Source: Escherichia coli (GTDB lineage Bacteria; Pseudomonadota; Gammaproteobacteria; Enterobacterales; Enterobacteriaceae). Taken from it: a stretch of DNA of 64,000 bases. Positions within the stretch are counted from its first letter, which is position 1. Every line of letters begins with the position of its first letter. Below, piece by piece: positions 1 to 64,000 of this stretch. The stretch is taken from the NCBI RefSeq assembly GCF_003334305.1, contig NZ_QOWS01000015.1. One strand, 5' to 3'. The position numbers and the translations under genes are program-made. The notes beneath the pieces were generated by a model that worked only from the letters and a program-made list of their open reading frames with translations, was not told where the DNA came from and ran no database searches.

Positions 1-261
1 AGTCGTACCGGCAAACATGTTATTGCTCATGCCGATTATCCAGATGATGTTTATGAATGGCAAAAGGACGTTGATTTGCATCAGGTCTTGTGGAGCCGCT
101 CGCGATTAGGTGAACGCCAAAAAGGGCAGGGAATTACAGGTGCTGATCATTTCTGGTTTGGTCATACACCGTTGCGACATCGCGTGGATATTGGCAACCT
201 GCATTATATTGATACCGGTGCTGTCTTTGGGGGCGAACTGACTCTTGTGCAATTGCAATAA
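1..261 (+). CDS. pphA: Serine/threonine protein phosphatase 1, C-terminal part (5' end lies outside window)
   Basis: Frame-1 translation from position 1 is continuous into ORF 76..261; sequence and K-12 synteny (next to yebW/yebV) recognised from memory. Confidence 0.8.
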   Translation, partial: SRTGKHVIAHADYPDDVYEWQKDVDLHQVLWSRSRLGERQKGQGITGADHFWFGHTPLRHRVDIGNLHYIDTGAVFGGELTLVQLQ

Positions 262-453
262 TTAAAAATCACCATACTCCTGTGCTGGTCGCCAGAAACC
301 ATCTATAAAATCCTCAATCGGAAAACAACCGCCATGGCGGATCCGTTGATCGCTCATAGAATAAAGACACTGCTGTTCCGTGTTGTAGACATCCACAACA
401 ATATCTTCACAACCGCCATCCAGGTAGCAAACAAAAAGTACCAGCGCGAACAT
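262..453 (-). CDS. yebW: Small uncharacterized protein YebW (63 aa)
   Basis: ORF 262..537 trimmed to internal Met giving the 63-aa K-12 length; synteny. Confidence 0.65.
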   Translation of the reverse strand: MFALVLFVCYLDGGCEDIVVDVYNTEQQCLYSMSDQRIRHGGCFPIEDFIDGFWRPAQEYGDF

Positions 454-557
454 TTCATCCCCGAAGTGTGGTGCCGTACCGTTAAGTTTAGGAGAGATTT
501 TACAACGGGGGAATAACCAGGACAAATAACCCGCCATGCCGACGGGTTCTTTTTGGA

Positions 558-794
558 TCAGGCAAGACGCATAATCCAGGCATCAGATTGTTGATCGTAA
601 CGGGTACGGTAAAGGACAGAGTGTTCGCCATTTAGCAGGGCAGGGATACTGGTTTCAGCATCCCAGGCATCCAGTTGCATACATAAATCGGGGTCAGATT
701 TACAAGGAATGATTAACGTTCGATCACCTGGCGATTCACCGTGTAATTCGCCGTCGTCGATTTCAAAAGCGCCTATGCGCACACTGGTTTTCAT
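558..794 (-). CDS. yebV: Uncharacterized protein YebV (78 aa)
   Basis: ORF 558..809 trimmed to MKTSVRIGAF start; synteny. Confidence 0.7.
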   Translation of the reverse strand: MKTSVRIGAFEIDDGELHGESPGDRTLIIPCKSDPDLCMQLDAWDAETSIPALLNGEHSVLYRTRYDQQSDAWIMRLA

Positions 795-911
795 CTTCGT
801 GCTCTCCATTTAGCTGCCGATTGTGGTACGACCAGTCCGATCGCACCATTTTTCAGCCTAGTTGAGGCAGCCGAATGTGCCAGTCAAAAAGTGCGCTTTT
901 TTTGTGCGCTG

Positions 912-2351
912 TCAGGCGTTACCGGTAAAAAGTTTCCCATCGCGCACCAGTTCACGCGGATAGCTGTTTTTCAATCGCGAACCAATCCGTTTGGCTAAAC
1001 CAATCGGTTGATGCTGGAAAGTAACCAATACATCATCCGCCACTGGCGCGGCTTGCGGGTAAACATCGCGCCCGCGATACCACTCCTCCGCTTCCTGCGG
1101 TGTCAGCTCGAATGCATTCATATTATCGGGTGAGGCAAGAGCAATAACCGCTTCATGCTGCCAGCGATAACCTTTGTTGTGCGTCTCGGCAAGTTTAATC
1201 CCCAACCGAGAAAATCGGACTTTACCGATCAGGGCTTCAATGCCCACCGGGAACAACCACAGTTCTTTGTCACGCTGCCAGAGGCGCAGGTTTTCATCCC
1301 AGTTTAAGCCAACACCTGCAGCCGCCTGACGAATTTGTCCAGCTTCGCGATCTTTCACCGGGCTGAACGGGAAATTGCCCACTTTGTATTTGGGGGCGGG
1401 TAAGGCGGGAATCGCCTGAGTTTTACGCAGACGAGCAACGAAGAAGCCTTCGCAGTCGTAAATTTGTGGGAAAACATGCAAAAAGCCTTCTTCGGTCAGC
1501 GCTTTGTTTGCACCAGGGAAGAGATCGCCAAGTGGTAAAAACTCTACTGCGTCGGGGTAAGTCTCTTTCAGCCACAGGCAAACGGCTTCGTTTTCTTCCT
1601 GGTTTAAGGTACAGGTCGAGTAAACCAGCGTACCACCAGGACGTAATGCATGAAAGGCGCTGTCGATAAGCTCCCGTTGTGTAGCTGCGATTTCCTGATT
1701 GCTTTCTGGTGACCAGTTTTTTAGCGCATCGGGATCTTTACGCACCACGCCTTCGCCAGAGCAGGGAGCGTCCAGCAAAATGGCATCGAACATTTCTGGC
1801 ACTGCCGCACCAAACACGCGGCCATCAAAATGTGTGAGCGCAACATTACTGATGCCACAGCGGCTGATATTGGCATGTAACACTTTTACCCGACTGGCGG
1901 AAAACTCATTGGCAAGGATTGCCCCTTCGTTATTCATCCGCGCGGCAATTTGCGTCGTTTTGGAGCCTGGCGCAGCTGCGACATCCATCACCCGCTGTGG
2001 TGCATTATCGTCAGCAAACAAGGCGGCAACGGGCAACATTGAACTGGCTTCCTGAATATAAAACAGGCCGCTTAAATGCTCGGCGGTACTACCCAATGGC
2101 AATGCATCTTCATTGTCGCGTTCAATCCAGAAACCTTCTTCACACCACGGAATTGGCGTAAGCGTCCAGCCATAAGGAGCGGTTAATTGCAGGAAATCAG
2201 CAACGGAGATTTTCAGCGTATTAACGCGAATGCTGCGGCGCAACGGGCGCTGACAGGCGGCAAGAAAATCATCAAATGAGAGCGTCGAAGGCATCGCTTC
2301 GCGCATTTGTGTCAGAAAGGCGTCCGGGAAATAAACGGTGTGTTGGGCCAC
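912..2351 (-). CDS. rsmF: 16S rRNA m5C1407 methyltransferase
   Basis: 481-aa ORF with RsmB/NOP-family SAM-methyltransferase core; probable GTG start giving 479 aa; synteny. Confidence 0.9.
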
Positions 2352-2430
2352 GAGCATGTACCACTGGCAAAAAAACAGGCGCGCAGTTTAGCATAAACGC
2401 TCCGGCGCAGGCACGCCGGAGCAGTGGGCA

Positions 2431-5064
2431 TTATTTGGGAAGCGCAGTTCCCCATTCACGCCACTCTTTCGGTTCACTTTCCTGCAACAGGAAGTGTTTG
2501 CCTTCCTGGGCTTTCGGTGCCAGTGGCGTACCCGGAGGCGTGGCGAAGGCGATGCCGCCACGGATAAACTGGTTAAAGGTGCCGGTTTTCACTACGCCGC
2601 CCGTCAGACCAAAGTCCAGACTGTAACCCGATGCCAACCAGAAGACGGAATTGTTACGCACCAGGTGTTGATAGCGTTTACTGATGCGCATCGCAATCAT
2701 CACGCGATCTGACAATGTCCCCAGCGTCATTCCTGTAACCGTACCGACTTCCAGACCACGGAACAGCACAGGCGTACCAATACCTAACGAACCGGCTTCC
2801 GGCGCTTCAACAATAATGCTTAAGCCATCCAGGTAACGCGAATCAGTAATGGTGGCCTCTTGTAATTCAAAGTCGCGGCGAGGATTGCCCCGGCCTGGTT
2901 CGACGTTGATATACGGCTGGAGGATAGTATCTAGATGCTCAACGCCCGCGGCTGAAATTTGCGGTGTGACCACCGAGAAGCGCGTACCGCCGCGGGCGAA
3001 GGTCTGGACATACTCCGGATAGAGCACCGCCTTTGCCTGTACTTCATTGCGCGCGGTAATCAGATCCAGCGTCTGGATTTGCCCGATATCAATACCGAGA
3101 TAGCGAATTGGCATCCCGACCGCCAGTTTTCCGGCATCGAAAGCGTGAAGCGTAATCTGCCCACCAACCGCACGGGCCGCTGTTTCGGAAGCATACAGAA
3201 TTCGTTTGTCGCCTTTACGCTGACTGGCGCTGGCACCGCTGAGGTTATCGAAGCTAATGGCTCCCTTTAATGCTCTGGAGAGCGGGGATGCCTGTACGGT
3301 CAGGCCACTACCATTCAGCTGAACTTTCGCCCCGCCTTCTGCCCAGAACACGCTATTGCTGGTCAGAAGGTTGCGATACTCCGGCTTAATATGCAGATCG
3401 ATATCAAACGCGTTAGCTCGCGGACGGACGGTAATAACTTCACCAACTTCAAATTTACGGTACAGCACTACCGATCCTGCCTGCACATCCGGCAGCGTCT
3501 CTGCACTCAAACTCACGGTTGTGGTGGGTAAATCGCTAAGGCTGTTCTCCAGCGCTTTTTCCAGATTGGCATACAGTGGATAGCTGGCTTTCATCTCGCC
3601 TTTATCGCCCGGCAGAATACGTATCCCGCCGTTAATCCATTCTGAGGCGCTGGCACCGAGAAACTCAACGCCATCCAGCCCCACCTTCACGTCGACACGG
3701 CTGTTGACGACAAATTTGCTATCGCCTTTTACCAGTTCTCGATGCTGAGGCTCGATGGCGACGGTAAAGGTGACGCCTTTGCTGGTGAGTTTACGATCGA
3801 TAACCTGGCCTACCTGCACGCCGTGAAGAATGAGCGGCTGACCAGCATCAATACCGTAACTTTCCGGCGCGGTCAGGGTCAGCGTCAGAACATCAGGTTC
3901 ATGCAGCAGTGCTTTTTCGCCTGGCACAACAACGAACTCTTTGCGTGGCTCGCCATCGCCGGGTACCAACTCGAAGGTTTTGCCAGTCAGCAGGGCGCTG
4001 AGATTGGCATCGCTAAGGGATAATTTCGGATTACGTAATTCGATGCGGGTATTTTCACGAAGCAGGGTAACGACGCTGGGATCAACTGTCATTTCCCCAG
4101 TGACTTTACCACCAGGATTTAAATCCAGTTTAGTTAGCTGTCCGACTTCCAGCCCCTGATACATTAACGGCGTCGAGTCGGCGGTCAATCCGGCCCCACT
4201 CGGCAGTTCCAGTTTTATTATTACGCCACGCTGGCTGTGGGCCAGATCTTCATACAGACCAAAGGTATCTTCCGCCTCGGCAGGTTTCGACTCTTCAGGT
4301 GAATCGAAGGCAATCGCACCGTTAACCAGTGCCGCCAGACTTTCCAGTTTCACCTTCGCGCCACTGACACTGACGTTGGCATCAACGCCGGAAACGTTCC
4401 AGAAACGGCTACCTTTTTTCACCAGATCGGTAAAACGCCGCTCGATCAGGACATCAATCACCACGCCTTGCTTGTTGGGATTGATGGCATAGTCGTAGAC
4501 TTTTCCCACCGGGATCTTGCGGAAATAGACCAATGAACCGCTGTTCAGCGAACCGAGATCGGGAGCTTGCAGGTGGATCATCAGATCGCCGTTATCCAGC
4601 CGATACTTCGGTTGGGTATCGAGTGCGACAAAGTGATCCTGCTCTTTACCTTTACCCGGCATCATGCCGATATAGTTCCCACCGACGAGGGCGTCCAGCC
4701 CGGAGACACCTGCCAACGATGCTTTTGGCGTCACCAGCCAGAATTGAGTCTCTTCGCGCAGCGCATCTTTCATATCGGACTTGATGCTGACCTTGACTTC
4801 AATCTTACGAAGATCGTCGCTGAGGCTGATATCCTGCACTGTTCCGACTTCAACGCCCTGATAACGAACAGGCGTACGGCCCGGGACAATACCATCCGCC
4901 GACATAAAGTCGATGGTGACGGTATTACCCCGGTCCTGATAACTGTCCCAAATCAGCCAACCGGCAATCATTAGCGCGATGAACGGCAGCAGCCAGAAAG
5001 GTGAGATACGGCGTTTATTTTTAATCTGCGCTTCAGTCGTCGAAGCGGGCGTTTCCTGACTCAT
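2431..5064 (-). CDS. letB: Lipophilic envelope-spanning tunnel protein, multi-MCE-domain (YebT)
   Basis: 891-aa ORF trimmed to MSQETPAST start (877 aa); repeated MCE/MlaD-like segments; overlaps letA 3' end. Confidence 0.9.
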
Positions 5065-6316
5065 GTGCATCCCAAAGTAAGCGGCTGTCCAGCCATTCCA
5101 CAGCAAGAATAGTCAAAATTACCGCTGCGCCGAAATAAAACGCAGCCGGTCCCATAGTAAAAGCGAGGATCTGATCGCGATTAATCAGCGACATGGTTAA
5201 AGATATGACAAACAGGTCGAGCATCGACCAGCGACCAATCCAGGTCACCATCCGCAGTAACAGAATGCGTGTGCGTAAACCTTGCTGGCATTTAAAATGA
5301 ATGCTCAACAGTAAAGTGAACATGACGATCACTTTAGTAAACGGTACCAGAATACTGGCGATAAACACGATTCCCGCAACCGCAATGTTGCTACTTGCCA
5401 GCGACATAATTCCGGAAAGAATTGTATCTTCCTGCCGTCCTCCGTTCAGATAAATGATAGAAATAGGCAACAGGTTGGCAGGTAACAACAAAACGATTGA
5501 CGCTAACAGCGCCGCCCAGCATTTTTGCAAACTATGACGGCGACGCAGGCGTAGCGGGATATGGCAACGCGGGCAGCGACCACGCTGATCAGGATAGCCG
5601 GTAAAATGGCACCCAAGACAGACACGAAGTTTCTCGTCCCTACGCGTAGCGGGGCGCTGCGGATAAAATCGCTCCCACAGCTCCTCGACATTAAGATGTG
5701 ACAACGTCACCGTCGTTAAAATCACCAACGCCACAAAAGAGAACAAGCCGACACCCGCCTGGATATGGGCATAATCCTGTACCTTTATAGAAGCAACGCC
5801 AATGCCGACCAGGTAGATATCCAGCATTACCCACTCTTTAAGTCGCTCAAGCATCAGCAGTACCGGACGTAAATTCATTCCCAGTCGGTTACCAAACCAT
5901 AAATATGCTATGGAGGACACCAGAATGAGGGGGGCACCAATAACGCAGAAAAAGACCATCGCCCCCGTTATCGTATCGCCCTGTTTGGTCATTTGCCAGA
6001 TGCCTTGCATGACGTTGGCGTCGATACGAATACCTAACAGCCAGATATGCAACAGCGGTTCGCCCCAGGCAAACGGCATCAGCAACAGCATGGTGAAAGC
6101 CATTGCCGCCAGGCGCGTTAGCGACCAGTCGCGCCCGTCGCGAATTTTTGCCTGACAGCGCGGACAATAGGCACTCTGATGAGAATTTATCTCGGGCAGG
6201 CTAAACAGCATGTCACATTGCGGGCAACGTTGGTAATCACCACGCGGCAGTTCCTCGCCGATTGCCCTCACTGTTATCTTTTTTGTCGGCGTAATTTGTG
6301 GTGTGTTAAGAGCCAT
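5033..6316 (-). CDS. letA: Inner-membrane paraquat-inducible-A family protein (YebS)
   Basis: 427-aa ORF, Cys-pair motifs and hydrophobic segments; 32-bp overlap with letB. Confidence 0.9.
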
Positions 6317-6445
6317 GACGTGCCAAATGTAATAAGAATTAACATTAATATTAACCCATGATTGGAATGATCTTGAGCATTAACGCATTTAATGCTTATT
6401 TTAATAGGCTGGCAGTTCCAGGTAAGACAACCAAGTGATTATATA

Positions 6446-6943
6446 ATGAACAAAACAGAATTTTACGCGGATTTAAATCGCGACTTTAACGCGCTGATGG
6501 CGGGAGAAACCAGTTTTCTGGCAACGCTTGCGAACACCAGTGCGTTGTTATACGAGCGTCTCACTGACGTAAACTGGGCAGGTTTTTATTTGCTTGAGGA
6601 CGATACACTGGTACTAGGACCATTTCAGGGCAAAATTGCCTGTGTCCGGATACCCGTCGGGCGCGGGGTGTGCGGCACTGCGGTTGCCCGCAATCAAGTG
6701 CAGCGTATCGAGGATGTTCACGCGTTTGACGGGCATATTGCCTGTGATGCGGCGAGTAATTCTGAAATTGTTCTGCCGCTGGTGGTGAAAAATCAGATTA
6801 TTGGTGTTCTTGACATCGATAGTACCGTCTTCGGTCGCTTTACAGACGAGGACGAGCAAGGCTTACGTCAGCTTGTGGCACAGCTTGAAAAAGTGCTTGC
6901 AACGACGGATTACAAAAAATTCTTTGCGAGCGTCGCAGGATAA
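6446..6943 (+). CDS. msrC: Free methionine-(R)-sulfoxide reductase, GAF domain (YebR)
   Basis: ORF 6392..6943 trimmed to MNKTEFYADL start (165 aa); synteny. Confidence 0.8.
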   Translation: MNKTEFYADLNRDFNALMAGETSFLATLANTSALLYERLTDVNWAGFYLLEDDTLVLGPFQGKIACVRIPVGRGVCGTAVARNQVQRIEDVHAFDGHIACDAASNSEIVLPLVVKNQIIGVLDIDSTVFGRFTDEDEQGLRQLVAQLEKVLATTDYKKFFASVAG

Positions 6944-7039
6944 TCAACGGATAACGTAGCATTTACTGGTAGCGTCATTATAATGACGCCTGTTCATGCC
7001 TGCGCTTGTTGGCTACGTCCGTTGTAATCAGGAAATTTC

Positions 7040-7738
7040 ATGGAAAATCAACCTAAGTTGAATAGCAGTAAAGAAGTAATCGCGTTTCTGGCCGAACGTT
7101 TTCCCCACTGTTTCAGTGCGGAAGGTGAAGCGCGTCCGCTGAAAATCGGTATTTTTCAGGATTTGGTCGATCGTGTTGCCGGGGAAATGAACCTGAGCAA
7201 AACGCAATTACGATCCGCTTTACGTCTCTACACTTCGAGCTGGCGTTATCTTTACGGTGTTAAACCCGGCGCAACGCGTGTCGATCTTGACGGCAACCCA
7301 TGCGGTGAGCTGGACGAGCAACATGTAGAGCATGCTCGCAAGCAGCTTGAAGAAGCGAAAGCGCGTGTTCAGGCACAGCGTGCTGAACAGCAAGCGAAAA
7401 AACGCGAAGCTGCCGCAGCTGCTGGTGAGAAAGAAGACGCACCGCGCCGCGAACGCAAGCCACGTCCGACCACGCCACGCCGCAAAGAAGGCGCTGAACG
7501 TAAACCTCGTGCGCAAAAGCCGGTAGAGAAAGCGCCAAAAACAGTAAAAGCACCTCGCGAAGAACAGCACACCCCGGTTTCTGACATTTCAGCTCTGACT
7601 GTCGGACAAGCCCTGAAGGTGAAAGCGGGTCAAAACGCGATGGATGCCACCGTATTAGAAATCACCAAAGACGGCGTCCGCGTCCAGCTGAATTCGGGTA
7701 TGTCTTTGATTGTGCGCGCAGAACACCTGGTGTTCTGA
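7040..7738 (+). CDS. proQ: RNA chaperone ProQ
   Basis: 232-aa ORF with Lys/Arg/Ala-rich linker between FinO-like N domain and C-terminal domain; synteny with prc. Confidence 0.9.
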
Positions 7739-7757
7739 AACGGAGGCCGGGCCAGGC

Positions 7758-9806
7758 ATGAACATGTTTTTTAGGCTTACCGCGTTAGCTGGCCTGCTTG
7801 CAATAGCAGGCCAGACCTTCGCTGTAGAAGATATCACGCGTGCTGATCAAATTCCGGTATTAAAGGAAGAGACGCAGCATGCGACGGTAAGTGAGCGCGT
7901 AACGTCGCGCTTCACCCGTTCTCATTATCGCCAGTTCGACCTCGATCAGGCATTTTCGGCCAAAATCTTTGACCGCTACCTGAATCTGCTCGATTACAGC
8001 CACAACGTGCTGCTGGCAAGCGATGTTGAACAGTTCGCGAAAAAGAAAACCGAGTTAGGCGATGAACTGCGTTCAGGCAAACTCGACGTTTTCTACGATC
8101 TCTACAATCTGGCGCAAAAGCGCCGTTTTGAGCGTTACCAGTACGCTTTGTCGGTACTGGAAAAGCCGATGGATTTCACCGGCAACGACACTTATAACCT
8201 TGACCGCAGCAAAGCGCCCTGGCCGAAAAACGAGGCTGAGTTGAACGCGCTGTGGGACAGTAAAGTCAAATTCGACGAGTTAAGCCTGAAGCTGGCAGGA
8301 AAAACGGATAAAGAAATTCGTGAAACCCTGACACGCCGCTACAAATTTGCCATTCGTCGTCTGGCGCAAACCAACAGCGAAGATGTTTTCTCGCTGGCAA
8401 TGACGGCGTTTGCGCGTGAAATCGACCCGCATACCAACTATCTTTCCCCGCGTAATACCGAACAGTTCAACACTGAAATGAGCTTGTCGCTGGAAGGTAT
8501 TGGCGCAGTGCTGCAAATGGATGATGACTACACCGTTATCAATTCGATGGTGGCAGGTGGTCCGGCAGCGAAGAGTAAAGCTATCAGCGTTGGTGACAAA
8601 ATTGTCGGTGTTGGTCAAACAGGCAAGCCGATGGTTGACGTGATTGGCTGGCGTCTTGATGATGTGGTTGCCTTAATTAAAGGGCCGAAGGGCAGTAAAG
8701 TTCGTCTGGAAATTTTACCTGCTGGTAAAGGGACCAAGACCCGCACTGTAACATTGACCCGTGAACGTATTCGTCTCGAAGACCGCGCGGTTAAAATGTC
8801 GGTGAAGACCGTCGGTAAAGAGAAAGTCGGCGTGCTGGATATTCCGGGCTTCTATGTGGGTTTGACAGACGATGTCAAAGTTCAACTGCAGAAACTGGAA
8901 AAACAGAATGTCAGCAGTGTGATCATCGACCTGCGTAGCAATGGCGGTGGGGCGCTGACCGAAGCGGTATCGCTCTCAGGTCTGTTTATTCCTGCGGGTC
9001 CCATTGTTCAGGTCCGCGATAACAACGGCAAGGTTCGTGAAGACAGCGATACCGACGGGCAGGTGTTCTATAAAGGCCCGCTGGTGGTACTGGTTGACCG
9101 TTTCAGTGCTTCGGCTTCAGAAATCTTTGCCGCGGCAATGCAGGATTACGGTCGTGCGCTGGTTGTGGGTGAACCGACGTTTGGTAAAGGCACCGTTCAG
9201 CAATACCGTTCATTGAACCGTATTTACGATCAGATGTTACGTCCTGAATGGCCAGCGCTGGGTTCTGTGCAGTACACGATCCAGAAATTCTATCGCGTTA
9301 ACGGCGGCAGTACGCAACGTAAAGGCGTAACGCCAGACATCATCATGCCGACGGGTAATGAAGAAACGGAAACGGGTGAGAAATTCGAAGATAACGCGCT
9401 GCCGTGGGATAGCATTGATGCCGCGACTTATGTGAAATCAGGCGATTTAACGGCCTTTGGGCCGGAGCTGCTGAAGGAACATAATGCGCGTATCGCGAAA
9501 GATCCTGAGTTCCAGAACATCATGAAGGATATCGCGCGCTTCAACGCTATGAAGGACAAGCGCAATATCGTTTCTCTGAACTACGCTGTGCGTGAGAAAG
9601 AGAATAATGAAGATGATGCGACGCGTCTGGCGCGTTTGAACGAACGCTTTAAACGCGAAGGTAAACCGGAGTTGAAGAAGCTGGATGATCTACCTAAAGA
9701 TTACCAGGAGCCGGATCCTTATCTGGATGAGACGGTGAATATCGCACTCGATCTGGCGAAGCTTGAAAAAGCCAGACCCGCGGAACAACCCGCTCCCGTC
9801 AAGTAA
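7758..9806 (+). CDS. prc: Tail-specific periplasmic protease
   Basis: ORF 7710..9806 trimmed to signal-peptide start MNMFFRLTALAGLLAIAGQTFA (682 aa). Confidence 0.9.
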   Translation: MNMFFRLTALAGLLAIAGQTFAVEDITRADQIPVLKEETQHATVSERVTSRFTRSHYRQFDLDQAFSAKIFDRYLNLLDYSHNVLLASDVEQFAKKKTELGDELRSGKLDVFYDLYNLAQKRRFERYQYALSVLEKPMDFTGNDTYNLDRSKAPWPKNEAELNALWDSKVKFDELSLKLAGKTDKEIRETLTRRYKFAIRRLAQTNSEDVFSLAMTAFAREIDPHTNYLSPRNTEQFNTEMSLSLEGIGAVLQMDDDYTVINSMVAGGPAAKSKAISVGDKIVGVGQTGKPMVDVIGWRLDDVVALIKGPKGSKVRLEILPAGKGTKTRTVTLTRERIRLEDRAVKMSVKTVGKEKVGVLDIPGFYVGLTDDVKVQLQKLEKQNVSSVIIDLRSNGGGALTEAVSLSGLFIPAGPIVQVRDNNGKVREDSDTDGQVFYKGPLVVLVDRFSASASEIFAAAMQDYGRALVVGEPTFGKGTVQQYRSLNRIYDQMLRPEWPALGSVQYTIQKFYRVNGGSTQRKGVTPDIIMPTGNEETETGEKFEDNALPWDSIDAATYVKSGDLTAFGPELLKEHNARIAKDPEFQNIMKDIARFNAMKDKRNIVSLNYAVREKENNEDDATRLARLNERFKREGKPELKKLDDLPKDYQEPDPYLDETVNIALDLAKLEKARPAEQPAPVK

Positions 9807-9997
9807 TATCAATCAGGCACAAGAAATTGTGCCTGATTTTTTAACAGCGGCAAGATGCCGTAAATCAGATGCTACAAAATGTAAAGTTGTGTCTTTCTGG
9901 TGACTTACGCACTATCCAGACTTGAAAATAGTCGCGTAACCCATACGATGTGGGTATCGCATATTGCGTTTTGTTAAACTGAGGTAAAAAGAAAATT

Positions 9998-10879
9998 ATG
10001 ATGCGAATCGCGCTCTTCCTGCTAACGAACCTGGCCGTAATGGTCGTTTTCGGGCTGGTACTGAGCCTGACAGGGATACAGTCGAGCAGCGTTCAGGGGC
10101 TAATGATCATGGCCTTGCTGTTCGGTTTTGGTGGTTCCTTCGTTTCGCTTCTGATGTCCAAATGGATGGCATTACGATCTGTTGGCGGGGAAGTGATCGA
10201 GCAACCGCGTAACGAAAGGGAACGTTGGCTGGTTAATACTGTAGCAACCCAGGCTCGTCAGGCAGGGATCGCTATGCCGCAAGTGGCTATCTACCATGCG
10301 CCGGACATCAACGCTTTTGCAACCGGTGCGCGCCGTGATGCCTCTCTGGTTGCTGTCAGCACCGGTTTGCTGCAGAACATGAGCCCGGATGAAGCCGAGG
10401 CGGTAATTGCTCACGAAATCAGCCACATCGCCAATGGTGATATGGTCACCATGACGCTGATTCAGGGCGTGGTGAACACCTTCGTTATCTTTATTTCCCG
10501 TATTCTGGCGCAGCTTGCCGCGGGTTTTATGGGCGGAAATCGTGATGAAGGTGAAGAGAGCAACGGCAACCCGCTGATCTACTTTGCGGTTGCAACGGTT
10601 CTGGAACTGGTGTTTGGTATTCTGGCGAGCATTATCACCATGTGGTTCTCGCGTCATCGTGAATTCCATGCTGATGCCGGTTCGGCAAAACTGGTTGGTC
10701 GCGAGAAAATGATTGCCGCGCTGCAGCGCCTGAAAACCAGCTATGAACCGCAAGAAGCAACCAGCATGATGGCTTTCTGCATTAACGGTAAGTCGAAATC
10801 GCTCAGTGAGTTGTTCATGACTCACCCGCCGCTGGATAAACGAATTGAAGCTCTGCGTACGGGTGAATACCTGAAGTAA
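9998..10879 (+). CDS. htpX: Membrane zinc metalloprotease HtpX
   Basis: 293-aa ORF with HEISH zinc-binding motif and transmembrane segments. Confidence 0.9.
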
Positions 10880-10894
10880 TATGAAGTAAATACT

Positions 10895-10928
10895 AAAAAG
10901 CGCGTCCTGATCGACGCGCTTTTTTTAT
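10895..10928. terminator. Bidirectional intrinsic terminator between convergent htpX and yebQ
   Basis: GC-rich stem AAGCGCGTC/GACGCGCTT flanked by A-run upstream and T-run downstream. Confidence 0.7.
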
Positions 10929-12298
10929 GCCCTGGATCGTGGCTGAGTGATACGTAAACCACTGACACAGGCAGCAATCACTGCCAGAATAGCCGCAGCC
11001 ATCAGCGAAACGTGCGTACCATTATCACCGAACTGATTTAGCATCAGCGCCACCAGTGCCGCGCCGCTACTCTGACCCAGTAGACGAGCCGTTCCTAACA
11101 TGCCACTGGCTCCACCGCTACGTTCGCGAGGAGCGGAGGTAATAATGGTGTGGTTATTGGGTGACTGGAACAAGCCAAATCCAGCGCCACATAAGATCAT
11201 CGGCCAGATAATATTGATATCCGTAGGTGACGCGGGCAGCAGAACCAGGGAAAAAAGCCCCGCAGCCATGATGAACAACCCTAGAGCACCCAGCAATCCT
11301 GCATGTACGCGTTCAATCAAATAGCCTGCCAACGGAGCCATCACCATCGTTGCTAACGGCCACGGTGTCAGAAGTAAACCTGTTTCGACTTCACTACGCC
11401 CGAGCACGGTTTGCAGGTAAAAGGGCAGGGAAACCATTGCCAGCATTTGTGCGCAGAAAGAGCAAACAGATGTGCAAATAGAAAGTGAAAACAGCGGGAT
11501 ACGCAGTAAATCCACCGGTAGCAGCGGTACGGGAAGAGAAAGCTGGCGGCGAATAAAGAAAATACCAACAACAACCATTACCACCAGTTCCGCAGCAATT
11601 AACGTCAGCGATTGCCCCTGAGCGAAACCACTCAACGCAGTGATAAGCAGGCCGAAGGTTAACGCGTTCATCACGGCGCTGGGCAGGTCGAAACGGGGTT
11701 TACTGGCGCGAGAACCATTGGGTGGCAGAAAACGCATCGCCAGAAGCAGGGCGATAATACCTAACGGTACGTTGATTAAAAATAACCATTTCCAGGATGC
11801 GATGGAGAGGATTGCTGCAGCAATTGTCGGCCCGGCAGCAGAAGAAACGGCAACAATAAACGAGTTTATGCCCATCCCTCTCCCCAGAAAACGTTGTGGA
11901 TAGATCAGGCGGATAAGTGCGGTATTAACGCTCATCAACGCTGCACCGCCGAAACCTTGTATGACACGCGCAAGGGTGAGCATTTGCAGCGAATCAGAAA
12001 GGGCGCAGAACAGTGAAGACAACAGAAAAACGACCAGACCGCATTTATAAATACGTCGATAGCCAAACATATCGCCCAGAAACGAAAACGAGAGCAGGGA
12101 GATGACAATGGCGATTTGATAGGCGTTCACTACCCAGATGGAACTGGCTGGCGTGGCATGAAGGTCCGTGGCGATTGTTGGCAGGGCGACGTTGGCGATT
12201 GCGCCGTCAAGGACAGCCATCGAAATACCAATCACAATGGTTAATATCGCACCGTATCGCTGGGGCAATGGCAGGCCGTCGGCCTGAACTTTTGGCAT
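10925..12298 (-). CDS. yebQ: MFS-family efflux transporter YebQ
   Basis: ORF 10925..12409 trimmed to MPKVQADGLP start (457 aa); multiple hydrophobic helices. Confidence 0.85.
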   Translation of the reverse strand: MPKVQADGLPLPQRYGAILTIVIGISMAVLDGAIANVALPTIATDLHATPASSIWVVNAYQIAIVISLLSFSFLGDMFGYRRIYKCGLVVFLLSSLFCALSDSLQMLTLARVIQGFGGAALMSVNTALIRLIYPQRFLGRGMGINSFIVAVSSAAGPTIAAAILSIASWKWLFLINVPLGIIALLLAMRFLPPNGSRASKPRFDLPSAVMNALTFGLLITALSGFAQGQSLTLIAAELVVMVVVGIFFIRRQLSLPVPLLPVDLLRIPLFSLSICTSVCSFCAQMLAMVSLPFYLQTVLGRSEVETGLLLTPWPLATMVMAPLAGYLIERVHAGLLGALGLFIMAAGLFSLVLLPASPTDINIIWPMILCGAGFGLFQSPNNHTIITSAPRERSGGASGMLGTARLLGQSSGAALVALMLNQFGDNGTHVSLMAAAILAVIAACVSGLRITQPRSRA

Positions 12299-12474
12299 AG
12301 GAATTTTATATCTTTGGTGAATAATCAACAGGGGTATGATTCTAGCACTGATATTCACGGTGGATGTCGCAGAATTGTAACTAACCGGCAAAAGATGGAT
12401 TGCGACCACCCTGGTGCGAAATTATAATAAAAAACAGTTCTGATTTTTATAAAACACTCGCAATGAGGTGATAA

Positions 12475-22546: not shown

Positions 22547-24145
22547 TTAACGTAACGGCATAATGGGCGTGATATGTCCATTATGCCGGGCGGGCGGCGG
22601 TTGGCTGCCCGCCAGCCATTTGGGAAAATCACGTAGCGGCATCGGCTGTGCGTACAAATACCCTTGCAAAATATGCACGCCATGACGGCGCAAATACTTC
22701 GCCTGTTCTTGCGTTTCCACGCCCTCCGCCACCAGTTCAATATTCAGTCTTTGCCCCAGCGCGATGATGATATCGGTCACCGTCGAGTTAACCGCGTCAG
22801 AACCTATAGCTGCGGTAAATGACTTATCAATTTTCAGCACGTCAGGACGTAATGTTTCAAGCCAGGAAAATGAACTGTTGCCGGTGCCGAAGTCATCAAT
22901 CGCCAGTTTGACGTTTTTACGATGTAGCTCGCGGGCAATCCGATAATCAACATCCAGTAAGGCATCGCGTTCGGTGATTTCGAGGATCAGTTGCTGAATC
23001 GGGTGAGCGCTAAACCAGTACTGATTGAGATCTTTTATCAGCACACCACGGCGAAAATGGCTGGGTGCGACGTTAATGCCAACATGAAACTGACTACTCA
23101 TCGGGAAAACATGGCGCTGACGAATGGTTTCTGCCATCACATAGCGGGTCAGTGGCACAATTAAATGATGTTCTTCCGCGATAGGAATAAACACATCCGG
23201 TGAAATCCAGCCCTGACGCGGATTATTCCAGCGCAGCAAAATCTCTACACCAATACATTGCTGGCTGCGCGCATTAAGCAAAGGCTGACAGAACAATTCG
23301 AACTCATGTTGCGCCAGGCCCAGATTGATTTCGCGGGAAAAGCTCATCCGGTAAGCGGTCGCCAGCCAGGCAATGTAGCCCACCAGTAAACTTAGCAGCA
23401 CCGCCAGCGGTAATTGTGTTGGAAGATAGTGCCATGCCAGCGCCGTAGCCCCCGGACCATTAACGTTAATGGTAAAAGGAAAGCGTTGCGAAGAAACCTG
23501 ATAGTTTTCATTGTCTTCAGGTTGCGGAAGGGAATCTACCAGCCCATTACCATAGAGCAAATGCCGTTTGTCCACCGTCAGGCTGGCGCTACTGATTTGC
23601 GGCAGTTGTGGCTCAAGGAGCATTGCCGTCAGTAAGTCGATGTTAATCATCTCCATGACCCCAGCATTGCTACTGCCCGCTGCAGGCGTCCATTGAATCA
23701 AAACCGGACTGCCTTTAATCAGGGCACGGTCGATCGTCAGGCGTAAAAGTGGTTGCGGTGCAGGAAGTTCAGCCAGAATGTCCACGACGGGCACATTGCG
23801 ATAACCAAAAATGCTGGAGCAATAGAGTGTGCCGTCTTGCACCAGGCCAATGGATCGCACAGTTTGGAGTTTTGCCGCCTGTTTACGTAATGGCAAATGG
23901 GCGACAGAGCAGGGCAGACCAATCAGCGGAAGCAAGACTTCGCTACCTGCCTGTAGGGGAAGCAGTACTTTATCTAATTCCTCTACAGCGTGATTGGCGA
24001 ATTGTACTACCCGTTGTTGATTTAAGTTACGCTGTGAAATAAATCGCACGCTCAGGGTCGAAGCGAGCGTAACGAGTGCGCAAATCGTACAAACAATCAT
24101 TCGATTACGGCGATAGGTTTTAATGATCCGTTGTGCTTTTTGCAT
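22547..24145 (-). CDS. pdeD: c-di-GMP phosphodiesterase (CSS-EAL), YoaD
   Basis: ORF 22547..24175 trimmed to MQKAQRIIKT start (532 aa); C-terminal EAL-domain signatures. Confidence 0.85.
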   Translation of the reverse strand: MQKAQRIIKTYRRNRMIVCTICALVTLASTLSVRFISQRNLNQQRVVQFANHAVEELDKVLLPLQAGSEVLLPLIGLPCSVAHLPLRKQAAKLQTVRSIGLVQDGTLYCSSIFGYRNVPVVDILAELPAPQPLLRLTIDRALIKGSPVLIQWTPAAGSSNAGVMEMINIDLLTAMLLEPQLPQISSASLTVDKRHLLYGNGLVDSLPQPEDNENYQVSSQRFPFTINVNGPGATALAWHYLPTQLPLAVLLSLLVGYIAWLATAYRMSFSREINLGLAQHEFELFCQPLLNARSQQCIGVEILLRWNNPRQGWISPDVFIPIAEEHHLIVPLTRYVMAETIRQRHVFPMSSQFHVGINVAPSHFRRGVLIKDLNQYWFSAHPIQQLILEITERDALLDVDYRIARELHRKNVKLAIDDFGTGNSSFSWLETLRPDVLKIDKSFTAAIGSDAVNSTVTDIIIALGQRLNIELVAEGVETQEQAKYLRRHGVHILQGYLYAQPMPLRDFPKWLAGSQPPPARHNGHITPIMPLR

Positions 24146-24275
24146 GCGGGCCACCCTGTAAGCGTATGGCGACAAACGCCTGACGCAACAGTGGAAGTGT
24201 AGTGGGGAATATTACAGCAGACGAGAAAGCGGGTATAAATTCGCCCATCCGTTGCAGATGGGCGAGTAAGAAGTA

Positions 24276-25640
24276 TTAGTCACACTGGACTTTGATTGCC
24301 AGACCACCGCGTGAGGTTTCGCGGTATTTGGCGTTCATGTCCTTACCGGTTTCGTACATCGTTTCGATGACCTTATCCAGCGAGACGCGCGGTGCACTGG
24401 TGCGGCGCAGAGCCATCCGTGCGGCGTTAATCGCCTTCACAGAGGCAATGGCATTACGCTCAATGCACGGCACCTGAACCTGCCCTGCAACCGGGTCGCA
24501 GGTTAAACCAAGGTTGTGTTCCATGCCAATTTCCGCCGCCACGCAAACCTGTTCCGGGCTACCGCCCAGCAGTTCTGCAAGACCCGCAGCAGCCATTGAA
24601 CAGGCAACACCCACTTCGCCCTGGCAACCAACTTCCGCACCGGAAATAGAGGCGTTCATTTTATACAATGCACCAATCGCGCCCGCTGCCATAAAGTAAC
24701 GGGTATAGATGTCCGGGCTGACCGATTCAATAAAGTGGTCATAGTAAGCCAGCACTGCCGGAACGATACCGCAGGCACCGTTGGTTGGCGCAGTTACCAC
24801 ACGACCACCGGCGGCGTTTTCTTCGTTAACTGCCAGCGCAAACATGTTTACCCAGTCAATGACATTCATCGGATCGTTAGACAGTTTATCGCTGGAAACT
24901 AACATCCGGCGCAGGGCAGACGCACGACGTGGCACGCGCAGCGGGCCTGGCAGTACACCTTCGGTGTTCATCCCGCGATCGATACATGCCTGCATGGTTT
25001 GCCAGACATGCGCGAAATACTCGTCGATCTCTTTCTTGCTGTGCAGCGCCAGTTCGTTCTGCATAGCGAGACCAGACAGCGAATAGCCGGTTTCATTACA
25101 GTACGCGAGCAGTTCGGTGGCAGATTTGAACGGATACGGCACGCTCACTTCGTTGGCAGCATCCTGACCAAAGTGTTCTTCATCGACGATAAAACCGCCG
25201 CCGATGGAATAATAAGTTTTGCTGTAGACGACTTCATCGCCGTTATAGGCGTGGATTTGCATACCGTTTTCATGCAGCGGCAGGTTGCCGTTATGAAAAC
25301 GCATCCCGTTGTCGCGCGGGAAATCCACTTCATGCCGTCCCTGTGCCAGCAGCAGACGTTCGCGCTCTTCTACGTCGCGAATAAAACCGGGAATACTGTC
25401 GATATCCACGGTGGCAGGTTCGTTACCTGCAAGACCCATAATAATGGCGATATCGGTGTGGTGGCCTTTACCCGTCAGCGACAGTGAACCATAAACGTCC
25501 ACGGCAACGCGAGTAACGCTATCCAGTAAGCCTTTTTCGACCAGATCATCGACGAACTGTTTACCCGCCTTCATAGGCCCTACGGTATGGGAAGATGAGG
25601 GACCAATCCCCACCTTAAACATGTCGAATAGACTAATCAC
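24276..25640 (-). CDS. sdaA: L-serine dehydratase 1
   Basis: 454-aa ORF; synteny. Confidence 0.95.
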
Positions 25641-25823
25641 GATAATACTCCTGACAAGGTGACTGGACTTCCAGTAACGAACTAATAACAGCGCATAGTG
25701 TAAGAGGGAACGCGGCGACTGGCTTAACTATTCACATGAATTAAACTAATCAAAAACCGCGATTTAACTAATATTGCGATGATTGTCTCAAGTAGTGTTT
25801 TGTAGATGTAAAGATAAGTATAG

Positions 25824-26402
25824 TCAGGGTTTCACACCAATTTGCAGCGCCAGCTCACGAATTATGCCTGCGGTCATTCCCCATACAAAATACTGTTCGT
25901 ACCAGGACAGCCATACCCGATGTGAATCGCCACGGCGGTAGATATCTAAAGGGTGATAACGACCCAGATGTAATGCCTGGGCGAGCGGCATTTCAAACAC
26001 CGCCGAGACTTCATCTTCACTGGCGCGATACGGCAGATCGGGCGGGATAATGCCGACCACTGGGGTTACCTGATAGCCAGTTACGCTATCGACGGGCGGC
26101 AGCACGCCGATAACTTCAACGGCGGAAGGCGGTATAGCGACCTCTTCTTCAGCTTCGCGCAGCGCGGCGGCGATAACTGATGCGTCCGTGTCATCGACTG
26201 CACCTCCAGGGAATGCCACTTGTCCAGCGTGTTTACGCAGATGAATTGAACGCTGAGTCAGCAACAACCCCGGTTGCGGTCGACGGACGATGGGGATTAA
26301 CACGGCAGCCTGACGATGATTTAGGGTTTCCCGGTTAATTTGCGGGCGCAAAAGTTGAAAGCGAGATAAAAAATCATCAAGCGTCAGGCTACGGTATTCC
26401 AC
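25824..26402 (-). CDS. nudL: Nudix hydrolase NudL (YeaB)
   Basis: 192-aa ORF with Nudix box [22 protein letters not shown]. Confidence 0.9.
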
Positions 26403-26405
26403 GTC

Positions 26406-27767
26406 TTACTTCTCCAGTTGGCGTAATATCTTATTAACTTTATCAAAAGTTTCCTGATATTCCGCTTCTTCCTGGCTATCGGCGACAATTCCACCGCCCG
26501 CAGAGCAGTATATTTGTCCGTTAATGGCAGTCAGCGTGCGGATAGTAATGCTGGTATCCATGTTGCCGCAAAAGCTCAAATAGCCAATGCTGCCGCACCA
26601 GGCATTACGTCGCTGCGGTTCCAGTTCGTCGATAATTTCCATAGCCCGTACTTTCGGAGCCCCGGTTATTGAGCCACCAGGAAAAGCTGCGCGCAGCAGA
26701 TCGCTGGCGTGTAACTGTTCTGGTAGTCGCGCCGTTATAGTGCTGACCAGATGATGCACGGCAGGGAAGGGTTCCACCACGAACAGCTCTGGTACTTTTA
26801 CCGAACCGGCTACGGCAACACGACCGATATCATTACGCATTAAATCGACAATCATCAGATTTTCGGCACGATCTTTCGCTGAGTTCGCCAGTTTTTCTGC
26901 TTGTTTGCTATCTTCCTGAGGATCGGGCAGGCGTGGTAGCGTGCCTTTAATCGGGCGGGTCTGGATTTCACTATTATCACAAAGAATAAACCGCTCTGGC
27001 GAAAGGCTTAAAATTGCACCCTGTTCAAGACGTAAAAAAGCGCTAAATGGCGCGCGGTTGGCCTGATTAAGCTGAAGGAATGCCTGCCATTCATCGCCAG
27101 AATAGGTCGCATGAAAACGCTGGGCGAGATTCACCTGATAGCAATCACCGCTGTGCAGATATTCCTGTACCTGGCGAAATTTTTCGCCGTACTGCTCGCG
27201 GGTCATATTGGATTGCCAGTCGGAAGTGAGCGTGAAATCTTCCTGCGGCGAGAATTGCTGGCTTTCCAGCCAGGCCCGACGGGCATTGACATCATTATGA
27301 CTCAGCAAAGAAACTGTATGACGCTGGTGGTCGACAATGAGCGCCCAATCGTAGATACCCACTGCCATATCCGGCAGAACGATATCTTGTTCCGCAATTT
27401 CTGGCAGTGACTCAAAACGGCGGCCCAGATCGTAGCCAAACAACCCCAGTGCGCCGCCCTGAAATGGCAAATCTTCGTTATGCGTTGGGCGAATGTCTGC
27501 GCGATCCAGCACCTGCTGGAGCACCTGTAGCGGGTCATCAGTGGTCGTTGTGCGTTTTTCGCTTTCACTAACAACGGTTTCTTTACCGAAAGTGGTTAAA
27601 GTGCAAATCGGATCGGCGACCACAATATCAAAGCGGCTATACGGATGATCGGCATAGCCGGAGTGTAAAAGCATCGCCCACGGCAGGTGGCTTAAGCGGG
27701 AGAAATAAAATTCAGCGGCGTCCTGACGCCAGGGTAAAGTAATCACAGCGGGAGATAACGTCTTCAT
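26406..27767 (-). CDS. pabB: Aminodeoxychorismate synthase component 1
   Basis: 453-aa ORF, chorismate-binding enzyme family. Confidence 0.95.
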   Translation of the reverse strand: MKTLSPAVITLPWRQDAAEFYFSRLSHLPWAMLLHSGYADHPYSRFDIVVADPICTLTTFGKETVVSESEKRTTTTDDPLQVLQQVLDRADIRPTHNEDLPFQGGALGLFGYDLGRRFESLPEIAEQDIVLPDMAVGIYDWALIVDHQRHTVSLLSHNDVNARRAWLESQQFSPQEDFTLTSDWQSNMTREQYGEKFRQVQEYLHSGDCYQVNLAQRFHATYSGDEWQAFLQLNQANRAPFSAFLRLEQGAILSLSPERFILCDNSEIQTRPIKGTLPRLPDPQEDSKQAEKLANSAKDRAENLMIVDLMRNDIGRVAVAGSVKVPELFVVEPFPAVHHLVSTITARLPEQLHASDLLRAAFPGGSITGAPKVRAMEIIDELEPQRRNAWCGSIGYLSFCGNMDTSITIRTLTAINGQIYCSAGGGIVADSQEEAEYQETFDKVNKILRQLEK

Positions 27768-27840
27768 CAGTCCTGACTCTACTGGCTATGTGCCGGGTAG
27801 CATGAAATAATTAGCGCCAACAATTTAGCAGGAGTTAACA

Positions 27841-28020
27841 ATGTTTGCAGGTTTACCTTCACTCACCCATGAACAGCAGCAAAAAGCTGTCGAGCGGATC
27901 CAGGAACTGATGGCACAAGGGATGAGCAGCGGCCAGGCAATCGCGCTGGTGGCAGAAGAGCTGCGTGCCAACCACTCCGGCGAGCGAATCGTGGCGCGTT
28001 TTGAGGATGAAGACGAGTAA
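27841..28020 (+). CDS. yoaH: Small protein YoaH (59 aa, UPF0181)
   Basis: Read directly from sequence: [59 protein letters not shown]. Confidence 0.8.
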
Positions 28021-28139
28021 CACACTAATCCGTATCGATTTCGTTATAGAATCCGATGATTATTTGATTGTGAGAAAAAGGACGCTTTTTATATGTGATT
28101 AAAAGCGTCCTGACCCATTTATGCTGATATAAATTAAGC

Positions 28140-28439
28140 TCAGACCAGTGCTTTTAGTTCTTCCTGCATATATGTTGAAAAGTATTCAGGATTTTTAATT
28201 ACAGTGCGTTCACCAGACTCCATTTTTTTTGCCCATCCAACCATTTTTTCCGTGAACCCAGGGTTCCAGCCTTCCTGGTCAGCTCGCGCCGTAATATCAG
28301 CGGCACTCGCGGGTACTCCCAGTTCTTTTAAATATTTAAAGATTCCCTTCGCTGTGCTTTCATTCATCGAACTTGGTGTTGGCGCTGATACATCCATGGC
28401 ACCAATGAAATCCAGGGCTTTATCTATTACAGCAGGCAT
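28140..28439 (-). CDS. yoaC: DUF1889 protein YoaC
   Basis: ORF 28140..28499 trimmed to MPAVIDKALD start (99 aa); start uncertain. Confidence 0.7.
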   Translation of the reverse strand: MPAVIDKALDFIGAMDVSAPTPSSMNESTAKGIFKYLKELGVPASAADITARADQEGWNPGFTEKMVGWAKKMESGERTVIKNPEYFSTYMQEELKALV

Positions 28440-28861
28440 ATTCTTATCCTTAAAATTAACCATGTTATCGATAAGACTATATATGACCTTAATTTGCATC
28501 TAATATCAAAGGGATTATAACGATATGGCACGAGTTAACCTGTTGACATTCAGGTGTTTTAAAGGTAGCAGCTCATGGTGTGTTATCCAGTAAGATGGAG
28601 AAATTTAACGGTCAGTCCTCACGCTATAACCAGATTATTCAGCTAAGAAAGAAAACCAGAGTTGCTAGTCAGAGGGCGAACACAACGGCATGGTTATGGT
28701 TATTTATATAGTTAGTTTTATAGATAAAATTGAAATTATAAAAATAAATAATGAATTAGCAGGAGCATCAACAGGTAATATCTTAATCTCTGGTCGATTT
28801 ATGTAAAACCGACCAGTATTATCGATAAATTATCGTCTGACTTATTTTGCTTCGATAAAGC

Positions 28862-29206
28862 TTACACCGCAGCCACAATCTTAATTTCAACTTTATACTT
28901 CGGGTTCATCAAACCCGCTTGTACCGTGCAGCGCACCGGCGCATGACCCGCGACAACCCAGGCATCCCACGCTTTATTCATCGCCGCGAAGTCGTTTTTA
29001 TCGGCCAGGAAAATGGTGGCATCCAGAATGCTCGATTTATTGCTGCCCTGTTTTTCCAGCACGGCATCAATCTGCGCCAGCGTGTTGGCGGTTTGCTCAA
29101 AGGCATCGGCGTCGAGGTTTTCCGGTACACCAGTGTAGTAGAGCGTGTTGTTGTGGATTACCACATCAGACCAGCGGGCTTCAGCATCGATACGAACGAT
29201 AGTCAT
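28862..29206 (-). CDS. yoaB: RidA/YjgF-family protein YoaB
   Basis: ORF 28862..29254 trimmed to MTIVRIDAEA start (114 aa). Confidence 0.8.
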   Translation of the reverse strand: MTIVRIDAEARWSDVVIHNNTLYYTGVPENLDADAFEQTANTLAQIDAVLEKQGSNKSSILDATIFLADKNDFAAMNKAWDAWVVAGHAPVRCTVQAGLMNPKYKVEIKIVAAV

Positions 29207-29313
29207 CATTTTGTCCTCATTATCCTTCCATTTTCGTGCTGCAAAGACTGCCACAATGTGAGGTCGCCGTCACCACTTCAACTGGCGAAAGCGCCCTCAT
29301 CCTGACATAATCC

Positions 29314-29329
29314 CTGTTCAAATCAACAG
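29314..29329. promoter_or_regulatory. LexA (SOS) box upstream of yoaA
   Basis: Exact CTGT-N8-ACAG palindrome CTGTTCAAATCAACAG, 9 bp before the yoaA GTG start. Confidence 0.65.
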
Positions 29330-29337
29330 GGGGTAGT

Positions 29338-31248
29338 GTGACGGACGATTTTGCACCAGACGGTCAGCTGGCGAAAGCGATACCAGGCTTTAAGCCGCGA
29401 GAACCACAGCGACAGATGGCGGTAGCCGTCACCCAGGCGATAGAAAAAGGCCAGCCGCTGGTGGTGGAAGCAGGAACCGGTACGGGCAAAACCTACGCTT
29501 ACCTGGCTCCTGCGCTGCGGGCGAAAAAGAAAGTCATTATCTCGACCGGCTCAAAAGCGTTGCAGGATCAGCTCTACAGCCGCGATTTGCCAACAGTCTC
29601 AAAGGCATTGAAATATACGGGCAACGTGGCGCTGCTGAAAGGGCGCTCAAACTACCTCTGCCTCGAACGTCTCGAACAGCAGGCGCTGGCGGGGGGCGAT
29701 CTGCCGGTACAAATCTTAAGCGATGTGATCCTGCTGCGCTCCTGGTCTAATCAAACAGTCGATGGTGATATCAGCACCTGCGTCAGCGTGGCGGAAGATT
29801 CACAGGCGTGGCCGCTGGTCACCAGCACCAACGACAACTGTCTTGGCAGCGACTGCCCGATGTATAAAGATTGCTTTGTGGTCAAAGCACGTAAAAAAGC
29901 GATGGACGCCGATGTGGTGGTGGTAAACCATCATCTCTTTCTGGCGGATATGGTGGTTAAAGAGAGTGGATTTGGCGAACTGATCCCGGAAGCGGACGTC
30001 ATGATCTTCGACGAAGCCCACCAGCTACCGGACATTGCCAGCCAGTATTTTGGTCAGTCACTCTCCAGTCGACAACTGCTCGACCTGGCAAAAGACATCA
30101 CCATCGCTTACCGCACCGAATTAAAAGACACCCAGCAGTTACAAAAGTGCGCTGATCGTCTTGCCCAGAGTGCGCAGGATTTTCGTCTGCAACTCGGTGA
30201 GCCAGGTTATCGCGGTAACCTGCGTGAGCTGTTAGCTAATCCGCAAATTCAGCGGGCATTTTTACTGCTCGATGACACCCTGGAACTTTGTTATGACGTG
30301 GCGAAACTGTCACTGGGGCGTTCCGCCTTGCTGGATGCGGCATTTGAGCGCGCCACGTTGTATCGCACACGGCTGAAGCGGCTAAAAGAGATCAATCAGC
30401 CGGGCTACAGCTACTGGTACGAATGCACTTCGCGCCATTTTACTCTGGCTCTCACGCCGCTCAGCGTGGCGGATAAATTCAAAGAGTTAATGGCGCAAAA
30501 GCCCGGTAGCTGGATCTTCACCTCAGCAACGCTGTCGGTGAACGACGATCTGCATCATTTCACCTCGCGGCTTGGGATAGAACAGGCGGAGTCGTTGCTA
30601 TTGCCAAGCCCGTTTGATTACAGCCGCCAGGCGTTACTCTGTGTGCCGCGCAATCTGCCGCAAACCAACCAGCCAGGTTCTGCTCGCCAGTTAGCGGCAA
30701 TGCTGCGACCGATCATCGAAGCTAACAACGGTCGTTGTTTTATGCTTTGTACCTCGCACGCCATGATGCGCGATCTGGCCGAGCAGTTCCGCGCTACCAT
30801 GACGCTTCCCGTTTTGTTGCAGGGGGAAACCAGCAAAGGGCAACTGTTGCAGCAATTTGTCAGCGCCGGTAACGCGCTTCTTGTGGCAACCAGTAGTTTC
30901 TGGGAAGGGGTGGACGTGCGTGGCGATACATTGTCATTGGTGATTATCGACAAGTTGCCGTTTACCTCACCGGATGACCCGCTGTTAAAAGCGCGCATGG
31001 AAGATTGCCGTTTGCGCGGTGGCGACCCGTTCGATGAAGTGCAACTACCAGATGCCGTCATTACTCTCAAACAAGGGGTAGGGCGACTGATTCGCGACGC
31101 CGACGATCGTGGCGTGCTGGTGATTTGTGACAATCGGCTGGTGATGCGCCCTTACGGCGCGACGTTTCTCGCCAGTCTGCCGCCCGCGCCACGCACCCGT
31201 GACATTGCCCGTGCGGTTCGTTTCCTTGCGATACCATCCTCCAGGTAA
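29338..31248 (+). CDS. yoaA: DinG-family ATP-dependent helicase YoaA
   Basis: 636-aa ORF with Walker A AGTGTGKT, DEAH box, Cys cluster for Fe-S; GTG start. Confidence 0.9.
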   Translation: MTDDFAPDGQLAKAIPGFKPREPQRQMAVAVTQAIEKGQPLVVEAGTGTGKTYAYLAPALRAKKKVIISTGSKALQDQLYSRDLPTVSKALKYTGNVALLKGRSNYLCLERLEQQALAGGDLPVQILSDVILLRSWSNQTVDGDISTCVSVAEDSQAWPLVTSTNDNCLGSDCPMYKDCFVVKARKKAMDADVVVVNHHLFLADMVVKESGFGELIPEADVMIFDEAHQLPDIASQYFGQSLSSRQLLDLAKDITIAYRTELKDTQQLQKCADRLAQSAQDFRLQLGEPGYRGNLRELLANPQIQRAFLLLDDTLELCYDVAKLSLGRSALLDAAFERATLYRTRLKRLKEINQPGYSYWYECTSRHFTLALTPLSVADKFKELMAQKPGSWIFTSATLSVNDDLHHFTSRLGIEQAESLLLPSPFDYSRQALLCVPRNLPQTNQPGSARQLAAMLRPIIEANNGRCFMLCTSHAMMRDLAEQFRATMTLPVLLQGETSKGQLLQQFVSAGNALLVATSSFWEGVDVRGDTLSLVIIDKLPFTSPDDPLLKARMEDCRLRGGDPFDEVQLPDAVITLKQGVGRLIRDADDRGVLVICDNRLVMRPYGATFLASLPPAPRTRDIARAVRFLAIPSSR

Positions 31249-31305
31249 TTTGTTACGGAGTATGGTATGATGCGCGCCTTTTTATTGATCTAAGCACGAA
31301 GACCC

Positions 31306-32001
31306 ATGCGAATTCTGGCTATCGATACCGCGACAGAGGCCTGCTCTGTCGCCCTGTGGAACGACGGTACTGTCAACGCTCATTTTGAGCTTTGCCCTCG
31401 TGAACATACTCAACGAATCTTACCGATGGTGCAGGATATCCTGACCACCAGCGGAACTTCCCTGACTGATATTAACGCTCTGGCTTACGGGCGCGGCCCC
31501 GGTAGCTTTACTGGCGTGCGCATTGGTATTGGCATCGCGCAAGGGCTGGCGCTTGGCGCGGAATTACCGATGATTGGCGTCTCCACGCTAATGACGATGG
31601 CGCAAGGGGCGTGGCGCAAAAACGGCGCAACCCGTGTGCTGGCAGCCATTGACGCGCGAATGGGCGAAGTTTACTGGGCCGAATATCAGCGTGATGAAAA
31701 CGGTATCTGGCACGGTGAAGAAACCGAAGCCGTACTCAAACCCGAAATCGTCCATGAACGAATGCAACAGCTTTCCGGCGAATGGGTGACGGTAGGGACG
31801 GGCTGGCAAGCCTGGCCGGATCTCGGTAAAGAGAGCGGGCTGGTTTTGCGCGATGGCGAAGTGTTACTGCCCGCTGCAGAAGATATGCTGCCGATTGCTT
31901 GTCAGATATTTGCCGAGGGTAAAACGGTGGCGGTGGAACATGCCGAGCCGGTTTATTTGCGTAACAACGTCGCATGGAAGAAACTTCCGGGCAAAGAATG
32001 A
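31306..32001 (+). CDS. tsaB: tRNA t6A37 biosynthesis protein TsaB (YeaZ)
   Basis: 231-aa ORF beginning [12 protein letters not shown]. Confidence 0.9.
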
Positions 32002-32040
32002 ATCTTAAGAGTATGCCCTGAGAAAAAAAGGAGTCGCATC

Positions 32041-32622
32041 ATGGCGGTTCAAAAGAATGTTATCAAAGGCATACTGGCAGGTACGTTTGCGCTAATGCTG
32101 AGCGGTTGTGTCACTGTGCCGGACGCCATTAAAGGCAGCAGTCCCACGCCGCAACAAGATTTAGTTCGGGTGATGAGTGCGCCGCAGCTGTACGTTGGTC
32201 AGGAGGCACGCTTTGGTGGCAAAGTGGTTGCGGTACAAAACCAGCAAGGGAAAACCCGCCTGGAAATTGCTACTGTACCGCTGGACAGCGGAGCCAGACC
32301 GACGCTGGGAGAACCTTCTCGCGGTCGCATTTATGCCGATGTGAACGGTTTTCTGGACCCGGTGGATTTCCGTGGACAACTGGTTACGGTAGTCGGGCCA
32401 ATCACTGGTGCGGTTGACGGCAAAATCGGCAATACGCCCTATAAATTTATGGTGATGCAAGTAACGGGTTACAAACGTTGGCATTTAACCCAGCAGGTGA
32501 TTATGCCGCCTCAGCCGATTGATCCATGGTTTTATGGCGGTCGTGGCTGGCCCTATGGCTACGGCGGATGGGGCTGGTATAATCCCGGCCCCGCGAGAGT
32601 ACAAACAGTTGTAACTGAATAA
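32041..32622 (+). CDS. yeaY: Slp-family outer-membrane lipoprotein YeaY
   Basis: 193-aa ORF with lipobox LSGC. Confidence 0.85.
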
Positions 32623-32644
32623 TTGCTTGTTTTTAAAGAAAAAG

Positions 32645-32672
32645 AAACAGCGGCTGGTCCGCTGTTTCTGCA
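32645..32672 (+). terminator. yeaY terminator hairpin (overlaps distal FadR operator)
   Basis: AAACAGCGG-loop-CCGCTGTTT followed by TCTGCATTCTT. Confidence 0.55.
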
Positions 32673-32737
32673 TTCTTACGGTAAAGATAAAAATAAATAG
32701 TGACGCGCTTCGCAACCTTTTCGTTGGGTAATTATCA

Positions 32738-32754
32738 AGCTGGTATGATGAGTT
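32738..32754. promoter_or_regulatory. FadR operator in fadD promoter (proximal site); second FadR-like site at about 32648-32664
   Basis: AGCTGGTATGATGAGTT and GGCTGGTCCGCTGTTTC match the FadR consensus pattern TGGT-N-GA(C)C. Confidence 0.5.
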
Positions 32755-32826
32755 AATATTATGTTAACGGCATGTATATCATTTGGGGTTGCGATGACGA
32801 CGAACACGCATTTTAGAGGTGAAGAA

Positions 32827-34512
32827 TTGAAGAAGGTTTGGCTTAACCGTTATCCCGCGGACGTTCCGACGGAGATCAACCCTGACCGTTATCAATCTCT
32901 GGTAGATATGTTTGAGCAGTCGGTCGCGCGCTACGCCGATCAACCTGCGTTTGTGAATATGGGGGAGGTAATGACCTTCCGCAAGCTGGAAGAACGCAGT
33001 CGCGCGTTTGCCGCTTATTTGCAACAAGGGTTGGGGCTGAAGAAAGGCGATCGCGTTGCGTTGATGATGCCTAATTTATTGCAATATCCGGTGGCGCTGT
33101 TTGGCATTTTGCGTGCCGGGATGATCGTCGTAAACGTTAACCCGTTGTATACCCCGCGTGAGCTTGAGCATCAGCTTAACGATAGCGGCGCATCGGCGAT
33201 TGTTATCGTGTCTAACTTTGCTCACACACTGGAAAAAGTGGTTGATAAAACCGCCGTTCAGCACGTAATTCTGACCCGTATGGGCGATCAGCTATCTACG
33301 GCAAAAGGCACGGTAGTCAATTTCGTTGTTAAATACATCAAGCGTTTGGTGCCGAAATACCATCTGCCAGATGCCATTTCATTTCGTAGCGCACTGCATA
33401 ACGGCTACCGGATGCAGTACGTCAAACCCGAACTGGTGCCGGAAGATTTAGCTTTTCTGCAATACACCGGCGGCACCACTGGTGTGGCGAAAGGCGCGAT
33501 GCTGACTCACCGCAATATGCTGGCGAACCTGGAACAGGTTAACGCGACCTATGGTCCGCTGTTGCATCCGGGCAAAGAGCTGGTGGTGACGGCGCTGCCG
33601 CTGTATCACATTTTTGCCCTGACCATTAACTGCCTGCTGTTTATCGAACTGGGTGGGCAGAACCTGCTTATCACTAACCCGCGCGATATTCCAGGGTTGG
33701 TAAAAGAGTTAGCGAAATATCCGTTTACCGCTATCACGGGCGTTAACACCTTGTTCAATGCGTTGCTGAACAATAAAGAGTTCCAGCAGCTGGATTTCTC
33801 CAGTCTGCATCTTTCCGCAGGCGGAGGGATGCCAGTGCAGCAAGTGGTGGCAGAGCGTTGGGTGAAACTGACAGGACAGTATCTGCTGGAAGGCTATGGC
33901 CTTACCGAGTGTGCGCCGCTGGTCAGCGTTAACCCATATGATATTGATTATCATAGTGGTAGCATCGGTTTGCCGGTGCCGTCGACGGAAGCCAAACTGG
34001 TGGATGATGATGATAATGAAGTACCACCGGGTCAACCGGGTGAGCTTTGTGTCAAAGGACCGCAGGTGATGCTGGGTTACTGGCAGCGTCCGGATGCTAC
34101 AGATGAGATCATCAAAAATGGCTGGTTACACACCGGCGACATCGCGGTGATGGATGAAGAAGGGTTCCTGCGCATTGTCGATCGTAAAAAAGACATGATT
34201 CTGGTTTCCGGTTTTAACGTCTATCCCAACGAGATTGAAGATGTCGTCATGCAGCATCCTGGCGTACAGGAAGTCGCGGCTGTTGGCGTACCTTCCGGCT
34301 CCAGTGGTGAAGCGGTGAAAATCTTCGTAGTGAAAAAAGATCCATCGCTTACCGAAGAGTCACTGGTGACCTTTTGCCGCCGTCAGCTCACGGGTTACAA
34401 AGTACCGAAGCTGGTGGAGTTTCGTGATGAGTTACCGAAATCTAACGTCGGAAAAATTTTGCGACGAGAATTACGTGACGAAGCGCGCGGCAAAGTGGAC
34501 AATAAAGCCTGA
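32827..34512 (+). CDS. fadD: Long-chain fatty acid CoA ligase
   Basis: ORF 32761..34512 trimmed to TTG start [14 protein letters not shown] (561 aa); AMP-binding motif [11 protein letters not shown]. Confidence 0.9.
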
Positions 34513-34530
34513 GTGTTAAGTCAGTCGTCA

Positions 34531-34557
34531 GACGCCGGTTAATCCGGCGTTTTTTTT
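34531..34557 (+). terminator. fadD intrinsic terminator
   Basis: CGCCGG-TTAAT-CCGGCG stem followed by 8 T. Confidence 0.75.
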
Positions 34558-34581
34558 GACGCCCACTAAAGAGAAAACAAT

Positions 34582-35709
34582 TTGAATTACCAAATGATTA
34601 CCACGGACGATGCGCTGGCTTCTTTGTGTGAAGCCGTCCGTGCCTTTCCGGCGATAGCCCTGGATACTGAATTTGTTCGTACGCGCACTTATTACCCGCA
34701 GCTGGGGTTGATTCAACTTTTCGATGGCGAGCATCTGGCGCTAATTGATCCTCTCGGGATCACCGACTGGTCACCGCTGAAAGCGATCCTGCGCGATCCG
34801 TCCATCACAAAATTTCTCCATGCAGGCAGTGAAGATCTGGAAGTGTTCCTCAATGTCTTTGGCGAATTACCACAACCCTTGATTGACACGCAAATCCTTG
34901 CTGCCTTCTGCGGACGCCCGATGTCATGGGGTTTCGCTTCCATGGTGGAAGAGTATTCCGGCGTTACGCTGGACAAGAGTGAATCGCGCACCGACTGGCT
35001 GGCCAGACCGCTGACCGAACGTCAGTGTGAATACGCAGCGGCGGATGTCTGGTATCTGTTACCGATCACCGCCAAGCTTATGGTAGAAACGGAGGCCTCC
35101 GGCTGGCTACCTGCGGCGCTGGATGAATGCCGCCTGATGCAAATGCGTCGTCAGGAAGTCGTTGCGCCGGAAGATGCCTGGCGTGATATCACCAATGCCT
35201 GGCAGTTACGCACACGCCAACTGGCCTGTCTGCAACTGTTAGCCGACTGGCGACTGCGCAAGGCGCGAGAGCGTGATCTGGCGGTGAACTTTGTCGTGCG
35301 TGAAGAGCATTTGTGGTCGGTCGCGCGTTATATGCCGGGAAGTTTAGGCGAACTGGACAGCCTGGGTTTATCCGGTAGCGAAATCCGCTTTCACGGTAAA
35401 ACGCTGCTGGCGCTGGTGGAAAAAGCGCAGACATTGCCGGAAGAGGCCTTACCGCAGCCGATGCTTAACCTGATGGACATGCCTGGTTATCGTAAAGCGT
35501 TTAAAGCGATTAAGTCGCTGATTACTGACGTGAGCGAAACGCATAAGATCAGCGCCGAATTGCTGGCATCGCGTCGGCAAATCAACCAACTGCTGAACTG
35601 GCACTGGAAACTGAAACCGCAGAACAATTTGCCGGAGCTGATTTCCGGCTGGCGTGGTGAGCTGATGGCGGAAGCATTACACAATTTATTGCAGGAATAT
35701 CCGCAGTAA
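34582..35709 (+). CDS. rnd: Ribonuclease D
   Basis: 375-aa ORF, DEDDy 3'-5' exonuclease plus HRDC domains. Confidence 0.9.
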   Translation: MNYQMITTDDALASLCEAVRAFPAIALDTEFVRTRTYYPQLGLIQLFDGEHLALIDPLGITDWSPLKAILRDPSITKFLHAGSEDLEVFLNVFGELPQPLIDTQILAAFCGRPMSWGFASMVEEYSGVTLDKSESRTDWLARPLTERQCEYAAADVWYLLPITAKLMVETEASGWLPAALDECRLMQMRRQEVVAPEDAWRDITNAWQLRTRQLACLQLLADWRLRKARERDLAVNFVVREEHLWSVARYMPGSLGELDSLGLSGSEIRFHGKTLLALVEKAQTLPEEALPQPMLNLMDMPGYRKAFKAIKSLITDVSETHKISAELLASRRQINQLLNWHWKLKPQNNLPELISGWRGELMAEALHNLLQEYPQ

Positions 35710-35762
35710 AATCTTCCGAAGCCGGACTGGGCGCGCTCAGCGCCACATCCGGCTTTGGCAAA

Positions 35763-36728
35763 CTACAAATCCAACACCAGGCGTTTACCCTTCGCACGCG
35801 AACAACAGATCAACATACTTTGCTGGCTGGCACGCTCTTCATCGCTAAAATACTGATCCCGATGGTCAGCTTCACCTTCCAGTATTGCTGTTTCGCAGGT
35901 TCCGCATACCCCTTCACGACATAAACATTCCACTTTCGCGGCTTTATTATTTTCAATAACCTGCAAAATAGTCATCTCTTCCGGCACCACAAACTCTTTT
36001 CCGGAACGGGCAAGCACCAGGGTAAAGGCATCGCCGGTTTTGTCTTCGATAGCAAATTGCTCAAAGTGCAGCGTATCGGCGACGATGTCCAGACGCGCAG
36101 CTTCACTTCTTACCGCTTCATTTAGCGCCTCGGGACCACAGGTATAAACGTGTGTGCCAGGTTCGATATCCGCCAATAATCGCGCTAATTCCAGTCGTGT
36201 TCCGGTTGATGAGTGATGCAAGTGAACTTTCTCAGCCTGCGGATGCTGGACTAGCTCATCACGAAATGCGCAACTTTCTGGATTTCGCGAGCAGTAATGT
36301 AGCTGCCAGTCGACGTCGCTGTGTTGCAGCTCTGCCATGTGCGACAGGAAAGGGGTGATACCAATACCGCCCGCGATAAACAGATGCTTTCTGGCTGAGG
36401 GAATTAGCGCAAACAGGTTATTAGGCGTTGAAATCGTTAACCGATCGCCCACTTTTACCTGCTGATGCAAAAAGCGGGAACCGCCGCGCGAGTTTTCCTC
36501 CAGCCGAACGGCAATCTGATAACAAGAGGTGTCATGCGGCGAACTCAGTAGTGAATACGCATTGCTGTACTGGTTATCACCATCGCTCATCTGCACAATG
36601 ATGTGACTTCCTCCGGTGAACGCAGGCAGCGGTTTGCCATCGGTTGCCACCAGCGTGAAGCGTTTCACCTGTTCGGTAAGCGGTTCCACCTGACTCACCT
36701 GTACTTCAAACATTTGATAGTCTGACAT
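35763..36728 (-). CDS. yeaX: Carnitine monooxygenase reductase subunit (YeaX)
   Basis: 321-aa ORF with flavin/NAD-binding domain and C-terminal 2Fe-2S ferredoxin cysteines. Confidence 0.9.
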   Translation of the reverse strand: MSDYQMFEVQVSQVEPLTEQVKRFTLVATDGKPLPAFTGGSHIIVQMSDGDNQYSNAYSLLSSPHDTSCYQIAVRLEENSRGGSRFLHQQVKVGDRLTISTPNNLFALIPSARKHLFIAGGIGITPFLSHMAELQHSDVDWQLHYCSRNPESCAFRDELVQHPQAEKVHLHHSSTGTRLELARLLADIEPGTHVYTCGPEALNEAVRSEAARLDIVADTLHFEQFAIEDKTGDAFTLVLARSGKEFVVPEEMTILQVIENNKAAKVECLCREGVCGTCETAILEGEADHRDQYFSDEERASQQSMLICCSRAKGKRLVLDL

Positions 36729-36783
36729 TGCTGTACTCCATCAAAAATCAGCCCAGCGGCGGAAAATACCGCCGCCGATGTCA

Positions 36784-37908
36784 TTAGTCCTTAAACACCT
36801 GCGCCAGCAGATTATGGAAATGGGCGATACCATGTTCGGAAATGCCACTACCGCTACTGTCGGCCATGATGCGCCCCTGACCACGATAGCCACGCGATTT
36901 CAGCCCTTTCTGTACGCTTTCAACCAGACGTAAATCTTCCGGACGGAACACATCGCGATACCACTCAATCAGCGATTTTTGCTCGTCGGTTAACTCTTCA
37001 TTGGTGAAGTAAATATCGTAGTTTTGCAGGGTAGTTTCAGAATCCACCGGGAATTCATAAATGACCGTCATCATCCCTTTGATCGGGGTGACGTTCAGCA
37101 TCGTGCACGGCCACAGCCAGAAACCGTGGAATGCCGCATCCGTACCCTCTTCAAATTTAAACGACTGTTCGGACGGTTTGGCGAAACCGTATTGCAGCGT
37201 CCAGTTACCGTGCATGGTGTGCCAGTAACGATCAACCTGTACGGAGTCGGAGAAACCTGGATGCGCCGGACCACAGTGATAGCACTCGAGATAGTTATCG
37301 ACAATGTTCTTCCAGTTGGCAGGCGTGCGGGTGGTAAAGCGGGCCGCCAGTTTCAGATCGTGGACTTCCGGGCAGGCTTCCAGCACTTTCGCGCCCAGAC
37401 CGGGTAACTGATCTTCTACGCTGGTGGCGTTGGGGTCCATGTTGATGAAGACGAATCCGGCATATTCTTCCAGACGCACCGGAACCAGTTGCGCTTTGTC
37501 GCTATCGAAATTGGCGACGTTTTCGCAGTTACGTGCATGGGCCAGATTGCCATCGAGTTTGAATGCCCATGCGTGATACGGGCAGGTAATCACATTTTTT
37601 GCTTTTCCTTCACCGCTCAACAACTGATGACCACGGTGCGGACACACGTTATAGAACGCGCGCAAAACCTTATCACGACCGCGTACCAGCACGATGCTTT
37701 CGCCAATGATCTCACGCGTCACATAATCATTGGCATTCGCCAGTTCGCTGCTGTGAGCGACGCAAATCCAGCTTTTGGCGAAGACGTTCTCTTTTTCGTG
37801 TTCAAATGCGTTCTGATCGGTATAAAAACGGGCAGGAATGGTCCACGCCTCTTGCGGGTTAGCGCAAAAATTTTCGGGTAGTACAAAGTCAGGGCTCAGA
37901 TTGCTCAT
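36784..37908 (-). CDS. yeaW: Carnitine monooxygenase Rieske oxygenase subunit (YeaW)
   Basis: ORF 36784..38028 trimmed to MSNLSPDFVL start (374 aa); Rieske motif CPHRG...CPYH. Confidence 0.9.
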   Translation of the reverse strand: MSNLSPDFVLPENFCANPQEAWTIPARFYTDQNAFEHEKENVFAKSWICVAHSSELANANDYVTREIIGESIVLVRGRDKVLRAFYNVCPHRGHQLLSGEGKAKNVITCPYHAWAFKLDGNLAHARNCENVANFDSDKAQLVPVRLEEYAGFVFINMDPNATSVEDQLPGLGAKVLEACPEVHDLKLAARFTTRTPANWKNIVDNYLECYHCGPAHPGFSDSVQVDRYWHTMHGNWTLQYGFAKPSEQSFKFEEGTDAAFHGFWLWPCTMLNVTPIKGMMTVIYEFPVDSETTLQNYDIYFTNEELTDEQKSLIEWYRDVFRPEDLRLVESVQKGLKSRGYRGQGRIMADSSGSGISEHGIAHFHNLLAQVFKD

Positions 37909-37939
37909 AGGGATACCTTTATCGTTAGGATGATGGCGC

Positions 37940-39550
37940 TCAGTTGTCGCCTTTGAATACGGTTCCCGCAGGGAGCACTGGTGTTTTTTCCAGGGCTTCA
38001 ACCGGTGTCTGCGGGAGATAATGTTCAACTTGATGAGCCGGAATGTCGGCGTAATCCTGTTTCAGCCAGCGAATAAATCCGCCGACTTTCACCAGTAAAA
38101 TGACGAGGAAGGGAAGGGCTGTGAGCACGACGGTGGTTTTCATCGTTTCCAGCGAAGCACCGGTAAACAAGATGGAAAGCGGGATCAGAGTGATCACCAC
38201 GCACCAGAAAAGACGCAGCCCACGGTCAGGATCGTCACCTTCCTGGAGATTACGCGTACTGGTCGCAGCCATGGTGTAGGCCACCGCATCCATATGCGAG
38301 GCAAGGAAAATAATCATCACGCCCAGGTATGCGGCGAGGAACAATTTACCGGCTGGCAACGACATCAGAACTTGCTGTACAGCTGTTTCGCCGCCCAGTG
38401 TTTCCAGCACCTGTGGGACGTTGATTACGCCATTGATAAACTGATGAATGGCATAGCTTTCCATTACGCCGAAGAAGAACCAGCAACCGACGGTGCTGCC
38501 GAGGATCAGTCCCCAGATAACTTCTTTAATCTTACGACCGCGGGAAACGCGGGTGACAAACATTGCTACGCCAGGGGTGTATGAGATCCACCACAGCCAG
38601 TAGAAAACGGTCCAGTTGCGGGTAAATGAACCATCGCCAAGCGGATCGGTGAATAAGCTCATTTGCAGGAAGTTTTGCGTGGTCAGACCGATGGCATTGA
38701 TGATGCTGTTGGTAATAAATTCGGTTGGGCCGACAATCAGCACCAGTAATGGCAGCAGGAACGCGCCCCAGCCAACCATTTTGCTCAGACGTTGCAAACC
38801 GTTGTTGATACCAATCCACGAGCTTAGGCAAAAAATGCCGCCGGAAAGCAGGATCACAAATGCCTGCACGGTGAAGTTATCGGGTAAACCGGTCAGCGCG
38901 GAAAGTCCACGAGTAAAGGTTGCTGCGGTGACAACAAGGGAAATAGTCAGTGCGCCGACAGTGGCGATCAGGAACATCAAATCAACCAGTTTTCCCCATG
39001 GGCCTTGCGGGCGAACGCCGGTAATCGCGGCAATAATGCCGGAAAGACTCAGACCTTTGTTTTTACGCACATGAAAGTGATAAGCCATGATTAATGAGGC
39101 CAGCGTATAAGTTGCCCAGGCGCTGATGCCCCAGTGGAAGAAGGAGTAAGGGACGCTAAATTCGAGTGCCTGTTGTGAACGCGGTGCGATATTTAATCCA
39201 GGCGTTTGATAATAATAGGCCCATTCAGCAACCCCCCAATAAAGCGTAGAAGAACCTAAACCGGCACAAATAAACATAAACAGCCAGGAGAGTGTGCTGT
39301 ATTCCGGTTTTCCTTCGCCAAGACGAATATTGCCGTATTTACTGGTGGCTAAATAAATCACCAGTCCCATTGCCAGCAAAACCAATACCTGTACGGCGGA
39401 ACCTAACGTACGCGTAACAAAAGTGTATATTGCGTTGGCCGCGTCGGCCGATTGTTGTGGGAAAAGGCTTAATGCAGCTGCGATGAAAAGAATGGCCACC
39501 AGGCTGATGCTTATCAGCGGCACATCTTTTTTCTTAACATTGCTCATCAT
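37940..39550 (-). CDS. yeaV: BCCT-family transporter YeaV (probable carnitine/betaine-type substrate)
   Basis: 536-aa polytopic ORF with CaiT/BetT-like N-terminus; exact start uncertain. Confidence 0.8.
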
Positions 39551-39753
39551 GAGTCATCTCCTGGGCATAAAAGCCCGTCTCTGGCTTTTGCCAGTTGTAA
39601 TTATTTGCAGGGTAATGAGTTGTATGTTGTGTTTAACAAATTGATTATTTGCATGTTACATAAATTAAACAATTAAGAATACGGAAAGCCATAAAACACG
39701 AAACGGAAACAATAAAAGGTGAAATGACGCAGGTTATTTACTGCAAAGAACGA

Positions 39754-39781
39754 ATAAAAAAACCGCGTCAGTGACGCGGTT
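39754..39781 (-). terminator. dmlA intrinsic terminator
   Basis: AACCGCGTCA-G-TGACGCGGTT palindrome; on the minus strand it is followed by a T-run. Confidence 0.65.
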
Positions 39782-39800
39782 CAAATAAACTGGTTTGACC

Positions 39801-40886
39801 TTAACGCAAAATAATTTTGCAAATCGCGTCGGCAACCTGTGGCGTGGTGGCATTGCCTTTCATATCAGGTGTTTTCGGCCCGTGAGCAATCACTTCTTCA
39901 ATTGCTGCCAGAATACCGTTATGCGCTTGCTGGAAACGCTCATCGCCATTGCCGAGAAAATCGAGCATCATTGCACCGGCCCAAATCGTGGCGATAGGGT
40001 TAGCAATGTTTTTCCCGTAGATATCCGGCGCGGAACCGTGGACTGGCTCGAAGAGCGACGGGAAAGTGCGTTCCGGATTCAGGTTGGCGGATGGGGCAAT
40101 GCCAATGGTGCCGGTGCAGGCCGGGCCAAGATCGGAAAGGATATCGCCAAATAAATTGGACGCCACCACCACATCGAAGCGTTCCGGCTGCATCACAAAA
40201 CGCGCGCAGAGAATATCAATATGCTGCTTGTCCCAGCGGATCTCCGGGTAATTCTCGGCCATTGCTTCCACTCGCTCATCCCAGTACGGCATGCTGATGG
40301 CTAAACCGTTTGATTTAGTGGCAGAAGTTAGCGTCTTACGTGGGCGGCTTTGCGCAAGTTCGAAGGCATAACGCAAAATGCGATCGACACCACGACGCGT
40401 AAATACCGATTCCTGAATGACGACTTCATGCTCTGTACCTTCATTCACTCTACCGCCGAGCGAGGAATATTCGCCTTCGGTGTTTTCCCTGACCACGTAA
40501 AAATCGATGTCGCCAGGCTGTTTTCCCGCCAGCGGGCAGGGAACGCCAGGAAAGAGACGAACCGGGCGCAGGTTGACGTACTGGTCGAATTCACGACGAA
40601 ATTTCAGCAGCGAACCCCACAACGAAATATGGTCAGGAACGGTGTCCGGCCAGCCGACGGCACCAAAATAGATGGCGTCGAAACGGCTAAGTTGCTCATG
40701 CCAGTCGTCCGGCATCATTTTACCGTGATGGCTGTAATACTCGCAGCTCGCCCACTCCATTTGCTCAAAACTCAAGGCGAAGCCCCAGCGCTCAGCGGCA
40801 GCCTGTAACACGCGAATCCCTTCAGGAAGGACTTCTTTGCCAATCCCGTCTCCCGGGATCGCAGCAATACGCATCGTTTTCATCAT
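39801..40886 (-). CDS. dmlA: D-malate dehydrogenase (decarboxylating), YeaU
   Basis: 361-aa ORF, isocitrate/isopropylmalate dehydrogenase family. Confidence 0.9.
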   Translation of the reverse strand: MMKTMRIAAIPGDGIGKEVLPEGIRVLQAAAERWGFALSFEQMEWASCEYYSHHGKMMPDDWHEQLSRFDAIYFGAVGWPDTVPDHISLWGSLLKFRREFDQYVNLRPVRLFPGVPCPLAGKQPGDIDFYVVRENTEGEYSSLGGRVNEGTEHEVVIQESVFTRRGVDRILRYAFELAQSRPRKTLTSATKSNGLAISMPYWDERVEAMAENYPEIRWDKQHIDILCARFVMQPERFDVVVASNLFGDILSDLGPACTGTIGIAPSANLNPERTFPSLFEPVHGSAPDIYGKNIANPIATIWAGAMMLDFLGNGDERFQQAHNGILAAIEEVIAHGPKTPDMKGNATTPQVADAICKIILR

Positions 40887-40988
40887 TGGGTTCTCACTTC
40901 CTGACCATCAAAATTGACAACATCACCATCCTATAATTGACTGAAAAGGAATTAATCCCCGTAACTGGTGAAACATAAAACACGAATC

Positions 40989-41912
40989 ATGAATAATTTA
41001 CCGCTGCTGAATGATTTGCGCGTCTTTATGCTGGTGGCTCGTCGGGCTGGTTTTGCCGCCGTGGCGGAAGAACTGGGCGTTTCACCGGCGTTCGTCAGCA
41101 AGCGCATCGCCTTGCTGGAGCAAACGCTAAACGTGGTGTTGTTACACCGCACCACCCGCCGCGTCACCATTACCGAAGAAGGAGAGCGGATTTATGAATG
41201 GGCGCAGCGGATTTTGCAGGATGTCGGTCAGATGATGGACGAACTTTCTGACGTGCGTCAGGTGCCGCAGGGGATGCTGCGTATTATCAGCAGCTTTGGT
41301 TTTGGACGACAGGTGGTGGCTCCGGCGTTATCAGCGCTGGCTAAGGCGTATCCGCAACTGGAATTACGTTTTGATGTGGAAGACCGGTTGGTCGATTTGG
41401 TCAATGAAGGTGTTGATCTCGATATTCGCATTGGCGATGACATCGCCCCTAATTTAATCGCCCGCAAACTGGCGACTAATTACCGCATTCTCTGCGCGTC
41501 GCCGGAATTTATTGCGCAACATGGCGCGCCGAAACATTTAACCGATCTTTCCGCATTGCCGTGCCTGGTCATTAAAGAGCGCGATCATCCTTTTGGTGTC
41601 TGGCAATTACGCAATAAAGAAGGCCACCATGCGATTAAAGTCACCGGCCCACTGTCGTCTAATCATGGAGAAATTGTCCATCAGTGGTGTCTCGATGGGC
41701 AGGGGATTGCTCTGCGCTCCTGGTGGGATGTTAGCGAAAACATTGCCAGTGGTCATTTAGTGCAAGTGCTACCGGAATATTACCAGCCAGCGAACGTCTG
41801 GGCCGTTTATGTTTCAAGGCTGGCGACGTCAGCGAAAGTGCGGATAACGGTAGAATTTTTACGCCAGTATTTTGCCGAGCACTACCCGAATTTTTCACTG
41901 GAGCATGCCTGA
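40989..41912 (+). CDS. dmlR: LysR-family regulator of dmlA (YeaT)
   Basis: ORF 40968..41912 trimmed to MNNLPLLNDLRVF start (307 aa); divergent from dmlA. Confidence 0.85.
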   Translation: MNNLPLLNDLRVFMLVARRAGFAAVAEELGVSPAFVSKRIALLEQTLNVVLLHRTTRRVTITEEGERIYEWAQRILQDVGQMMDELSDVRQVPQGMLRIISSFGFGRQVVAPALSALAKAYPQLELRFDVEDRLVDLVNEGVDLDIRIGDDIAPNLIARKLATNYRILCASPEFIAQHGAPKHLTDLSALPCLVIKERDHPFGVWQLRNKEGHHAIKVTGPLSSNHGEIVHQWCLDGQGIALRSWWDVSENIASGHLVQVLPEYYQPANVWAVYVSRLATSAKVRITVEFLRQYFAEHYPNFSLEHA

Positions 41913-41969
41913 TTAATGATTCAATTATCGGGTTGATATCGGGTTAAAACCTGATTTTCTCCTTTCTAA

Positions 41970-42677
<708 letters not shown>

Positions 42678-42758
42678 TACATTCAGCCCGCGTTGTCGCG
42701 GGCTTCCCACTTGTAATCCTCCCTGATTTTTCTCTGATATGGTGCTAAAAAGTAACCA

Positions 42759-42783
42759 ATAAATGGTATTTAAAATGCAAATT
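42759..42783. promoter_or_regulatory. NsrR-like operator upstream of yeaR-yoaG
   Basis: AAATGGTATTTAAAATGCAAATT resembles the NsrR inverted-repeat consensus AAGATGCATTTnAAATACATCTT. Confidence 0.45.
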
Positions 42784-42849
42784 ATCAGGCGTACCCTGAA
42801 ACGGCTGGAATAAACCGTTTTCAGCGCATTCCCCGAAGGAGGGAATAGG

Positions 42850-43209
42850 ATGCTGCAAATCCCACAGAATTATATTCATACGCGCTCAACGCCTTTCTGG
42901 AATAAACAAACTGCGCCTGCCGGAATATTCGAACGTCATCTTGATAAAGGAACGCGCCCGGGGGTTTACCCACGCCTTTCCGTTATGCATGGGGCGGTCA
43001 AATATCTCGGCTACGCTGATGAACACAGTGCAGAGCCTGATCAGGTGATCCTTATCGAAGCGGGGCAGTTTGCGGTGTTCCCTCCAGAAAAGTGGCACAA
43101 CATTGAAGCCATGACTGACGATACTTATTTCAACATTGACTTCTTCGTGGCTCCTGAAGTCCTGATGGAAGGTGCGCAACAACGGAAAGTCATTCATAAC
43201 GGGAAATGA
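42850..43209 (+). CDS. yeaR: DUF1971 protein YeaR (nitrosative-stress inducible)
   Basis: 119-aa ORF; synteny. Confidence 0.9.
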   Translation: MLQIPQNYIHTRSTPFWNKQTAPAGIFERHLDKGTRPGVYPRLSVMHGAVKYLGYADEHSAEPDQVILIEAGQFAVFPPEKWHNIEAMTDDTYFNIDFFVAPEVLMEGAQQRKVIHNGK

Positions 43210-43212
43210 ATC

Positions 43213-43401
43213 ATGGGCAAAGCAACGTATACCGTGACCGTCACCAATAACAGCAATGGCGTTTCTGTCGATTATGAAACAGAGACGCCGATGACTTTGC
43301 TGGTGCCAGAAGTGGCGGCTGAAGTGATAAAAGATTTGGTGAATACCGTGCGTTCTTATCCGGTGCGCCGTAAAACCCCGTCCTTCAGGGCGGGGATATA
43401 A
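43213..43401 (+). CDS. yoaG: Small protein YoaG; 3' end appears to run into the IS left end
   Basis: 62-aa ORF starting 4 bp after yeaR; last ~15 codons overlap the predicted IS left-end hairpin. Confidence 0.75.
   Translation: MGKATYTVTVTNNSNGVSVDYETETPMTLLVPEVAAEVIKDLVNTVRSYPVRRKTPSFRAGI
43374..43397 (+). repeat. Predicted IS left-end subterminal imperfect hairpin
   Basis: CCCCGTCCTTCAGGGCGGGG; core 18-mer CGTCCTTCAGGGCGGGGA matches the right-end copy 16/18 in direct orientation. Confidence 0.45.
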
Positions 43402-43416
43402 GGCGCGGTTTTCCAC

Positions 43417-43848
43417 CTAACCAGGTGTTTGCTGTTGTTCAATGTATTGGCGGATGACGGATATTGGCGCACCTCCGCAGCTACTGGCAAAATAGCCAGG
43501 ACTCCACAAAACGCCTTTGTAGTAATACCTGACTGCAATATCTGGTCGATCTCGTCGCAGTAACCTACCCGATACGCCTTTGAGGCTGTTTACCAGACTG
43601 GATATCGCCAGTTTGGGAGGATAGTTAATTAACAAATGGACGTGATCTGGTTCGCCATCCATTTCAACAAGTTCAGCTTCAAAATCAGCACATACATTTG
43701 AAAAGTAAGTGCGTAGTTTTTCTGTCGCGTCATGGTCAAAAATCTGGAGTCGGTATCTGGTGACAAAGACCAGGTGAACATGCATCAGGAAAACACAATG
43801 CCTTCCACGCCGGATATCGGTTTCTTTTTTCACAGACCAAAGTATCAT
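43417..43848 (-). CDS. tnpA: IS200/IS605-family Y1 HUH transposase TnpA
   Basis: 143-aa ORF with HUH motif (PDHVHLLI) and catalytic-Tyr helix (GGAPISVIRQYIEQQ). Confidence 0.85.
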   Translation of the reverse strand: MILWSVKKETDIRRGRHCVFLMHVHLVFVTRYRLQIFDHDATEKLRTYFSNVCADFEAELVEMDGEPDHVHLLINYPPKLAISSLVNSLKGVSGRLLRRDRPDIAVRYYYKGVLWSPGYFASSCGGAPISVIRQYIEQQQTPG

Positions 43849-43855
43849 TTGACCT

Positions 43856-64000: not shown

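Follow-up and report, generated by a model that had tools for sequence, protein, structure and literature searches.

The acquired AT-rich regions proU and bgl are silenced by H-NS, a high-affinity motif of which is tCGATAAATT (Lang et al. 2007, PMC2094087). The gap between yoaB and yoaC analysed here resembles these regions in its low G+C content compared with the flanks, in being restricted to a lineage, and in combining an exact site with interspersed weaker matches. Unlike proU and bgl, the yoaC islet is tiny, with 841 nt and a single gene, and the papers searched contain no report of H-NS occupancy or of derepression in an hns mutant at yoaC. Similar comparisons can be made with promoters of the YhaJ regulon, such as those of yqjF, ybiJ, yhaK and yhhW (Palevsky et al. 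2016, PMC5031710; Connolly et al. 2019, PMC6765310). The full box of YhaJ, a LysR-type regulator, is a TCA-N7-TGA dyad inside T-N11-A (PMC5031710). yoaC is listed among the known YhaJ targets (fourth row of the EHEC table, PMC6765310), reproducible ChIP-seq peaks are present at yoaC in both EHEC and UPEC CFT073 (two replicates each; PMC6765310, Tables S3 and S4), and the gap contains a T-N11-A sequence. It differs from the regulon promoters in having no full TCA-N7-TGA box, and from yqjF and yhaJ, where the listed distances place the peak close to the promoter, in that the yoaC ATG and the peak centre are ~340-360 nt apart; the 2016 motif study (PMC5031710) did not include yoaC in its promoter analysis. 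In a ChIP-exo study, another LysR-type regulator, YeiE, occupied a position upstream of RNA polymerase at yoaC and proved to be an activator of the gene (PMC6237786), the polymerase itself being bound upstream of yoaC in the same type of experiment, described in the text without coordinates (PMC6237786). Finally, the gap shares with intrinsic (Rho-independent) terminators between same-strand genes a stable, covarying stem-loop just past the yoaB stop codon, after which several other Escherichia species have a short run rich in U; unlike in such terminators, the E. coli stem is followed by AGAGAUUAAG, with no U-run.

The window, i.e. the whole 64,000-nt stretch of DNA analysed, has the gene order pabB-yoaH-yoaC-yoaB-yoaA of the E. 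coli chromosome, and a 1.3-kb query around the gap found a match in all 5,426 complete E. coli genomes, with 96.6-100% identity among the matches listed. With yoaB and yoaC both on the minus strand, the gap follows yoaB and precedes yoaC in the direction of transcription, and its counterpart in K-12 MG1655 is 1893712-1894132 (421 nt). The original prediction of an AT-rich gap of about 420 bp without a convincing ORF holds: the G+C content is 33.2% against 49.6% in the window, only 0.9% of the 422-nt windows are as AT-rich (the top 1%), and the ORFs internal to the gap reach at most 43 aa, none of them conserved. Its further description as lacking any assigned feature is right for genome annotation, since RefSeq places nothing between yoaC and yoaB either in the identical strain or in K-12 MG1655, and wrong for the literature, where the gap is already partly documented through the YhaJ ChIP-seq peaks and the YeiE ChIP-exo binding. 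Three more 422-nt stretches of the window, around 53720, 14400 and 17100 (68-70% A+T), equal or exceed the gap in AT-richness.

We hold with good confidence that the gap is the non-coding 5' part of an AT-rich foreign insert, composed of a distal hairpin with an H-NS motif, an unconstrained spacer, and the conserved promoter, leader and ribosome-binding site of yoaC (table 1). The insertion, the conservation pattern, the hairpin, the motifs and the 99-aa start come from the present analysis and the occupancy by YhaJ and YeiE and the activation by YeiE from published papers; H-NS binding, the choice of promoter and the role of the hairpin are what we infer from these data. Transcripts of yoaB would end at or near the hairpin, ~46 nt after the gene, or be protected by it. 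The imported AT-rich DNA would serve as an H-NS substrate, its middle ~210 nt fitting an H-NS-type silencing platform in composition and motif density, and YhaJ and YeiE, bound to the upstream part, would stimulate yoaC transcription at an activator-dependent promoter. Efficient translation from the 99-aa start would then be due to the conserved ribosome-binding region within the proximal ~130 nt. The gap is an ordinary intergenic control region in a small acquired islet, with nothing pointing to a new kind of element, and its significance is small beyond a tidy annotation in which the yoaC start is set at 99 aa. Membership in the 841-nt imported islet explains the length and AT-richness of the gap, which is now tied to the published YhaJ and YeiE binding data. 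The locus offers a small-scale natural case of a foreign insert, with a single gene and between two convergent core genes, that has been wired into host regulation, and its control region should be useful to anyone studying yoaC.

Table 1. Features of the yoaH-yoaC-yoaB region, in coordinates of the 64,000-nt window.
Feature	Coordinates	Strand	Evidence and remarks
Escherichia-specific low-G+C insertion carrying yoaC	28021..28861		841 nt, 37% G+C; between the stops of convergent yoaH and yoaB
yoaC intrinsic terminator, canonical	28079..28111	-	11-bp G+C-rich stem followed by UUUUUCUC; fold z = -3.4
yoaC, 99 aa, DUF1889	28140..28439	-	ORF list, RefSeq annotation, Pfam
Gap	28440..28861		422 nt, 33% (33.2%) G+C, non-coding; no Rfam match above chance
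GGTTAATTTTAAGGATAAGAAT, 22 nt before the yoaC ATG	28440..28461	-	near-invariant in Escherichia, Citrobacter, Lelliottia and Buttiauxella
Conserved proximal block: putative yoaC core promoter and 5' leader	28440..28571	-	strain and species conservation, alignment
Putative -10 hexamer, perfect TATAAT	28514..28519	-	invariant in 6/7 Escherichia sequences; GATAAT in L005
Fast-evolving AT-rich spacer (middle), without detectable constraint	28576..28785		strain variation, species identity, deletion, IS1
TTATAGATAAAATTGA, LysR-type T-N11-A motif	28718..28733	+	assigned to the YhaJ peak by the authors of PMC6765310; exact match in the window
Distal promoter-like TTTACA-16-TAAGAT toward yoaC	28780..28807	-	consensus scan; rival start point
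Projected YhaJ ChIP-seq peak centres (CFT073 2045463 and 2045445)	28781..28799		mapped via the CFT073 annotation (yoaC ATG 2045805)
Stem-loop, 11-bp stem, 5-nt loop	28790..28816	-	inverted repeat, 46 nt past the yoaB stop codon
Exact H-NS motif tCGATAAATT, within TTATCGATAAATTATCG	28822..28831	+	motif search; adjoins the distal hairpin
yoaB, RidA family, 114 aa	28862..29206	-	upstream neighbour of yoaC, same strand

The stop codons of yoaB and yoaH are 5 nt apart in Salmonella (L022) and 0 nt apart in Klebsiella (L023). Since they abut in both genera, all of 28021-28861 represents an insertion of the Escherichia lineage. Judged from this comparison, the insertion is foreign DNA that entered between the abutting stops and brought yoaC with it; its G+C content of 37% contrasts with ~52-56% in the flanking genes. 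Outside Escherichia (Buttiauxella, Citrobacter, Lelliottia), yoaC is not adjacent to yoaB, yoaH, yoaA or pabB, and in one Citrobacter locus it lies behind a 628-aa ORF with an intervening space of just 135 nt. A scan for inverted repeats revealed no convincing target duplication or terminal inverted repeats bordering the insert, and a distant DNA search of plasmid and phage collections no signs of a mobile element, the matches being only chromosomes filed as plasmids and coding similarity to Klebsiella DUF1889 genes. By comparison with other Escherichia species, the insertion has demonstrably decayed on the yoaH side.

In these other species, a gene for a 150-aa pentapeptide-repeat protein lies between yoaC and yoaH (L004, 3390-3842, minus strand). 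Within the corresponding interval of the window (28021-28139), E. coli has about 20 nt of its 5' end left (ATCCGTATCGATTTCG, 28030-28045), with the ATG mutated, and this remnant is followed by a clean deletion of ~430 nt.

The original prediction treated the start of yoaC as uncertain between forms of 99 and 119 aa, and the size of the gap as varying with it, and it proposed an N-terminal comparison of YoaC orthologues. This comparison, for which 19 loci with YoaC relatives were recovered from other species, leaves the long form unsupported, the extensions being broken in several species. Four other Escherichia species (L003, L004, L005, L007) have lost the ATG of the 119-aa form, whose extension is out of frame after a 1-nt deletion in E. 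albertii and runs into stop codons in Buttiauxella. In a 107-aa form (MVNFKDKN...), four loci have ACG, GCG or AAG instead of the start codon, L009 has an interrupting TAG and L006 a frameshift, and the changes in the eight codons that this form adds are mainly non-synonymous or stops, i.e. not a coding pattern. As neither longer form has a conserved open frame and start codon in the orthologous loci, and as residue 21 of the 119-aa form, which is Met1 of the 99-aa form, is exactly where the Pfam DUF1889 model starts, the comparative data support the 99-aa start, with which the gap stays at 422 nt. The solved Salmonella DUF1889 homologue (PDB 2ES9, 2JN8) was built from the 107-residue form, with the N-terminus MVNFKDKS. 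Because the comparative data suggest that these eight residues (28440-28463, minus strand) correspond to untranslated leader, the construct probably carries a non-native N-terminal extension. As for function, one screen has linked yoaC to boric-acid tolerance (PMC11502571).

Conservation along the gap was assessed from an alignment of seven Escherichia sequences and ten diverse E. coli strains. Among the latter, the share of variable sites is 2.9% in the proximal part (28440-28575), 13.8% in the middle (28576-28785) and 6.6% in the distal part (28786-28861), compared with 7.3% in yoaC and 4.9% in yoaB. The proximal part is the least variable of all segments at the locus within E. coli, and its 87-90% identity to four other Escherichia species is like that of coding DNA. 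The middle is just 48-66% identical between Escherichia species, contains many indels, and is mostly deleted in L003.

Such behaviour of the middle would also fit a reading in which it is inert debris of a larger, decayed islet without any part in regulation, and in which nothing but the proximal ~130 nt and the hairpin would be of consequence. This is possible, if on the whole unlikely. The middle looks neutral and tolerates both deletion and an IS1, and the islet has decayed on its other side, where the 150-aa pentapeptide-repeat gene has dwindled to the ~20 nt kept in E. coli; against this, no residual protein similarity is apparent in comparisons with a few loci only, and published YhaJ peaks together with their assigned motif fall in or beside the middle. 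When six-frame pieces of the gap were compared with the yoaC neighbourhoods of other genera, no protein or DNA similarity extended past the ~26 nt nearest the ATG. The debris reading overlaps our preferred one, a regulatory 5' region with an unconstrained spacer, and does not exclude it.

Two strains are worth describing separately. In Escherichia sp. MOD1-EC7003 (L003; 2730-3000), yoaC is 97% identical to that of the window, yet the gap measures 271 nt and the proximal block is only 79% identical, a pattern that suggests recombination or rapid change upstream of yoaC. In strain 2012EL-2448 (L032), an IS1A is inserted at 28714-28723 with a target duplication of ~10 nt (AGTTTTATAG), which pushes the YhaJ motif 768 nt farther from yoaC; the rest of the 1.3-kb query is identical to the window.

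In the proximal block, the hexamers 16-18 nt upstream of the TATAAT are AGGTTA, CAGGTT and ACAGGT, and the consensus promoter scan did not output this site. Because the TATAAT is not accompanied by a recognisable -35 hexamer, the proximal promoter is probably activator-dependent. A putative transcription start near G28507 would give a leader of ~68 nt, which as a sequence folds no better than its shuffles (z = -0.5). No mapped 5' or 3' ends of yoaC or yoaB were found in the published supplementary data searched, so the promoter assignment is based on sequence and conservation alone.

A strongly conserved element adjoins the coding sequence. A Shine-Dalgarno sequence, AAGGA, occurs at 28447-28451 (minus strand), 7 nt from the yoaC ATG and inside GGTTAATTTTAAGGATAAGAAT. 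This stretch is the only part of the gap common to the non-Escherichia loci, and it is near-invariant despite the YoaC proteins of the four genera being just 67-76% identical. Its TTAATTTTAAGGA part may resemble the translational enhancer of phage T7 gene 10 (TTAACTTTAAGAAGGAG). A leader pairing UCUUAUC/GAUAAGA was considered and rejected, as by eye it is not kept in Citrobacter or Buttiauxella, and a CRP-like or Fur-like reading of the conserved TGTCAACAGGTTAACT and the GATAA/TTATC palindromes was dropped, again by eye, for misfitting spacing. The 10-nt palindrome TTATCGATAA occurs twice, at 28465-28474 in the yoaC leader and at 28819-28828 beside the distal hairpin, with additional CGATAA/TTATCG half-sites at 28830 and 28852; a rough estimate from base composition puts the number of such hexamers expected in the gap at ~0.3.

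At the other end of the gap, the RNA of 28770-28861 (minus strand) folds with -22.9 kcal/mol (z = -4.2 compared with shuffles). The stem-loop within it contains G+C and is kept by compensatory change: in the seven Escherichia sequences 92% of the cells of the stem are paired, with two compensatory pairs, as against 16-48% paired in slid controls. In E. coli the stem runs into AGAGAUUAAGAU instead of a U-run, and the stem-loop is absent from the output of the terminator scan. With moderate confidence, we regard the hairpin as a putative yoaB terminator or as one that protects the 3' end of the transcript.

Next to the hairpin lies the only exact match to the H-NS motif in the 64-kb window, invariant in the ten diverse E. 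coli strains. Sites resembling the motif are denser in the gap than anywhere else in the window, with 17 at a threshold of at least 7/10 positions and 7 at at least 8/10, numbers reached by 0.02% and 0.04% of the 422-nt windows, respectively. The region also has the marks of foreign DNA, namely low G+C (33% in the gap and 37% in the islet vs 49.6%) and absence from this place in Salmonella and Klebsiella. From its motif content, occupancy of the gap by H-NS may reasonably be supposed.

The projected YhaJ peak centres lie near the same end of the gap. Matches to TTATAGATAAAATTGA with up to two mismatches are expected by chance at 0.06, and our projection of the peak centres reproduces the published distance of 66 nt between motif and centre; the published 'distance to gene' relied on the old 119-aa start of yoaC. 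The centres are projected far from the proximal promoter. Between 28400 and 28900, no sequence matches the full YhaJ box at 6/6 positions, the best being 5/6 at 28550 and 28573, and the candidate site published at 28718-28733 conforms to T-N11-A but contains just one half of the dyad. At position 28774, the window strain has an extra G that is private to it in comparison with nine other E. coli strains. These nine read TCAACAGTAATATCT there, the first nine bases of which equal the YhaJ site listed for ybiJ (TCAACAGTACAATTGA), within 30 nt of the projected peak centres.

The palindrome of the hairpin, TTATCGATAAATTATCG with the exact H-NS motif, and the YhaJ peak centre are all found only ~30-80 nt beyond the yoaB stop, at a distance of ~340-400 nt upstream of the ATG of yoaC. 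One may speculate that this distal end acts as a remote switch, at which H-NS would nucleate, spread over the spacer and silence yoaC, with YhaJ and/or YeiE either relieving the silencing from afar, and not by touching the promoter as contact activators, or firing a distal promoter with a leader of ~330 nt; we regard this as a doubtful proposition.

The position of transcription initiation is where the evidence diverges, as conservation speaks for the proximal TATAAT and the YhaJ peak, by its location, for the distal site at 28807-28780. With a YhaJ-dependent promoter near 28780-28807 as the main origin of yoaC transcripts, the gap would consist mostly of a regulatory leader RNA of ~330 nt. 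The TTTACA-16-TAAGAT found there coincides with the projected peak centres (28781-28799), and the palindromes of TTATCGATAAATTATCG would be ~45-60 nt upstream of the implied start. LysR-type regulators usually sit at about this distance, ~45-60 nt, upstream of the start. However, the consensus scan yields fewer promoter-like sites in the gap than in shuffles (2 vs 3.6, i.e. not above chance), and the distal hexamers are poorly conserved outside E. coli in the Escherichia alignment. In addition, the would-be leader (28576-28785) looks neutral, has been lost from L003 and is split by an IS1 in one strain, and the whole upstream space of Citrobacter is only 135 nt. We therefore consider a mainly distal start improbable and continue to favour the proximal promoter as part of the conserved block.

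A search with Rfam covariance models at a permissive E-value returned only chance-level matches, the one inside the gap being to a nematode snoRNA model, which scored 17 bits where its gathering score is 65 (E = 3.7). The ORFs of the gap sit in indel-rich sequence and their frames are not conserved; that of 38 aa (28690-28806, plus strand) is open only through the private 1-nt insertion at 28774. It is hence very hard to believe that the gap hides an unannotated gene, either for a small protein (the 43-aa ORF at 28580-28711 or the 38-aa ORF, both on the plus strand) or for a small RNA: short ORFs do exist, a promoter-like site is found at 28703-28730 (plus strand), and UAUUAU comes after the hairpin when this is read in the plus orientation, but there is no Rfam match, K-12 RefSeq has nothing here, and the middle, where the ORFs fall, is the most variable segment, deletable and interrupted by IS1, with one of the frames private, all of which argues against a conserved protein or RNA gene there.

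One ORF had been described as running across the gap antisense to yoaC (28204..28503, plus strand). It does exist (99 aa) and is antisense to yoaC, but it covers just the first 64 nt of the gap. It is most simply understood as a shadow frame and not a gene, yoaC being without in-frame TTA, CTA and TCA codons. The same antisense frame is open in Citrobacter also (90 aa; L012, 2973-3245, minus strand).

Follow-up and report, generated by a model that had tools for sequence, protein, structure and literature searches.

The 16-mer CTGTTCAAATCAACAG, which lies upstream of yoaA at positions 29314–29329 (+ strand) of the window, the 64-kb stretch of E. coli DNA analysed here, is very probably the LexA operator (SOS box) of the yoaA promoter. 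Its position, its conservation and the published genetics together make the site convincing.

The site and its surroundings

The site was found by reading the sequence and by a pattern scan of the 64-kb window. It has the CTG-N10-CAG core of a LexA box (CTG, 29314–29316; CAG, 29327–29329), and the extended CTGT and ACAG ends are also present. The features of the region are listed below.

28862–29206, − strand: yoaB (RidA family), the divergent neighbour of yoaA, with its start approximately 108 bp from the box
29283–29288, + strand: predicted weak −35-like hexamer TGGCGA, with 17 nt between it and CATAAT; TGG is conserved in orthologous promoters
29303–29311, + strand: predicted extended −10 of the yoaA promoter, TGaCATAAT (TG, 29303–29304; one base; CATAAT, 29306–29311), based on sequence and conservation
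29314–29329, no strand: LexA box core, CTGTTCAAATCAACAG; constitutive when mutated (PMC8378479), CTG and CAG invariant in 36 of 38 Enterobacteriaceae loci among the matches listed
29328–29333, + strand: Shine-Dalgarno-like AGGGGG, read from the sequence; it shares its first two bases with the end of the LexA box
29338–31248, + strand: yoaA, the regulated gene, with a GTG start; DinG/XPD-family DNA repair helicase (NF053712 match)

The yoaA open reading frame comprises 636 codons and matched the NCBIfam YoaA equivalog NF053712 with 922 bits (cut-off 680), so that the gene was correctly named as the DinG-like helicase yoaA in the sequence-only reading. Its GTG start at 29338 is the start annotated by RefSeq in E. 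coli genomes. The same reading had placed a CTGT-N8-ACAG element just before this GTG, and the sequence confirmed it: the two are separated by 8 nt (GGGGTAGT), which puts the start of the box at −24, as in the literature. The 1-kb stretch around the site matched 5425 of 5426 complete E. coli genomes at 95–100% identity, with yoaB (RidA family) and yoaA (ATP-dependent DNA helicase) as the annotated genes.

A strict two-hexamer sigma-70 scan of positions 29150–29400 returned no promoter, a consequence of the poor −35 (3/6 matches). The yoaA promoter was instead identified via its extended −10 and the conservation of this element. The box starts 2 bp past the extended −10, and the predicted transcription start (approximately 29317–29319) would fall inside it, so that the box overlaps the core promoter as deduced from sequence and conservation. 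At its other end the last bases of the box run into the AGGGGG Shine-Dalgarno sequence. The suggested overlap with promoter and ribosome-binding site was therefore well founded. GGGG follows the box in most Enterobacteriaceae loci among the matches listed.

Regulation of the divergent yoaB by the same box was considered and judged unlikely, given the distance of approximately 108 bp to the yoaB start and the lack of yoaB induction in a ciprofloxacin time course (PMC11002266). The yoaB gene is thus probably not under the control of this LexA box.

Published genetics and a model for repression

Published work has established both the need for the box in cis and the dependence of induction on LexA cleavage. 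Sutera et al. 2021 (PMC8378479) placed luxCDABE behind the 132-bp intergenic region, in a transcriptional fusion ending before the GTG, and mutated CTG(N)10CAG to CCC(N)10GGG. Their N10 is TTCAAATCAA and their box is located at −24; in both respects the yoaA LexA box of E. coli K-12 is identical to positions 29314–29329, and it is the same box. The mutant PyoaA-lux showed high constitutive expression, to which AZT added no further induction, and lexA3, which encodes a non-cleavable LexA, abolished most of the AZT induction. These results uphold the earlier proposal that the element is a LexA operator and that yoaA is SOS-regulated. Reviews also count yoaA among the LexA-regulated SOS genes. 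In RNA-seq data (PMC11228462, Table 1), yoaA was 4-fold up with AZT, and its lexA dependence was only 1.6-fold. A search of the openly searchable literature naming both LexA and yoaA found no LexA EMSA, footprint or ChIP at yoaA.

From the arrangement of the elements, we infer that a LexA dimer would bind directly to both half-sites, CTG and CAG, just 3' of the extended −10 and over the predicted transcription start. Bound LexA may prevent the formation of a productive RNA polymerase complex by steric occlusion. DNA damage or replication gaps would give rise to RecA filaments on single-stranded DNA and hence to self-cleavage of LexA, upon which the operator would empty and yoaA would be transcribed.

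Fit to the LexA consensus

The yoaA box is a weak match to the LexA consensus and not a consensus box, as which it had been described. The 20-mer scored for its fit, CCCTGTTCAAATCAACAGGG (29312–29331), agrees with the consensus TACTGTATATATATACAGTA at 11 of 20 positions (9 mismatches); the centre matches at 3/8 and the flanks at 0/4, and only the CTGT and ACAG ends fit. Leaky repression and modest induction are to be expected from such a poor fit.

For formal scoring, a matrix was built from the 18 LexA boxes of E. coli given in PMC3009722 and the heterology index (HI) was calculated with the Berg–von Hippel/Lewis formula. As the matrix was rebuilt from 18 boxes and is not the Lewis 1994 matrix, the resulting values (15.4 with the asymmetric and 16.6 with the symmetrised matrix) are not numerically comparable with published ones. 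Leave-one-out values for the 18 known sites were 0.6–12.6 and 2.0–17.0, respectively, so that the yoaA box ranked below every one of them with the asymmetric matrix and above a single one with the symmetrised matrix. The threshold applied for membership of the SOS boxes was an HI below about 12.6–15, against which stand the 15.4 and 16.6 from the rebuilt matrix and the published value of 13, obtained with the original matrix (Courcelle et al. 2001, as cited in PMC11228462); the latter shares last place with polB among the classical SOS boxes. Matrix scoring had been proposed as a check on the site, with a low HI as the refuting outcome; the check returned a poor score, and the proposed outcome was inverted, since a low HI denotes a good site.

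Within the window, 26 other positions outscored the yoaA box with the asymmetric matrix and 15 with the symmetrised matrix. The pattern CTGT-N8-ACAG occurred three times (the remaining two copies at 32273 and 44429), compared with 0.67 copies expected from shuffles and 0.97 from base composition, and the looser CTG-N10-CAG occurred 32 times. The match to CTGT-N8-ACAG is by itself not beyond chance, with approximately one expected per 64-kb window. The claim that the operator could be read with high confidence from the sequence alone thus did not hold.

The top LexA-like 20-mer of the window, TACTGGCAAAATAGCCAGGA (43482–43501; HI 12.5), lies inside a transposase gene, 66–85 nt upstream of the next open reading frame. 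The transposase gene (43417–43848, − strand) belongs to the IS200/IS605 family (NF033573, 143 bits) and is followed by a 176-aa open reading frame (42886–43416) with no family match. CTG-N10-CAG with an AT-rich spacer was found at 37976–37995 (CACTGGTGTTTTTTCCAGGG; HI 15.3) and at 1597–1616 (containing CTGGTTTAAGGTACAG; HI 16.4), both scoring about as well as the yoaA box or better. Several window 20-mers with a better HI had no CTG or CAG triplet.

Among the known SOS boxes, those of polB (GACTGTATAAAACCACAGCC) and dinG (TATTGGCTGTTTATACAGTA) resemble that of yoaA: each is a LexA operator in front of a DNA-repair gene, its HI is high and induction is modest (HI in PMC11228462: polB 13, dinG 8.6, yoaA 13). 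In the box of dinG, the paralogue of yoaA, the left half is defective and the right half is good. The yoaA box differs from both in that its CTGT and ACAG ends are perfect, whereas its centre (3/8) and its flanks (CC...GG rather than TA...TA) are poor. The strong boxes of umuDC and sbmC (TACTGTATATAAAAACAGTA), recN and tisB share the CTGT-N8-ACAG frame and the overlap with the core promoter, but they have an HI of approximately 2 and 6- to 70-fold induction (PMC11228462), compared with 9 mismatches to the 20-nt consensus in the yoaA box. Like those of polB and dinG, the yoaA box is one of the low-affinity sites of the E. coli SOS regulon.

Conservation in E. coli and the Enterobacteriaceae

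Promoter and box together showed 100% identity over their 60 bp in 4847 of 5424 complete E. coli genomes, among them a K-12 MG1655 derivative. In this derivative the box, −10, −35 and start codon are the same base for base, and the window strain shows single-base differences from it in other parts of the intergenic region. The single variant E. coli genome inspected had its mismatch in the spacer between −35 and −10, outside the box.

Scanning a collection of species-representative genomes with a degenerate DNA pattern for helicase motif I (VVEAGTGTGKTYAY) yielded at least 120 yoaA loci; Salmonella and Klebsiella lay outside the loci listed. Among the matches listed, and with the window counted in, the −10 region CTGACATAAT was invariant in 38 of 38 Enterobacteriaceae loci, and CTG-N10-CAG followed the −10 by exactly 2 nt in 36 of these 38 promoters. 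The 36 loci contained 13 distinct 16-mers, in which CTG and CAG never changed while the spacer varied. Genera with the box at this fixed offset include Escherichia, Citrobacter, Enterobacter, Lelliottia, Kluyvera and Kosakonia, as well as Cedecea, Pluralibacter, Pseudocitrobacter, Shimwellia, Siccibacter, Phytobacter and others. In the two exceptions, the Cedecea-like loci L083 and L101, a 1-nt deletion and a change of CTG to CGG have left a decayed box. The footprint is locally sharp: in E. albertii (L008) the spacer at 29289–29302 is almost wholly different from that of E. coli, while −35, −10, box and all flanking elements are unchanged. In the orthologous promoters among the matches listed, −35, −10, CTG/CAG and Shine-Dalgarno sequence explain all conserved columns.

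A perfect CTGT-N8-ACAG cannot be called an operator from sequence alone in 64 kb, because scoring ranks this functional site below at least 12 non-sites. Its fixed position on a conserved promoter and the footprint across species do identify it.

LexA-like boxes in other families

A LexA box is also present upstream of yoaA in Rahnella. The 160 nt preceding yoaA contained no CTG-N10-CAG in Serratia (L030, L060, L085), Yersinia (L052), Hafnia (L050), Pectobacterium (L019, L032), Dickeya (L079, L112) and Budvicia (L017, L078). For Salmonella, a survey of the SOS regulon does not list yoaA (PMC8072944).

The promoter motif YTGRCATAAT was seen as far out as the Vibrionaceae. The core promoter TTGGCATAAT is kept in Grimontia/Enterovibrio (L021, L089, L109), Salinivibrio (L016, L062) and a Plesiomonas MAG (L092), with LexA-like boxes placed elsewhere on it. 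In the Vibrionaceae the LexA-like sequence TACTGTATAAATGACCAATG overlaps the ATG start and has CAA rather than CAG as its right half (HI 9.6–12.6); in Plesiomonas, the −10 is immediately preceded by GGCTGTATTGATATACAGTT (HI 7.0). These shifted boxes on the same promoter suggest that the operator has turned over while SOS control of yoaA was retained.

Loci of the Pantoea/Erwinia type (Erwiniaceae; L038, L049, L059, L074, L080, L117) carry a palindrome over the −10, ACTGACATAATTACAGT, with the spacing CTG-N9-CAG, one base under that of LexA. Only Pantoea stewartii (L036) among these Erwiniaceae loci has N10 (CTGACATAATATACAG; HI 13.4). Locus L117 is labelled Enterobacter cancerogenus, yet its promoter is of the Pantoea type.

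Alternative explanations

The box is part of an inverted repeat, CCCTGTT-N6-AACAGGG, which could alternatively act as a hairpin in the yoaA leader RNA that sequesters the Shine-Dalgarno sequence and controls translation or stability, its likeness to a LexA box being incidental. The repeat can indeed form a stem of 7–8 bp with a 6-nt loop (−10.2 kcal/mol), the 3' arm of which reaches into AGGGGG. However, the fold is not better than that of shuffled sequences (z = −0.9; 28 of 200 shuffles folded at least as well), and in the published box mutant the stem is still fully complementary (−10.4 kcal/mol), yet expression is constitutive (PMC8378479), in a transcriptional lux fusion that stops before the GTG. 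Among the 16 different 20-mers of the orthologues, the arm bases next inward from the LexA contacts were complementary in only 2/16 and 3/16, so that pairing is confined to the positions contacted by LexA. The left arm would, moreover, not be transcribed, because the predicted transcription start lies within it. On the grounds of the shuffle test, the mutant stem and the arm pairing in orthologues we rejected the hairpin, which we consider highly improbable. That CTGT-N8-ACAG is a chance match devoid of operator function, with yoaA induction coming from elsewhere, is barely conceivable. The expectation of approximately one such pattern per 64 kb and an HI within the range of background sites would be compatible with it, but changing the box by site-directed mutagenesis relieves repression of the promoter (PMC8378479), and 36 of the 38 Enterobacteriaceae loci among the matches listed share CTG and CAG without change at one set distance from the −10, although the spacer varies. 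Mutagenesis and conservation footprint thus exclude a match by pure chance.

An addition to, rather than a replacement of, LexA binding is a second factor or condition that acts through the same operator region, such as a growth-phase regulator or a change in the level or affinity of LexA. It would explain a slow, late growth-phase induction of the plasmid reporter that remains in lexA3 (approximately 30% of wild type at 180 min) and is missing in the box mutant (PMC8378479), and which indicates that more than LexA cleavage is involved; the authors of that study propose an alternative route for relieving LexA repression. A weak operator would also be the first to empty if the concentration of active LexA dropped. 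Against a second input, the conserved promoter columns contain no candidate second motif, and the evidence for the effect is one study with a plasmid reporter. We regard such an input as possible but rather unlikely, and retain a LexA operator as the reading of the site.

Significance of a weak operator

The operator and its function were already known and were published in 2001 and 2021. New here are the cross-species footprint, the finding that formal scoring alone would not pick out the site, and the placement of LexA-like boxes in other families.

Across the Enterobacteriaceae lineages among the matches listed, the yoaA box had an HI of 12–17 on the rebuilt matrix and was never near the consensus, with CTG and CAG perfect at the fixed offset. 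We tentatively hypothesize, while considering it unlikely, that the poor fit of the operator is a selected setting rather than decay and keeps yoaA among the low-affinity members of the regulon. YoaA and HolD are competitors for HolC, a subunit of the clamp loader, and because of this competition a tight but easily relieved repression of yoaA would be biologically sensible. If the weak setting were selected, yoaA would be derepressible by small falls in active LexA, including the cleavage-independent derepression in the course of growth (PMC8378479).

Follow-up and report, generated by a model that had tools for sequence, protein, structure and literature searches.

Both FadR operators of fadD, its promoter, and its TTG start codon are already known from Escherichia coli K-12, having been described in 1992 (Black, DiRusso, Metzger & Heimert) and re-tested in 2012 (Feng & Cronan, PMC3460868). 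The later study, in agreement with the DNase I footprints published by Black et al. in 1992, puts the start of transcription 60 bp ahead of that of translation and the two FadR sites (the operators OD1 and OD2) ~68 bp apart. It reports that FadR binds site 2 more than 10-fold more weakly than site 1, that oleoyl-CoA abolishes FadR binding at both sites, and that deletion of fadR de-represses fadD only 2- to 3-fold (PMC3460868). In Citrobacter, Klebsiella, and Enterobacter, both sites are described there as "largely conserved". Another publication of this group assigns "fadD probe 2" a relatively high affinity, in conflict with the >10-fold weaker binding, and a 2022 review (PMC9329746) calls a site near -100 "surprising" for a repressor and states that its role was never tested in vivo.

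The window analyzed here, a 64-kb stretch of E. coli DNA, carries this same pair of operators with identical sequence. We are highly confident that the region is the standard E. coli fadD control region and that its site 2 is weak, recent, and probably accessory, and not an ancestral second operator. Our additions to the known system consist only of an evolutionary reading of site 2 and a number of side observations.

The genes around the site run in the order yoaA-tsaB-yeaY-fadD-rnd, all on the + strand (RefSeq annotation of an identical E. coli locus). The open reading frame list and this annotation place yeaY, which encodes an Slp-family lipoprotein, at 32041-32622 (+), and fadD, which encodes a 561-aa long-chain-fatty-acid--CoA ligase and begins with TTG, at 32827-34512 (+), with its start taken from RefSeq and its end from the open reading frame. 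A 601-bp query around the site found matches in 5426 of 5426 complete E. coli genomes, many of them at 100%. As the 208-bp yeaY-fadD spacer is 100% identical to that of K-12 derivatives such as ER2796, the published K-12 mapping transfers directly to the window. For comparison across species, we used the fadD locus from 80 species-representative genomes, a set that does not include Salmonella or Klebsiella. Rfam places no family in the yeaY-fadD spacer, and its only matches in the window are the small RNA sroD and the cspA thermoregulator. The sroD match (RF00370, 114.6 bits; 34471-34556) extends over the 3' end of fadD into the fadD-rnd spacer, and the Term-seq study of Adams 2021 lists 3' ends for fadD/sroD; the cspA thermoregulator match (RF01766, 135.7 bits) lies at 14961-15421 on the + strand.

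The main operator, site 1 (O1), is the 17-mer AGCTGGTATGATGAGTT at 32738-32754 (+) and forms the core of the published probe fadD-FadR-site1, which corresponds base for base to window 32729-32764 (PMC3460868). Counting 60 bp back from the start codon at 32827 puts the published transcription start at an A, position 32767 (+). Relative to this start, O1 spans -29 to -13, filling the 16-bp spacer between the -35 and -10 hexamers along with the first base of the -10, and so overlaps the core promoter as expected of a repressor. Judging from where O1 lies, a FadR dimer bound to it would cover the whole spacer and block RNA polymerase. O1 is also conserved: a 17-mer of the same type, AnCTGGTnnnnnnAGTT, lies 85-96 nt upstream of the start codon in nearly all Enterobacterales loci, and the site is found from Escherichia to Photorhabdus, usually as AACTGGTACGCTGAGTT.

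The two hexamers that flank site 1 can be placed by reading the sequence against the published start: a predicted -35, TTATCA, at 32732-32737 (+), which matches four of six consensus positions, and a predicted -10, TAATAT, at 32754-32759 (+), which ends 7 nt ahead of the start. Our promoter scan, with a minimum of 9/12, did not report this pair, which matches at 8/12, and so modest a match to the promoter consensus fits CRP dependence. The scan's sole promoter match, TTAATA-18-TATCAT at 32753-32782, is not the mapped promoter and was rejected. For CRP-cAMP itself, the half-sites AGTGA (32699-32703) and TCGCA (32710-32714) can be read directly from the DNA as AGTGA-N6-TCGCA at 32699-32714 (+), within the published probe fadD-CRP-site (window 32681-32728), and this block is conserved through the Enterobacterales. 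With its center near -60.5, the site occupies a class I position, from which CRP-cAMP would be expected to activate. Published work shows that the fadD promoter is CRP-dependent and starts transcription at 32767, and that FadR binds both 17-mers in vitro and is released by long-chain acyl-CoA, so that fadD is de-repressed when fatty acids are available. As a separate observation, the stretch TGGTATGAT within site 1 (32741-32749) reads as an extended -10 element (TGn + TATGAT); transcripts from it would begin ~10 nt upstream of the mapped start, and FadR bound at site 1 would cover this element.

The weak upstream operator, site 2 (O2), is the 17-mer GGCTGGTCCGCTGTTTC at 32652-32668 (+), corresponding to -115 to -99. 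The published probe fadD-FadR-site2 has this 17-mer as its core and matches window 32644-32676 base for base (PMC3460868). Centered at -107, O2 lies upstream of the CRP site and lacks the overlap with the core promoter expected of a repressor. The DNase I footprints of 1992 are reported to span -13 to -29 and -99 to -115, limits that fit O1 and O2 exactly. The first-pass annotation had proposed two FadR-like operators at the fadD promoter, and both 17-mers stand exactly as it quoted them; its claim would have failed had the mapped FadR sites lain elsewhere in the promoter, and the published site 1 and site 2 probes hold exactly O1 and O2 (PMC3460868). On affinity, the single-stranded DNA of the site 2 probe folds on itself (-11.7 kcal/mol), so gel shifts may understate how well FadR binds site 2.

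A FadR motif scan, which the first-pass annotation had put forward as a check, returned both sites as compatible and could not settle the matter. O1 differs from the consensus ANCTGGTCNGACNTGTT at three positions, and the window holds six sites that good compared with 4.3 expected. O2 differs from it at five, as one of 282 sites in the window with at most five mismatches (about one per 230 bp), and has seven mismatches to the stricter consensus aaCTGGTCnGACC(T/A)Gtt. The left half-site, CTGGT(C/A), is intact in both O1 and O2; such a match is compatible with a FadR site without being diagnostic of one. We therefore rejected the consensus scan as a test of the operators. Sequence alone being insufficient (by that measure site 2 is indistinguishable from chance), we base the operator status of both sites on the published binding experiments and that of O1 also on its conservation.

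What sets site 2 apart is its surroundings, since O2 lies wholly within a hairpin that follows yeaY. The hairpin (32643-32669, +) is a perfect 11-bp inverted repeat in which 32643-32653 pairs with 32659-32669, giving the stem AGAAACAGCGG / CCGCTGTTTCT with six G-C pairs around the loop CTGGT (32654-32658), and it begins 21 nt past the yeaY stop (32622). The predicted RNA fold has an energy of -17.2 kcal/mol (z = -3.8), which none of 200 shuffles matched. A hairpin stands shortly after yeaY in most of the Enterobacterales loci examined, followed in many by a T-run and with unrelated sequences in distant genera; its recurrence at this place indicates that a yeaY terminator there is ancestral. 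Pairing is also well maintained in the alignment. Across 25 distinct Enterobacteriaceae sequences, 97.8% of stem cells are paired, compared with 40-67% when the partners are slid by one to three columns. Three stem pairs (12-36, 14-34, and 21-27; 10 cells) change on both sides, for instance from A-U to G-C or from G-C to C-G, and the covariation score was reached by none of 500 shuffles. We also considered whether the hairpin could be the operator's own palindrome and rejected this, as the two symmetry axes are 4 bp apart (hairpin center 32656, operator center 32660).

The tract that follows the stem is less typical of a terminator in E. coli. After the stem, the + strand has four T in its best 8-nt window, below the scan minimum of five; the run is interrupted in E. 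coli, E. albertii, and Citrobacter (GCATTCTT, 4/8 T), while 15 of the 25 distinct Enterobacteriaceae sequences have five to seven T in the eight positions after the stem. The E. coli stem itself ends in UUUCU, and partial terminator function remains plausible. Our consensus terminator scan did not call the hairpin on the + strand, and its sole call between 32400 and 33000 is on the - strand, where the stem is followed by TTTTTCTTTAA with T at seven of eight positions. Among the 3' ends listed in the supplements of Adams et al. 2021 and of TERMITe, none belongs to yeaY, and two of the Adams lists have no entry between 1888020 and 1893787; low expression of yeaY or incomplete listings could explain this absence. 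Our full-text literature search returned nothing relevant on yeaY together with fadD or a terminator. By comparison with other genera, in position and covariation, the hairpin is well supported as a probable intrinsic terminator of yeaY, with a weak U-tract in E. coli. The first-pass annotation had placed O2 inside the yeaY terminator: the overlap is real and the terminator draws support from position and covariation, while the poor E. coli U-tract and the missing + strand call weigh on the other side.

How the operator fits into the hairpin can be read from its two halves. The right half of O2 coincides with the right arm of the stem, while the FadR core CTGGTC is formed by the loop and the first stem base. 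Among the 25 distinct sequences, only those of E. coli, E. albertii, and Pluralibacter have CTGGTC; those of other genera read CTCGTC, CTTGTC, CGTGTC, CTTAGC, CTCAGC, CCGGTC, ACTATC, CTAAGC, CTAGTC, CCTGGC, or CGGGTC at the same place. The core varies within E. coli as well: exact-word searches found CTGGTC in 4394 of 5426 complete genomes and CCGGTC in 1028 (~19%). When strains with CCGGTC were aligned (ST131-type), both stem arms were intact, and the polymorphic T is that at window position 32655. From these comparative data, it would appear that the sequence around site 2 is kept mainly as the yeaY terminator hairpin and that the FadR core, which starts in the hairpin loop, arose in the Escherichia lineage. 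We accordingly read the conservation of site 2 noted in the literature as mostly conservation of the terminator stem, with a FadR-specific part that is probably young and weakly constrained. A core of this kind fits the weak binding, the odd position, and the review's remark on in vivo evidence (PMC9329746). The "compact arrangement" of terminator and operator noted in the first pass is present in that the two do overlap, while the conserved part of site 2 is the stem and not the FadR core; the overlap resembles a chance product of the hairpin more than it does a conserved design.

Across these loci, the hairpin and site 1 keep an almost fixed distance of 86 bp (two genera have 96 bp), and phasing could matter. 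Several insertions have entered this interval. An insertion of 10-11 bp, about one helical turn, lies between the hairpin and the CRP site in RIT691 and Pluralibacter (L013, L015 1285-1500), and one soil metagenome-assembled genome has 126 bp inserted in the same interval (L014 1170-1500). In E. coli PEC301 (L085 1440-2414), the IS30-like element ISApl1 separates the CRP site from the yeaY hairpin and its site 2, at the equivalent of window ~32691/32692, and shifts site 2 ~1.1 kb from the fadD promoter.

These data bear on what site 2 does, if anything, for fadD. One reading makes it a genuine second operator, with FadR at -107 tuning repression either by cooperating with site 1, for example in a DNA loop over the CRP site, or by competing or cooperating with adjacent ArcA. 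Binding of FadR to site 2 in vitro and its release by acyl-CoA speak for this, as does an ArcA site reported to overlap site 2 by 1 bp (PMC3460868); the centers of the two FadR sites are 86 bp apart, ~8 helical turns, and the 10-bp insertion in two genera keeps the phase. We still hold a second operator to be unlikely, as the FadR core of site 2 is missing from most genera that retain both site 1 and the hairpin and is changed in 19% of E. coli genomes. The total FadR repression of fadD is only 2- to 3-fold (PMC3460868), and nature tolerates both the 126-bp and the ISApl1 insertions between hairpin and promoter. In the relevant literature searched, FadR looping or cooperative binding is likewise absent, and these words do not occur in PMC3460868.

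Other readings start from the hairpin. FadR on site 2 might act as a roadblock to RNA polymerase leaving yeaY, replacing a decayed terminator and allowing read-through into fadD only once acyl-CoA removes it. Site 2 does lie exactly on the path of read-through, E. coli has a poorer T-run than most other genera, the consensus scan called no + strand terminator, and the Term-seq tables examined list no yeaY 3' end. This last absence may only reflect poor expression of yeaY, however, and Citrobacter has an equally poor T-run yet lacks the FadR core; together with the weak binding of FadR at site 2 and the CCGGTC form in 19% of E. coli genomes, this makes a roadblock very improbable. We regard as improbable, too, a broader Escherichia-specific exaptation of the yeaY terminator, in which drift of the loop to TGGT next to the right arm would have created a weak FadR site and decay of the U-tract would then have let FadR act there as a roadblock that responds to fatty acids, or as a gate for read-through from yeaY into fadD; were it true, the T32655C variant that ~19% of E. 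coli genomes carry would amount to a natural loss of function. The hairpin might alternatively serve mainly as a - strand terminator that stops antisense transcripts from the AT-rich fadD promoter region, and it was indeed on that strand that the only terminator-like call was made, with the better T-run. The A-run that gives this - strand T-run is not conserved between genera, though, whereas the + strand T-run mostly is, and the Term-seq lists examined contain no - strand 3' end. With no gene or known transcript converging from that side in the RefSeq annotation, we find a - strand role extremely improbable. Our preferred reading remains a probable yeaY terminator that contains a weak, recent, and probably accessory FadR site. 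In the same annotation, the - strand side has no gene that the hairpin would need to terminate.

Translation of fadD would begin at the TTG at 32827-32829, behind the Shine-Dalgarno sequence GAGG (32816-32819, +), which stands 7 nt before it; AGAGG or CAGGAG before the start is conserved in almost all loci. RefSeq annotates this TTG as the start and PMC1805508 gives it as the true EcoGene site, in agreement with the start proposed in the first pass, and it lies 73 nt past the end of O1, where about 75 bp had been estimated. Across 79 related loci, the aligned first codon of fadD is TTG in 47, GTG in 32, and ATG in none, and the N-terminus (L/V)-x-K-V-W-L aligns from that codon in all 79. The loci with TTG belong to the Enterobacterales, and those with GTG mostly to the Vibrionaceae, Aeromonas, and Shewanella, plus a few Enterobacterales. 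This pattern suggests that the preference for a weak start is conserved, and would fit a deliberately modest translation of FadD. N-terminal sequencing of FadD in the 1992 work is presumably the primary source for the TTG start.

A second start is conceivable at an in-frame ATG in the 5' UTR (32794-32796, +), 33 nt upstream of the TTG and preceded by GGGG (32785-32788). If translation began there at least in part, FadD would be 11 residues longer and the TTG would not be the sole start. The arrangement recurs: 34 distinct leaders have an ATG at exactly -33 that follows GGGG or GAGG, all of them free of in-frame stops, while the other two frames are stopped in 30 and 34 of them; those stops come mostly from conserved motifs and related sequences, and hence are not independent. 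A Bayesian start-site predictor published in 2007 (PMC1805508) also preferred the 32794 site, at 0.663 compared with 0.013, and made fadD a two-start candidate with 11 additional codons. Set against this, the same study counts the TTG as the verified EcoGene start, RefSeq does likewise, and the Shine-Dalgarno sequence before TTG or GTG is kept despite in-frame stops just upstream in Vibrio, Shewanella, Xenorhabdus, and Photorhabdus. The leader also shows only a weak three-base periodicity, with entropies of 0.91/0.72/1.12 compared with 0.33/0.08/1.17 in fadD itself. We consider use of the upstream ATG doubtful, and keep the TTG as the start. The start-site profiling data of PMC11005335 have no entry for fadD. 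The taxa with an ATG at -33 are the Enterobacteriaceae, Serratia, Pectobacterium, Dickeya, Brenneria, most Pantoea and Erwinia, and one Salinivibrio, and the 11 codons between this ATG and the TTG diverge among leaders. Two further candidates in this region were rejected: a 583-aa open reading frame from the ATG at 32761, which lies upstream of the transcription start at 32767, and a structured 5' UTR, as the 74-nt leader folds no better than its shuffles (z = +1.3).

The comparative result offers a cheap explanation for the odd site near -100, namely a covarying stem with a FadR core that starts in its variable loop and is polymorphic in 19% of E. coli. The CCGGTC allele provides a ready-made natural mutant for site 2 function, and the findings may be of modest practical use to builders of fatty-acid biosensors from the fadD promoter.

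The locus can be set beside several known systems. The 2012 study of the K-12 operators, which concerns the same object, does not contain the word "terminator" and leaves the yeaY hairpin overlap unmentioned (PMC3460868). Like other intrinsic (Rho-independent) terminators of the Enterobacterales, the yeaY hairpin has a GC-rich stem 20-30 nt past the stop, a conserved position, covariation, and, in most related genera, an adjoining T-run; it departs from them in the interrupted T-run of E. coli, E. albertii, and Citrobacter and in that no mapped 3' end was found for it. The fadL promoter is the other fad promoter that has two FadR sites; like that of fadD, it combines them with CRP and ArcA sites and is repressed only ~2-fold by FadR (PMC3460868). 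At fadL, however, the two FadR sites are 8 bp apart, equal in affinity, and located at the promoter, whereas those of fadD are ~68 bp apart and unequal, with the distal one upstream of the CRP site, in the hairpin of the neighboring gene.

Follow-up and report, generated by a model that had tools for sequence, protein, structure and literature searches.

The carnitine monooxygenase locus yeaV-yeaW-yeaX with a full-length yeaV allele in an Escherichia coli genome

Three minus-strand open reading frames, yeaX, yeaW and yeaV, lie side by side in the 64-kb stretch of E. coli DNA that was analysed (hereafter the window), and according to the ORF listing and the translations they are free of internal stops. 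The original prediction had described adjacent genes on the same strand with gaps of 31-55 bp, which the ORF listing confirms to the exact coordinate: 31 bp separate the yeaV stop from the yeaW start and 55 bp the yeaW stop from the yeaX start. The yeaW frame was listed as 36784-38028, with a TTG start, but the real ATG lies at 37908 and yields a protein of 374 aa. Several E. coli chromosomes in RefSeq match a 4.4-kb region at 100% identity and carry the annotations yeaV, yeaW and yeaX there, and positions 15500-59900 of the window are 100% identical to strain A7. The cluster is real and conserved, not a chance pattern. In itself it is ordinary and fully annotated, and the role of yeaV-yeaW-yeaX in carnitine import and cleavage to trimethylamine (TMA) is already known from the RefSeq annotation and the literature.

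The gene yeaW (cntA; 36784..37908, minus strand) encodes the Rieske-type oxygenase subunit of carnitine monooxygenase, as indicated by its Pfam domains, its match to the CntA structure and its individual residues. The protein carries a Rieske domain (Pfam, E = 1.6e-23) and a Ring_hydroxyl_A domain, and matches the crystallised CntA of A. baumannii (PDB 6Y8J) with E = 9e-197 and 73% identity. The motifs by which a Rieske oxygenase had been recognised (CPHRG...CPYH) are found as C89-P-H91-R-G and C109-P-Y-H112, aligned with C86/H88/C106/H109 of CntA. The alignment to CntA, which had been proposed as a check, was run and leaves all Rieske and mononuclear-iron ligands intact, the 2-His-1-carboxylate triad H211/H216/D325 being equivalent to H208/H213/D323 of CntA. 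The bridging residue is E208 (motif NYLECYH), the counterpart of CntA E205; a Glu at this position, instead of the Asp of the aromatic-ring oxygenases, is a group V signature (PMC5433236, PMC7948474). Also identical are the pocket residues Y206, Y228, N272, Y297, F260, Y317 and F321 (CntA Y203, Y225, N270, Y295, F258, Y315 and F319), and the Cys pair beside the iron site (C209, C212) is kept, which brings the conserved pocket residues to nine and the checked catalytic and pocket residues to 19 out of 19 (residue roles from PMC9508527 and PMC7948474). The cognate reductase gene follows 55 bp downstream, and neither the ORF listing nor the RefSeq annotation holds a beta-subunit (small-subunit) ORF in the cluster. 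The YeaW accession, WP_000067822.1, is common to K-12 and BL21 in RefSeq and is that of a biochemically characterised enzyme: YeaW/YeaX from K-12 DH10B displayed carnitine monooxygenase activity in vitro, with FMN and both [2Fe-2S] clusters (PMC9508527). This activity, together with the shared accession, supports the earlier carnitine-cleavage reading, and YeaW of the present strain is expected to cleave L-carnitine, with O2 and NADH, into TMA and malic semialdehyde.

The reductase gene yeaX (cntB; 35763..36728, minus strand) encodes the NADH-dependent FMN/[2Fe-2S] component of the monooxygenase, a protein of 321 aa. Its single chain combines the Pfam domains FAD_binding_6 (9-103), NAD_binding_1 (117-207) and Fer2 (240-313), and residues 9-321 align with residues 11-321 of phthalate dioxygenase reductase (2PIA, E = 6e-56). 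These domains, the alignment and the four [2Fe-2S] cysteines C270/C275/C278/C308 bear out the flavin/2Fe-2S reductase that had been predicted. The docking residues R271/K313/D320 are present as well (roles of the cysteines and docking residues from PMC9508527). YeaX is identical to its K-12 counterpart at 318 of 321 positions; the three differences (I43V, N203I and V215A, relative to K-12) spare the cluster ligands and the mutagenised docking residues.

The third gene, yeaV (37940..39550, minus strand), encodes a full-length transporter of 536 aa. The protein exceeds the cutoff of the YeaV equivalog model NCBIfam NF007412 by far (1033 bits against 647; aligned 1-536/536) and has a Pfam BCCT domain at residues 14-499, with the first hydrophobic helix at 12-30, in agreement with the BCCT-family assignment made earlier. 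A Trp-box is found at residue 313; this tryptophan-rich signature marks the quaternary-amine binding helix of the BCCT family. YeaV is 56% identical to the characterised carnitine transporter Aci01347 of A. baumannii (PMC11353897), and from this identity and the genomic context YeaV probably imports carnitine. Overexpression of the truncated K-12 yeaV was accompanied by carnitine depletion, an only suggestive result, and in one metabolomics screen the substrate range looked broad, which counts against the carnitine reading (PMC10971958).

All elements of the predicted cluster held, but its coordinates were too short, since the functional unit reaches dmlA and dmlR and really comprises five genes, dmlR / dmlA-yeaV-yeaW-yeaX. 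The gene dmlA (39801..40886, minus strand; RefSeq annotation of identical DNA) encodes the decarboxylating D-malate dehydrogenase. Sequence comparison identifies it as the ortholog of mdh from the A. baumannii carnitine operon: DmlA shares 72% identity with A. baumannii MDH (PMC11353897) and 69-72% with the proteins of Acinetobacter loci, and 55 of 80 species have dmlA and yeaV in collinear order. The LysR-type regulator gene dmlR (40989..41912, plus strand; RefSeq annotation) is divergent from dmlA, a position kept in most of the 80 loci, and by the same kind of comparison has its ortholog in CarR from the carnitine cluster of A. baumannii (45% identity; PMC11353897).

Transcription of dmlA is separated from that of yeaV by an intrinsic terminator (39760..39782, minus strand; terminator scan and fold), a 10-bp stem followed by T7 that is invariant across Escherichia and Citrobacter. 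A scan at standard thresholds gave no strong sigma-70 promoter ahead of yeaV. A relaxed hexamer scan, which covered the yeaV upstream region and the dmlR-dmlA spacer, gave one phylogenetically conserved candidate upstream of yeaV (39644..39672, minus strand), with -35 TTGTTT (39672-39667), a 17-nt spacer and -10 AATAAT (39649-39644). Each hexamer falls within a block that Escherichia and Citrobacter have conserved, with a variable spacer in between; the K-12 form of the predicted -10 is AATTTT. Centred about -59 from the predicted yeaV transcription start is a 13-bp box, TTCGTGTTTTATG (39690..39702, minus strand), a candidate regulator site; Escherichia, Citrobacter and isolate RIT691 all have its conserved core GTGTTTTAT at the same position. 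The 64-kb window contains just one further exact copy of the 13-mer, and it too belongs to a control region of the module: this second copy (40974..40986, minus strand) lies in the divergent dmlR-dmlA control region, with 2 nt between it and the start codon of dmlR, and its centre is again at about -59, here relative to the weak promoter predicted for dmlA. The box is a putative binding site of DmlR, and yeaVWX may be co-transcribed from the weak promoter at 39644-39672, probably in an activator-dependent manner. In O157:H7 Sakai, expression of yeaV and yeaW was up about 2-fold at growth transitions (PMC2241611).

The order and spacing of the genes would fit a single operon yeaV-yeaW-yeaX, presumably ended by a strong hairpin between the convergent genes rnd and yeaX (35710..35764; -30.9 kcal/mol, z = -4.7 against shuffles), a probable bidirectional terminator. 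The yeaW-yeaX spacer holds a second structure just upstream of the yeaX ribosome-binding site, a terminator-like site made up of a GC-rich 10-bp hairpin and a T-run (36753..36778, minus strand); the spacer (58 nt) folds with -26.2 kcal/mol and z = -4.5. This hairpin could limit co-transcription, and its stability and its structural conservation with compensatory changes would fit a locus that is not one operon, in which most transcripts end at the hairpin, with yeaX expressed on its own or far more weakly. We consider such a split quite unlikely: the oxygenase depends on its reductase for activity (PMC9508527), nearly all of the 80 loci keep the order yeaW-(msadh)-yeaX, and no promoter-like site is found between the hairpin and yeaX, which are merely 24 nt apart. 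Moreover, the T-run is detached from the stem and interrupted (GGGCTGATTTTT), so that the hairpin would be a weak terminator. It is kept in Escherichia and Citrobacter, whether preceded by yeaW or by msadh, and may be an attenuator or stabiliser.

Whether yeaV is complete depends on the strain. A 225-bp segment (39422..39646, minus strand) that is present in the window is deleted in K-12 and BL21(DE3), as seen by alignment to K-12 HMS174 and by BLAST against BL21(DE3). Within it lie codons 1-43 of yeaV together with the ribosome-binding site and the 5' leader, and it also takes in half of the predicted -10 box, so that K-12 and BL21 are without the first 43 codons and 96 bases upstream; in strains of both, PGAP annotates yeaV as a pseudogene 'missing N-terminus'. 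Among 5426 complete E. coli genomes, 2931 (54%) have the segment and about 27% lack it, whereas the whole module is missing in a further 19%; in 1044 genomes dmlA and dmlR are co-deleted with yeaXWV via one junction. O157:H7 genomes other than Sakai carry the full yeaV allele. The remark in the original prediction that the integrity of the cluster matters for strain phenotype is apt, because about 46% of the complete E. coli genomes hold a damaged or deleted version, a proportion that suggests weak selection.

These numbers could also mean that the locus is a cryptic, decaying remnant whose frames happen to be intact here, lost piecemeal, msadh before the 5' part of yeaV or the entire module. 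Indeed, msadh is missing in all four Escherichia loci though 60 of 80 species have it, its 3'-end scar can still be seen in C. portucalensis, a Citrobacter without msadh, and yeaV is split in E. whittamii. Laboratory strains neither grew on carnitine nor showed activity (PMC11353897), and an accidental yeaJ-yeaV deletion had zero fitness cost in M9 glucose (PMC9769844). Decay nevertheless seems doubtful. More than half of the genomes retain the yeaV 5' segment, and the three-gene matches are mostly at least 95% identical (2205 of 4379 yeaXWV records at 99% or more and the rest at 95-99%, with one exception). The YeaW protein is identical in phylogenetically distant strains, and the conservation of non-coding blocks upstream of yeaV from Escherichia to Citrobacter argues for continuing selection. 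The msadh-less form furthermore recurs in Yersinia, Serratia, Xenorhabdus and Citrobacter, which suggests a stable alternative.

With great confidence we read the window as containing the complete, ancestral form of the E. coli carnitine monooxygenase locus, which makes up the downstream half of the five-gene module (dmlR <-> dmlA | yeaV-yeaW-yeaX). In the proposed pathway, L-carnitine would be brought in by YeaV as a BCCT secondary transporter. Two electrons from NADH would pass via FMN to the plant-type [2Fe-2S] cluster of YeaX, from there to the Rieske cluster of trimeric YeaW and then, by way of Glu208, over the interface between subunits to the iron bound by His211/His216/Asp325. There O2 would be activated and C4 of carnitine hydroxylated, and the product would collapse to TMA and malic semialdehyde. 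Carnitine monooxygenase requires O2, and the gut lumen offers little of it; this counts against the pathway. E. coli is without a cluster-encoded malic semialdehyde dehydrogenase, and no aldehyde dehydrogenase is annotated in window positions 15500-59900; D-malate would have to be made by one encoded elsewhere, such as GabD. DmlA would then convert D-malate to pyruvate and CO2, and DmlR would control yeaVWX through the shared 13-bp box. E. coli may carry flux through this pathway in vivo.

With msadh and hyd absent the pathway is incomplete at the E. coli locus itself, and it has been proposed that clusters without msadh and/or mdh mainly adjust intracellular carnitine (PMC11353897). YeaW might accordingly be a promiscuous oxygenase that does not serve carnitine carbon catabolism but trims intracellular quaternary-amine osmolyte pools or uses mainly gamma-butyrobetaine from the anaerobic cai pathway; the lack of msadh at the E. 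coli locus would fit. We regard this as unlikely, as the equivalents of CntA Y225, N270 and Y295, which bind the carnitine hydroxyl and carboxylate, are all conserved, and as dmlA and dmlR are still linked to the oxygenase genes and are lost together with them. The D-malate handled by dmlA/dmlR would come from carnitine only, and not from butyrobetaine. We presume a catabolic role, in which E. coli would convert carnitine to TMA in vivo.

The negative in vivo results came from strains reported as BL21, B and K12, which did not grow on carnitine, and extract of BL21 was without detectable activity; the authors doubted a carnitine function (PMC11353897). K-12 and BL21(DE3) share one common 225-bp deletion, which removes the first transmembrane helix of YeaV as well as the start codon, ribosome-binding site and leader and turns the predicted -10 from AATAAT into AATTTT. 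Strains with the intact allele, the present one among them, may therefore express yeaVWX; that they do so under DmlR via the 13-bp box, and so form TMA from carnitine aerobically, is a possibility we put forward tentatively. If true, the TMA potential of the gut, as estimated from genes, needs to be resolved by allele. TMA from carnitine has been linked to cardiovascular risk. Of the cntA/yeaW sequences from human gut samples, 98.1% were closest to E. coli (PMC5433236). Since merely about half of the complete E. coli genomes hold the undamaged form, yeaW/cntA gene counts exceed, and overestimate, the number of functional loci. That the standard laboratory strains used for phenotype tests are without this form offers a simple, testable explanation for possible mismatches between the genes present and the TMA phenotype.

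Among the known systems, the YeaW/YeaX pair of E. coli (K-12 DH10B / KO11FL; PMC9508527) is the closest, with the same YeaW accession, gene order and spacers. In K-12 and BL21, however, yeaV is a 5'-truncated pseudogene, whereas the window keeps the 225 bp and with them the 536-aa yeaV, the leader and the predicted -10. The A. baumannii cluster carR / mdh-bcct-hyd-cntA-msadh-cntB (PMC7948474, PMC11353897) has five counterparts in E. coli in the same order and orientation, with identities of 45% (regulator), 72% (dehydrogenase), 56% (transporter), 73% (oxygenase) and about 51-52% (reductase). This five-gene orthology has been published (PMC11353897) and is extended here by the collinear cluster in 55 of 80 loci. 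The A. baumannii cluster also includes the acylcarnitine hydrolase gene hyd and the malic semialdehyde dehydrogenase gene msadh, both lacking in E. coli: hyd is absent between yeaV and yeaW (spacer merely 31 bp) and msadh between yeaW and yeaX (merely 55 bp). In the 80-locus survey hyd is almost restricted to Acinetobacter-type loci, and msadh was found in 60 of the 80 other loci. The E. coli five-gene unit is in this sense a reduced carnitine catabolic cluster. It also differs by the strong intrinsic terminator and the separate predicted promoter between dmlA and yeaV, and growth on carnitine has been shown for A. baumannii, not for E. coli.

The Citrobacter-type cluster dmlR / dmlA-yeaV-yeaW-msadh-yeaX (Citrobacter sp. 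R56) encodes proteins 78-94% identical to those of the window and shares the dmlA terminator, the 13-bp box region, the -35/-10 blocks and the hairpin before yeaX. In Citrobacter R56 a 488-aa aldehyde dehydrogenase of the SSADH family is encoded between yeaW and yeaX, whereas Escherichia keeps only the spacer following that gene. Finally, the class IA systems (phthalate dioxygenase and its reductase, 2PIA) have the same two-component layout, with an alpha-only oxygenase without a beta subunit and a reductase that unites flavin, NAD and C-terminal plant-type [2Fe-2S] domains in one polypeptide. YeaW differs from phthalate dioxygenase in that its substrate is a quaternary amine and not an aromatic ring, and its bridging residue Glu and not Asp (PMC7948474, PMC5433236).

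The yeaX, yeaW and yeaV genes form an intact cluster on the minus strand of the window. The ORF list matches exactly the three genes of the original prediction: yeaX (35763-36728; 321 aa), yeaW (36784-37908; 374 aa from the ATG at 37908, the form found in RefSeq) and yeaV (37940-39550; 536 aa). The spacers between them measure 55 and 31 bp, in line with the gaps of 31-55 bp proposed, and all three reading frames are free of internal stops. Several complete E. coli chromosomes are 100% identical over the 4.4-kb yeaVWX stretch. In these records the cluster is flanked by rnd on one side and dmlA on the other, and RefSeq names the products BCCT family transporter YeaV, carnitine monooxygenase oxygenase subunit YeaW and reductase subunit YeaX; strain A7 is 100% identical to the window from 15500 to 59900. 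A longer yeaW frame of 414 aa, starting from a TTG and reaching 38028, was dropped: it overlaps yeaV, the ATG form aligns with CntA (the oxygenase subunit of A. baumannii) from its residue 4 onwards, and the ATG at 37908 has an AAAGG ribosome-binding site ahead of it. Plus-strand ORFs within the three genes are artefacts of the opposite strand of conserved genes.

YeaW consists of a Rieske and a Ring_hydroxyl_A domain and shares 73% identity with crystallised CntA (PDB 6Y8J; E = 9e-197). Loss of metal ligands, which would have spoken against a carnitine oxygenase, was not observed: the Rieske ligands C89, H91, C109 and H112, the iron ligands H211, H216 and D325 and the bridging E208 are all kept. 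The residues that form the substrate pocket of CntA (Y203, Y225, N270, Y295, F258, Y315, F319 and a Cys pair; PMC7948474) are all identical in YeaW, which also retains the surface residues mutagenised in PMC9508527. Since the accession WP_000067822.1 is found for YeaW on window-identical DNA, in K-12 and in BL21(DE3) alike, the window YeaW is the same protein as that of K-12, the source of the enzyme for which cofactors and in vitro activity have been characterised (PMC9508527). In that study YeaW contained a Rieske cluster and mononuclear iron, YeaX contained FMN and a plant-type [2Fe-2S] cluster; together, both proteins consumed carnitine and formed TMA with NADH and O2. YeaX of the window carries FAD_binding_6, NAD_binding_1 and Fer2 domains, aligns over its whole length with phthalate dioxygenase reductase (2PIA) and keeps C270/C275/C278/C308 as well as R271/K313/D320; the three positions at which it differs from the K-12 protein have no assigned function. 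YeaV covers all 536 positions of the YeaV equivalog model (1-536; 1033 bits, cutoff 647), with a Pfam BCCT match over residues 14-499 and the Trp-rich signature at residue 313. No NCBIfam family reached its cutoff for YeaW (best GbcA, 154 versus 670 bits) or for YeaX (best PRK10684, 122 versus 383 bits), and the naming of these two therefore relies on the match to the CntA structure and on the RefSeq records. The CntA-like YeaW, the reductase domains of YeaX, the full-length YeaV and the RefSeq names together bear out the reading as a carnitine cluster. The finding is real and correctly read, and it was already known and annotated; what is added here (allele frequencies, a conserved promoter architecture, a 13-bp box and a hairpin ahead of yeaX) modestly extends known biology.

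A survey of 5,426 complete E. coli genomes revealed distinct states of the locus. The three-gene stretch was matched in 4,378 genomes, 4,368 of which had at least 80% of it in one place. One common deletion junction, at which yeaX, yeaW and yeaV are gone together with the greater part of dmlA and dmlR and only fragments are left, occurs in 1,044 genomes, among them an ST95 strain. In K-12-type genomes the match ends 128 nt before the yeaV start. Alignment with K-12 HMS174 places a 225-bp deletion at window positions 39422-39646, and the boundaries in BL21(DE3) are the same; PGAP labels yeaV in both K-12 and BL21(DE3) as a pseudogene 'missing N-terminus'. Apart from this flag, no discussion of the truncation was found in the literature searched. 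Of the genomes surveyed, 2,931 (54%) retain the segment, and by subtraction the 225-bp deletion is carried by about 1,447 (27%). Since 46% of the complete genomes, including the standard laboratory strains, thus have a damaged or deleted version, 'intact' is a meaningful label, and the interest originally attached to the integrity of the cluster was apt.

The deleted codons 1-43 encode the most hydrophobic helix of YeaV (residues 12-30), in a region that aligns with the beginning of the BCCT domain and with solved homologs. As E. albertii and Citrobacter also have a full-length yeaV, the window form is ancestral and the K-12 form a truncation. In Escherichia whittamii Sa2BVA5 (locus L007, 5448-6966) the yeaV ortholog is found in two overlapping pieces, covering residues 1-190 and 214-536. 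A frameshift or a small rearrangement seems to have disrupted the gene, in which case the transporter would have been hit independently once more.

No growth on carnitine was observed for BL21, B and K12, no activity was detectable in BL21 extract, and public data contained no condition with substantial transcription of the E. coli cluster (PMC11353897). K-12 and BL21(DE3), lineages with such negative tests, both carry the 225-bp deletion. In O157:H7 Sakai, yeaV and yeaW rise about 2-fold at growth transitions (PMC2241611), and the full allele is present in other O157:H7 genomes; this argues weakly for a native function. Truncated K-12 yeaV, when overexpressed, still gave some depletion of carnitine (PMC10971958). 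E. coli also has CaiT, ProP and ProU as further routes of carnitine uptake. Both points argue, again weakly, in the opposite direction. A review shows BL21, DH10B and K12 as carnitine-positive in a table (PMC6200775) that was not accepted as phenotypic evidence, because in the source cited for its K12 entry (PMC5433236) K12 DNA served only as the standard for qPCR. A phenotypic difference between intact-allele strains and the laboratory strains we consider possible, but less likely than not.

Going from dmlA towards yeaV, a canonical intrinsic terminator (39760-39782) is followed by the block TTTTATTGTTTCCGTTTCGTGTTTTATG, a TTGTTT hexamer, a 17-nt spacer, an AATAAT hexamer, a leader of ~85 nt, AGGAG and the ATG. 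The alignment of Escherichia, Citrobacter and RIT691 shows conservation of the terminator, the box, the two hexamers and the Shine-Dalgarno sequence, with variable sequence in between, a pattern that would be expected of functional elements. A standard sigma-70 scan upstream of yeaV found nothing; the candidate promoter comes from a relaxed scan and cross-species conservation, and its hexamers score 8/12, a weakness that would suit a promoter dependent on an activator. The 64-kb window contains two exact copies of the 13-mer TTCGTGTTTTATG, one upstream of yeaV (39690-39702) and one (40974-40986) at a distance of 2 nt from the start codon of dmlR. Both are centred ~59 nt upstream of a predicted transcription start, of yeaV and of dmlA respectively, and the core is kept at both sites in Citrobacter. 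With two mismatches allowed the window-wide count is not significant (2 found, 2.07 expected), and the case is therefore based on the exactness of both matches, their locations and their conservation. We infer that the 13-mer may serve as a common operator, with DmlR as the simplest candidate to bind it. Neither a published DmlR binding site nor a yeaV transcription start was found in the literature searched.

The deletion in K-12 and BL21 starts within the -10 hexamer, which becomes AATTTT. The yeaV 5' leader (39551-39640, minus), wholly absent from these strains, contains the hairpins GGC-N4-GCC and GGGC-N6-GCCC right ahead of the Shine-Dalgarno sequence; across Escherichia and Citrobacter the stems are kept and the loops vary (fold z = -3.2; no Rfam match). 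A direct repeat, ATTATTTGCAgGgTA / ATTATTTGCAtGtTA, is located at 39600-39614 and 39644-39658 and reads in the yeaV sense as TGCAAATAAT twice, 44 nt apart. Both the predicted -10 box and the K-12 deletion's right edge fall within the upstream copy, whereas Citrobacter does not conserve the downstream one.

Directly ahead of the yeaX ribosome-binding site is a GC-rich hairpin with a T-run after it (36753-36778). It is also found in Citrobacter, with either yeaW or msadh (malic semialdehyde dehydrogenase) upstream, and in the Escherichia/Citrobacter set compensatory changes affect 4 of the 10 pairs predicted for it. Only this set was informative; no consensus structure emerged when the spacer was aligned with those of Yersinia, Serratia and Xenorhabdus. 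The hairpin may lower reductase expression compared with that of the oxygenase, or else it may stabilise the mRNA. Transcription of both yeaX and the convergent rnd is probably terminated at a second, strong hairpin that lies between them. The Rfam search placed no family inside or adjoining the cluster. Elsewhere in the window it returned full-length matches to the SroD sRNA (34471-34556, plus; 114.6 bits), at the end of fadD and in the fadD-rnd spacer, and to a cspA-type thermoregulator 5' UTR (14961-15421, plus; 135.7 bits), directly upstream of the rlmA/mntP region and presumably at the cspC locus. Relative to BL21(DE3), the window has a 1,748-bp insertion (43360-45107) between a yoaG-like DUF1869 gene and yeaQ, which in the identical A7 record contains an IS200/IS605 tnpA (43417-43848, minus) and a gene for a TnpB/InsQ RNA-guided endonuclease (43856-45064, plus), and which alters the DUF1869 gene at its 3' end (189 nt in the window, 183 nt in BL21). 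The window yeaR (42850-43209) is intact, whereas in BL21(DE3) (locus L004, 23966-25674) it is split by IS421, an IS4-like element.

Finally, the cluster is part of a larger unit. Upstream of yeaV and on the same strand lies dmlA (39801-40886, minus), with dmlR (40989-41912) divergent from it. Species-representative genomes were scanned once and the best 80 loci compared; the collinear order dmlR<- dmlA yeaV [hyd] yeaW [msadh] yeaX, in which hyd encodes an acylcarnitine hydrolase, was found in 55 of them. Among these 80 loci, 22 are of the Acinetobacter type with both hyd and msadh, 19 have msadh only (Citrobacter, Xenorhabdus, Pseudomonas), and 14 have neither (4/4 Escherichia and some Citrobacter, Yersinia, Serratia and Xenorhabdus). 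In Citrobacter sp. R56 the additional gene codes for an aldehyde dehydrogenase of the SSADH family, 488 aa in length. In Citrobacter portucalensis (L015, 8105-8225), which lacks msadh, the yeaW-yeaX spacer retains the final msadh bases (GGCTGTAAC...) when compared with R56 (L010); this remnant is a deletion scar and shows that msadh was lost there, in an event separate from that in Escherichia. By the priority rules, cleavage of (R)-carnitine at C4 and subsequent oxidation of the aldehyde yield (R)-malate, i.e. D-malate, which fits the substrate of DmlA. The route from carnitine to D-malate has been demonstrated in A. baumannii, and hyd and msadh were reported absent from the E. coli cluster (PMC11353897). 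The E. coli locus is thus the reduced version of a pathway that, when complete, leads from carnitine to pyruvate, and its malic semialdehyde step has to be supplied from outside the locus; GabD is 62% identical to MSA-DH (PMC11353897). In this respect the E. coli cluster, devoid of both hyd and msadh, differs from the A. baumannii-type cluster, which has both.

Follow-up and report, generated by a model that had tools for sequence, protein, structure and literature searches.

Gene Order at the Locus

The region of interest belongs to the Escherichia coli chromosome: a 2.7-kb query was 100% identical to strain A7 (NZ_CP028767), where RefSeq annotates on this stretch dmlA, dmlR, leuE, yeaR, a DUF1869 protein, tnpA (IS200/IS605 transposase), the InsQ/TnpB RNA-guided endonuclease and yeaQ. 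The whole stretch of DNA analysed, 64,000 nt in length and hereafter called the window, is a chromosomal segment carrying dmlA, dmlR, leuE, yeaR, yoaG and yeaQ. The host genes discussed here are the following:

42039-42677, plus strand: leuE (window ORF list, in agreement with the RefSeq annotation of A7)
42850-43209, plus strand: yeaR, 119 aa, DUF1971, with a TehB-like N-terminal region (ORF list and RefSeq annotation of A7)
43213-43401, plus strand: chimeric yoaG, designated yoaG', 62 aa, with residues 1-49 of native YoaG and residues 50-62 (PVRRKTPSFRAGI) from the IS609 left end (translation)
45108-45143, plus strand: displaced native end of yoaG, 11 codons and stop (DTENEHDVCGW*), whose rejoining restores YoaG
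45291-45539, plus strand: yeaQ (window ORF list)

The NCBIfam match of the yeaR product to TehB is weak.

An IS609 Copy Inside yoaG

The insertion that splits yoaG was delimited by comparing five copies of the element and an empty site. Its parts are:

43356-43359, plus strand: TTAT target, directly 5' of the IS left end, found in front of five out of five copies
43360-45107, plus strand: IS609 (IS200/IS605 family), 1748 bp, starting with CCGGTGCGCC and ending with GGATGTCAA
43376-43395, plus strand: left-end subterminal imperfect hairpin CCCCGTCCTTCAGGGCGGGG, inside the yoaG' tail (RNA fold; single copy in the window)
43417-43848, minus strand: tnpA (insP), Y1/HUH transposase, intact ORF of 143 aa with stop TAG (NCBIfam NF033573)
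43856-45064, plus strand: tnpB (insQ), RuvC-type RNA-guided endonuclease, with the annotated GTG start at 43856 (NCBIfam NF040570; RefSeq)
44991-45107, plus strand: probable scaffold of the omega-RNA, which shares sequence with the 3' end of tnpB, extends as far as the right end and includes the right-end hairpin
45078-45097, plus strand: right-end hairpin CCTCGTCATTCAGGGCGTGG (located by sequence)

The element is an ordinary IS609, with all the defining features of the IS200/IS605 family. It shares 98.2% identity over 1748 bp with the tnpA/insQ element lying beside ydcO in K-12, of which insQ has been named as IS609 transposase B and insP as transposase A (PMC6033998). TnpA matched NF033573 (transpos_IS200; E 6e-42, 142.8 bits, cut-off 55), with the HVH motif and the C-terminal Tyr visible in the translation, and TnpB matched NF040570 over nearly its full length (guided_TnpB; E 5e-115, 384.8 bits, cut-off 100). 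The two end hairpins are alike, imperfect and both on the plus strand, and there are no terminal inverted repeats. At five loci, the IS609 copies invariably follow TTAT and end with GGATGTCAA (TCAA), with no target duplication; they start with CCGGTGCGCC, apart from one copy that starts with CTGG. The yoaG copy is flanked by TTAT and GACACGG, which do not repeat each other; the empty site consists of exactly these two flanks joined, as in strain C11 where GTGCGTTCTTAT runs directly into GACACGG; a check of the junctions in both empty and occupied sites agreed with the order TTAT, IS, GACACGG. No second IS609 end was found within the window. The element would have entered by the single-strand 'peel and paste' route of its family, 3' of TTAT, in yoaG after codon 49.

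A sequence-only reading of the same DNA had placed the IS at the 3' end of the yeaR-yoaG operon. The element does adjoin yoaG, but it lies inside the coding sequence, after codon 49, and not after the operon. The last 11 residues of YoaG are thereby swapped for 13 encoded by the IS, while residues 1-49 of yoaG' are identical to YoaG of PDB 1NEI; RefSeq labels the product as a DUF1869 protein and not as a pseudogene. Joining nt 43213-43359 to nt 45108-45143 restores the 60-aa YoaG, ending with ...RSYDTENEHDVCGW. Among 5426 complete E. coli genomes, a 593-bp synthetic query for the empty site was contiguous in 4318; the occupied form was present in 1096, and its left junction in 1100. The yoaG::IS609 insertion is a lineage allele, carried by about 20% of these genomes.

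The tnpA gene is intact in the yoaG copy and disrupted or stop-less in the four other IS609 copies. The K-12 (ydcO) and yedK copies have an internal stop in tnpA, and in the copies at TetR and yfeD the stop codon reads CAG, RefSeq marking the gene as a pseudogene. Compared with the yoaG copy, IS609 of K-12 has the same divergent tnpA/tnpB layout, the same end sequences, TTAT at its left flank and TCAA at its right end; it follows a terminator and its tnpA has an internal stop, whereas the yoaG copy lies inside a coding sequence with an intact tnpA. As for tnpB, translation more likely starts at an ATG (43916) placed behind AGGAG (43905-43909) than at the annotated GTG. The latter is only 7 bp away from the ATG of the divergent tnpA, while a start at 43916 would leave a divergent control region of 67 bp. 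A sigma-70 consensus scan of nt 43700-44000 returned no convincing promoter for either tnpA or tnpB. Two TTGACC boxes flanking ATTTAAAT (approximately nt 43844-43902), picked by eye as possible IS promoters, were discarded, neither having an acceptable -10.

The 3' part of the element (44991-45107) is probably the scaffold of the TnpB omega-RNA, as suggested by its position and by two Rfam matches, both of them below threshold: RAGATH-18 (nt 44991-45034) scored 29.5 bits against a gathering score of 44.9, and HgcC (nt 44997-45120) scored 15.4 bits against 50. By analogy with other members of the family, TTAT is presumed to be the TnpB TAM, and the guide would be the adjoining flank GACACGGAAAACGAAC... 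(45108-45127, its first ~20 nt), which would match uninterrupted yoaG next to TTAT. A published study reports that TnpB is able to process the mRNA encoding it into its guide RNA (PMC10278001).

The organization of IS609 resembles that of IS608 of Helicobacter pylori and of ISDra2, which serve as models for the mechanism of this family. Each end has a subterminal imperfect hairpin, both of them on one strand, the encoded proteins are TnpB and a Y1 HUH transposase, and insertion takes place 3' of a short specific target with no duplication. The right end of IS608 finishes with TCAA as that of IS609 does, and the targets of IS608 and ISDra2 are TTAC or TTGAT, compared with TTAT for IS609. Unlike in IS608 and ISDra2, tnpA of IS609 is inverted relative to tnpB, so that the left-end hairpin comes to lie downstream of tnpA. 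In IS200 of Salmonella, a terminator hairpin at the left end, together with the antisense RNA art200, limits tnpA expression and shields the gene from outside transcription, the hairpin being upstream of tnpA and blocking the transcription coming in. IS609 would share the general principle, but its tnpA is inverted, a run of U follows the hairpin on no strand other than that of tnpA, and any antisense RNA would have to come from a host promoter.

The yeaR Promoter and Its NsrR Operator

The regulatory sequences between leuE and yeaR are:

42753-42768, plus strand: NarL 7-2-7 activator site TAACCAATAAATGGTA, centred at -43.5 (PMC10853779, located by sequence)
42761-42783, plus strand: NsrR operator AAATGGTATTTAAAATGCAAATT, a 23-mer with an 11-1-11 imperfect inverted repeat, corresponding to the yeaR site of Table 4 in PMC5320621
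42769-42774, plus strand: -35 hexamer TTTAAA (from the -43.5 anchor)
42792-42797, plus strand: -10 TACCCT, after a 17-bp spacer (from the -43.5 anchor)
~42804, plus strand: inferred yeaR transcription start, a G (derived from the -43.5 anchor)

An NsrR-like operator upstream of yeaR, proposed in the sequence-only reading, was borne out, both by a published site identical over the 23 nucleotides and by the highest matrix score of the window. The 23-mer is the one given by Mehta et al. 2015 (Table 4) as the predicted NsrR site of yeaR in CFT073 (PMC5320621). Relative to the segment first delimited (42759-42783), the site is present but shorter, as two extra bases had been included at the 5' side. 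Its end is 66 bp away from the yeaR ATG (42850) on the upstream side, and the distance from its centre is 78 bp, in fair agreement with the distance of about 70 bp formerly indicated. The identity of the operator is already known rather than new here: in two papers, both after Lin et al. 2007, NsrR regulation of yeaR is stated as known (PMC5320621) and the yeaR-yoaG locus is put under the control of NarL and NsrR (Conover et al. 2016; PMC4959519). In Salmonella, yoaG serves as a marker of the NsrR regulon. The K-12/CFT073 operator and the one in the window share the 23-mer, the gene, the distance to yeaR and the overlapping NarL 7-2-7 site, and no difference exists in the operator itself; only the strain background differs, carrying IS609 in yoaG.

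To score the site, a matrix was derived from the 16 distinct ChIP-seq-positive NsrR sites of CFT073 (Table 4, PMC5320621), symmetrised and with yeaR left out, so that the test of the yeaR operator is not circular. The yeaR 23-mer scored 21.2 bits and ranked first among 63,978 positions of the window, followed by a runner-up with 12.5 bits; its score falls between the lowest and the highest values of the sites used for training (12.9-30.4 bits). When 64-kb sequences were simulated 200 times with a first-order Markov model, their best scores had a mean of 13.9 +/- 2.1 bits, and 21.2 bits was reached in 1% of them. Sixteen of the 23 positions are self-complementary. The idealised NsrR palindrome AAGATGCATTTNAAATGCATCTT had no match across the window at up to 3 mismatches, indicating that the yeaR operator is a degenerate site; by hand count it departs from the palindrome at 6 positions. 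The operator motif is thus real and well beyond chance.

Two lower-ranking matrix hits were attributed to chance, both scoring less than the simulated 64-kb maximum of 13.9 bits: the runner-up (43689-43711) lies inside the IS, and the fifth best (43866-43888; 9.4 bits) lies in the tnpA/tnpB divergent region.

The anatomy of the promoter was anchored on the NarL site, for which the cryo-EM study of the NarL activation complex (NarL-TAC) gives both the 7-2-7 sequence at yeaR and the centre at -43.5 (PMC10853779). In a relaxed hexamer scan, the -35 and -10 hexamers matched at 7 of 12 positions, a poor agreement that is expected because the promoter is activator-dependent. With respect to the inferred start, the operator spans -43 to -21, with its centre at -32, and overlaps the right NarL half-site as well as the -35 hexamer. 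No difference from a K-12 MG1655 derivative was seen between about -65 and a point ~50 nt into the leader, and since the promoter core is identical to that of K-12, results obtained in K-12 carry over directly. A Fis site is said to have been placed over the yeaR NarL site by Squire et al. in 2009. The induction of yeaR and yoaG by nitrate in CFT073, about 160-fold (PMC5320621), points to a very strong promoter when induced.

The 175-bp region upstream of yeaR (42678-42852) differs at one leader position between the window and strain C11, which has the empty site, and the C11 region has the same variants relative to K-12 as the window. This likeness indicates that occupied and empty alleles coexist in closely related backgrounds.

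Transcription Across the Insertion

On the minus strand, the left-end hairpin folds with -11.2 kcal/mol and is followed by UUUUAC. The hairpin and UUUU together make a plausible intrinsic terminator of tnpA, and judging from the sequence efficient termination is likely on this strand. The candidate terminator ends at about nt 43372, some 10 nt short of native yoaG sequence; tnpA transcripts would mostly stop there, and their overlap with yoaG' would be limited to its final ~30 nt, in the tail encoded by the IS.

The plus strand differs, as neither a hairpin/tail scan nor folding identified a canonical intrinsic terminator from yoaG' to tnpA. The left-end hairpin is more stable in this orientation (-16.1 kcal/mol), with AUAUAAGG after it and no U-tract. 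The candidates found between yoaG' and the tnpB start, and the first canonical terminator, are:

43414-43427, plus strand: weak terminator-like candidate, 5-bp hairpin after the yoaG' stop, tail UUUGCUGUUGUU (-5.4 kcal/mol)
43809-43821, plus strand: weak terminator-like candidate, tail UUUCUUUUUUC (-4.1 kcal/mol)
43853-43871, plus strand: weak terminator-like candidate (-7.9 kcal/mol)
45553-45578, plus strand: first canonical plus-strand terminator, past yeaQ, tail UAUUUUUU (-17.6 kcal/mol)

An efficient stop by intrinsic termination between yoaG' and tnpA is, on this evidence, unlikely on the plus strand. A further hairpin is present in the native yoaG-yeaQ spacer (45159-45181, plus strand; -16.6 kcal/mol, z = -4.7); it is followed by A7 and has no U-tail on either strand, and is hence not a canonical terminator.

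No translation would be expected over the ~515 nt that separate the yoaG' stop from the likely tnpB ATG (43916), and Rho could act on such an antisense RNA. The C/G ratio of the plus-strand RNA, 1.16-1.31 over nt 43440-43600, is not diagnostic in this respect; a Rho loading site was sought in the C/G profile, which was too flat to call one.

The position of the element with respect to host genes also bears on its exposure. The K-12 and gltX/yfeD copies of IS609 lie directly behind host T-tracts resembling terminators, GATGGCGCTTTTTAT and CCGTTTTTTATTTAT respectively, while the yoaG copy and the copy splitting a TetR gene sit inside a coding sequence and are therefore exposed to host transcription, the yoaG copy to an unusual degree. 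The published expression data bearing on read-through come from strains lacking the IS. The neighbouring gene c2201 of CFT073 was up 142-fold along with yoaG (PMC5320621), which is only a hint of transcription past yoaG, if c2201 is downstream; in UTI89, a small ORF after yoaG, and yeaQ as well, were not co-induced with yeaR-yoaG (PMC4959519).

As tnpA is inverted relative to tnpB, read-through on the plus strand is antisense to tnpA and sense to both tnpB and the guide-RNA region, this last orientation having been overlooked in the sequence-only reading. Induced yeaR transcripts, deprived of the native 3' region, would meet no canonical terminator; some of them probably continue antisense through tnpA, and those reaching further would have the sense orientation for tnpB and the guide RNA. 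Whether induced antisense transcription over tnpA would be detectable is, as far as can be judged from the DNA, a matter of roughly even odds.

Discussion

The yeaR-yoaG promoter is best regarded as NarL-activated and Fnr-independent, with the 23-mer as its known NsrR operator. NsrR, a repressor of the Rrf2 family, carries a NO-sensitive [4Fe-4S] cluster. Bound [4Fe-4S]-NsrR would cover the right NarL heptamer together with the -35 hexamer, shutting out both NarL and RNA polymerase, and, going by this position, repression by occlusion and by competition with NarL would be the natural mechanism. On exposure to NO, nitrosylation of the cluster would cause NsrR to depart, and phospho-NarL at -43.5 would then recruit the polymerase through the alpha C-terminal domain. 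We hold the identity and the anatomy of both the operator and the IS, as described here, to be correct with a probability of about 0.9.

Against this, the resemblance to NsrR sites might be incidental, the AT-rich stretch being nothing else than the NarL half-site, a Fis site and the -35 region, and the induction of yeaR by NO being indirect. The stretch does share positions with both the NarL 7-2-7 site and the -35 hexamer, it has 6 mismatches to the idealised palindrome, and no NsrR peak was seen at yeaR by ChIP-seq in CFT073, an absence that its authors judge to be a probable false negative (PMC5320621). Such a coincidence is nevertheless very improbable in view of a score that is the best in 64 kb by about 9 bits, with a matrix from which the yeaR site was excluded, of the induction of yeaR and yoaG, among the strongest under NO-generating conditions (PMC5320621), of the regulation by both NsrR and NarL that two papers report after Lin et al. 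2007 (PMC5320621, PMC4959519), and of the use of yoaG as an NsrR-regulon marker in Salmonella. Only slightly greater is the chance we give to the insertion having been co-opted, with the yeaR promoter, in response to nitrate or nitrosative stress, running tnpB and the guide RNA while silencing tnpA by antisense, and the allele persisting for this reason. The orientation of the genes would fit, plus-strand read-through being antisense to tnpA and sense to tnpB; moreover, no host terminator precedes the yoaG copy, unlike the K-12 and gltX/yfeD ones, its tnpA is intact, the allele occurs in about 20% of genomes, and TnpB can derive its guide from the mRNA encoding it (PMC10278001). The same frequency is explained equally well if a neutral insertion was passed on vertically within a single successful lineage, IS609 has the same structure elsewhere, at many sites, and the sequence of the yoaG copy bears no mark of modification. 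That nitrosative stress, by way of yeaR read-through, lowers tnpA through convergent antisense transcription and raises tnpB and a guide RNA targeting uninterrupted yoaG next to TTAT in yoaG::IS609 strains is a similarly slim prospect; if true, it would couple a host stress signal to the RNA-guided retention of IS609.

A much more serious contender, to which we assign somewhat less than an even chance, is that the IS is transcriptionally insulated, so that there is no meaningful antisense interplay. The yeaR-yoaG' transcripts would stop at the left end or just past it, by means of the left-end hairpin, of the weak hairpin with a U-rich tail at nt 43414-43440 or of Rho, and tnpA transcripts would stop at the hairpin followed by UUUU; the only effects of the insertion would then be an altered YoaG C-terminus and the loss of yeaR-to-yeaQ co-transcription, if any. 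In favour of insulation, Rho and NusG are factors that keep antisense transcription down in E. coli, and the ~515 nt of untranslated RNA have a modest excess of C over G. On the plus strand the left-end hairpin is stable (-16.1 kcal/mol), and the yoaG' stop is followed by the 5-bp hairpin, whose tail is UUUGCUGUUGUU; on the minus strand, the hairpin of -11.2 kcal/mol has its UUUU. Consistent with such a stop, UTI89 showed no induction downstream of yoaG (PMC4959519). On the other hand, the plus-strand hairpin runs into AUAUAAGG with no U-tract, the remaining candidates on this strand are weak (-4 to -8 kcal/mol), and the 142-fold induction of c2201 together with yoaG in CFT073 would mean, if that gene is downstream, that transcription passes the yoaG stop (PMC5320621). 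Convergent transcription at the yoaG-tnpA junction, as put forward in the sequence-only reading, is thus compatible with the sequence and plausible.

Taken as a whole, the insertion is an already known element, its site is common and specific to a lineage, and its crosstalk with the yeaR promoter a reasonable hypothesis of modest consequence. The operator is of little importance beyond annotation, the yeaR promoter being already in use as a nitrate/NO biosensor and as a model for NarL activation. The lineage carrying the allele departs from K-12 in the yoaG product as well as in the 3' untranslated region, the last 11 codons having been moved 1.75 kb away. The yoaG copy of IS609, which has no host terminator ahead of it and lies behind a promoter that ranks among the most inducible of the cell, would offer a convenient natural case for studying any effect of outside transcription on the expression of TnpA and TnpB in the IS200/IS605 family.

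Follow-up and report, generated by a model that had tools for sequence, protein, structure and literature searches.

The closest described systems for the insertion analysed here are the IS609 copy of Escherichia coli K-12, which consists of a tnpA pseudogene and insQ, and two elements from other bacteria, IS608 of Helicobacter pylori and ISDra2 of Deinococcus radiodurans. In structural work on IS608, the TCAA cleavage site at the right end reportedly lies 10 nt from the hairpin, and an AAAG located 5' of the left-end stem is said to pair with the TTAC target. For ISDra2 and IS608, the family traits described are hairpins in subterminal position and integration 3' of a short motif, with no duplication of the target (PMC8612924). 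In ISDra2, the guide RNA of TnpB ends with approximately 16 nt of the right flank, the TAM corresponds to the target motif of the transposon, and TnpB cuts the donor joint that is left after excision (PMC8612924). Among the cleavage sites of the group, TTAT is frequent at the left end and TCAA is the commonest at the right end (PMC9956272).

We show here that, in a stretch of 64,000 nucleotides of E. coli DNA (the window; contig NZ_QOWS01000015.1 of assembly GCF_003334305.1), IS609 is inserted in the last codons of yoaG and has swapped the conserved 11-residue tail for 13 element-encoded residues. All coordinates refer to the window and to its plus strand unless stated otherwise. The first gene of the yeaR-yoaG operon, yeaR (42850-43209), is unaffected by the insertion, as judged from the open reading frame list and the RefSeq annotations of K-12 and of strain A7, which is identical in this region. 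The yeaR stop lies at 43209 and yoaG starts at 43213, directly downstream with a gap of 3 bp. This agrees with the operon context given in the initial annotation, and in CFT073 both genes are among those most strongly induced by NO, approximately 160-fold, with 168-fold for yoaG (PMC5320621). The yoaG open reading frame of the window (43213-43401, TAA stop at 43399-43401) codes for 62 aa, compared with 60 aa in K-12 (PDB 1NEI, DH10B annotation); both lengths had been given correctly in the initial annotation. Residues 1-49 are those of K-12 YoaG and the proteins diverge afterwards: the K-12 protein continues with DTENEHDVCGW, the frame of the window with PVRRKTPSFRAGI. The DNA comparison with K-12, which the initial annotation had proposed alongside that of the proteins, leads to the same point, since identity ends after codon 49 and does not extend to the stop. 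From yeaR to 43359 the window and K-12 DH10B are collinear, and nearly every base is different from 43360 onwards; the native part of yoaG (codons 1-49, 43213-43359) carries two substitutions. Working back base by base from yeaQ (45291-45539), the next host gene in the open reading frame list and the annotations, collinearity is regained at exactly 45108. Compared with the empty site of K-12, the breakpoints lie between 43359 and 43360 and between 45107 and 45108, which gives an insert of 1748 bp (43360-45107) and places yeaQ 1748 bp further from yoaG. The adjacent K-12 positions 2010 and 2011 map to 43359 and 45108 of the window with zero repeated bases, hence there is no target-site duplication.

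The assignment of the single codons follows from these breakpoints. Y49 is native and its codon TAT forms the end of the TTAT target (43356-43359), while codons 50-62 (P50-I62) and the stop (43360-43401) correspond to IS positions 1-42, with the TAA at IS positions 40-42; the same 42 nt begin the element at other loci. The displaced native end of yoaG (codons 50-60 and stop, GAC ACG ... TGG TAA) is intact at 45108-45143, 1748 bp downstream. The exact break and resumption of identity to K-12 rules out a chance resemblance. Because the same left-end DNA borders IS609 at eight unrelated loci and the native 3' end has been displaced, both the C-terminus and the 3' UTR of yoaG are changed, as had been supposed initially. 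The proposal that the end of yoaG is derived from the IS was thus right, but its estimated length of about 15 residues has to be corrected to 13 codons and the stop, beginning at 43360.

The insert is 98.2% identical over the full 1748 bp to the K-12 IS609 copy, which is located between ydcL and ydcO. By the convention of ISfinder, elements with a DNA identity above 95% are the same IS, and some of the copies are labelled 'IS609 family' by RefSeq. Judged by this near-identity of the DNA, the insert is the same IS as IS609, a member of the IS200/IS605 family. The two copies agree in the divergent layout of tnpA and tnpB, in their ends, in the TTAT on the left side and in the terminal TCAA on the right. 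The tnpA gene (43417-43848, minus strand) codes for a Y1 HUH transposase of 143 aa (NCBIfam NF033573, 142.8 bits, cut-off 55). Residues 12-141 of this protein, which has the HVH and Y motifs, align with the solved TnpA structures of IS608 and ISDra2. The tnpB gene (43856-45064) codes for an apparently intact RNA-guided endonuclease of 402 aa (NCBIfam NF040570, 384.8 bits, cut-off 100) that matches ISDra2 TnpB structures with E = 2e-55; the alignment shows the D, E and D residues and a CxxC...CxxC motif. Features that the yoaG insertion has in common with IS608 and ISDra2 are the Y1 HUH TnpA, TnpB, the subterminal hairpins and an insertion site 3' of a short specific sequence, which is not duplicated. 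The target of IS609 is TTAT, whereas theirs is TTAC or TTGAT, and tnpA and tnpB are divergent in IS609, while they overlap and run in one direction in the two other elements.

Both ends of the element carry subterminal imperfect palindromes and not terminal inverted repeats (left 43376-43395, right 45078-45097). At the left end, DNA and RNA folds reveal an imperfect palindrome at 43365-43406 with the core CCCCGTCC TTCA GGGCGGGG, whose G+C-rich arms (43376-43383 and 43388-43395) enclose a TTCA loop 16 nt from the cleavage point. The DNA fold of the 71-nt segment 43350-43420 has an energy of -14.7 kcal/mol (z = -2.2). The initial annotation had placed this hairpin at 43374-43397, within the last codons of yoaG, and the core indeed spans codons 55-61. 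It had also located the tnpA stop at 43417-43419 (TAG, on the plus strand CTA) and counted 15 bp between the stops of yoaG and tnpA, and both values are confirmed, the gap being 43402-43416. An AAAA lies 5' of the left-end stem and could presumably pair with TTAT in the way in which the AAAG of IS608 pairs with TTAC. Alignment of the right ends of 10 copies places a related hairpin, CCTCGTCA TTCA GGGCGTGG at 45078-45097, 10 nt from the end of the IS. The terminal tetranucleotide, TCAA (45104-45107), is the cleavage site according to the right-end comparison and published data (PMC9956272).

Eight other IS609 sites were compared, namely ydcL/ydcO, a TetR-family gene by ytfB (in two genomes), a DUF3251 gene, yedK, yfaY/yfaV, gltX/yfeD and, in ST131, yhgE/hslO. 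At all of them TTAT is found directly 5' of the left end, so that together with yoaG 9/9 independent sites have this target, and GATGTCAA is the right terminus in 7/7 copies taken from the full-length search. The constancy of TTAT and of the right terminus across sites fixes the boundaries and the target specificity. Within the window, we found no second IS609 left end. Matches in ST131 that reach 18 nt to the left of the junction were considered as yoaG flank travelling with the IS, an idea that was rejected by the sequence: the ST131 copy is independent, lies between yhgE and hslO next to TTAT again, and its flank similarity is due to chance. A large deletion has removed internal sequence of tnpA in this copy; its annotated insQ is full length with 1209 nt.

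Taken together, IS609 entered yoaG by 'peel and paste' transposition of a single strand, and the TTAT on whose 3' side it lies overlaps codon 49. Its left end begins with non-coding DNA that is open for 13 codons in the yoaG frame. The frame of yoaG therefore continues into the element and across the left-end hairpin up to the TAA at IS positions 40-42. The encoded product is a 62-aa chimera in which the acidic DTENEHDVCGW has given way to the basic PVRRKTPSFRAGI. At the same time, the native 3' UTR of yoaG has been exchanged for the left end of the IS, with tnpA converging on yoaG. None of the observations speaks against this chimeric structure. The chimera is an ordinary product of transposition; both the element and the kind of effect are known, and there is no new biology in it. 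We assign a probability of roughly 95% to the explanation as a whole, i.e. that insertion of IS609 gave rise to the 62-aa chimera, that the allele is inherited, and that the function of YoaG is most likely lost or altered.

The allele is widespread. With an 80-bp probe and a coverage of at least 80%, the IS609-yoaG junction was detected in 1099/5426 complete E. coli genomes (about 20%), and an equivalent probe detected the empty yoaG site in 4318/5426. Carriers include A7, which is 100% identical in the region, 55989 and O111 strains; the empty site is found in K-12, C43(DE3), HS, a derivative of EcN (Nissle) and O157:H7. The exact 62-aa protein occurs on at least 1000 contigs, where RefSeq names it 'DUF1869 domain-containing protein' without flagging the chimera, and our literature search retrieved no paper that names yoaG together with IS609. 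A YoaG with a foreign C-terminus is present in roughly every fifth complete E. coli genome. In work across strains on the NO- and nitrate-induced yeaR-yoaG operon, as well as in alignments of the YoaG family, the 62-aa form is best regarded as a variant generated by the IS. The 62-aa form as the ancestral one was considered and rejected, since homologues of other genera all have the 60-aa form. Among the homologues examined in other genera, the PVRRKTPSFRAGI tail without the IS is absent.

Several genomes show further variants of the locus. Some carriers have a 64-aa YoaG that starts with MNHGQS... and ends in the chimeric tail (P0125, P0129, P0131, P0134). Judged by their sequence, these forms imply a change of 1 nt near the start, after which translation begins at the ATG that overlaps with the stop of yeaR, and they could represent further decay or sequencing error. 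In CP172819.1 (L012, 748-762), 15 extra T are found exactly between TTAT and GACACGG, the insertion point of IS609, and the encoded YoaG has 65 aa with FFFFF (P0033). This insert could be a footprint or an assembly artefact. CP126294.1 (L011, 1630-1680) encodes a 70-aa YoaG (P0113) in which approximately 39 nt derived from the right end of IS609 are found in frame after V46 and before D50. This form was considered as a natural IS remnant that restores the native tail, which we reject because of an N at the junction; assembly collapse is the most likely origin.

What the new tail means for the protein can be judged from its relatives. The chimera shares with wild-type YoaG (DUF1869; PDB 1NEI) residues 1-49, the position after yeaR and a match to Pfam DUF1869, and differs from it in the lack of DTENEHDVCGW, in its length of 62 instead of 60 aa and in a tail that is basic instead of acidic. 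The Pfam match covers positions 2-59 of K-12 YoaG with 113 bits; in the chimera it is reduced to 2-49 of 59 and 84.8 bits. The tail has been kept in the homologues from Salmonella, Enterobacter, Leclercia, Yokenella, Mixta and others, each of which has a length of 60 aa. An alignment of 47 sequences shows no variation at V57, C58, G59 and W60 and a conservation of at least 90% at D50, T51, E52 and E54. Precisely this C-terminal D-T-E-x-E-x-[DE]-V-C-G-W is missing from the chimera, which has PVRRKTPSFRAGI instead, so that four acidic residues have been exchanged for four basic ones. Since the native tail is near-invariant across Enterobacteriaceae, the chimeric YoaG has probably lost or changed its function. 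The persistence of the allele in about a fifth of the genomes indicates that it is at least tolerated.

It is rather unlikely that the 62-aa reading frame is an annotation artefact with a product that is not made or is rapidly degraded, in which case yoaG would effectively be a pseudogene. Such a dead gene would be in line with the loss of the conserved C-terminus and with the additional lesions near the start in some carriers, where the 64-aa forms imply a 5' frameshift. However, hardly any difference from K-12 is seen in the promoter, yeaR, the ribosome-binding region or codons 1-49, all of which are intact, and most carriers have kept the exact 62-aa frame. We also consider it unlikely that the change is neutral, with the last 11 residues being a dispensable flexible tail, the chimera working as the wild type and the allele merely marking a lineage. 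An AlphaFold2 model of native YoaG, calculated with the 47-sequence alignment, gives residues 52-60 a pLDDT below 50, which is compatible with a tail that is flexible in the monomer, although the model is poor overall (mean 59.7). The stability of the allele in 1099 genomes and a tail sequence that is constant in the cluster variants listed fit a neutral change as well. Against it stands that no other stretch of the 60-aa protein is conserved as uniformly over many genera as the tail, with its invariant VCGW, and that the charge of the tail has shifted from four acidic to four basic residues.

A different possibility is that the insertion acts mainly via transcription. In carriers, yoaG is convergent with tnpA and leads into the left end of the IS, and NO- or nitrate-induced read-through would either stop at the left-end hairpin or run antisense into tnpA, which would tie the expression of the IS609 transposase to nitrosative stress. 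We regard this as improbable. The convergence of the two genes with 15 bp between their stops would allow it, and so would the strength of yoaG induction by NO in CFT073 (168-fold; PMC5320621). The RNA fold of the left end yields a strong stem with an 8-bp G+C core followed by GGUUUUCC, and a consensus scan finds a weak terminator-like site at 43414-43427. On the other hand, the stem is trailed by only 4 U and the same scan does not call the left-end hairpin as a terminator, and the geometry was set by the chance position of TTAT and not by design. Insertion of IS609 with a lost or altered YoaG function is the reading that we prefer.

The insertion also has a consequence for the predicted target of TnpB. 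In accordance with the ISDra2 model, the yoaG copy has an intact TnpB with RuvC-type D/E/D residues and a zinc-finger motif, a candidate signal of an RNA scaffold at the right end, which in Rfam stays below threshold, and a TAM with adjacent target. The Rfam model RAGATH-18 matches 44991-45034 inside the 3' end of tnpB (E = 0.0085), its score of 29.5 bits falling short of the gathering score of 44.9, and this segment is a putative piece of the guide-RNA (omega/reRNA) scaffold. RAGATH-18-derived RNAs guide TnpB-like nucleases, and this RNA-guided endonuclease family is associated with IS607 TnpBs (PMC11061315). Transferred from ISDra2 (PMC8612924), the predicted guide segment would comprise about 16 nt (45108-45123), i.e. 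the beginning of the displaced yoaG end, and the TTAT at 43356-43359 would be the TAM. The empty yoaG allele of K-12 reads TTAT followed directly by GACACGGAAAACGAAC, which is the right flank of the yoaG IS609 copy. The guide RNA of this copy would therefore match the intact yoaG allele, an arrangement of TAM and target that holds by construction for every IS200/IS605 insertion. One may speculate further that TnpB with the displaced-yoaG guide cleaves intact yoaG (TTAT and GACACGGAAAACGAAC) whenever this arises by excision or recombination, a local drive that would help to hold or spread the allele to about 20% of E. coli, and that NO-induced antisense transcription into tnpA couples the element to nitrosative stress in addition. 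We consider this extended scenario very improbable. The occupied and empty yoaG alleles nevertheless form a ready natural pair for tests of IS609 TnpB targeting.

The transposition machinery itself differs between copies. K-12 IS609 has an internal tnpA stop, while the copy in yoaG, apart from its location inside this gene and two substitutions in the right-end hairpin, is distinguished by a tnpA that is open over 143 aa and whose closing TAG is absent at other sites. This TAG is present in the window and in A7; every other IS609 copy that was read, including another copy at the yoaG site (L003), has CAG at the corresponding position (43417-43419 in the window). Without the TAG, the tnpA frame has no stop within the element and runs through the left-end hairpin and out of it, and RefSeq marks the CAG copies as tnpA pseudogenes 'missing C-terminus'. 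An identical 80-mer spanning this TAG occurs in 544 records, thus at most about half of the copies at the yoaG site carry it. Internal tnpA stops are present in three copies (K-12, L006 and L007), and tnpB is full length (402 aa) in 9/10 full-length copies translated. The K-12 copy never transposed in mutation-accumulation lines (PMC5009759). In the alignment of 10 right ends, the hairpin consensus of most other copies is CCACGTCC TTCA GGGCGTGG. Compared with CCACGTCC, the hairpin at the yoaG site has two substitutions in the 5' arm, which are also found in the gltX/yfeD copy of O157:H7. They break two pairs of the stem and create an alternative ATCCTC/GAGGAT pairing, and as judged from the predicted stem these changes may weaken recognition by TnpA.

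The chimeric yoaG is a clean natural example of an IS200/IS605 end that provides a tail and a stop codon. In another genome, the left-end TAA that closes the chimeric yoaG also terminates an interrupted gene for a hypothetical protein (L010, 1-342), which indicates that any gene running into the left end in this frame acquires this tail. Further gene ends coincide with the element at other sites. The stop annotated for ydcO, yedK and yfeD is a TGA complementary to the right-end terminal TCA (L004, L007 and L009 at 2045-2048). Similarly, yfaY ends within the left end of IS609, and yfaV is annotated as beginning within its right end (L008, 1-314 and 2002-2348).
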